From IMG/VR virus record IMGVR_UViG_3300010366_000030, positions 1-35,276 of that record: a stretch of 35,276 nucleotides of DNA. One strand, given 5' to 3'. The notes beneath the pieces were generated by a model. The model did no database searches, was not told the origin of the DNA, and saw nothing but the letters and a program-made list of their open reading frames with translations. This document shows, one piece after another, positions 1-35,276 of the stretch. The position numbers and the translations under genes were made by a program. Within the stretch, counting starts at the first letter, position 1, and the number at the start of each line of letters is the position of its first letter. This stretch comes from a virus (lineage: Duplodnaviria; Caudoviricetes).

Positions 1-242
1 GTGCCCCACCACTCTTCGTGGTAATCACGCCTTCCATTGGGAAGGGTGGTCACGTTGCCTTTACGTGACCGGCGCTTTGTGCCAGCCCTACCAGTGAAGG
101 CACCTTTGCTCAGGCCGGTACCGTCCACCCACTCAAGCTTGCCAGGTGCGGTTCTCACCAGCACTTTACCAGCGCCACCTTTACTAGGGGCGCTTTTGGG
201 ATCGTTGTCCCACTGGCGAAACCTGATCTGCTGCTTTGCCAT
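1..242 (-). CDS. Hypothetical basic protein, runs off the left window edge
   Basis: Not in the ORF track. ATG at 242 on the minus strand is preceded by GGGAGTGTGGAGA. It reads MAKQQIRFRQWDNDPKSAPSKGGAGKVLVRTAPGKLEWVDG... and stays open to position 1. Confidence 0.7.
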   Translation of the reverse strand, partial: MAKQQIRFRQWDNDPKSAPSKGGAGKVLVRTAPGKLEWVDGTGLSKGAFTGRAGTKRRSRKGNVTTLPNGRRDYHEEWWG

Positions 243-276
243 TCTCCACACTCCCTGTGCGGTAGTTGTTCACTGA

Positions 277-327
277 CCCCCGCTCAACGTGTACACACTG
301 TGCCACACGTGGCAGGGGGGCAAATGT
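277..327 (-). promoter_or_regulatory. Repeat copy A, putative leftward promoter
   Basis: Minus strand reads ACATTTGCCCCC-N13-CACAGTGT. Its conserved blocks match 659-708 closely and the spacing matches 441-473. Confidence 0.5.
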
Positions 328-336
328 TAAGGACTT

Positions 337-435
337 GTGTGCCGCAAGACGCAAGACTTATCGCATGTGCGACCACGTGCCCTGCTGTATCCAGGTGGAC
401 TTACCGTGGGCTTCGTCTTGCGTCTTGCGCCACAC
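337..435. repeat. 21-bp inverted repeat with one mismatch
   Basis: GTGTGCCGCAAGACGCAAGAC (337-357) pairs with GTCTTGCGTCTTGCGCCACAC (415-435). Each arm carries a tandem GCAAGAC. Confidence 0.85.
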
Positions 436-440
436 TCCTC

Positions 441-473
441 ACACAGTAGCCTGCCGGGTGAGGGGGCAAATGT
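441..473 (-). promoter_or_regulatory. Repeat copy B, putative leftward promoter with TANNNT -10
   Basis: Minus strand reads ACATTTGCCCCC-N13-TACTGTGT, the same 33-bp span as copies A and C. Confidence 0.5.
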
Positions 474-486
474 AAAGATGTGCTCA

Positions 487-529
487 CACAATGATTGACG
501 CCCACAATGATTGACGTGCTCAATGATTG
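487..529. repeat. Three CAATGATTG palindromes at 16-bp period (operator- or iteron-like)
   Basis: CAATGATTG at 489, 505 and 521. The first two extend to CACAATGATTGACG. Confidence 0.8.
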
Positions 530-619
530 GGGGTGTCAACGATCACACGCCGTGTGGCGTACCTAGGCAATGCCTAGGCACAAATCGCCACTAGTCCACG
601 TGTGACTAATGAACCGTCA

Positions 620-637
620 ATCCCCCATATGGGGGAT
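620..637. repeat. Perfect 18-bp palindrome
   Basis: ATCCCCCATATGGGGGAT is its own reverse complement. Confidence 0.85.
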
Positions 638-658
638 CTGTGTGCCCGCTGCGCTGTG

Positions 659-708
659 CCCCGCTCAACGTGTGAACACTGTGCCACAGCCAAAAGGGGG
701 GCAAATGT
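659..708 (-). promoter_or_regulatory. Repeat copy C, putative leftward promoter
   Basis: CCCCGCTCAACGTGT..ACACTGTGCCACA...GGGGGGCAAATGT is shared with copy A, with a divergent middle spacer. Confidence 0.5.
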
Positions 709-822
709 ATGGAATCGATTATGAGGCGAAAACCCCTACGTGTGAGAAACACTGTGTGCCGTGTGCTCTCATGGCTGCGGCGGGCAAACCGTGTCCGCCA
801 CACACGACACACAGGAGAAACC

Positions 823-1830
823 ATGAGACTCGGAACGATCATCACCCGGCACCTGATCATCGTGGGGCACGTGCTGACCCCACAGCGCAAATGGGTCACG
901 GCGGCTGTGCCGCATCCCTCGAACCTGTGGCGGAAGGCACGCCGCATCACCACGCAGCCCCGCCGCGTGTGGCTGCCGGGTGAGCACGCCGCGCTGTGTG
1001 CCACACGGGAGGCACAGCGGGAGGCACAGCGCCGCGTGTGGCTGCGGAGGGTCATCACGTGGGTCAGCCGCCCGCAGCCCGTCAGCGGGGCTGTGAAGCC
1101 CGCACAGCCCGTGCTGACGTACAGCACGCGCTACGGGCTGCGGCTGGCTGTGTCTGAGCGGGCTGCGGCTGCGGCGGCTGAGCGTGACGCACGTGAGAAT
1201 GGCACGCTCGGCAATCACACGCAGCGCAACCTGACGCGGGCTGAGCGGGCACGTCAGCGGTACCTCGCATCACTGACTGACGCTGAGCGGGCTGCGCTGG
1301 ACGCGCTGACCCCTGAGGATGCCGCTGCGCTGACTGAGGCATACGACACGGCACAGGCTGCGCTGACTGGCTACGACCCGCAGCCGTGGCGCGGCATGGT
1401 GCCCGCACGGGAGGCACGGGTCAGCCCCCGTGGCGCTGACGCGCCAGGTCAGCGCGGCACAGCCAGCCGGGTCAGTGTCCGTGACGCACACGCCGCACAG
1501 GCTGAGGATGAGCACGGGCTGACCGCAACGACTGACCGGCCGCTGCGGCTGCGGGTGAATGATGACCCGACCATGACACAGCGCGTGCTGACCGCTGAGT
1601 ACCGCGCGCTGCTGGCTGACGTGCCGATGGCTGAGCGGCTGCTGTGGCTGACTCAGGTGCCCGCATCAGCCTACGTCAGCGCCACGGTGCCTGTGCCTGA
1701 GCGGGCTGAGCCTGTGCGGGTCAGCCACACGCACCCGGCACACGCTGCGGCGGCTGCTGACGCACAGGCTGCGCGTGTGGCGCTGCTGGCTCAGGTCACC
1801 ACGCACACGGCTGCTGACGTCAGCGCGTAG
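823..1830 (+). CDS. Orphan Ala/Arg-rich protein (335 aa), Phe-free, TT-free gene
   Basis: The track ORF is 709-1830. The best start is ATG 823 after AGGAGAAACC. A terminator follows. No family recognised. Confidence 0.6.
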   Translation: MRLGTIITRHLIIVGHVLTPQRKWVTAAVPHPSNLWRKARRITTQPRRVWLPGEHAALCATREAQREAQRRVWLRRVITWVSRPQPVSGAVKPAQPVLTYSTRYGLRLAVSERAAAAAAERDARENGTLGNHTQRNLTRAERARQRYLASLTDAERAALDALTPEDAAALTEAYDTAQAALTGYDPQPWRGMVPAREARVSPRGADAPGQRGTASRVSVRDAHAAQAEDEHGLTATTDRPLRLRVNDDPTMTQRVLTAEYRALLADVPMAERLLWLTQVPASAYVSATVPVPERAEPVRVSHTHPAHAAAAADAQAARVALLAQVTTHTAADVSA

Positions 1831-1844
1831 CGCGCACGGCACAC

Positions 1845-1883
1845 GGGGGCACAGTCACAAGGGACTGTGCCCCCTAATTTTAT
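1845..1883 (+). terminator. Rho-independent terminator
   Basis: 12-bp perfect stem GGGGGCACAGTC / GACTGTGCCCCC with a 6-nt loop, followed by TAATTTTAT. Confidence 0.8.
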
Positions 1884-2157
1884 GCCCACCAGGACAACTA
1901 TTGGTTTGTGTGTACCGATCAAAAATGACCTTTAAAATAGGCCCTATGTGGTTTTGCAGCCCTACATGCCACATGTGCCCTACCTTGTGTCTCATCGAAA
2001 AGCCAGTCGAACAAGGGTTCCCACTGAGTGACGCTGCTAGACTTGGAGGCGCTGAGGGACGCCCTCTGCCCGCGTGTCGGCCTCCGAGAGGTCGGCCCAG
2101 GCCCGAGGCTGTCCGAGCCAGGAAGCCGAGAGAAGGGCTTACACAAGGCCACATAAG

Positions 2158-2565
2158 ATGGATACCCACAACCCACAAACACCAGATGAATCCGAAGACA
2201 ACCAGCTTTCCTTCGGACCCACAGACGACCAGCTAGCCAAAGAACTCAGGGACTACGCAAAGGCACTTCGCCAGGAGTTCGCACGGGAGACAGAGGAAGA
2301 GAACTCCACACGTGACCTCGAAGACCCTGTGTCAAACGTGGAGAAGTACACACGTCAGTTCTTCCGTCAGAATCTCCCTGACGCTGCTGCACAGATCGTG
2401 TGGCTGTCGTGTAACAGCTCATCCGATAGTGTGCGCTTGCGTGCGTGTCAAATCATCATCAAGGAAGCCTTGGAGGATGCACGCCAGGAAGGCGATCCCA
2501 TCAAGGACATCCTCAACGACCTCAAGAAGTTGCCCACAGTGGCAGACAACCTACCAAATAACTAA
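2158..2565 (+). CDS. Putative terminase small subunit
   Basis: Helical 135-aa protein upstream of terL with an SDSVRLRACQII motif typical of small-terminase-like proteins. Start chosen at ATG 2158; the frame is open from 2074. Confidence 0.5.
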   Translation: MDTHNPQTPDESEDNQLSFGPTDDQLAKELRDYAKALRQEFARETEEENSTRDLEDPVSNVEKYTRQFFRQNLPDAAAQIVWLSCNSSSDSVRLRACQIIIKEALEDARQEGDPIKDILNDLKKLPTVADNLPNN

Positions 2566-2588
2566 CCCATCCAACTGAGGGAGCCAAC

Positions 2589-2738
2589 ATGAACCGTGGA
2601 GTGACGGAGAACGAGGGAAATGAGCCAGAGGAAGCAGCAGAAGACACAGAGGCCGCAGAGGCCGAAGACACAGAGGCCACCGAAGACGGGGACGAAGCGA
2701 GCGAGGACACAGACACAGACGGCGACGAGGCAAGCTGA
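2589..2738 (+). CDS. Small highly acidic protein (49 aa)
   Basis: Below the track cutoff. RBS GAGGGAG. Sequence MNRGVTENEGNEPEEAAEDTEAAEAEDTEATEDGDEASEDTDTDGDEAS. Confidence 0.6.
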   Translation: MNRGVTENEGNEPEEAAEDTEAAEAEDTEATEDGDEASEDTDTDGDEAS

Positions 2739-2812
2739 GCACAACAGCTTGGTTACTCCTAGTAACCCTCATCCTCATAATCCTGTACATGCTGGGTAGG
2801 AACCAAAAATAA
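2735..2812 (+). CDS. Possible 25-aa single-pass membrane peptide (CTG start)
   Basis: CTGA overlaps the upstream stop. Reads (M)STTAWLLLVTLILIILYMLGRNQK and ends 3 nt before the terL ATG. Confidence 0.3.
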   Translation: MSTTAWLLLVTLILIILYMLGRNQK

Positions 2813-2815
2813 CCT

Positions 2816-4285
2816 ATGCCAGCCAAGGCAGGAGCAGAGCCAGGTATCTCAGATGAAGCTCTCTACCAAAAAGTGGGCTTTAGCCCGCATTCATCGGGAC
2901 AAAGAGCATACCTGTTCAGCAAAAAGCGATTCAATGTGCCCTGTTGTGGACGACGATGGGGCAAATCGCAAGCAGCCGGACACCGAATGACGTACAAGTC
3001 CTTCATTCCAGACAGTATCAACTGGATCGTAGGGACAACATATCGAATTGGTGAGAAAGAGTTTCGAGTTGTGTGGGATGATTACATGAATCTCGATATT
3101 CTGAAATACTGTAAGAAGGCATACAGTATGCACCAGGGAGATATGTACATCAAGACACCGTGGAACTCAGTCGTCATGGTCGTATCCGCAGACAACCCTG
3201 ACACACTCCTAGGTGAAGGGTTGTCTCACGTCATCATGAGTGAGACAGCACGTCACAACGTGTCCACGTGGGAACAGTACATCGAGCCTGCCCTGAGTGA
3301 CTTGAAGGGTTCAGCCGACTTCCCAAGTACGCCTCAGGGTTTCAACTGGTACCACGGTCTGTGGATGATGGGCCAGATTGCCACCATCGCACCACCCACA
3401 CCCTCCCATGATGAGAAGTGGAACTTCGCGCAAGACTACTCGTCGTGGCAGTTCCCCACGTGGGAGAATCTAGTGAGGTTCCCAGGTGGATACGACGATC
3501 CTGAGATCCAGCGGGTAAAGCGCACGGTATCCCCGCTGTGGTTCGACCAGGAATATGGAGCCATGTTCACATCCATGTCTGGTTCCATCTACGACGAGTG
3601 GGACGAGAAGCGTCACGTGATCGACAGTTACGACTTCAATCCCCTGTTGCCCAACTTCCTGGCCTTCGACTACGGATTCGCCAATCCCACCGTGTGTCTC
3701 GACATCCAGGTAGACACCACAAAAAATCCGCCTGTGGCAACTGTGTGGCGTGAGTATTACGCCTCGCAGCTTAGCACGCCTCAGAACGCACACAACATCA
3801 AGAACCGTCCGCAGCCCAAGGAGTACAGGGTAGATGGTATGTGGGGCGACCCACGTGGCGCAGACGAAGAGGCCATCTACTCTCAGTACCTTGGCTACGG
3901 GTACGTCCAGTCGCAAGACGTAAGGTGGAAGTTGGCAGTCGAGCAGACCAAGCGCATGTTGGCTGCCAAACCCACACAACTCCGTGTCCACCGTTCATGT
4001 GAGAAGCTCATCAAGCAGATGTCGAACTTGCACGTGAAGGAGCAGGGCAAGAACGCCAAGTTCGATCTGCAAGAGATGTCTCTCGGTGGTGACGGGAACA
4101 TCCAGCACAAGGTGGAAGACCACGCACCCGATGCTCTCCGTTACTTCATCGGTCCCTACTTCGTGCTAGGCAACAACATGTCTCTCGCAGATGTCTATGG
4201 CAACACGTACGTAGGCAGTGAGTCACATGAGTTCCTCTCCATGCAAACGGGTGTAACCCTCGATGATCTGGTGACGTTGGGTTGA
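2816..4285 (+). CDS. terL: Terminase large subunit
   Basis: Walker A CGRRWGKS, LLGEGL, Walker B-like HVIMSE, STPQGFNW, and nuclease motifs DYGFANP and DHAPDALRY. Confidence 0.95.
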   Translation: MPAKAGAEPGISDEALYQKVGFSPHSSGQRAYLFSKKRFNVPCCGRRWGKSQAAGHRMTYKSFIPDSINWIVGTTYRIGEKEFRVVWDDYMNLDILKYCKKAYSMHQGDMYIKTPWNSVVMVVSADNPDTLLGEGLSHVIMSETARHNVSTWEQYIEPALSDLKGSADFPSTPQGFNWYHGLWMMGQIATIAPPTPSHDEKWNFAQDYSSWQFPTWENLVRFPGGYDDPEIQRVKRTVSPLWFDQEYGAMFTSMSGSIYDEWDEKRHVIDSYDFNPLLPNFLAFDYGFANPTVCLDIQVDTTKNPPVATVWREYYASQLSTPQNAHNIKNRPQPKEYRVDGMWGDPRGADEEAIYSQYLGYGYVQSQDVRWKLAVEQTKRMLAAKPTQLRVHRSCEKLIKQMSNLHVKEQGKNAKFDLQEMSLGGDGNIQHKVEDHAPDALRYFIGPYFVLGNNMSLADVYGNTYVGSESHEFLSMQTGVTLDDLVTLG

Positions 4286-5781
4286 ACATCCCACTTGGCA
4301 GACGTAACAAGGCGAAGGAAGTAGCGGGTGGTGCCGCGCGCAAGGTAGGCAGGACACAGAAGGGCACCACTTATGTGGCTGGTAAGACTGCACTGGCTGA
4401 TATTCCGCGTCCACAACTGGATTCGGAACTTGGCTCCAGTCAGCCAGTGCAGATTCGTGAGTTTGTCCCTGAACTCACATCGTCTTACCAGCGTCAGCAG
4501 GCGTACGCACGTATGATGACTGACGCAGGTGTGGATGTCTCCGTCCGCATCGTGAAGACTCCCGTGTTGGGTGCTGAGTTCTTTGTCGAGCCTTACTCGG
4601 ATGATCCGCTTGACGTGTTGATCGCGGACTTCGTGTGGGAAAACCTAGCGCAAGGTATGAGTGCTCCGTTCATCAATGCACTAGAAGACATCCTCACATT
4701 CTACGAAGATGGCTTCTCTGTGCTTGAGAAGGTCTACGAGAATAGGCAGTGGTCGCCGTCAGCCAAGGGTGCGAACTCTCGCGTGTACACCATGTTGAAG
4801 AAGCTAGCCCCCCGCCCCGCTGGGACCATCAAAAGTATCGAATACGATAACAATGGTGGTCCCAGTAAAATAACGCAGACGGCCATCTTGCCTGGTGGTA
4901 ACACCAAAGACGTGACAATGGACATCAGCAAATGCATGATCTTCACGTTTAAGAAGCGTGGAGGTGACTTGATGGGCAAGTCCATCCTGCGGACAGCCTA
5001 TTCACACTGGTACTACAAGACACATCTGTACAAAATCGACGCTATCCAAAAAGAACGTCACGGCATTGGTGTCCCACGCGGAAAGATGCTCCAGGGCGCT
5101 AACGCCAGTGACAAGGAGTTCTTGCGGACCATGCTGAGGAACCTACGAACGAATGAAGAGTCGTTCATCATCGAGGTTCCCAACATCGAAGTCGATTTCG
5201 TAGAGCTGTCGGCCATGCCAGTAGATGTCATCCAGTCGGCTGAGCATCACAACGCCATGATCCTGCTGAATGTGATGGCACAGTTCATGGTATTGGGTCT
5301 ACAAGGTAGCTCTGGTGGCTCACGTGCTGTAGCTGGCTCAGGTACAGACCTCTTCATGAAGGCCAACAAGTACGTAGCCAACTACATCTGTCAGGTACTC
5401 AACATGTACTTGGTGCCTGAGCTTGTCGTGTGGAACTTCCCCACGAATAACTTCCCCTTACTTCGTGTGAGAAACATCGGGGAAACCAGAGACTTGCAGA
5501 TGTTCGGTGCAGCCCTCTCCAACCTCTTCTCGCAACAGGCTCTTACGCCTGATCTACCCACAGAGAATTGGGTACGCGATGTCTTTGACATGCCACACAA
5601 GCAAGAGGGTGCAGCAGCTACTCAAGCCACTCAGCCAGGACAAGCTACTAATGGCTCCACCCCTTCTGTGCAGGGTTTTCAACCGGGGGGCGGCGGAAAT
5701 GGCTCAGGCAACAAAGGTGGGATAGATCCGAACGCGATCAAAACGGGAAACGTAGGCAAGCCACCCAACGCACCACAGTGA
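4282..5781 (+). CDS. Portal protein (Mu gp29/DUF935-like)
   Basis: Follows terL with a TTGA overlap. Motifs GFSVLEKVY, GKSILRTAYSHWYYK, ERHGIGVP, GGSRA. Confidence 0.9.
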   Translation: MNIPLGRRNKAKEVAGGAARKVGRTQKGTTYVAGKTALADIPRPQLDSELGSSQPVQIREFVPELTSSYQRQQAYARMMTDAGVDVSVRIVKTPVLGAEFFVEPYSDDPLDVLIADFVWENLAQGMSAPFINALEDILTFYEDGFSVLEKVYENRQWSPSAKGANSRVYTMLKKLAPRPAGTIKSIEYDNNGGPSKITQTAILPGGNTKDVTMDISKCMIFTFKKRGGDLMGKSILRTAYSHWYYKTHLYKIDAIQKERHGIGVPRGKMLQGANASDKEFLRTMLRNLRTNEESFIIEVPNIEVDFVELSAMPVDVIQSAEHHNAMILLNVMAQFMVLGLQGSSGGSRAVAGSGTDLFMKANKYVANYICQVLNMYLVPELVVWNFPTNNFPLLRVRNIGETRDLQMFGAALSNLFSQQALTPDLPTENWVRDVFDMPHKQEGAAATQATQPGQATNGSTPSVQGFQPGGGGNGSGNKGGIDPNAIKTGNVGKPPNAPQ

Positions 5782-5787
5782 GGTGAA

Positions 5788-6021
5788 ATGCCAACAGCAA
5801 CACTTACACGTGTACCACGTGCAAGAATCACGAAGGGCATGTACTTCGTGGACAACAGAACTCTTCGTCTGTACTGCGTCTTGGGATTCAGGTCGAATCG
5901 CACGAAGATGATCTTCGAGAACTGCCGCACAGGCAAAGAGTTTGAAATCCGTGTGGACTGTTTCAACGACAGATTCAGTGAGGGGGTGAAAATCGTAAAT
6001 GCTAGAAGCAGCAGTAGTTGA
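5788..6021 (+). CDS. Hypothetical protein
   Basis: RBS GAGGTG; fills the gap between portal and protease. Confidence 0.6.
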   Translation: MPTATLTRVPRARITKGMYFVDNRTLRLYCVLGFRSNRTKMIFENCRTGKEFEIRVDCFNDRFSEGVKIVNARSSSS

Positions 6022-7642
6022 GGCTCCGGTTGTTAATGGAGATGGTTCTGTGTGGATCGAGGCACTACCTGCTCGTATCTATCACACACCGCAGTACGGG
6101 CCTGTCTCTGTCTCACCGGAGAACCTGCGTAACATGGTTGCCAACTTCGAGTCCAACGTCCGTGGTCAGGACGTAGCCATGAACTTCGATCATGGCATGG
6201 ATCGTGCGAAGGGCAACGCGGCGTCTGGATGGTTCCGTAAGTTGGAAGTCCGTCCTAGCTCAGGTGATCCAACACTCCCTAGCTTGTACATCCTAGCTGA
6301 CCTCACTGACGAGGCCAAGGCGGAAGTCAAGGACAAGAAGTGGAAATACTTCTCGTTGGAGTGGGATGACGAGTGGATGGACAATCAGGGCCAGATGCAC
6401 AGGGATGTTGTGATTGGTGGTGCTCTCACGAACAAGCCCATTGCCAAGAACATCATGCCTATCAACTTCAGTGAAGCTCTGTGGGACTCACTGGACTACG
6501 ACACAAAGAAGATGTTTGCTGTGTGGTCAACAGCTTTCGTCAACGATCTACCCGATGGCTCTTTCTTGTACATCGAGCCTGGTGGTAGCAAGGACGGCGA
6601 AGGTAAGACCAAGCCACGTAGCAAGCGTCACTTCCCGTACAAGGATGGGAGTGGCAAGATCGACCTGCCTCACCTGAGAAACGCGATTGCCCGCATCCCA
6701 CAGGCAGGCACATGGCTGAGTGAATCGGCCAAGTCCTCGCTTCAATCGCGTGCAAGGCGTCTGTTGTCAGCAAACTCCAAAGCACTGAGTGAAGAGGTAC
6801 GTGGAGCGATGGAGCTACTGACAGCAGAGGGGTACGACGTAATTGATGAAAGCAAAGAGTGGGAACATTCCGCACCTGGCACAGGTAATCCACCTCAACC
6901 GCGCACGGATGAGGATGGTTCTGATGACATCGCTATCCAAGAGGGATGGCGTGTGGAAACTCCCGCTATCGAGAGGCCGGAGACACCCAAGTTCGAGGAC
7001 AGTGCGAAGGGAGGTAACGGTAAGTTGACACCTGAACAGGAGAGTGAGCTGAGAAAGGCTCTTGGGATCGCTGACGATGGTGACATCGTGGAGGCTGTGA
7101 AGTTGCAGTCTGGTGAGATCACCGAGTTGCGTCGCAATGCTGACGCAATCACCCAGGAGAAGAAGTTCGCAGAAGAGTACCCTGCGTATTGGGGTGAGCA
7201 TCAGAAGCTCATGCAGCGTGATCGTCAGACCTCTGCACGTGCATTCAGTGAGTCCGTGTCCCGCGTTCGTAAGGCAGAGGGATATGGTCTGCGTGAGACG
7301 GCTAAGGGTCTGAGCGTCATGGCTCTCAGCAAGATCAACGATCTGCACTTGCATTTCGCAGAGGGCACAGCAACGCAGGAAGAGTTCGAGGAGTGCATCC
7401 GCACTATCGTCAATGGTGGCATCGTAGAGTTCGGTGAGGTCGGGTCTTCGTCTATCGAGGACGTGCCGCTCATCGACACAAGCTCTGCAAATGGCATCGT
7501 TGCCGCACGCAAGCTGTTCGCAGAAGTCATCCAGAAGATCCAGGCAGACAATCCAGAGTGGGATTACCTCAAGTGCATGGCCGAGGCTGGCAAGAAGCAC
7601 CCGGATCTTGCAGAGGCGTACCAAGTCCCCATCGCTGGCTAA
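5999..7642 (+). CDS. Prohead protease/scaffold (Mu-like protease) with inserted domain
   Basis: NFDH, AASGWF, WKYFSLEW and GGALTNKPI motifs of Mu-type I proteases; C-terminal helical scaffold-like region. Confidence 0.85.
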   Translation: MLEAAVVEAPVVNGDGSVWIEALPARIYHTPQYGPVSVSPENLRNMVANFESNVRGQDVAMNFDHGMDRAKGNAASGWFRKLEVRPSSGDPTLPSLYILADLTDEAKAEVKDKKWKYFSLEWDDEWMDNQGQMHRDVVIGGALTNKPIAKNIMPINFSEALWDSLDYDTKKMFAVWSTAFVNDLPDGSFLYIEPGGSKDGEGKTKPRSKRHFPYKDGSGKIDLPHLRNAIARIPQAGTWLSESAKSSLQSRARRLLSANSKALSEEVRGAMELLTAEGYDVIDESKEWEHSAPGTGNPPQPRTDEDGSDDIAIQEGWRVETPAIERPETPKFEDSAKGGNGKLTPEQESELRKALGIADDGDIVEAVKLQSGEITELRRNADAITQEKKFAEEYPAYWGEHQKLMQRDRQTSARAFSESVSRVRKAEGYGLRETAKGLSVMALSKINDLHLHFAEGTATQEEFEECIRTIVNGGIVEFGEVGSSSIEDVPLIDTSSANGIVAARKLFAEVIQKIQADNPEWDYLKCMAEAGKKHPDLAEAYQVPIAG

Positions 7643-7657
7643 AGGAGGTGAGAGTAG

Positions 7658-8044
7658 ATGGCATCTGGTAACTTCGTGTTGGACAAGGGCTATCGTGCTG
7701 CGACTGCCCTCACCAAATTCAGGGCTGTGAAGTTTTCCGCAGCCGAGACTGTTACACCTGTCACGGCCATCACGGATGTCGTGGCTGGCGTGGCTCAGTT
7801 CGGTGTCACTGCTGGTGAGCTTGCCAAGGGCAAGGGTTCTCTCACCCGTGTGATGGGCCAGACGGAACTGGAAGCCGCAGGTGCAATTCCTGTTGGTTCC
7901 ATCGTCACTATCAACGCAAGTGGTCAGGGCAAGGTTGCCGCCACTGGCGAACGCATCATCGGTGTCTGCGTCGGACACGCATCTACCAACGCTGGTGATC
8001 GCATCACGTGTCGTCTGACTACCGCTGGACATCTGGCCCCATAA
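7658..8044 (+). CDS. Capsid decoration/cement protein (DUF2190-like)
   Basis: Small Ala/Gly/Val-rich beta protein before the capsid gene; AAGAIPVGSIVT motif; RBS AAAGGAGG. Confidence 0.75.
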   Translation: MASGNFVLDKGYRAATALTKFRAVKFSAAETVTPVTAITDVVAGVAQFGVTAGELAKGKGSLTRVMGQTELEAAGAIPVGSIVTINASGQGKVAATGERIIGVCVGHASTNAGDRITCRLTTAGHLAP

Positions 8045-8069
8045 CATAGAGAAGGAGGTGAGCAACTAA

Positions 8070-9077
8070 ATGTACGATCCCGGCACTCTCTACTCTGATC
8101 CTATTTTGACCAACTTCTCCGTTGGTTACAAGGATCAGGCGTTGTATGCAGATCGGATCTTCCCCACAACTCCGGTCAATACACAGTCGGGCAGATACCG
8201 TGTGTTCGATCGGTCGAACTGGCTGATCTTCGAGAGCGCACGTGAGCCTGGTGCTGTCGCGAACGAGATCCTCGGTGCCAAGTGGAGTGAGGACACGTTC
8301 TTCACACGTGAACGTTCTCTGCAAGTCCCGATCTACGACGAAGAGCGTCAGCAACTCAACTCGCAGGGCGGTCTTGCAAACGCCACGTTCGGCGGCGCAT
8401 TGCAGATCAACCCGGAAGTGGATGCCACGGCGTTCGCCACACGTTCCATCTTGCTGGATCAGGAACTCAAGGTCAGCACGTTGGTACGTGACCCAGCACA
8501 GTACGCAGCCAGCAACAAGACTGCGCTGACTGGCGCACAACAGTGGAGTGACTACACAGGTGGCACGGCTTCCACGTCCAACCCCATCAACGACATCATG
8601 GTGGGTATGCGTGCTATCTACGCAGGTACGGGTCGCTACCCCAATACGCTCGTCATTCCCGCGTTGGGCATGTCCTACATCGTGAACCATCCGCGTGTGG
8701 TGGATCGCTTCAAGAACTTCTCCCTCACGGTGGACAATGCGTTCCAGCAGTTGACGGGCTTCGAGGGCCAGATCCTTCTGGTGGATTCGCTGTACAACAC
8801 GGCCAACAACATCGACGCCACCGTTTCCATCGCTTCCTTCTGGGGCAAGGACGTGTGGCTGGGTATTGTCGATGCTGGGCTGGGACTCAATCAGTTCACG
8901 TTCGGCAAGACCTTCGCACAGACGTATCCCGATGGTTCCACGCGGCCTGTGGATCGTTGGCGTGAGGAGCCTCGCAAGGCTGACATCGTTCGTGTGTCGT
9001 TCAAGTACGACCTCAAGATCGTGTCTGCTTTGGCTGGCTATCTCATCCAGACCGCGTTCGCACCCACGGCGTTCTAA
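8070..9077 (+). CDS. Major capsid protein
   Basis: DPILTNFSVGY and ADRIFP N-terminus, 335 aa, AGYLI C-terminus, strong RBS, synteny. Confidence 0.9.
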   Translation: MYDPGTLYSDPILTNFSVGYKDQALYADRIFPTTPVNTQSGRYRVFDRSNWLIFESAREPGAVANEILGAKWSEDTFFTRERSLQVPIYDEERQQLNSQGGLANATFGGALQINPEVDATAFATRSILLDQELKVSTLVRDPAQYAASNKTALTGAQQWSDYTGGTASTSNPINDIMVGMRAIYAGTGRYPNTLVIPALGMSYIVNHPRVVDRFKNFSLTVDNAFQQLTGFEGQILLVDSLYNTANNIDATVSIASFWGKDVWLGIVDAGLGLNQFTFGKTFAQTYPDGSTRPVDRWREEPRKADIVRVSFKYDLKIVSALAGYLIQTAFAPTAF

Positions 9078-9101
9078 TCCAAAGAGGGAGGTGATATTTA
9101 A

Positions 9102-9479
9102 ATGGCTGGTAAGTTCTATGCGTGGACGAACTTCGACATCGAGCGGAATGAATGGGGTCAGACAACCAACGTGATCCACGTTGGTGACACCATCACTCAG
9201 GCTCAGCTAGATGTCAGTGATGAGCAGTGGGAAGAGCTGATTGCCACGGGTGCTGTACGTGAAGAAGAGTACCCAGAGGTACCCGATGGTGTCTCGCCTG
9301 CTGAGTTCGAGCGCAATCAGGCTTCTGTGGAAGCTGCCGTTCAGGAACTACAGATGAACGCAGCAACAGCAGGTAAGACGATGGAGGAAATCGCTGCTGC
9401 TGACGCAGAGGCCGCAGAAAGCGCACCTGCACCGGCTGCGTCTACATCTACGAAGGCCACAGCGGCCAAGACCGAGTAA
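9102..9479 (+). CDS. Hypothetical head-associated protein
   Basis: Strong RBS GGGAGGTG; LIATGAV motif and Ala-rich tail; lies directly after the capsid gene. Confidence 0.7.
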   Translation: MAGKFYAWTNFDIERNEWGQTTNVIHVGDTITQAQLDVSDEQWEELIATGAVREEEYPEVPDGVSPAEFERNQASVEAAVQELQMNAATAGKTMEEIAAADAEAAESAPAPAASTSTKATAAKTE

Positions 9480-9501
9480 GCTAGGAGATGGGAGGATAAC
9501 G

Positions 9502-10017
9502 GTGGATGTGTTTGAGTTCACATGTGTTGAACTGGCTGGTGGAGGCATCTACGACGCACCCAACAACAGTTCGTATGTGAACTCGGGGATAAGTCTCCAA
9601 GAGGGTGATGTCTTGCTTTGGGCAGGATTTCAAATTTTGGAGGCATTCCCATCCTACATCAGCCAGATCAATCTTCTTTCTTACAGAGAAGCCGCACCAC
9701 CGCCGGGTAGTCCTTTTAGTCAGCTGTACAACGTACAAAACGTAGTTCCTGACTTTACCTTTTCTGACGGGATGGTGATGTCAGATGGCAGCACAGGATT
9801 GCAGTATTTCGCATACGCTGGAGCTGTCGCAGTTGGTGCGGGACCTGAGAACTACTGGCTGAATTGGACTGGCGTTCCACCTAACCAAACTGATCCTGGT
9901 AGAGGAATTCTGAGGATCGTGAAAGCAACTGTGACTCCACAAGTTGCACAAGTAGTGGAACTGAGACATCCAGGCTACGTCCAGTTGGAACCGAGTAGAG
10001 GAAGGACAATCATCTGA
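9502..10017 (+). CDS. Hypothetical virion protein
   Basis: GGAGG RBS before GTG; stop overlaps the next start (TGATG). Confidence 0.6.
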   Translation: MDVFEFTCVELAGGGIYDAPNNSSYVNSGISLQEGDVLLWAGFQILEAFPSYISQINLLSYREAAPPPGSPFSQLYNVQNVVPDFTFSDGMVMSDGSTGLQYFAYAGAVAVGAGPENYWLNWTGVPPNQTDPGRGILRIVKATVTPQVAQVVELRHPGYVQLEPSRGRTII

Positions 10018-10751
10018 TGTCCGTCGTGTCTTTCAAGGGATTTGAACTAGAGCCACGGTTCGATGGTAAACAGTGGACATCACTGAGAATCTTCGAGTCT
10101 AACTCTAAAGACGGCCCCTGGAGTCTGATCGACACGATCCAGATTACTCATGCAACAGATCCGTCCGATCCAGAGCCTCTCGACTTCTCAACTGAAAATG
10201 CAACACTTGCTCCTGGTGCAGCCTGGTATTACATCGAAATCTCTGACGCAGATGGAGACAGGAGCGGTTACGAGCCTCGATTTAATCCCAACGTGGATGA
10301 CGTGGAAATCCTCGCATCCACTGACGACGTGAATGGGAATCTCGATGGTGAGGTGATCGAGGCCACACCTGACAATACCGCACTTATTCAGCTAAGTGTG
10401 GCTCGCGTGGTACGTGGGTATCTTGCAGCACTGGTAGATGCCGCCACGCTGATGGCGTGGGATAGTCCAGAAGCCACGCCTGACATCATCCGCGAGATTG
10501 CAGCCAAGCTGATCGCGGCGCAGTTGTACTTCGTGATGGCTGCACGTCAGTCATTCATGATTGACGATCACAACTACGGACAACGCCTCTACGACGAAGC
10601 CATGAAGATGTTGCAGGGCATCATCGACGGCACCATCCCTCTGCCACCTGACATTGTTCCTCCTGGTGAGGGCACGATGAACATGAGTGGGCTGGACTTC
10701 TTTCCTGTAGACGCCACAGATCGTGCCTTCTCTATGGGGATGCTGATCTAA
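10017..10751 (+). CDS. Head-tail adaptor (Mu gp36-like) with N-terminal beta-sandwich domain
   Basis: C-half has TPDIIREIAAKLIAA and YDEAMKMLQGIIDGTIPL. N-half is Fn3/Ig-like (RIFES..DGPW, WYYI). Confidence 0.7.
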   Translation: MSVVSFKGFELEPRFDGKQWTSLRIFESNSKDGPWSLIDTIQITHATDPSDPEPLDFSTENATLAPGAAWYYIEISDADGDRSGYEPRFNPNVDDVEILASTDDVNGNLDGEVIEATPDNTALIQLSVARVVRGYLAALVDAATLMAWDSPEATPDIIREIAAKLIAAQLYFVMAARQSFMIDDHNYGQRLYDEAMKMLQGIIDGTIPLPPDIVPPGEGTMNMSGLDFFPVDATDRAFSMGMLI

Positions 10752-10768
10752 TCTCGTGGCTAAACATC

Positions 10769-11296
10769 ATGGCTAACCCAAGGTTCTACGTGAGGGACTA
10801 CGGTACCCCGCGTGTCGTGGGCAATCGTCTTATCGGTAATGGCAAGCAGACACAGACTACCGATAGGGTGATGGGCTACCTCGTAACTGATCTGATGAGG
10901 GAAACCAAGAAGCAGTTCAGCACAAAGGGTTCGAGGTCAGGTGATCCGTGGGATGAAAACACCAAGATCACCAAGCTCAAGAAGGGTCATGGGAAGATCC
11001 TCAGAACCATTCCCATGAATCCCAGCTACGAGAGGCCATCAATCGACCAGGATGCTCTGTTCCGCAGCGTCACAGAACGTGGAGCGCGATACCAGTTCGT
11101 GAAGATCACCAGAACTGGTTTCCAGTTCGGTACCAGTCGTCCGATGGCTGGCGTGAACCAACGTGGTGGAGGACGTGTCCCTCCTCGTCCGTTCTTGGTT
11201 GTTACTGCCGAGGATGAGGATAGATGGAAGGGAATCCTCGCAAGACATCTGACCGCAAAGACACGCACAAGCAACAAGATCGGTGACACGAAATAG
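10769..11296 (+). CDS. Virion morphogenesis / tail completion protein (Mu gpG / P2 gpS-like)
   Basis: FGTSRPMAGVNQRGGGRVPPRPFL motif. Confidence 0.8.
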   Translation: MANPRFYVRDYGTPRVVGNRLIGNGKQTQTTDRVMGYLVTDLMRETKKQFSTKGSRSGDPWDENTKITKLKKGHGKILRTIPMNPSYERPSIDQDALFRSVTERGARYQFVKITRTGFQFGTSRPMAGVNQRGGGRVPPRPFLVVTAEDEDRWKGILARHLTAKTRTSNKIGDTK

Positions 11297-11337
11297 CTAC
11301 TGTCGAATTCAACACCTTCACGGCTCTCTTCGGGCCA

Positions 11338-11940
11338 ATGTTGTCTGCTTCACAGATCGAAGAAGCTGTGGAGCGCAGCCTGCGTTACTGGTTCCCCACG
11401 TATCTCGCAGAGATGCAGCGTGTGTTGGGTCTACGTGTAGGCGTGTTTCCAACTCCGCAGAACTACACAAGTCGCAACAGCTTCGATGCTGTCGCTGGGG
11501 AACTAACACCGAAGATCGTGGTGATTAGTACGGGCATCGACGGTGAGCCGCTCAAAAATGCCAGTTCTTACCGTGCAATGTGGCGTGTGGGAATTGGCGT
11601 CGCTGTTGGTGCCAAAACAGAAGAAGTCTGCAACATGCATCTCAAGGCATACGCCACTGCCATTCGTGGCATCATGGTTCACAAACCACAAACCCTCGCA
11701 GACAACGGACTGCATGGTGTGAACGAGGTGCTTTGGGTGGGTGAATCATACGACGACATCGACATTCCAGATCAACACAGGTTGTACAAAGGTGGAAGCC
11801 TGTGGTTCAACATCGACGTGAACGCTGTGATCGCACGTCGTGGTGGGCCTCCCGTGCCAGACCTTGCTCCTGGTGATCTTGGTGAAGTTGCAACTGTTGA
11901 TGTCGATGTCATTAACGTGGGTTGGCAAGAGGAGGTGTAA
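11338..11940 (+). CDS. Putative tail terminator
   Basis: Synteny before the sheath, about 200 aa. The start may lie upstream at ATA 11293. Confidence 0.6.
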   Translation: MLSASQIEEAVERSLRYWFPTYLAEMQRVLGLRVGVFPTPQNYTSRNSFDAVAGELTPKIVVISTGIDGEPLKNASSYRAMWRVGIGVAVGAKTEEVCNMHLKAYATAIRGIMVHKPQTLADNGLHGVNEVLWVGESYDDIDIPDQHRLYKGGSLWFNIDVNAVIARRGGPPVPDLAPGDLGEVATVDVDVINVGWQEEV

Positions 11941-11941
11941 T

Positions 11942-12238
11942 ATGCCAACAACTCCAAAGGCAACACCCAAGTCAACCGCAAACTACAGGTTTGTCGGGGA
12001 TCACGCAACAGAGATCGAAATCGGTGACACTCGTCCCTGGCTAGAGCCTGGAGAGTTCGTGGATCTGTCTGGTGCAAACATGAACGATCCGAAGATCCAA
12101 GAGATGATCGAGACAGGTGTTCTTGTGGACACATCTCTGATCGTGCCAGATCCATTGACCGTCGAAGAGCAAGCAGCGCAAGCGGCAGAAACCACAGAAG
12201 CCGCACCAACTACGAATAGTGTGGAGGGAGGGAGCTAA
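11942..12238 (+). CDS. Hypothetical protein preceding the sheath
   Basis: RBS GGAGGT before ATG 11942; the stop abuts the sheath start. Confidence 0.7.
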   Translation: MPTTPKATPKSTANYRFVGDHATEIEIGDTRPWLEPGEFVDLSGANMNDPKIQEMIETGVLVDTSLIVPDPLTVEEQAAQAAETTEAAPTTNSVEGGS

Positions 12239-13675
12239 ATGCCTGGTAGACCTGGCGTATCAGTACAACTGCTAGATACACCGAGTGCCGGTGGTGTGTC
12301 TGTGGATACGGGTACGTGGTTCGCATCTGGCACAACTGATCGTGGGCCTGCAAACGTGGCGACTCCGGTTCAGTCGCTGGATCAGTTCGTTGCCGTCTTC
12401 GGCACACGTCAGGCGTACAGCTTGCTGTACGATGCTGTCGAAACGTTCTTCCGTGAGGGCGGTGGACTCGCATACATCGCACGTGTCGTTGGCCCAGCAG
12501 CCACAGTGGGTACCAAGCAGCTACTCGATGTCGGTGCTGCTGTGAGTCTCACAGTCAACGCAAACGGGCCTGGTGCGTGGTCTTCGTCGTACAAGGTGGG
12601 CGTCATTGCTGGTGGCGCATCTGGCTCGTACCAGATCCAAGTCACTGACAACGCAGGAGTCACACTCGAACAGTCCGGTGACTTGCTTACGCAGGGAGCC
12701 GCTGTTTCGTGGAGTCAGTACAGCCAGTACGTTCGCATTGTGTTGGGCGCAAGCGCACTCAACCCCGCTCCTGTCGCGGCTGCTGCACTCAGCGCAGGTG
12801 CCGATGATCGCACCAATATCACTGAGACACAGTGGACGAATGCACTCGCCCTGTTCACGTCAAATCTCGGGCCTGGTCAAGTGTCTCAGCCCGGACGCAC
12901 AACTTCCGTGGCTTACGGACAAATCAAGGCTCACGTGGAAGCCAACGGTCGGGTGGGCCTCCTCGATCTTCCCGATTCAGCCACACCTGCCACGGTCAAG
13001 TCGGCAGCACTTGGCGTGACGAGTCGCTTCTGCGCGGCTTTCGCGCCTTGGTGTGTGGTTGCCGGTGTCACGGCGGGTACCGTGCGTACCGTGCCTCCGT
13101 CGGGTTTCATCGCTGGCCTCATCGCCAAGAACGATCCCGCAATCGGCACGAACACACCTTCCGCTGGTAACGCAGGTGTCGCACAGTTCGTGACTGACAT
13201 CTCTCAGCCGGATTGGGACGACATCACACGCACAGACCTGAACAACAACTACTGCAATGTCATCCGTCGCATGTTCGGTGGCATCCGCAATTACGGTTGG
13301 CGTTCGTGTGTCGTGGCAAGCAACGATCCCAACTGGGTGAACTTCGGCAACTCTCGTCTGTACGTGGACATTCAGGCTGAGTTGAATGCTGCTGCTGAGG
13401 ACTTCGTGTTCCGTCAGATCGACGGACAGAACGGATACCTCATGAACAGCTTCAACAACGCACTGAGTGGCATCCTCATCAACCACTATCAGCGTGGTGA
13501 ACTGTTCGGCAGCAGTGCAAGTCAGGCGTTCGTCGTTGACACCGGCCCTGCTGTGAACACGCTGGCAACTCTTGCGAACAACGAGCTTCATGCTGTGTGT
13601 CGCATGAAGATGAGTCCGTTCGCAGAGTACGTGGTCATCCAGATCGTCAAGCGTCAAATCACACAGGTCCTTTAG
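12239..13675 (+). CDS. Contractile tail sheath protein
   Basis: RPGVSV, GTTDRGP, FFREGG..AYIARVVG, AAFAPW, VPPSGFIAG, YGWRS, PFAEYVVIQI. Confidence 0.95.
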   Translation: MPGRPGVSVQLLDTPSAGGVSVDTGTWFASGTTDRGPANVATPVQSLDQFVAVFGTRQAYSLLYDAVETFFREGGGLAYIARVVGPAATVGTKQLLDVGAAVSLTVNANGPGAWSSSYKVGVIAGGASGSYQIQVTDNAGVTLEQSGDLLTQGAAVSWSQYSQYVRIVLGASALNPAPVAAAALSAGADDRTNITETQWTNALALFTSNLGPGQVSQPGRTTSVAYGQIKAHVEANGRVGLLDLPDSATPATVKSAALGVTSRFCAAFAPWCVVAGVTAGTVRTVPPSGFIAGLIAKNDPAIGTNTPSAGNAGVAQFVTDISQPDWDDITRTDLNNNYCNVIRRMFGGIRNYGWRSCVVASNDPNWVNFGNSRLYVDIQAELNAAAEDFVFRQIDGQNGYLMNSFNNALSGILINHYQRGELFGSSASQAFVVDTGPAVNTLATLANNELHAVCRMKMSPFAEYVVIQIVKRQITQVL

Positions 13676-13697
13676 TAAAGGGAGGGAGGTGTAACAT

Positions 13698-14249
13698 ATG
13701 GCAACTCCGACCGCAGTACGTGGTAACTTGCCTGAGCAAGGCTCACGTCAGGACATGTTCTCGCTCGAACTGTGGGTAGCTGGTAACAGTCTGGGCGATT
13801 GGGACAAAAAGACAGGTGGAGAGGTTGACTCGGAGGAAGTCAAGTATTACCCAGGTGGCATCTACGAGCCTATCTCTCTTGGTGGTCGCATCAATCCTGG
13901 CAACATCACGCTCCAACGTCTGTTGGACAGGAACGATGACTGGGAGTCTGGTGGAGCAGATCCAGACAAGGGCACACCTGTAGGTGGTGGGCCTGGTCAG
14001 GGTACTGTGTCGAGACTTCTGGCTGCTGTGGGTAAGCACGAAGCCAAGGTCACGATGCGTCCGCTCGATCTGAACGGCGACTTCTACGGGCTGAGAAGGC
14101 TGGTGTGGACAGGAATCGTCAAGCGTGTGTTGATTCCTGACGTGGATTCAGAGTCCACATCTGCTGCACTGATCGAAGTCGAAATCAGTGTGTCTCGTAG
14201 ACCTGAGTTCCTCGACAACCTCGGAGGAAAGCCAGTTCAGGGACCGTAA
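13698..14249 (+). CDS. Tail tube protein
   Basis: Follows the sheath; WDKKTGGEVDSE..KYYPGG..LGG....NITLQR pattern of contractile-tail tubes. Confidence 0.85.
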   Translation: MATPTAVRGNLPEQGSRQDMFSLELWVAGNSLGDWDKKTGGEVDSEEVKYYPGGIYEPISLGGRINPGNITLQRLLDRNDDWESGGADPDKGTPVGGGPGQGTVSRLLAAVGKHEAKVTMRPLDLNGDFYGLRRLVWTGIVKRVLIPDVDSESTSAALIEVEISVSRRPEFLDNLGGKPVQGP

Positions 14250-14279
14250 TAAAAACAAGCCATGAGAAAGGAGAGAGTC

Positions 14280-14945
14280 ATGGCTGATGAAGAGGATGTG
14301 GATGTGGGCTATCCCGCACGAAGCGGGGTAGAGGTAGCAGATGAACCCACAGATGTGACCAGTGATAACGGTCATATGAGTGATGACGGCTTAGGCACTC
14401 CCCCTGTGCGGGAAGTTGATTCACCGGGGCCGTTTTCATCGCCGTCTGTGGTAGACATGTTTCAGCAGGAGCTTAATGAGATTTCTTCTGCTGAGTCGGT
14501 CTTCATTCCTGTCAAGGGTTACGAACAAACCGGACTACAGATCCGGTATCATATGCCTGAGTCAGGAAAGGTGCTGGGGGACATCAATACGAGAGTGAGT
14601 AAGCAGTACAAGGACACTTACTCTCGTAACCTTTATGTGGCGATCAGCACGATGATCCAGTTGTGCGATGGACTCTACGTGCAGCCTTCTATCGAAGGCG
14701 AGCCTGAGGTCGATGAGCCTGTCATGCTTGACCCAGACGAGATGGGTATGCCGGTTCAGTTCGATGAGAGGCTCGCTGAGATGATGGGCATGGAGGTTAC
14801 TCAGAATCTCACAGCCCGTCAGGTAGTGAGGCGTCTGTTCGGTAACAACGAAATGGCAATCCTGGCGCACGCAGAGAGACTGTCCAGATGGTTGCAGAAT
14901 ACCAAGGCCGACATCAATGCCGAAATGTGGCAAGTGGGGGAATGA
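14280..14945 (+). CDS. Tail assembly chaperone (G-like)
   Basis: Between tube and tape measure; RBS AAGGAG before ATG 14280; ends in GGG GAA TGA. Confidence 0.75.
   Translation: MADEEDVDVGYPARSGVEVADEPTDVTSDNGHMSDDGLGTPPVREVDSPGPFSSPSVVDMFQQELNEISSAESVFIPVKGYEQTGLQIRYHMPESGKVLGDINTRVSKQYKDTYSRNLYVAISTMIQLCDGLYVQPSIEGEPEVDEPVMLDPDEMGMPVQFDERLAEMMGMEVTQNLTARQVVRRLFGNNEMAILAHAERLSRWLQNTKADINAEMWQVGE
14936..14942 (+). other. Putative -1 programmed frameshift site GGGGGAA
   Basis: G GGG GAA lies directly before the stop, and the -1 frame is open to 15148. Confidence 0.65.
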
Positions 14946-15148
14946 ATACCCAACTGAGTGAGTCTCTGATGGTTGCGGCTCAGTTGGGTGCCTTGGGTCT
15001 TGATCCCATGAGATTCCTCTACACGCATGATGAGATGGAGAGGAATCTCATGTTGGAGGTCGGCAAGAAGGTGGCTGAATTGAAGGAAACCATGAATCAC
15101 AACCTGGCAGTGGACATCGCCAACTGCGTTGGGAAGTTGTTTAAGTAA
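14942..15148 (+). CDS. Tail assembly chaperone extension (T-like)
   Basis: -1 frame ORF LGALGLDPMRFL... ending 2 nt before the tape measure gene. Confidence 0.7.
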   Translation: MNTQLSESLMVAAQLGALGLDPMRFLYTHDEMERNLMLEVGKKVAELKETMNHNLAVDIANCVGKLFK

Positions 15149-15150
15149 CC

Positions 15151-17436
15151 ATGCCATTCAGTTCTCTATCAGGCGCGCAACAAATCCTCGTCAAGCTGTA
15201 CATGCAGGGCGGGCCACAGTACCGTGCCGAAATGGAGAAGGCTGGTCTTGCAACGAAGACGCTGAGTGCTGAGACACTGGCACTTGCTGCCGCACAGGAG
15301 AAGGCCACCAAGCGTACGTTCTTGTACAACCAGACCTTGTTCATGGCTAGACGTTTCCTGTTCTACACGACGTTGGGAACGATAGGTCTGGCGGCTGCTG
15401 TGTTCAGGTTGGGAATGAACTACTACAACACGTCACAGCAAGCTGAGGTAGCCTTCCGTGGCTTCATCAAGGGAACAGCCAACGTCAAGCGGGAGATGAA
15501 GGACTTGTTTGTCTTGGCTGCTGAGACACCGTTTGAGTTCCCTGACATCGTGTTGGCTACACGGCGTCTGTTGCCGTTCACAAGCGGTGTCAAAGAAACC
15601 AATCAGGTAGTCAGCAACCTTGTTGACTCCCTATCTGCGGCTGGCATCCTTACTGGTGCTGCCTTGCAAAAGGCCACACTTGCCATGTCTCACATGTACT
15701 CAATGGGGAGACTGACCGGACAAATCCTGTCTCAGCTTGCACGCGATAACGTCCCGATGCTTCTGGCATTGCAACATTACTTCCATGCCACGGGTGAGGA
15801 AATCAGGACGGCTGTGGCTGGTGGACTCATCGACGCACATACGGCGGCTGTCGCGCTGAACAAGTACATGCAGACACCTGGCTTCAAGGGTGCTGGACTC
15901 AGACAGGCCAACGAAACCCTGCTGGGTGCGTGGACAACCTTCAAGGATATCCTCTCCATCGCGGTTGGCACGAGCCAAGCTGGGATGTTTGAGGGTATCC
16001 GCAAATCACTGGCTGGCATCAATCAAGCTCTCCTGCCCATGATTCAGGGTAAGAAGCCTGTCACTATTGAGAATCTGGTCAAGGCCATCGACTCGAAGCT
16101 GTCACCCACATCTCACATCATCATCAATCTGTTCGAGTTCATGGATGGGGCGCTTAAGGGTCTAATCGGCACGCTGTACTTCTTCTACAAGGCTCTTACG
16201 ATCATCTTGTGGCCCCTCAACAAGATAGGCAACTTGTTTGGCACAGCACGATTGGGAGCTAAGTTGCTGGGCATCGCTGTGGGTATCCTGACTGGTCTGA
16301 TTCTCATCCAGAAGGGTGTGTTGGGAGCGTTTGCCATAGCTACCGAGATTGCTGCTGCGAAGCAGATACTCTTGGGTGACGCCATCGCGCTGACTACCGC
16401 GAAGACGAAAGAACAGTTGGCTCTTGAGGCCGCTGCTGGTAGTAGAGGACTCATCAAGCGACTGTTGTTTGGTAGACCGGGTGGCGTGGTATCCACAGTA
16501 CCCGTAGGACAGCTGAGCAAATCGCCCACACTAGATGCGGCTCTCAAGAGAAGGGCTGCCATTGGTAGTGCTGAGGAAGTTGGTGCTACTGGTGGACTTG
16601 TCGGGATGCTCGGAAGAGGCATCGGGAAACTGTTTGACACCAGGATGCTCAAGCAGTTTAAGACAGAACTGAAATACGTCTTCTACATGTTCAAAGAAGG
16701 TGGATGGAGGGCTGGTTTCAGAGCCTTGCTAGTTGGACTGAGATTGCTACCTGGAGCGTTCTTGGCGGCAGCAGCAGGAGTGTGGGAACTCACGGTTGCA
16801 TTGCTTGCTCTGCCAGTGACGTGGATCGTTCTAGGAGTCATCGCGCTGATTGGTGTGCTTGTCCTGCTGTATCGCAAGTGGGACTGGTTCCACTACTTGG
16901 TGAATGACTCTGCCGGTGTTATTAGGAAATACTGGCAGGTGTTCGTGCTCGCCATACCAGTGTTTGGCTGGGTCATCTTCATCCTTGTCCAGCTATACAA
17001 ACACTTCGACGCCATCAAGCGAATTATCATGGCAGTGATCGACGCCATCAAGATGTTGATCGGTTGGTGGAAGAAGATACCTGGCGTGGGACTTATCGGT
17101 CGTGGAATCAAGGGTACGTTCCATGCCATCGGTGGTGCTGCCCACTGGCTGACCACAGAAGATGTCAAGCAAAGGGCCGGTGGAGGTAGCATCTGGTCTA
17201 CATCACCTGTGATCGTTGGTGAGCATGGGCCTGAATTGGTGACTCTCCCTGGCGGCAGTTACGTCATGCCCGCACAGAGCAGCAGACAGGTAGAGGGACT
17301 AGGGAGCAAGGTATCCCACTTGTGGAATGGTAGGGAAGGGAACGACCGTCCAATTCTCGTACAAGTCATGCTAGATCGCAAGGTGCTAGCCGAAGGAGTA
17401 GCGAGGGCAAACCAGGACTATGCCAGCAGGCGCTAA
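15151..17436 (+). CDS. Tape measure protein
   Basis: AAETPFEF tape-measure domain, hydrophobic/Trp-repeat region, and RAGGG...VGEHGPELV C-terminal motif. Confidence 0.92.
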   Translation: MPFSSLSGAQQILVKLYMQGGPQYRAEMEKAGLATKTLSAETLALAAAQEKATKRTFLYNQTLFMARRFLFYTTLGTIGLAAAVFRLGMNYYNTSQQAEVAFRGFIKGTANVKREMKDLFVLAAETPFEFPDIVLATRRLLPFTSGVKETNQVVSNLVDSLSAAGILTGAALQKATLAMSHMYSMGRLTGQILSQLARDNVPMLLALQHYFHATGEEIRTAVAGGLIDAHTAAVALNKYMQTPGFKGAGLRQANETLLGAWTTFKDILSIAVGTSQAGMFEGIRKSLAGINQALLPMIQGKKPVTIENLVKAIDSKLSPTSHIIINLFEFMDGALKGLIGTLYFFYKALTIILWPLNKIGNLFGTARLGAKLLGIAVGILTGLILIQKGVLGAFAIATEIAAAKQILLGDAIALTTAKTKEQLALEAAAGSRGLIKRLLFGRPGGVVSTVPVGQLSKSPTLDAALKRRAAIGSAEEVGATGGLVGMLGRGIGKLFDTRMLKQFKTELKYVFYMFKEGGWRAGFRALLVGLRLLPGAFLAAAAGVWELTVALLALPVTWIVLGVIALIGVLVLLYRKWDWFHYLVNDSAGVIRKYWQVFVLAIPVFGWVIFILVQLYKHFDAIKRIIMAVIDAIKMLIGWWKKIPGVGLIGRGIKGTFHAIGGAAHWLTTEDVKQRAGGGSIWSTSPVIVGEHGPELVTLPGGSYVMPAQSSRQVEGLGSKVSHLWNGREGNDRPILVQVMLDRKVLAEGVARANQDYASRR

Positions 17437-18106
17437 AAAGAAGACCAAGCCACCTGCCCCTAATCCTAAGAGATTCTATCTCATTAGGTCTTCGGGTGGT
17501 GTAAACATCATGGTCAGACGTGGTGATGGTGCCCCAACGTTGGTTAGTGGTGGTGCCAAGTTCCAGTTGATTGATCGTCCACGCAGAAGATCATCGGTTC
17601 AGTGGACTGGTGATGATCCGTACAGAATGGATGTCCCGATCCTGTTCGATGGTTGGACGGATGATGCCAACATGGAACGGAACATCCAACGTCTCCAATT
17701 GATGAGACATTCGAGAGGAGAGCTATCCCCTCCTGTGCAGGTTTATGTCGATGGGGCGCTCCCTGTCAAAGGTGGGCTGTGGTACATCGAAGACATCACG
17801 TGGGGCACGCAAGTCATCTGGAATGTCAAGGGTAAGGGCATGAAGGGTGGATACAGGATGCGTCAAGATGCTGTACTTCATCTGTTGCAAGTCCAGCCTA
17901 TCTCGGTTCTCAAGCTTCTGCGTCCTCCCAGCGCAACCACCACGTACCGTGTGAAGGTGGGAGACACAGCAGCCACCATTGCTGCCAAGTTTGAGATAAC
18001 GGTTGACGCTCTAAAGAAAGCCAACAACATCCGTGATGCCAAGAAGGTGGCAGGCATGACACACAAGCCAATTCAGATTCCTCCGTCAACCGTCAAGCTA
18101 GGATAG
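17420..18106 (+). CDS. Tail tube initiator with C-terminal LysM
   Basis: YRVKVGDTAATIAAKF.....LKKANNIRD LysM motif; directly after the tape measure gene. Confidence 0.85.
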   Translation: MPAGAKKKTKPPAPNPKRFYLIRSSGGVNIMVRRGDGAPTLVSGGAKFQLIDRPRRRSSVQWTGDDPYRMDVPILFDGWTDDANMERNIQRLQLMRHSRGELSPPVQVYVDGALPVKGGLWYIEDITWGTQVIWNVKGKGMKGGYRMRQDAVLHLLQVQPISVLKLLRPPSATTTYRVKVGDTAATIAAKFEITVDALKKANNIRDAKKVAGMTHKPIQIPPSTVKLG

Positions 18107-18107
18107 T

Positions 18108-20762
18108 ATGTCTGCTATTTCTGATCCTTTTGGCACTCCTCACGTCGTTCCAATTACCAAGAAGAGTGCCGCACAGAAACTAGAATCGTCGCAGCTCTCG
18201 CCAACAGCGTTGCAGCGCGCAATTCTAGGCCAAGACCTGGATGTCAAGAAGTTCACGCTGTATCTAGCTAGCCAGGTCAAGGTACAAGACCTTGATGAGA
18301 GGATCAAAGACATCACTCTGTCCCTGTCAATGGAAGGCGCATCCAATCTTAGTGTGGTCGTGAATGACCAAGATCGGGCTTTGTTAGGTTCAGGGTTGCT
18401 TACCAACAGACTCGATGTCCAGCTTGATGGTCTGTGGTTCTCCCTGACAGGATGTGATAAGTCGGGTGATGAGGTGACTCTCACGTTTGAGGATCGTGAG
18501 ATTGCCATCCTTCGTAAGTACACGAAGTGGAAGATCGCCAGTCGCCAGAATATGACTCGCGCAGAGTTCGTGTATTCGATGATCCGTGAAGTGAAGGAAA
18601 TGAGCATCCCTGTGATGATTCCCGAACTTCACACAGTCCAGCCAATACAGGTGAACGATTACGACACGGTTGGTAGCGATCCCATCTTCAAAAAGAGCAA
18701 AGGTGTGCCCAAGAGTTCAAGCGGTGGAACGGTGGTCAGCATCGGTAAGGGGGATGAGAAGAAAGCCGTCACCATCACTGTTCACGGTGCTCCCATTGAT
18801 GATAACCAGATCACTGTGGGCAATGCCATCATTGCAACGATCAACTCCATGCACGTCACCACTCCGCGCAAGTTCAAGGTTACAGCCATCATGGCCGCTA
18901 TCGAGGATTCCCAGCTTTCAACTCAAGGTGCGGCTATGACTGTCACGAAGTGGAATCCGTTTTGGAGGGCGTTGCTCGCAAAGTTTGATATCACACCAAA
19001 CACGGAACTCATCAACTGGTTCAACTCATGGGCACATCTGGAAGGTACCGCGGCTGAGTGGAATCCGTTGGCTACCACGTACCAGTTTCCTGGTATTAGC
19101 TGGGACTTGGTTGGTAACAGTGCTCATGTTCAGCAGTATCCGAGCCAGGAGTTTGGTGTCGATGCTACGTGGAAGACTCTCACGAATGGTTACTACACCC
19201 ACATCGTAGCTGCCATCAAGACCGGCTCTCCTTACACGTATCAGAAGCAGAATCTAGCCGGTATTAACTCAGACCTGAATACGTGGTCTGGTAACGGCTA
19301 TAGCGGAATTCCTCAGCCGACTAAGGAATCGCCATCTCATCTTGATGCGGACAGTCGTCTTGGTCCGTATGCCATGAAGAAGGGCTGGGGATCTGTGGAA
19401 GATCGTATTGATCCTGAGGCTGCTACCAGGATGTTCATGAATGGTGTGCCTGAGCACGGCATTACTGGTGCAATCGCGCGCATGAAGGAACTCTCAACCA
19501 TCACGTACAACAACCTAGCGCAAGGTACGTTGAACACGGATCATCCGTATGCCAGATGGCGCACGGAAGCTGAGAACTTCGTGGATTCCTATGGTGACAT
19601 TACCGGGTCTGCTGCCGGTAATAACAGTTCCGTCAGTAGTTTGAATGCTGGTGGGAACTACTGGTTCTGGCGTGGTAAGGTTGGCAACAAGCATAACAAG
19701 AAGGTCAGATTCCCAGAGAGCACATGGTCGTGTGTGCAGAGGCTTGCTGACGAGGTTGACTGGCGCGCGTTCTTCATGTCTGGCGTGTTCTTCTTCGTGA
19801 GCGAAGATACTCTGCTGCGCGCAGAACCCATGCTAGTCCTAGATGAGTTCGCCAACGGCATTCATTCGGTCGATGGTTCCTACTACTCGCACAGGCAGTC
19901 GGCTACGATGTCGATCACGTGTGATGTGGGTAGATGGTCATTCCCACCAAGCTCTGTCGTACTCGTCAAGGATTTGGGGCCATTCAACGGGAGATGGCTG
20001 GTGAGCCAGTATGACCGCAGTTTGTTCAGTCCGACAGCGACCGTCACACTCGCACGTGAACGTCCTCAACTACCTGAGCCTAAGCAAGGTAACAAGAGCG
20101 ATCTACAGAACACGTGGATTCCTGGTTACAAAGGTCCAGGCACAGGTGGTGGAGTTGATGGTGGTTCCAGTACACCCGGCAATGCTGGTGTTAATACCGG
20201 AGAAGGCGTGGATGCTGACCTCAATACTGACGCCATCCGTCAGGAACTTGCACGTCAGTTGCGTAACAGTAAGGGCTGGAAGGACTACAGTGGTGGACAG
20301 ACAGAGGGTAGCCAGCTTCTCAGAACTCAGATGGGCCAGAAGCTAAACGGCCCTGGTGTTGGTCCTGTATATCTGGATGTCCGTGTGTTGCAGTTCCTTT
20401 TGTGGCTCATCAACGATCAGGGATTCACCATCGGTACTACAGCTCTATGTGAGGATCACTCAGCGAAGGTTGCTCGTAGCAACAGAACCAGTGCTCACTG
20501 TCTAGGACGGGCTGTGGACATCGGGGTCATCAATGGCATCTCCATCGGTAGTGGTAATTACAGTGAAAAGGGTGTAGCCATAACTACTGCCCTGGACAAG
20601 GTAATCGTCAACATGACAGGGAGTCTCAAGCCAGCCCAGCTAATCAGTTATGGTGTGGGAGGCCAAGCAGTCTTCGGACTAGCAGCTTTGTCTTACGGTG
20701 GCCCCTATGATCTGGCTACCCAACAGGATCACTACAACCATGTTCACGTGGGGTTCTCATGA
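18108..20762 (+). CDS. Baseplate hub fused to cell-wall hydrolase domains
   Basis: Hub N- and C-parts (LTFEDRE; [19 protein letters not shown]; GRWLVS), inserted lysozyme-like regions, and a C-terminal SAH..GRAVD...HVH M15-type peptidase motif. Confidence 0.8.
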
Positions 20763-23700
20763 CTTATTTACGTGATGAGGTTGATCGTCCGAATTACCTG
20801 GACTTCCGCGAAGATCCACAGCGTGTGTGGGCTGGCGTCATTACCCAAGATGCCGTAGACTACGCAGATCGTGTCTCGGTAATTCTTCCCGGCCTCAACG
20901 ATACGCTCAGGTGGAATGACGTGCGTTGGTCTGCTGCGCCTGGACAACAGTTGCCTAGACGTGGCATGGAATGTGTTGTTGTCATGGACGACAACAACGA
21001 GTTGTGGATCACAGCTTGGTGGACTAACGTCTCCAATCCGAACTTTGGTGGTAGTGGTGGCGGTATGATTGCCACTGGTCACTGGCGCTGGACTAACAGC
21101 ACGACAACTGCTGCCAGTCGAGAGGTAGGCGTCAATAGCTCAACAGGATGGGCTAACGTCACCTCAATCAACATCTCTGACACAACCGATCCTGGTTCTG
21201 ATGTCACCAATTACCTGGAAACCGTGCAGCCTGGAGATGAGTTCTACCTACAGGACTCGAACGACTCGTCTATGTGGGGACGGTACACAGTCACTCAGGC
21301 TGGCACAGATCATGGAGGTTGGTTCAGCTTCCCTGTTACACCAGTAGATCACGGCCCAAGTGGATTCCCAAGTAATAACGCTCAAACGCTTGTTACCATG
21401 AGCGTGCCTCAGGAACCTGGGCCAGCAGGGCCAGCAGGGCCACCAGGCCCAACCGGGCCACAGGGAGCAGCAGGCCCAACAGGGCCACAAGGCCCACAAG
21501 GGCCAATTGGCAACACAGGAAATACAGGCCCACAAGGCCCAAAGGGTGATACAGGAAACACAGGTGCTCAAGGCCCGCAAGGCCCGATCGGTAATACTGG
21601 CCCGCAAGGCCCAACTGGTGCAACGGGCGCGCAAGGCCCACAGGGGCCAATTGGTAACACCGGGCCTCAAGGTCCACAAGGTACACCAGGTGGCCCCGTC
21701 CCCACAGGCGGTACTATCGGCCAGATCATCATCAAGAACAGTGCCACTAACTTTGACACTGTGTGGTCAACACGTGTCAACTTTCCACCAACAGGCACAG
21801 GTGGCGACATCATCTTCGGTGGCGACACGAACCTCTACCGCTCGGCTGCTGCGACTTTGAAAACGGATGGGCAATTTATTGCTCAAGGTGCTTCCGGTAC
21901 TCCTGCATTGTCTACTATGATTACAGGTGAGGCTTATAATCGCTTCTCTGTTTTCACAGGTGGAACAGCTTGGTGGAGTTCGGGAACCGCAGCAGCCGAT
22001 GTAAGTCTCGTTCGTTACGGCCCTGCCCAGCTTGGTACGAATAGCGATGTTGTCACCACAGGCCCACGTGGAGTTTTCTACGCGAACTATGGAGCGGCGG
22101 CTGCGACACAAGTTTGGGTTGGTCAATACAGTGGTAATGTGCCTTACGCAGGAATCACATTCGGTCAGGACACGTACCTATATCGCAACGCTGCTAAACA
22201 GCTTCGCACAGATGGGTCATTCATCGCTGGTAATGTGGGCGATCCCGTGACGCAACTTGTTTTCAGGGCATACATCGGTGGTGCTCAAGATAGATGGGCT
22301 TTGCTCGGTGATGGGAAAATGCAGTGGAGCGATGGTACGAACGCCGCCGACACGAACCTCTATCGCGCGGCAGCGAACATCATCCAGACGGACGATCAGC
22401 TAGGCGTTGTGAACATGACCTCTACTGACATCACCCTTTTCACAATGGCCTCTGGAGATACCAACTGGCGCTGGTACATCCGCCGTGACGGCTATATGCA
22501 GTGGGGGCCAGGAAATGCCGGGAGCGATTGCTCTCTGTGGCGTGGGGGAGCGAAGACGCTGAACACCGACTCGATGATTTCAAGTTCTATGGCGCCCAGT
22601 TTTCTTTCTCAGGTGGCCGACATTGGCAACTGGTCAATCGGTGTTCTGGCTGGTGGCTTGTGGAAATTCATGATTACAGGCGACGGCCGCCACTACTGGT
22701 CAGCCGATGGTGCAACCGCCTGGGATTGTTCTCTGTGGCGTACAAATGCTCGTGCGCTCATGACCGACAGTTGGCTCTATCTGCAAAGCAACACCGCTTT
22801 GATTGTAAACAACAACACCGCGAATCAGGTGACAATCGGATACGACAACGTGCTGAGCTATTACGCGACAATCGCCCTCGGCAGCGCTATGGACGTAAGG
22901 ATGTACCGTGGCGGCGCAGGGCAGATGATTTTCAGTGGTACGGCACCTGCGAACGTGCGCGTCCAGTCTGGCGGCGGTGGAGGCCCACGGTTTTCATGGT
23001 ACAACACGAGTGGCACAGCCGATCAGCGCAAGTGGCAGATTTACACGGAAGACGGCACGGGCAATCTGAACATCATGAGATTAAACGATGCCGAAAACAG
23101 CAACCTTGGCATGTGGACATTCCGACAGTCCGACAACGGCTTCATAACTCAGGCCCGGATTTTCAGTGGTGGCCCTGGTACAGGCGGCATGTGGGTAGAT
23201 GGCGTAACCAGTTCGCAGTTCATAGGGTCGTACGACGCCAACAACATCGGCTTCGTCGTTGGTGGGGCATGGAAGTGGATCATCGACAATCAGGGCATCT
23301 TGTCCAGCTTCGGAACAAATTGGCCCGGTGGAATCAGGATGGGCGGTGACACCTACCTCTATCGCAACGGTGTGGCGGGTGAGTGGTACATGCAGGATCA
23401 TGTGAAAGTCCATACGTATCTGCAAGTTGGCTTGTCTGGCAGTCGGCCTGAAATCTGGTTCGGCACCGGCAATGGAGACACGAATCTCTACCGCAACGCG
23501 GCTGGGTCGTTGAAAACGGACGGTACTTTCAATGTCGGAGGAAGTGCCTTCATCACGGGTTCTCTCACCGCCAACGGTGGGATTGCAGACAGCACGCTCC
23601 CGTCTCGGCTCAGGCAAGTCGGTGAAGGCTCGTACGGCACCGATGCAAATAATTACTACTACAACGGGACGTTCTGCACGACGCCAAGCTGGACAAATCT

Positions 23701-24133
23701 GCCGGTTGCCGACTACGGCATGATGGTCGTCGGTAACATCACTTACACAGGAGCTTGTCGTCAAATTTGGTACCAACACGCGACTCACAATACCTATCAT
23801 CGCTACGAGAACGGTGCCGGTTCATGGTCAGGATGGAGGCTTCTGACTCGCAACGGTGAAATCACGATCGGCGGCGTTGCAACGGGCACGCTCAACTCAG
23901 GTGGATACGGAAACATCCCGTTGGGCAAGGTATGGAACTCCATCGTCACGTTTACAATAATGAATGCCGACCCCGCCCGATTCAACACTCTCTACTCAAG
24001 TAACGGCTCGACGCTGAACGGCGGCAGTGGTCAGAGCGAGATTTTCATGGCGGGCTGGCTCGTCGGCGGCACAGACAACGCGCCCGCTGTAAACCAGTCG
24101 TACACGCTCAACTGGATAGCGATTGTCACCTAG
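20759..24133 (+). CDS. Central spike (gpV-like N-terminus) fused to collagen and fibre repeats
   Basis: N-terminal VSVILP...[15 protein letters not shown]-fold-like segment, 30 Gly-X-Y triplets, about 9 DTNLYR-type repeats. Confidence 0.8.
21419..21691 (+). repeat. Collagen-like Gly-X-Y coding repeat
   Basis: [15 protein letters not shown]... about 30 triplets. Confidence 0.95.
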
Positions 24134-24149
24134 AAGGGAGGTGTAAAAG

Positions 24150-24428
24150 ATGAGCTACTTGACGCAGGCGGCAATGGCGCAGAACGCGACGCTGACACAG
24201 CGGGTCGCACAGTGTGCCGCACAACAGGGCATCGCCAACCCAGATAGTTGGACGCAAGAGAACCGTCGTGAGTGGGCAGCAGCACCAGGATGGGACGCGG
24301 CGTGGGAGTCAGGACTAGAAACAAATAAGAAACAAACGGGATACGATCCAGGTGCAGATGAAGCGTGCATCACCGATCAGATGATCTTGTCATGGGTACA
24401 GGCAAACAAGCCGCCTGTTACTCCATGA
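24150..24428 (+). CDS. Small fibre-associated protein
   Basis: Strong RBS. The MSYLTQA..RVAQCAAQ..WAAAPGW..ITDQMILSWVQ pattern is typical of small genes next to actinophage fibres (from recall). Confidence 0.75.
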   Translation: MSYLTQAAMAQNATLTQRVAQCAAQQGIANPDSWTQENRREWAAAPGWDAAWESGLETNKKQTGYDPGADEACITDQMILSWVQANKPPVTP

Positions 24429-24443
24429 CCTGAAAGGAGGAAA

Positions 24444-24722
24444 ATGCCACTCGAACCCTTCAAGTACATTGTCCAGTGCGTTGCCATCGAACGTGATGAG
24501 CAAGGTAATGTTGTACGTGAGGTACCTGCGGAAGCACAGAATGCATATCAGACAGAACACATCAACGAAATCATCAGGAAGTTTCAGGAAGAAATCGCAA
24601 GACTAAATCGACAATCACCACAATCATCAGAGGGGAGTGAAAATGGGAGTAGAGACAGTGACGGTCATCAAGATTACGTGCGACAATCCGAAGTGTCCGG
24701 GCCACCCGGACTTGGACGATAA
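24444..24722 (+). CDS. Hypothetical protein
   Basis: RBS AAAGGAGG. Confidence 0.7.
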   Translation: MPLEPFKYIVQCVAIERDEQGNVVREVPAEAQNAYQTEHINEIIRKFQEEIARLNRQSPQSSEGSENGSRDSDGHQDYVRQSEVSGPPGLGR

Positions 24723-24963
24723 AGACCGCACAGGTTGGATCTTCATGAACTTCGAGGTTTATGGAGAACCAACACAGCAAGGTGTATTTGGCTCAGCTGA
24801 TTGTGTGAGTCAAGCTGCGGCAGATGCACCAGCACCCGAACCTAAGCCAGAAGGAGTAGGTATCTCTGCTCCTGTGCGGGTCTTTGCTGGCGTGGAACCC
24901 GCACAGGGTGTGGGTATGCCTGGTCCGCCTCCTGTGGAACCTACGACAGATGCCACCGCCTAA
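24643..24963 (+). CDS. Hypothetical protein with Cys motif and Pro-rich tail
   Basis: RBS GGGGAG before ATG 24643; ITCDNPKC...FGSADC. Confidence 0.65.
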   Translation: MGVETVTVIKITCDNPKCPGHPDLDDKDRTGWIFMNFEVYGEPTQQGVFGSADCVSQAAADAPAPEPKPEGVGISAPVRVFAGVEPAQGVGMPGPPPVEPTTDATA

Positions 24964-25276
24964 CAACCCACACTTCGATCTGCCTTTCAGATTCGGCGCA
25001 GAAGGCTGTGTTGTTATGGTGGAGCAGGACACCTACGAAGACGTGTCTAACTGCGTCGAAGCTATCGTCAGGACTCCGATTGGTTACAGGTCTGAGGTAC
25101 CTGAGTTCGGTTTCCCAAATGCCGAGTTTGAGCTACAGCCGATCCTCAGCGATGATGTTGTAGAACTGGTCACATCACAGGAACCACGTGCTGTAGTGAT
25201 AATGGAAGAGAGTCCTGATTTGCTTGACGAACTGATCGACCACATCACCATCAGCATAGAGGGGGTGAATCCATGA
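24950..25276 (+). CDS. Baseplate wedge gp25/gpW-like protein
   Basis: PHFDLPFRF...IVRTPIGYR..PEFG...EPRA motif. Confidence 0.85.
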   Translation: MPPPNNPHFDLPFRFGAEGCVVMVEQDTYEDVSNCVEAIVRTPIGYRSEVPEFGFPNAEFELQPILSDDVVELVTSQEPRAVVIMEESPDLLDELIDHITISIEGVNP

Positions 25277-26448
25277 CGTACATCCGCTCTCCAATCGAGA
25301 CAAGCCAAGCTGTGTTAGCAGATCAGGCTTACACATACATCATGGGCCGTGCGCCCAATTGGGTACCCAACGATGGAAACCTGGATGTGTGGATCATCCA
25401 AGCCATGACACAGCTTGCGGCAGAGAATAGAAGCATCGCGAGTGATGTGCAAGACGACATCTTCCGGTGGTTCGGTGCGACGCTCATGGGCATCCAGCCT
25501 GGTGATGCTGTCGAGGCCACAGGCTTCACAACGTGGACAATGATCGACTCCCTGGGACACACGATTCCTGAGGGAACTGCTGTGTCAATCAAGAACTCCT
25601 TTGGAGACTCAATAGCGTTCGTAACCACTGCTGAGATTACAGTCCCAGCAGGTAACGCTGCTACAGCTTCCGGTGAGGTACCCATCAGCGCACTCATCGC
25701 AGGTGCTGTGGGTAACGGTCTTGGGTCAGCAGGTGAACAGATCACTCTGATCGACGTGCTCGATTGGGTACAGACCGTGACCATTACAGGAACCACATCA
25801 GGTGGAGCAGACGCAGAGGACGATCCCACATATCTATCTCGGCTTGTGTTGCAGATCAAGAAGCTGAGCTATCGTCCCATCCTACCAGCGGACTTCTCTT
25901 CGCTGGCACAGGACGTTGATCCGACAATCGACAGGGTTGTCACCATCGACGGATACAACTCAGCTAACTCCACTTACAACAACGAGCGCATGGTAGCCGT
26001 CGCTGCAATCCAGTCCGATGGTCAGCCTGTATCTGCTGCGGTGAAGTCAGCAATCGACGCTTACCTACAGTCCAACCGCGAAATCAACTTCGTGGTGAAT
26101 CTCATCAACCCCAGCTACACAACCATCAATGTGGTCACGACTGTGTTGATGACGCCGGGATTCGATTCCACTTCCGTGCATGACGCTATCGTGTCAGCAC
26201 TCCAGAACTACTTCAGTCCATCTGTCTGGGGCGCACCGCAACAGGAGCAATCATCTATCCCTGGTATCTTGGGTGACTGGACTGAGACACCAACCGTGTA
26301 CTACAACGAAGTGGTAGGTGTGATTTCCGGTGTGACTGGTGTAAGGAACGTGACCTCTCTCACCATCAACGGTGGGACTGCGAACATCAATCTCACTACT
26401 CCTGCCGCTTTGACTCAACCCGGCACGATGGCTGTCACGGTAACGTAA
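25273..26448 (+). CDS. Baseplate J-like protein
   Basis: TIPEGT, AGAVGNG, GGADAEDD..YLSRL, VTGVRNV. Confidence 0.92.
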   Translation: MTYIRSPIETSQAVLADQAYTYIMGRAPNWVPNDGNLDVWIIQAMTQLAAENRSIASDVQDDIFRWFGATLMGIQPGDAVEATGFTTWTMIDSLGHTIPEGTAVSIKNSFGDSIAFVTTAEITVPAGNAATASGEVPISALIAGAVGNGLGSAGEQITLIDVLDWVQTVTITGTTSGGADAEDDPTYLSRLVLQIKKLSYRPILPADFSSLAQDVDPTIDRVVTIDGYNSANSTYNNERMVAVAAIQSDGQPVSAAVKSAIDAYLQSNREINFVVNLINPSYTTINVVTTVLMTPGFDSTSVHDAIVSALQNYFSPSVWGAPQQEQSSIPGILGDWTETPTVYYNEVVGVISGVTGVRNVTSLTINGGTANINLTTPAALTQPGTMAVTVT

Positions 26449-26449
26449 C

Positions 26450-27535
26450 ATGGAAACTGTAGCTGACGCACTCAAGAGACTACTAGATCCGATGTTCTAC
26501 GACGGTGGCGTAGACTTGGGCGTCTATCTTGAGGCGATAGGCAATCCGTTCCAGATCGTAGATGACTACGCCAGTGATACGGACAACGATGAACCAGGAT
26601 ATTCTCTGTGGCTCGATATCAATCGTGTGCCGTACGAGATCATTCCGTGGCTCGGTCAGTTCGTGGGCGTGGATGTCATCACATCATTGTCCACGCCAGA
26701 TCAGAAGCAGCAAGTTCTCACACAAGGTAACTGGCAACGTGGTACCGTGGCGTCGGTGAAAGCTGCGGCTCAGCTATTCCTCACAGGTGGTAAGTCTGTA
26801 ACAATCAAGGAGAGAGACACATCACCCTATCACTTCCAGTTGATGGTGAACAGGTCTGAGCTTCCACCTGAGGACTGGCCCACCACGAACATCGTACCCA
26901 ATGGTGGATTCGAGACAAACACCACTGGTTGGGGCGGCGGTAGTGGAGCCATGATAGCCAGAGATACAACAGTCTCGCGCTTCGGAGCAGCGTCACTGTT
27001 GTGTACCGCTGGTGGTACTGGTCTGACATACGTGCAGAGTCCGTTGATTCCTACCACCGTTGGTCTGCCATATTCCGCGTCTTGGTATGGTAGAACCAAG
27101 ACAGGCCAACGTGGAGTCAACCTTCAGATCGTATTCTGGACATCAGGAGGGGCAGTTGTTAGCCAATTCAACTCGCCTACTGTCCTGCTTCCTCAGAATG
27201 ACTGGCAACGTGTGGTCATCGAGAATGTCAAGGCTCCTGCAACATCCACGCAAGCGTCTGTGTATCTGATCTTTACGGCTGGTGGGGCTGCGACGGATCA
27301 GATAAACATCGACGGTGTGCAACTTGAGCAACAGATCGCTTGTACACCGTATGTGGAAACCAACGGCGCGGCAGCAAGTACGAATGGTCAAGGCTTGGTG
27401 CTGAATGCTGCGAAGAATGCTAAGCCTGCTGGTCTTGTAATGAACTTCGTTGTGTGGCAGGGACAGAAACCGTTTACCATGCGTGGCTCAGGTTTGCGCG
27501 GTTCGCCTGCCGACGTGGTAAGAGGCTACATCTAA
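26450..27535 (+). CDS. Baseplate wedge protein (P2 gpI-like) with inserted carbohydrate-binding-like domain
   Basis: IPWLGQFVGV, RGTVASVKAA, KPAGL; insert NIVPNGGFETNTTGW...IDGVQLE. Confidence 0.8.
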   Translation: METVADALKRLLDPMFYDGGVDLGVYLEAIGNPFQIVDDYASDTDNDEPGYSLWLDINRVPYEIIPWLGQFVGVDVITSLSTPDQKQQVLTQGNWQRGTVASVKAAAQLFLTGGKSVTIKERDTSPYHFQLMVNRSELPPEDWPTTNIVPNGGFETNTTGWGGGSGAMIARDTTVSRFGAASLLCTAGGTGLTYVQSPLIPTTVGLPYSASWYGRTKTGQRGVNLQIVFWTSGGAVVSQFNSPTVLLPQNDWQRVVIENVKAPATSTQASVYLIFTAGGAATDQINIDGVQLEQQIACTPYVETNGAAASTNGQGLVLNAAKNAKPAGLVMNFVVWQGQKPFTMRGSGLRGSPADVVRGYI

Positions 27536-27569
27536 ATCTAACAACTAAGAGGAGAGAAGGAGGGAGAGG

Positions 27570-29150
27570 ATGCCATTCACAATTCCGAATGCTGTTGATG
27601 CAGAAGATGTAACACAAGCACAACCGGATGCGCGCGACTTTCGTGACATGATTGTCGCAGCGATGGGTGGTACAGGATGCATCAGTGGATGTGCAGTAAC
27701 CGCACAGGGGACACCGAACATGACTCTCGCGGTTGCATCAGGTAGCGTGGCAGTCGCAAGTGCTGTAGTTTCTGTGACTGCTGGTAACGTGACGATTGCA
27801 GCCGCAGATGCGGGACTCGCCAGGTTCGACTTGGTTGTCGTGGATAACGCAGGTGTCAAGTCTGTGGTGACAGGCACTCCTTCCACGGGTCCGGTCTTTC
27901 CCGATCCAGCAGGGAAAGCAGTGCTCTGTGCGGTTCGTGTACCAGCGGGGGCCACCTCAATCAACTCACAGAAGTTGGTTGACAAGCGTGTGCCACCTTT
28001 CGTGATTCCCGCAGCTATCCCACCTGCGACACTTGCGCCGTTCGCTGGCACAGTAGCCCCTGCTGGCTGGCTCCTGTGCGATGGTTCTGCTCAATCACGA
28101 ACCACGTACTCCGCGCTGTACGCGGTTGTCGGTACCTCGTACGGGGCAGGCGACGGTTCTACCACGTTCAACATTCCTGACCTACGTGGACGGATTCCCA
28201 TTGGAATGGGGACACACGCAGACGTGGCTTCGGTTGGACTCAATGACGGACAAGCTGTGGGTACAAGGCGAGCGCGTCATGCCCACACGAACGGGTTGAC
28301 GCTACCGAACCACACTCATGCAAACTCGCTGACGTTGCCAAACCACGTCCACTCGCACTCGTTCACGTTGCCTGACCACGGTCACGGGCACTCGTTCGCG
28401 CTTCCGAACCACAGTCATGCACACTCGCTGGCGCTCCCCAATCACACCCACTCCAACACGTTCACGCTGCCGAACCACACTCACTCTAATACGTTCTCAC
28501 TTCCAGCGCATACACACGGTGCTGGATCACTGGCGTTGCCAACACACAGCCACAACCACAGCCTTACCCTACCTAATCACGCTCACAGCGTCAACGATCC
28601 AGGCCACACTCACGGGACGGTTGTGACGGGAATCAATCCGTCTGGTGGACAGGCTATTTATGGTGCCAATGACCCGAGTCCTGGCTCGATCATTACAAGT
28701 CAGGGTGTCCTGTCGAATACCACAGGTATCTCCGTCGGAGCACCCACTTCTACACCAGTAGTTAATGGTAGTGTGGATACACCTACTTCACTTCCCGCCA
28801 TCAATGGCTCAGTTGGGAACATTCTCTCAATTCCAGCCATTGATGGTGCTGTGGGCAATCCCACGTCCAATCCGGCTCCTGGTGGTTCCATCGGAAACCC
28901 GACTACGAATCCAGGTATTTCAGGTACAGTAGACAATCCAACAAGCAATCCCACTATCCCAGGTGCTGTGGGCAGCGTTACGTCTACACCCACGATCAGT
29001 GGTGGTGTTGGGAATCCCACGTCACTCCCGACACTTGGTGGAAGTGTGGACAATCCCACGACCAATCCAGCAATCAGTGGCACCATCGGGCAGACAGGAA
29101 TGACGGACTCGTCCGCGTATCTGGTAGTGAACTACCTCATCAAGACATGA
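27570..29150 (+). CDS. Tail fibre with tail-collar domain and HxH needle repeats
   Basis: Collar motif PFAG..APAGWLLCDGSA.SRTTYSALYAVVGT.YGAGDGSTTFNIPDLRGR; HxH repeats; C-terminal YLVVNYLIKT. Confidence 0.92.
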   Translation: MPFTIPNAVDAEDVTQAQPDARDFRDMIVAAMGGTGCISGCAVTAQGTPNMTLAVASGSVAVASAVVSVTAGNVTIAAADAGLARFDLVVVDNAGVKSVVTGTPSTGPVFPDPAGKAVLCAVRVPAGATSINSQKLVDKRVPPFVIPAAIPPATLAPFAGTVAPAGWLLCDGSAQSRTTYSALYAVVGTSYGAGDGSTTFNIPDLRGRIPIGMGTHADVASVGLNDGQAVGTRRARHAHTNGLTLPNHTHANSLTLPNHVHSHSFTLPDHGHGHSFALPNHSHAHSLALPNHTHSNTFTLPNHTHSNTFSLPAHTHGAGSLALPTHSHNHSLTLPNHAHSVNDPGHTHGTVVTGINPSGGQAIYGANDPSPGSIITSQGVLSNTTGISVGAPTSTPVVNGSVDTPTSLPAINGSVGNILSIPAIDGAVGNPTSNPAPGGSIGNPTTNPGISGTVDNPTSNPTIPGAVGSVTSTPTISGGVGNPTSLPTLGGSVDNPTTNPAISGTIGQTGMTDSSAYLVVNYLIKT

Positions 29151-29383
29151 GCACCAACACGCTCATAGCATTCTGTGTCGGACTCAACTGTCTACTCGCG
29201 GTGATTGTTGTGATGGGTGCGTTCTTCGACCGCAAACACAAGCGCGAGATTGACTACGACATTCGGGCACTTCCTATCAGGCCCATCCCGCCGCCTACGC
29301 CGCCACCGCCACCAAAGCCATCATCTGATGACAAGGAAACAGCAGTGACGTGGCCTCAGCGGGTTGAGGCTGACGTGCCCTAG
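29147..29383 (+). CDS. Small membrane protein with Pro-rich segment
   Basis: ATGA overlap; N-terminal hydrophobic helix; PIPPPTPPPPPKP. Confidence 0.6.
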   Translation: MSTNTLIAFCVGLNCLLAVIVVMGAFFDRKHKREIDYDIRALPIRPIPPPTPPPPPKPSSDDKETAVTWPQRVEADVP

Positions 29384-29392
29384 GACTCAGAC

Positions 29393-29466
29393 ATCAGGGG
29401 TGCGCCGCTCTCTCGACGCTGTGACTCTCTCCCACATGTGCCAAGCGAGTTGGCTGCACCCCTGAT
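29393..29466. terminator. Long stem-loop between convergent operons
   Basis: ATCAGGGGTGC (29393-29403) and GCACCCCTGAT (29456-29466) form perfect 11-bp arms that extend inward with G-U pairs. Confidence 0.55.
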
Positions 29467-29489
29467 CTTTCGTGACTCCCTCCTACATC

Positions 29490-29804
29490 TTAACAGCAGC
29501 CGTCATATCTGCCCCACGGTTGGTGACAACCGTACTTGCGCCAAAGTAGATATGCGCGATAGTGCTGTTCTTCGCGTGATGCGCTCCACGCTGATCCTCT
29601 TCCTCCGGCTTCTGCCCATCCGGCCATCATGCCGTATAGGTTACTGCTTGCTGCGCCGTTACCTGACTCACGAATGCGGACACAAGTCATGTAACTTGAG
29701 TTCATCCACCAGCTAGGTGGCTTGGGCCATTGTGCTTGGGCTGTCTGTCCTAGTATCCCTCCCAGGATACATAGGAGGGACACTGTTATCAACAGCTTAC
29801 GCAT
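29490..29804 (-). CDS. Secreted Rpf-like lytic transglycosylase
   Basis: Signal peptide ending AQA; C..RESG...W...GG.G....ASREEQ...A..L....G...PW; RBS AAAGGAG. Confidence 0.75.
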   Translation of the reverse strand: MRKLLITVSLLCILGGILGQTAQAQWPKPPSWWMNSSYMTCVRIRESGNGAASSNLYGMMAGWAEAGGRGSAWSASREEQHYRAYLLWRKYGCHQPWGRYDGCC

Positions 29805-29887
29805 TAGGGGGGACTCCTTTGATAGCTGACTAGGCGCGGTCGAGTATGTGCGACCGTGTAGCTAGTTGTTTATCTGATATCACCTCC

Positions 29888-30325
29888 TTAATTCTTGATG
29901 CAGGTGAAGATTGTGGTCTGTCCACCTGGATGATTAATCACAAGCACGCCGTGTGAGTAACCAGTGGGACACGTGGTTTCTCCTGACGTACCTGCTGGGC
30001 CTGGTGGTCCTGGTGGCCCATCTGCACCTTTAGGGCCAGGTGGCCCAACAGCACCATCTGTGCCATCTGCGCCAGCGTCACCTTTCGGGCCTGCTGGACC
30101 GGCTGGGCCAGGATCACCTTGTGGCCCAGATGGGCCTTGTGTGCCCACACCCGCGTTGATGGTGACTGTCTGTGTAGGCTCCTGTGAACTTACACCGAAC
30201 GCAGCAGTTGCCACGAAAGCTCCACATGCGCCAGCCAGGAGCAGACCAGCCCCAATTCCAGCGAATGTCCAGCCATCTATCTCTTTGAAGTATCGGAGAA
30301 GTTTGTTTATCAACTCAGCCATCAT
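29888..30325 (-). CDS. Membrane-anchored collagen-like protein
   Basis: N-terminal TM helix, about 18 Gly-X-Y triplets, C-terminal Cys pair. Confidence 0.8.
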
Positions 30326-30540
30326 CCATCAGCCGCCTTCCTTCCTCTGGAAACGTCACGAATCTCGTATTTCGTGCCGGTCCTAAAGGCGTCTTTCAAT
30401 TCTTCGATACGTTGATTGCAGTTGTCCTCAGACTTACTCTTCGATCTTCTGAGTGTGAGCAACACAGCTAGAATGCTTGCCATCCCGGTGAGAAACGCAC
30501 CCCACGCAGCAGGGTCAGTTGGGAGGACAAAAGCGAGCAT
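30322..30540 (-). CDS. Small membrane protein (lysis cassette)
   Basis: One TM helix followed by a charged tail; coupled to both neighbours. Confidence 0.7.
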
Positions 30541-30746
30541 CAGGAATCCTGCGTAGCCTCCTCAGGAACGAATGGTGGTCTGTTGGGAACCTGGAACACA
30601 GCGCCGAGCGCGACGAAGAAAGCAATCAACGCTGTGACAATCTCAGACCAACTCAAGCCACCAGCCACAAGCCCTGTGACAATCGCAGTCAAGCCAGCGA
30701 TGATTGCTGCAATCACAGCCTTAGCATATGGCGCGATCTTATTCAT
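30540..30746 (-). CDS. Holin
   Basis: Two TM helices; PYAKAVIAA...VFQVPN pattern; downstream of the endolysin. Confidence 0.8.
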   Translation of the reverse strand: MNKIAPYAKAVIAAIIAGLTAIVTGLVAGGLSWSEIVTALIAFFVALGAVFQVPNRPPFVPEEATQDS

Positions 30747-30943
30747 TGCCCTGGTTCTGGATCTGTCAAGCCCAACTCCTGACGTACTTCATCGCTGAGT
30801 CTGTCATCAGACTTAGACTCTTCTGACCAGTCAGACTCGCCTTGCTCATCCTGCTGTAGCTCTGGATGATCGTGTTGGATTTCGTCTGGCACGGACTCCA
30901 CTGGTGCTTCACTCTCCGGGGTATCTGACAAGGGCGTATCCAT
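30743..30943 (-). CDS. Small acidic protein (66 aa)
   Basis: RBS AGGAG before ATG 30943, inside the 3' end of the endolysin; ATGA overlap with the holin. Confidence 0.6.
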   Translation of the reverse strand: MDTPLSDTPESEAPVESVPDEIQHDHPELQQDEQGESDWSEESKSDDRLSDEVRQELGLTDPEPGQ

Positions 30944-31880
30944 CAATTTCTCCTGGGTATCGTGTGCGCGCGTAAGCGCCGCCACCGTTTGACTGAGAAC
31001 CTGATGTCCCTGCACTCGTATTACCACCGTACGTGAGCGTGTTCGAGCCATCAAATCCGCGAACCATTTCCACATGAGCAGCGTGTCCCATCGTGACTAG
31101 ATCGCCTATCTTCACCTTGGAACGATCTGTTGTCCAGCCCTTGTAGCACTTACTGGCCGACTTGGCGTACTGTTGGATCTGAGACACAGACGCGAGTGAG
31201 GAATCCATTCTCTCCACGCCCGCTGTCTCCATCGCGTAGTAACACCAGCATCCACACCAGGGCTGATAACGCAACCACGTGCCACCACCCGCACAGTGAT
31301 CTTGTGCTGTGCGGATCCCGTCAGACCGCTCGTCACAATTCGAGTTAGCTGGTTGTTCTGTGTAACCAAGCCGCTTCGCCATGTGGTCAAGTGCCTTCTG
31401 ACGTGGAGTCTTTTCAGGTGCTGGCGGCGGGGGAGGCACAGCTTGGCCCTTGTAGATTTCGTATGCCTGATTGAGTAGATCAACACACACGCTATCGAGG
31501 ATCGGCTCACCGAAGTGCTCCGCGTTCGGATCTGAAATTGTGGCGTAGCGCATGTTGTCGAATGTCTTCTGTCCTACCCAACCTGTGGCATCTAGCCCTT
31601 GCTGACGTTGGAAACCTGCAATGCCCGTGTCTTTGACGTTCCCACTTTTGCCATGTGAAAACGCATTCGAGAACGTGTCGTCCCACGTATCCGGTGCCCA
31701 TGCACCCCAGCGTCCAGCATGACAGATCGCACGCTTATACGCTAGGACATCCGGGCCATCCTTGCTAGGCGTCTTACCCTTCGCCTTTGCATCGGGCGGA
31801 TACAACGGACGTGGAAACTTCACTTGGACAGGTGGAGACTTGCCGATGTAACCCTTTTGATACCACTCTACATCGCTCAT
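30909..31880 (-). CDS. Endolysin: peptidoglycan-binding domain plus CHAP amidase/peptidase
   Basis: FQRQQGLDATGWVGQKTF (PG-binding); PWCGCW...HVEMV...GGNT (CHAP Cys/His). Confidence 0.88.
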   Translation of the reverse strand: MSDVEWYQKGYIGKSPPVQVKFPRPLYPPDAKAKGKTPSKDGPDVLAYKRAICHAGRWGAWAPDTWDDTFSNAFSHGKSGNVKDTGIAGFQRQQGLDATGWVGQKTFDNMRYATISDPNAEHFGEPILDSVCVDLLNQAYEIYKGQAVPPPPPAPEKTPRQKALDHMAKRLGYTEQPANSNCDERSDGIRTAQDHCAGGGTWLRYQPWCGCWCYYAMETAGVERMDSSLASVSQIQQYAKSASKCYKGWTTDRSKVKIGDLVTMGHAAHVEMVRGFDGSNTLTYGGNTSAGTSGSQSNGGGAYARTRYPGEIDGYALVRYPGE

Positions 31881-32360
31881 TCATTCCTCCCATGTGGAGA
31901 GTATCTTTGCCGTGCCCCCTCCTGTGCGGAGGTTTACTAACCGGGACCCCGCTCCGAAGGTAGCCCATTGAAGCAAGTGACGTAGGGCATCCATGCCGTG
32001 TGGGATTCCCCGCTTGTACACGTCATGGGACTTGAGCATCCTGTCTGTGTAGTAGGATTTCCCAAACGACGGAGACTGTAGGAAAAGCTGTAGCTTACCA
32101 GACGGCTCGATCATCTCGTACAGCCTTGCGATGCCGATGAGTTGCATGGGAAAAAGGTTGAGTCCTGTGCTTGCGCGACCACGAAATGCGAAGTCTTCCA
32201 TGACGATAATGTCCGGCGCGAAGTCAAACAACCTGCGCCAGAAATCATCGACCTCATCGACAGCCTGGAACGGCAGACACTCAAGCTGCTGATCCTCAGT
32301 AATCATGGCATACACATATCCCGTGTGTATACCAGGATCAATTGCTAGGACCTTAATCAC
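31881..32360 (-). CDS. RuvC-like Holliday junction resolvase
   Basis: VLAIDPG..TG, IIVMEDF and HGMDALRH acidic catalytic motifs. Confidence 0.8.
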   Translation of the reverse strand: MIKVLAIDPGIHTGYVYAMITEDQQLECLPFQAVDEVDDFWRRLFDFAPDIIVMEDFAFRGRASTGLNLFPMQLIGIARLYEMIEPSGKLQLFLQSPSFGKSYYTDRMLKSHDVYKRGIPHGMDALRHLLQWATFGAGSRLVNLRTGGGTAKILSTWEE

Positions 32361-32674
32361 TTGGCCTCTGCGATCAGATGCAGTTCGTCGGGATTGTCAA
32401 GAATCACATCTGTGTCAGGATACAGACCAAGATGTGTAGGCTCCCAGCCCGTTGGATTTCCATGACGGTCAATGTGTTCAAATCTTCCCATGAGTGAACC
32501 ATCGCAATCGGGATCGTACCCCGTAACACGGAATACCATCGCGATGATGGTTCCTACGGGGACAGGCTCAACAGAATCACGACGAATCATGACAGCATTG
32601 AAACCTGGCCCTGAGGCTAGTGGTTCTAGTCTGAAATTTTCTTGCTCCGCAGTGATTTCAGGCACTAGTCTCAT
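32357..32674 (-). CDS. Hypothetical protein
   Basis: Coupled ORF (GTGA overlap); GYDPDCDGSLM motif. Confidence 0.65.
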   Translation of the reverse strand: MRLVPEITAEQENFRLEPLASGPGFNAVMIRRDSVEPVPVGTIIAMVFRVTGYDPDCDGSLMGRFEHIDRHGNPTGWEPTHLGLYPDTDVILDNPDELHLIAEAK

Positions 32675-32912
32675 CGTTGGCCTTGTCCTCGACTCGTAGG
32701 GTGTGTGGGCCTATGCGGTAGAGATTCTGATTGGATGACAACTTCAAGGTAGACTCCACACCAATCTCCTTGAACATGTTCTCTTCCATGAGCTTCTTGA
32801 GTGCGAGTGCTTGCATCCGTTCTCGTCTGACTCGCTGATAGATTCTCACTTGAACCGTGAGCGAGTAGAGTGAAACCACCAGAGCCGTACACGCAATCAG
32901 AAATGCTACCAT
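32658..32912 (-). CDS. Hypothetical membrane protein
   Basis: N-terminal hydrophobic helix; overlaps both neighbours. Confidence 0.6.
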   Translation of the reverse strand: MVAFLIACTALVVSLYSLTVQVRIYQRVRRERMQALALKKLMEENMFKEIGVESTLKLSSNQNLYRIGPHTLRVEDKANDETSA

Positions 32913-32986
32913 GTGTGGATCAGGCTGATGAGCAGGACGAGTGCGATTGCCACTACTGCTACTTCGGTGAGTGACACAGATTTCAT
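32906..32986 (-). CDS. 26-aa membrane peptide
   Basis: Not in the track. TAATG overlap with the polymerase stop; MKSVSLTEVAVVAIALVLLISLIHTW. Confidence 0.5.
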   Translation of the reverse strand: MKSVSLTEVAVVAIALVLLISLIHTW

Positions 32987-35276
32987 TAGACTGTCATCTC
33001 CTTCATTGATCCCCAATCGGGACCAGTTGACAGATCGGCTATGTAGGGGAAGTCCCACTCGATGGCTTCCATCGGAGCCGCCTCCATAAATCCCTTAAGT
33101 ACCGACGCCACTTCCTCGACATGCTTTTCTCGGACATTAACAAGGATCGAGTCATGAACTGTGATTCGTGGCTGAGCCATGTACCATTTGTCGTTGTCCT
33201 TGAGCCATCTGGTGAACTTGATGAGTGCCCAGAGAGTGATGTTGGCGGCGATGTTCTGTGGCTTGAAGTTGATGCCTTCTTTGACAACGTGTAGCCTACC
33301 TCCCTCATCTGCTGGGATGATGTAGAACCTACGCTTGTGACCGAACGGTGACTGTAGCTCACCTTCGGTCATCACAATCTTCTCTGTTGCCTTCGTCCAC
33401 TCCCACACCTGCGGGAACCTGGCCCACCAAAAGTCGATGTACTTCTGTGCCTCAGCCTGCGGCATGTGGTACAGTTGCGCGAAGCTGAATGCTGATTGCC
33501 AGTATGCTACTCCGAAGTTGATGTTCTTGCTTCGGACGTATTGCTCGTAGGTGTAGTTCTCTCCATAAAACTCTGCCGCCACTTCTTTGTGAAGTGAGCG
33601 ATCCGTGTCGAGATAAATGGACTGAAGATTTCTATCCCCTGAGAGTACGGCAATTGTGCGAAGCTCTGCTTGAGACAGGTCTGCACTAAGAAATACACAT
33701 CCGGGGTCAGGGATAAACGCACTTCGTATGCTTGGGATGCCTTCTTTTGGTCTGGTGACGTTCTGTAGATTCGGATTGGCACTACTGACTCTCCCGCTCT
33801 CTGTGCCATGAATCTTAAAGTCAGTGTACACTCTTCCATTCGGGAACCTCCTGAGTACCAACCCCTCGAAGTACGTACCCCGTTGTTTGTCTAACTCCTT
33901 GAAATCGTCGTAAATCTGTGTGAACGCCTTGATTGCCTCACGTTCCTTGTCATGCCCGTATGTGACGGACGTGAACTCTCCCATTAGGATGGCTTCGCGC
34001 ACGTATTGATCCGTGCTGCGTTTGCCAAGACGTTCAATGCGTGGGCGCATGAGGTTGTGCTTGATACCCCAATCGTCGTAGTACAGCTTCTCCATCACTT
34101 TGGGCGAATTGGGATTGACAGCTTTGCCAGCCATCTGTGCGAGAGACTTGCGCTGTCGCTTGAGCTTGGGCCATACCTCATCCTCTAGGATGTCACACGC
34201 CTTATCTGCGTCGAACAGATTGCCTTCAAGCTCTACATGCGCGAGTGCCCACGATAGGTCTGTGAGCATGAGCTTGTATGGGCGCTCCCACACGTTGTCG
34301 TTTATCGCCCGATCTTTGAGTATGCCAAAGAGAGCAAGAGCGCCAGCAGTATCAAAACCGTTATAGCCGTAGAGTTCTTGTCTTGCCCGATGCTGCATAG
34401 CAGGTGCGTCGCCGTAGTAGTCAAACCTGTTCCCCTTTGTCTTGAAGTGCTTGACACTGGCAGGTTCGTACTTGGGCCAACCTATCTCATCCTTGAGAAG
34501 CCATTCAAGTGAGTGACCACCGGCACCCGACTCAGGATCGCCGGGTCGCTCATCAAGACACCAACTGAGTAGCAGTGTATCTTCGTCTACACTGGCTTCG
34601 ATGCCATGTGTCCACAAGACCTTTACGTCGTACTTGCCGTTATGCCACAGGTAACGGCATTGAGGGATTTCCCAAAGTCCCGCGAGAAGCTCCATACCCT
34701 GTGGATGTAGGCAAACGTTCTCTCCGAAGACCACAGCTCTTTCTGGTCTAATGGAGAAGCCTGCACAAACAACTTCCGCTGTGTGTCTAAGTCCGGCACG
34801 TTTCTTTTCGATGTCTTTGGGTGCGGCTTCATCTGTACCTCGGGTTTCCAAGTCGGATGAGATGAGTGTGGGATTCTCACAAAGCTGCTCACGCATCGTG
34901 GCTACTGCTTCGACCGCTTCCTCATACGTGTCAATGATCCTAACCTTGGGTAGATCAGGAACAGGTAGAGGATTGAGAGCAAGCCTAAAATCACGAACGA
35001 GGTCAGGGTAGGTGCCATCGTTGCGAATAGCCACAGCAGGATTAGAGCTGACAATGACACGCTGTACTTTGCCATTTGACGGGCGGTCATGGACAAACCC
35101 CCTGTTCTGGCCGATGTTGCTCACACCTGCGACAGCCCACGCAGCTTCGACACCACACGCAATCACGGTGTCAGCGTGCATGATTTCTTGTTCCAGCCGT
35201 GGCTCGCAACACGCCATAGCTTTGACGAACGCACCCTTGTCCTTCTCTTCCTGTGGGCCTGCGCTCTCACAGAGGA
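32986..35276 (-). CDS. polA: Family A DNA polymerase with 3'-5' exonuclease and N-terminal uracil-DNA-glycosylase-like domain (5' end outside the window)
   Basis: Exo DLET/HNGKYD/YNGFD; GRVSSANPNLQN; motif A DLSQAELR, B RSKNINFGVAY, C VHDS. The frame is open past 35217 to the window end (..LCESAGPQEEKDKGAFVKA-MACC). Confidence 0.93.
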   Translation of the reverse strand, partial: LCESAGPQEEKDKGAFVKAMACCEPRLEQEIMHADTVIACGVEAAWAVAGVSNIGQNRGFVHDRPSNGKVQRVIVSSNPAVAIRNDGTYPDLVRDFRLALNPLPVPDLPKVRIIDTYEEAVEAVATMREQLCENPTLISSDLETRGTDEAAPKDIEKKRAGLRHTAEVVCAGFSIRPERAVVFGENVCLHPQGMELLAGLWEIPQCRYLWHNGKYDVKVLWTHGIEASVDEDTLLLSWCLDERPGDPESGAGGHSLEWLLKDEIGWPKYEPASVKHFKTKGNRFDYYGDAPAMQHRARQELYGYNGFDTAGALALFGILKDRAINDNVWERPYKLMLTDLSWALAHVELEGNLFDADKACDILEDEVWPKLKRQRKSLAQMAGKAVNPNSPKVMEKLYYDDWGIKHNLMRPRIERLGKRSTDQYVREAILMGEFTSVTYGHDKEREAIKAFTQIYDDFKELDKQRGTYFEGLVLRRFPNGRVYTDFKIHGTESGRVSSANPNLQNVTRPKEGIPSIRSAFIPDPGCVFLSADLSQAELRTIAVLSGDRNLQSIYLDTDRSLHKEVAAEFYGENYTYEQYVRSKNINFGVAYWQSAFSFAQLYHMPQAEAQKYIDFWWARFPQVWEWTKATEKIVMTEGELQSPFGHKRRFYIIPADEGGRLHVVKEGINFKPQNIAANITLWALIKFTRWLKDNDKWYMAQPRITVHDSILVNVREKHVEEVASVLKGFMEAAPMEAIEWDFPYIADLSTGPDWGSMKEMTV

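Follow-up and report, generated by a model that had tools for sequence, protein, structure and literature searches.

One gene of an uncultured tailed phage, together with the non-coding DNA before it, has lost the dinucleotide TT almost completely from a single strand. This purge is real and is conserved in related phages, and the gene encodes a protein of a family that is new by sequence comparison. The window in which it was found is a 35,276-nucleotide stretch of viral DNA (Caudoviricetes; IMG/VR record IMGVR_UViG_3300010366_000030, positions 1 to 35,276), a fragment of a contractile-tailed phage with genes for terminase, portal, protease, major capsid, sheath, tape measure, baseplate and PolA. 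A preliminary description of this DNA had claimed that TT is absent from the + strand between 721 and 1877, and so it is: one TT starts at 719 and the following one at 1878, which leaves a gap of 1159 bp where the second-longest TT gap of the window measures 219 bp. The TT-free stretch (721..1877, + strand) lies in a wider TT-poor zone of about 430-1877. The limits given earlier stand for the TT-free stretch; the TT-poor zone begins further to the left, near 430, and holds four TT within 430-822. At the right end, where T/A tracts had been reported, TT returns at 1878, and a hairpin with a T-rich tail occupies 1845-1884.

The absence of TT is not explained by chance. Among 5000 base shuffles of 721-1877, the TT count averaged 21.1 and never fell below 6, and 1500 synonymous redraws of the window protein gave a mean of 15.7 and a minimum of 5; the observed count of 0 is reached by neither kind of shuffle. 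The high GC content reported for the gene was confirmed as well (0.70 in the TT-free gene vs about 0.54 for the whole window). A chimeric assembly, which had been named as a danger to the claim, is ruled out by a single independently assembled contig that covers window 1-1925, by a contig from a second sample that matches 596-1350 with 2 differences, and by synteny in six other contigs, where the gene lies beside that of the terminase small subunit (terS).

The gene (823..1830, + strand) encodes an Arg-, Ala- and Thr-rich, Phe-free protein of 335 aa, an assignment based on homologues and their synonymous divergence. As had been claimed, it has its own ribosome-binding site and terminator: AGGAG is read from the sequence at 813..817 (+ strand), with the ATG at 823 as the point to which homologue N-termini align, and the hairpin at 1845-1874 is terminator-like. 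The composition reported for the product also holds in this ORF, with 0 Phe and 3 Lys among the 335 residues, GAG as the codon for 17/17 Glu and CAG for 16/16 Gln. AA is scarce in the window ORF (11 copies, 2 of them past position 1230), but the reported scarcity is not a family trait, since L010 has 22 AA vs 22 expected and L125 has 48 vs 53. A spurious ORF is ruled out: codons differ at 91/177 identical residues between the window and L007, and because about half of the conserved residues carry different codons, the ORF is real.

A first search returned three homologues and a profile search three more; 22 matches were then obtained among 1.84 billion representatives, from which P0013 and P0022 were removed as repeat-protein artefacts. 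The family proteins are basic, the shortest being about 190 aa, and share the core motif RG-V-ARE-R-S-RGA...RVS-RD-H, followed in most members by VG-ATHP and a beta-hairpin. The family genes range from 0.63 to 0.73 in GC, and Phe accounts for 20/6547 residues in 22 family proteins vs 3.5% in 12 window ORFs. No match was found for the family among PHROGs and PDB sequences, for P0001 in Pfam, or for the family in cultured phages and the ESM Atlas. Scans of viral contigs with P0001 alone and with alignment A7 yielded no relative, and an 18-nt motif scan hit six unrelated loci, all without the gene. Foldseek gave no fold match in PDB or BFVD, which says little about the fold because the AlphaFold models of family proteins are weak (pTM 0.31 and 0.28).

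DNA of other phages was drawn from eight loci (L002, L007, L008, L009, L010, L011, L023 and L125), giving, with that of the window, nine genes from distantly related soil phages. The contigs of L008 and L010 stop within the gene; the other six reach terS, and the gene lies directly before it in 6/6. Pooled over the nine genes, TT occurs 17 times vs 172.8 expected from base composition, and AA 195 times vs 291.9. L125, obtained last via a different anchor gene, has the same pattern (TT 3 vs 24.4 expected). GC- and protein-matched nulls for TT fail in 8/8 genes (P at most 0.003). Across 66 loci examined out of 80 terminase-anchored ones, TT gaps of at least 700 bp occur only in the four that carry the gene, the others reaching at most 286 bp. 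When 347 distinct ORFs of at least 250 aa from all fetched DNA are ranked by their observed/expected (O/E) ratio of TT, the seven lowest values (0-0.22) belong to family members; the next is 0.62 and the median 0.93. Nine non-family ORFs with a GC content of at least 0.62 have TT O/E of 0.98-1.49. TT avoidance thus persists in syntenic homologues whose proteins share 21-53% pairwise identity (first eight family genes), and the earlier claim that this sequence is kept without a short A/T motif is supported by the nulls, by the protein divergence and by the codon-junction counts given below.

Relatives without the gene have an Arg-rich leftward ORF of 107-147 aa directly before terS, several ending in GSQADYD (L025:6818-7177, L019:1091-1450, L030:6764-7180, L041:1383-1826, L031, L043 and L062, all on the - strand and recognised by this location). 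Nine short leftward ORFs of gene-less relatives show mild TT depletion (78 vs 126 expected). Compared with the gene family, such ORFs reach an hhalign probability of 0.3-0.6%, with one weak HMM match (L062, E 0.013). AA-poor stretches in L059 and, by position, in L055 and its kin were considered as inverted copies of the zone and rejected, since they have the look of repetitive genes on the + strand with few Lys/Asn codons. The one in L059 (5460-7330) is a long repetitive + strand stretch before the terminase of a distant clade, rich in Thr, Asp, Val and Ile codons and AA-poor, and is likely a virion decoration gene.

The purge affects the sense strand only and all reading phases. At codon junctions, the nine genes have 2 TT vs 35.8 expected, with junction AA at 51 vs 68.5; in synonymous shuffles of seven genes, the 2 junction TT compare with a mean of 24.9 and were matched by 0/3000 shuffles. 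The 290 non-coding bp before the start hold 21 TT vs 84.0 expected over eight loci, and AA stands there at 152 vs 148.7. Because TT is also lost at codon junctions and in non-coding DNA, a codon-level (tRNA) cause fails. Readers of the duplex fit poorly, as they would meet AA and TT as one and the same step and upstream AA is normal; in tests that keep the protein constant, a significant shortage of AA is seen in 2/8 genes only (window and L002). In eight genes, TTC, TTG and TTA occur 52, 70 and 16 times on the antisense strand and 9, 4 and 0 times on the sense strand. With TTT included, TTN totals 147 on the - strand vs 14 on the +, nine of the 14 residual copies being TTC, and sense-strand AAG occurs 50 times. 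The loss is confined to adjacent T-T: the O/E for T pairs is 0.10 when they adjoin (distance 1) and rises to 0.88 at distance 2. Dinucleotide O/E is 0.09 for TT, 0.56 for CC, 0.66 for GG, 0.91 for TC, 0.93 for GA and 1.14 for CT, and codon-junction TC is at 66 vs 91.5 expected (seven genes). A bias towards purine-pyrimidine alternation, milder and two-sided (as seen in CC and GG), lies on top of the TT purge. The explanations left standing are those in which a single strand is affected at neighbouring T or U. As a separate observation, both strands of the zone are rich in CACGTG, CGTGAG/CTCACG and TGAGC/GCTCA in the pooled family genes, and these words may be binding sites within the coding sequence.

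Both edges of the TT-poor zone carry recognisable elements. At the left edge lie tandem CTTGC repeats (417..452, + strand); TT stands at 7.2 per 100 bp before them and at 1.0 after them, with no fall in AA. In 7/7 loci the change comes at the last CTTGC copy, which is 311-585 bp ahead of the start: TT density is 3.9-11.2 per 100 bp on its left and 0.9-1.8 on its right. In the window the final copy forms TTGCGC-16 nt-TAGCCT, a candidate rightward promoter. A -10-like hexamer is found 16-18 nt past one of the last two CTTGC copies in 6/7 loci vs 13.7% of 270 background sites, in a comparison where the -10-like pattern is lenient, three of the seven loci are close kin and L023 is without the hexamer. 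These features suggest that the last CTTGC copy acts as a rightward promoter. At the right edge, the hairpin (1845-1874) with its T-rich tail (1845..1884 in all, + strand) is terminator-like in sequence and contains ACTGT. TT returns at or just past a hairpin 45-130 bp downstream of the stop, and ACTGT lies at most 130 bp from the stop in 6/7 genes having downstream DNA; the L125 hairpin has no U/T tail, and TT returns about 80 bp later. As it spans a candidate rightward promoter to a terminator hairpin, the TT-poor zone is probably one transcript.

One concern is that leftward promoter-like modules sit within the zone, so that its upstream part may not be a single rightward leader. The repeated module at 273..327 (- strand; direct repeats D3 and D9, with a second copy at 654-708 and a partial one that ends near 477) is likely a leftward promoter, to judge from a weak consensus score, and similar modules are present in L007 and L008. 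Three operator-like dyad repeats, CAATGATTG (489..529), recognised by their sequence and matched by a similar array in L008, contain 3/4 of the TT within 430-822. A conserved non-coding block at 562..635, aligned in the window, L007 and L008, comprises a CCTAGGC-AAT-GCCTAGG dyad, GTGACTAATGA and a CCCCCATATGGGGG dyad, and is a putative origin, operator or packaging site; the first of these dyads is also found in L023 and, in variant form, in L010. Folding scores of the zone are strong and alike on both strands. Rfam gave no match at E 1 or better in window 1-3000, and in five loci only a tRNA, in L023 outside the zone. This tRNA gene (L023:1239-1324, - strand) belongs to the early region of G002/G003. 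An AATGTAA motif occurs in a single orientation at window 316-331, 462-477 and 697-712, and on both sides of the gene in L002, L007, L009 and L011. An antisense promoter at the 3' end of the gene was considered and rejected, the consensus scores being weak and inconsistent.

To the left of the zone, the 5' part of a leftward early gene with a conserved KRRSRKG motif runs off the window (1..242, - strand) and aligns with leftward ORFs of L007, L023, L030, L036 and L041. On the right follow terS (2074..2565, + strand), which is strongly conserved in relatives and weakly matches phrog_2538 (E 0.005), and the terminase large subunit gene (2816..4285, + strand; phrog_2, E 1.6e-28). Upstream of terS, at 2009..2020, lies the LexA-box-like site GAAC-N4-GTTC, the form of the LexA box in Gram-positive bacteria; this single match is not above chance (0.52 expected), and L007 has one at the same place. 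LexA-box-like sites number 6 in G004 vs 0.83 expected, and three fall within 75 bp in L007. Such sites were seen at L007:483-555, at L008:1440-1509, in G004, at window 2009-2020 and in the early regions of L023, L025, L030, L031 and L041; they are mostly flanked as CGAAC...GTTCG and cluster in early/control regions of the close clade. Two complete relatives, G001 and G002, have genes for a helicase, a PD-(D/E)XK nuclease, a primase domain of RepB type and a fusion of UDG with PolA, and no integrase was seen among the 25 and 57 ORFs scanned. Possibly, the close clade consists of SOS-controlled, non-integrating temperate phages.

An Rpf-like transglycosylase, DUF6011, a CHAP-type lysin and the closest cultured terminases, which are those of Arthrobacter and Microbacterium phages (30-33% identity), together suggest an actinobacterial host. 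A genome scan for the host returned two distant terminase matches only. The Rpf-like transglycosylase (PF06737) is at L101:18596-18958, in G001, and a small secreted-looking ORF at window 29490-29804 (- strand) resembles it, with no Pfam match. Before terS, whether the gene is present or absent, a TGTACCGA motif is kept (window 1911-1918; near L007 3071, L009 1080, L011 8523 and L030 7325) with a downstream promoter-like element, GAGTAAC...TATACT/TAGACT; the two are a candidate packaging site and late promoter. In a related phage, about 10 tandem copies of the telomere-like repeat TAACCCTAG lie upstream of a collagen-repeat gene (L035:139-226).

The best available explanation, which we hold tentatively and with the balance tilted against it, is that a UU-free transcript has been selected to escape a ribonuclease that cuts single-stranded RNA at U-U. 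The TT-poor zone would be a single mRNA with a long leader, started at the last CTTGC copy, and the selecting agent would be a U-U-preferring RNase, either a host defence or a stress toxin. The basic product would be needed while other RNA is cut; it could, for instance, bind nucleic acids in maintenance or in counter-defence, with its expression divergent from that of the early genes. This reading is preferred because the zone resembles one transcription unit and because U-preferring RNases exist: LshCas13a is a U-preferring single-strand RNase (PMC11042736), while MazF-mt9 cuts UU^U and MazF-mt6 UU^CCU, and MazF sites are under-represented in some M. tuberculosis PPE genes (PMC5408214). The preliminary description had paired resistance to such RNases with independence of particular tRNAs; the first half is kept, and the second falls with the TT loss at junctions and in non-coding DNA. 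Several points count against the RNase. In local folding, U that remain in UU (n=55) have a pairing probability of 0.58 and single U (n=1339) one of 0.62, which is unfavourable because UU that escaped a single-strand RNase should lie in stems. In vivo, the main target of Cas13a is tRNA and not mRNA (PMC11042736), and translation of a UU-free message would still depend on tRNAs and ribosomes. Finally, the other phage genes keep normal TT, as their median O/E shows.

Avoidance of thymine dimers on a poorly repaired strand is unlikely. The + strand would be the one left untranscribed in a unit under constant transcription, or would stay single-stranded for long, and persisting TT photodimers would block replication. 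That only adjacent T-T is lost, that CC is low with purine-pyrimidine alternation high, and that many LexA-box-like sites in the clade suggest DNA-damage control all agree with this. TC is also a major photoproduct site, however, and sense TC is not below that of the other strand, as the near-equal values for TC and GA indicate. The purge is much weaker on the template strand (AA 0.62-0.67), where dimers would stop transcription. Repair of dimers is slower on the non-template strand, in mainly mammalian data (PMC12293044), but every other phage gene has a non-template strand too and yet keeps its TT.

An R-loop or single-stranded replication origin is less probable still. Here the transcript would be hybridised to the - strand with the + strand displaced, UU would be removed as the weakest rU-dA steps, and a RepB-type primase of the phage would make use of the conserved motif in the hairpin on the right. 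UU is indeed the weakest hybrid step (-0.21 kcal/mol), but the abundance of the 16 dinucleotides does not follow the hybrid advantage (Spearman 0.04, P 0.90), and GG, the most favourable step, is depleted. The repeat arrays and dyads of the zone, whose two strands both score strongly in folding, the RepB-primase domain and PolA in relatives, and the recurrence of ACTGT past the stop in 6/7 genes would suit an origin, whereas GC skew is near zero across the gene.

We consider it improbable that the zone was shaped by transcription free of pausing and termination (no U tracts, no NusG TTnTTT), by independence of tRNA-Phe/Lys/Glu/Gln, or by a property of the duplex such as bending or avoidance of nucleoid proteins. 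The purged strand is indeed the non-template one, on which TTnTTT is recognised by NusG of B. subtilis, but mycobacterial NusG works without this motif (10.1101/2022.10.21.513233). Windows with at least 4 T in 8 nt are reduced to 16 vs 38 in codon shuffles; on the other hand, T pairs from distance 2 upwards come close to their normal frequency, and the elemental pause motif occurs as often as expected (485 vs 485). General pause avoidance fails on this last count and because mycobacterial NusG does not need TTnTTT. All window Glu and Gln codons end in G, as independence of tRNAs would have it, but the junction and non-coding TT loss excludes this as the cause. The physical property of double-stranded DNA that had been put forward earlier is not supported, upstream AA being normal (152 vs 148.7) and AA and TT being one duplex step.

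A purge of CRISPR PAMs (TTN/TTC) from presumed first-entering DNA, which the preliminary description had offered for type I systems, is very unlikely. The + strand is nearly without TTN, one-sidedness could arise from oriented spacer acquisition from a DNA end, and motif loss in leading DNA is a known form of restriction escape (PMC12455610). The - strand nevertheless keeps its 147 TTN vs 14 on the + in eight genes, and the reading is not supported because reverse-strand TTC, TTG and TTA are plentiful and sense AAG numbers 50. The assembled contigs also revealed no genome end. Least probable of all is strand-specific mutational pressure or a compositional by-product of a GC-rich, Arg/Ala-rich protein, which the GC range of the genes and their fast protein divergence (21-53% identity) would allow and which the tests cannot formally separate, as strong local mutation bias, from selection, but which is opposed by the failure of the GC- and protein-matched nulls in 8/8 genes, by the normal TT of the nine GC-rich non-family ORFs and by the near absence of Phe from the family proteins relative to the window ORFs.

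Restriction-site loss in first-injected DNA is known from T5 and T7, and RNA viruses show UpA and UU depletion against RNase L. The latter resembles the present case in acting at the dinucleotide level and on a single strand; it is eukaryotic, genome-wide and partial, whereas here one transcription unit of a bacterial DNA phage is affected. Murciavirus has lost restriction sites under type I restriction-modification, and as here a short motif is missing from one bounded phage segment and present elsewhere; the motifs described there are long and read in the duplex, in contrast to a one-strand dinucleotide in DNA whose first-injected position is only presumed (PMC12455610). In the PAM depletion of phages reported by Kupczok and Bollback in 2014, TTN/TTC-type words are likewise under-represented after codon control, but the effect given is modest, genome-wide and concordant on both strands, and here it is about tenfold, restricted to one unit and one-sided (PMC4246573). 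Avoidance of MazF sites is similarly gene-specific and on the sense strand; the word lost contains U, and its loss is interpreted as a way of escaping an RNase with sequence specificity. Those sites are of 3-7 nt and chromosomal, whereas here a 2-nt word is lost in every context from a phage gene, at the cost of nearly all Phe, and the RNase is hypothetical (PMC5408214). No prior description of a one-strand dinucleotide purge of a single unit was found in a largely open-access literature. Motif avoidance in a bounded phage segment is of a known kind; the one-strand dinucleotide purge of one unit appears to be new, and the protein family is new.

A tenfold one-strand loss of a two-letter word, upheld down to 21% protein identity and with almost all Phe given up, is the footprint of a strong and specific pressure, and the duplex-reading explanations tested (PAMs, bending, nucleoid proteins) leave the TT loss unaccounted for. 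A coding-strand TT O/E below 0.3 offers a simple screen for such genes in other phages. In an uncultured phage clade, the finding also ties a new protein family to the region of early/late control. It is possible, if rather doubtful, that LexA-wired soil phages write one divergent unit, leader and gene, with no UU/TT on one of its strands, so that only this gene can still be read once a U-U-specific nuclease or lesion has silenced the rest. This would be a sequence-encoded immunity of a single gene with a new basic family as its payload, and it would point to an undescribed dinucleotide-reading defence in soil bacteria.
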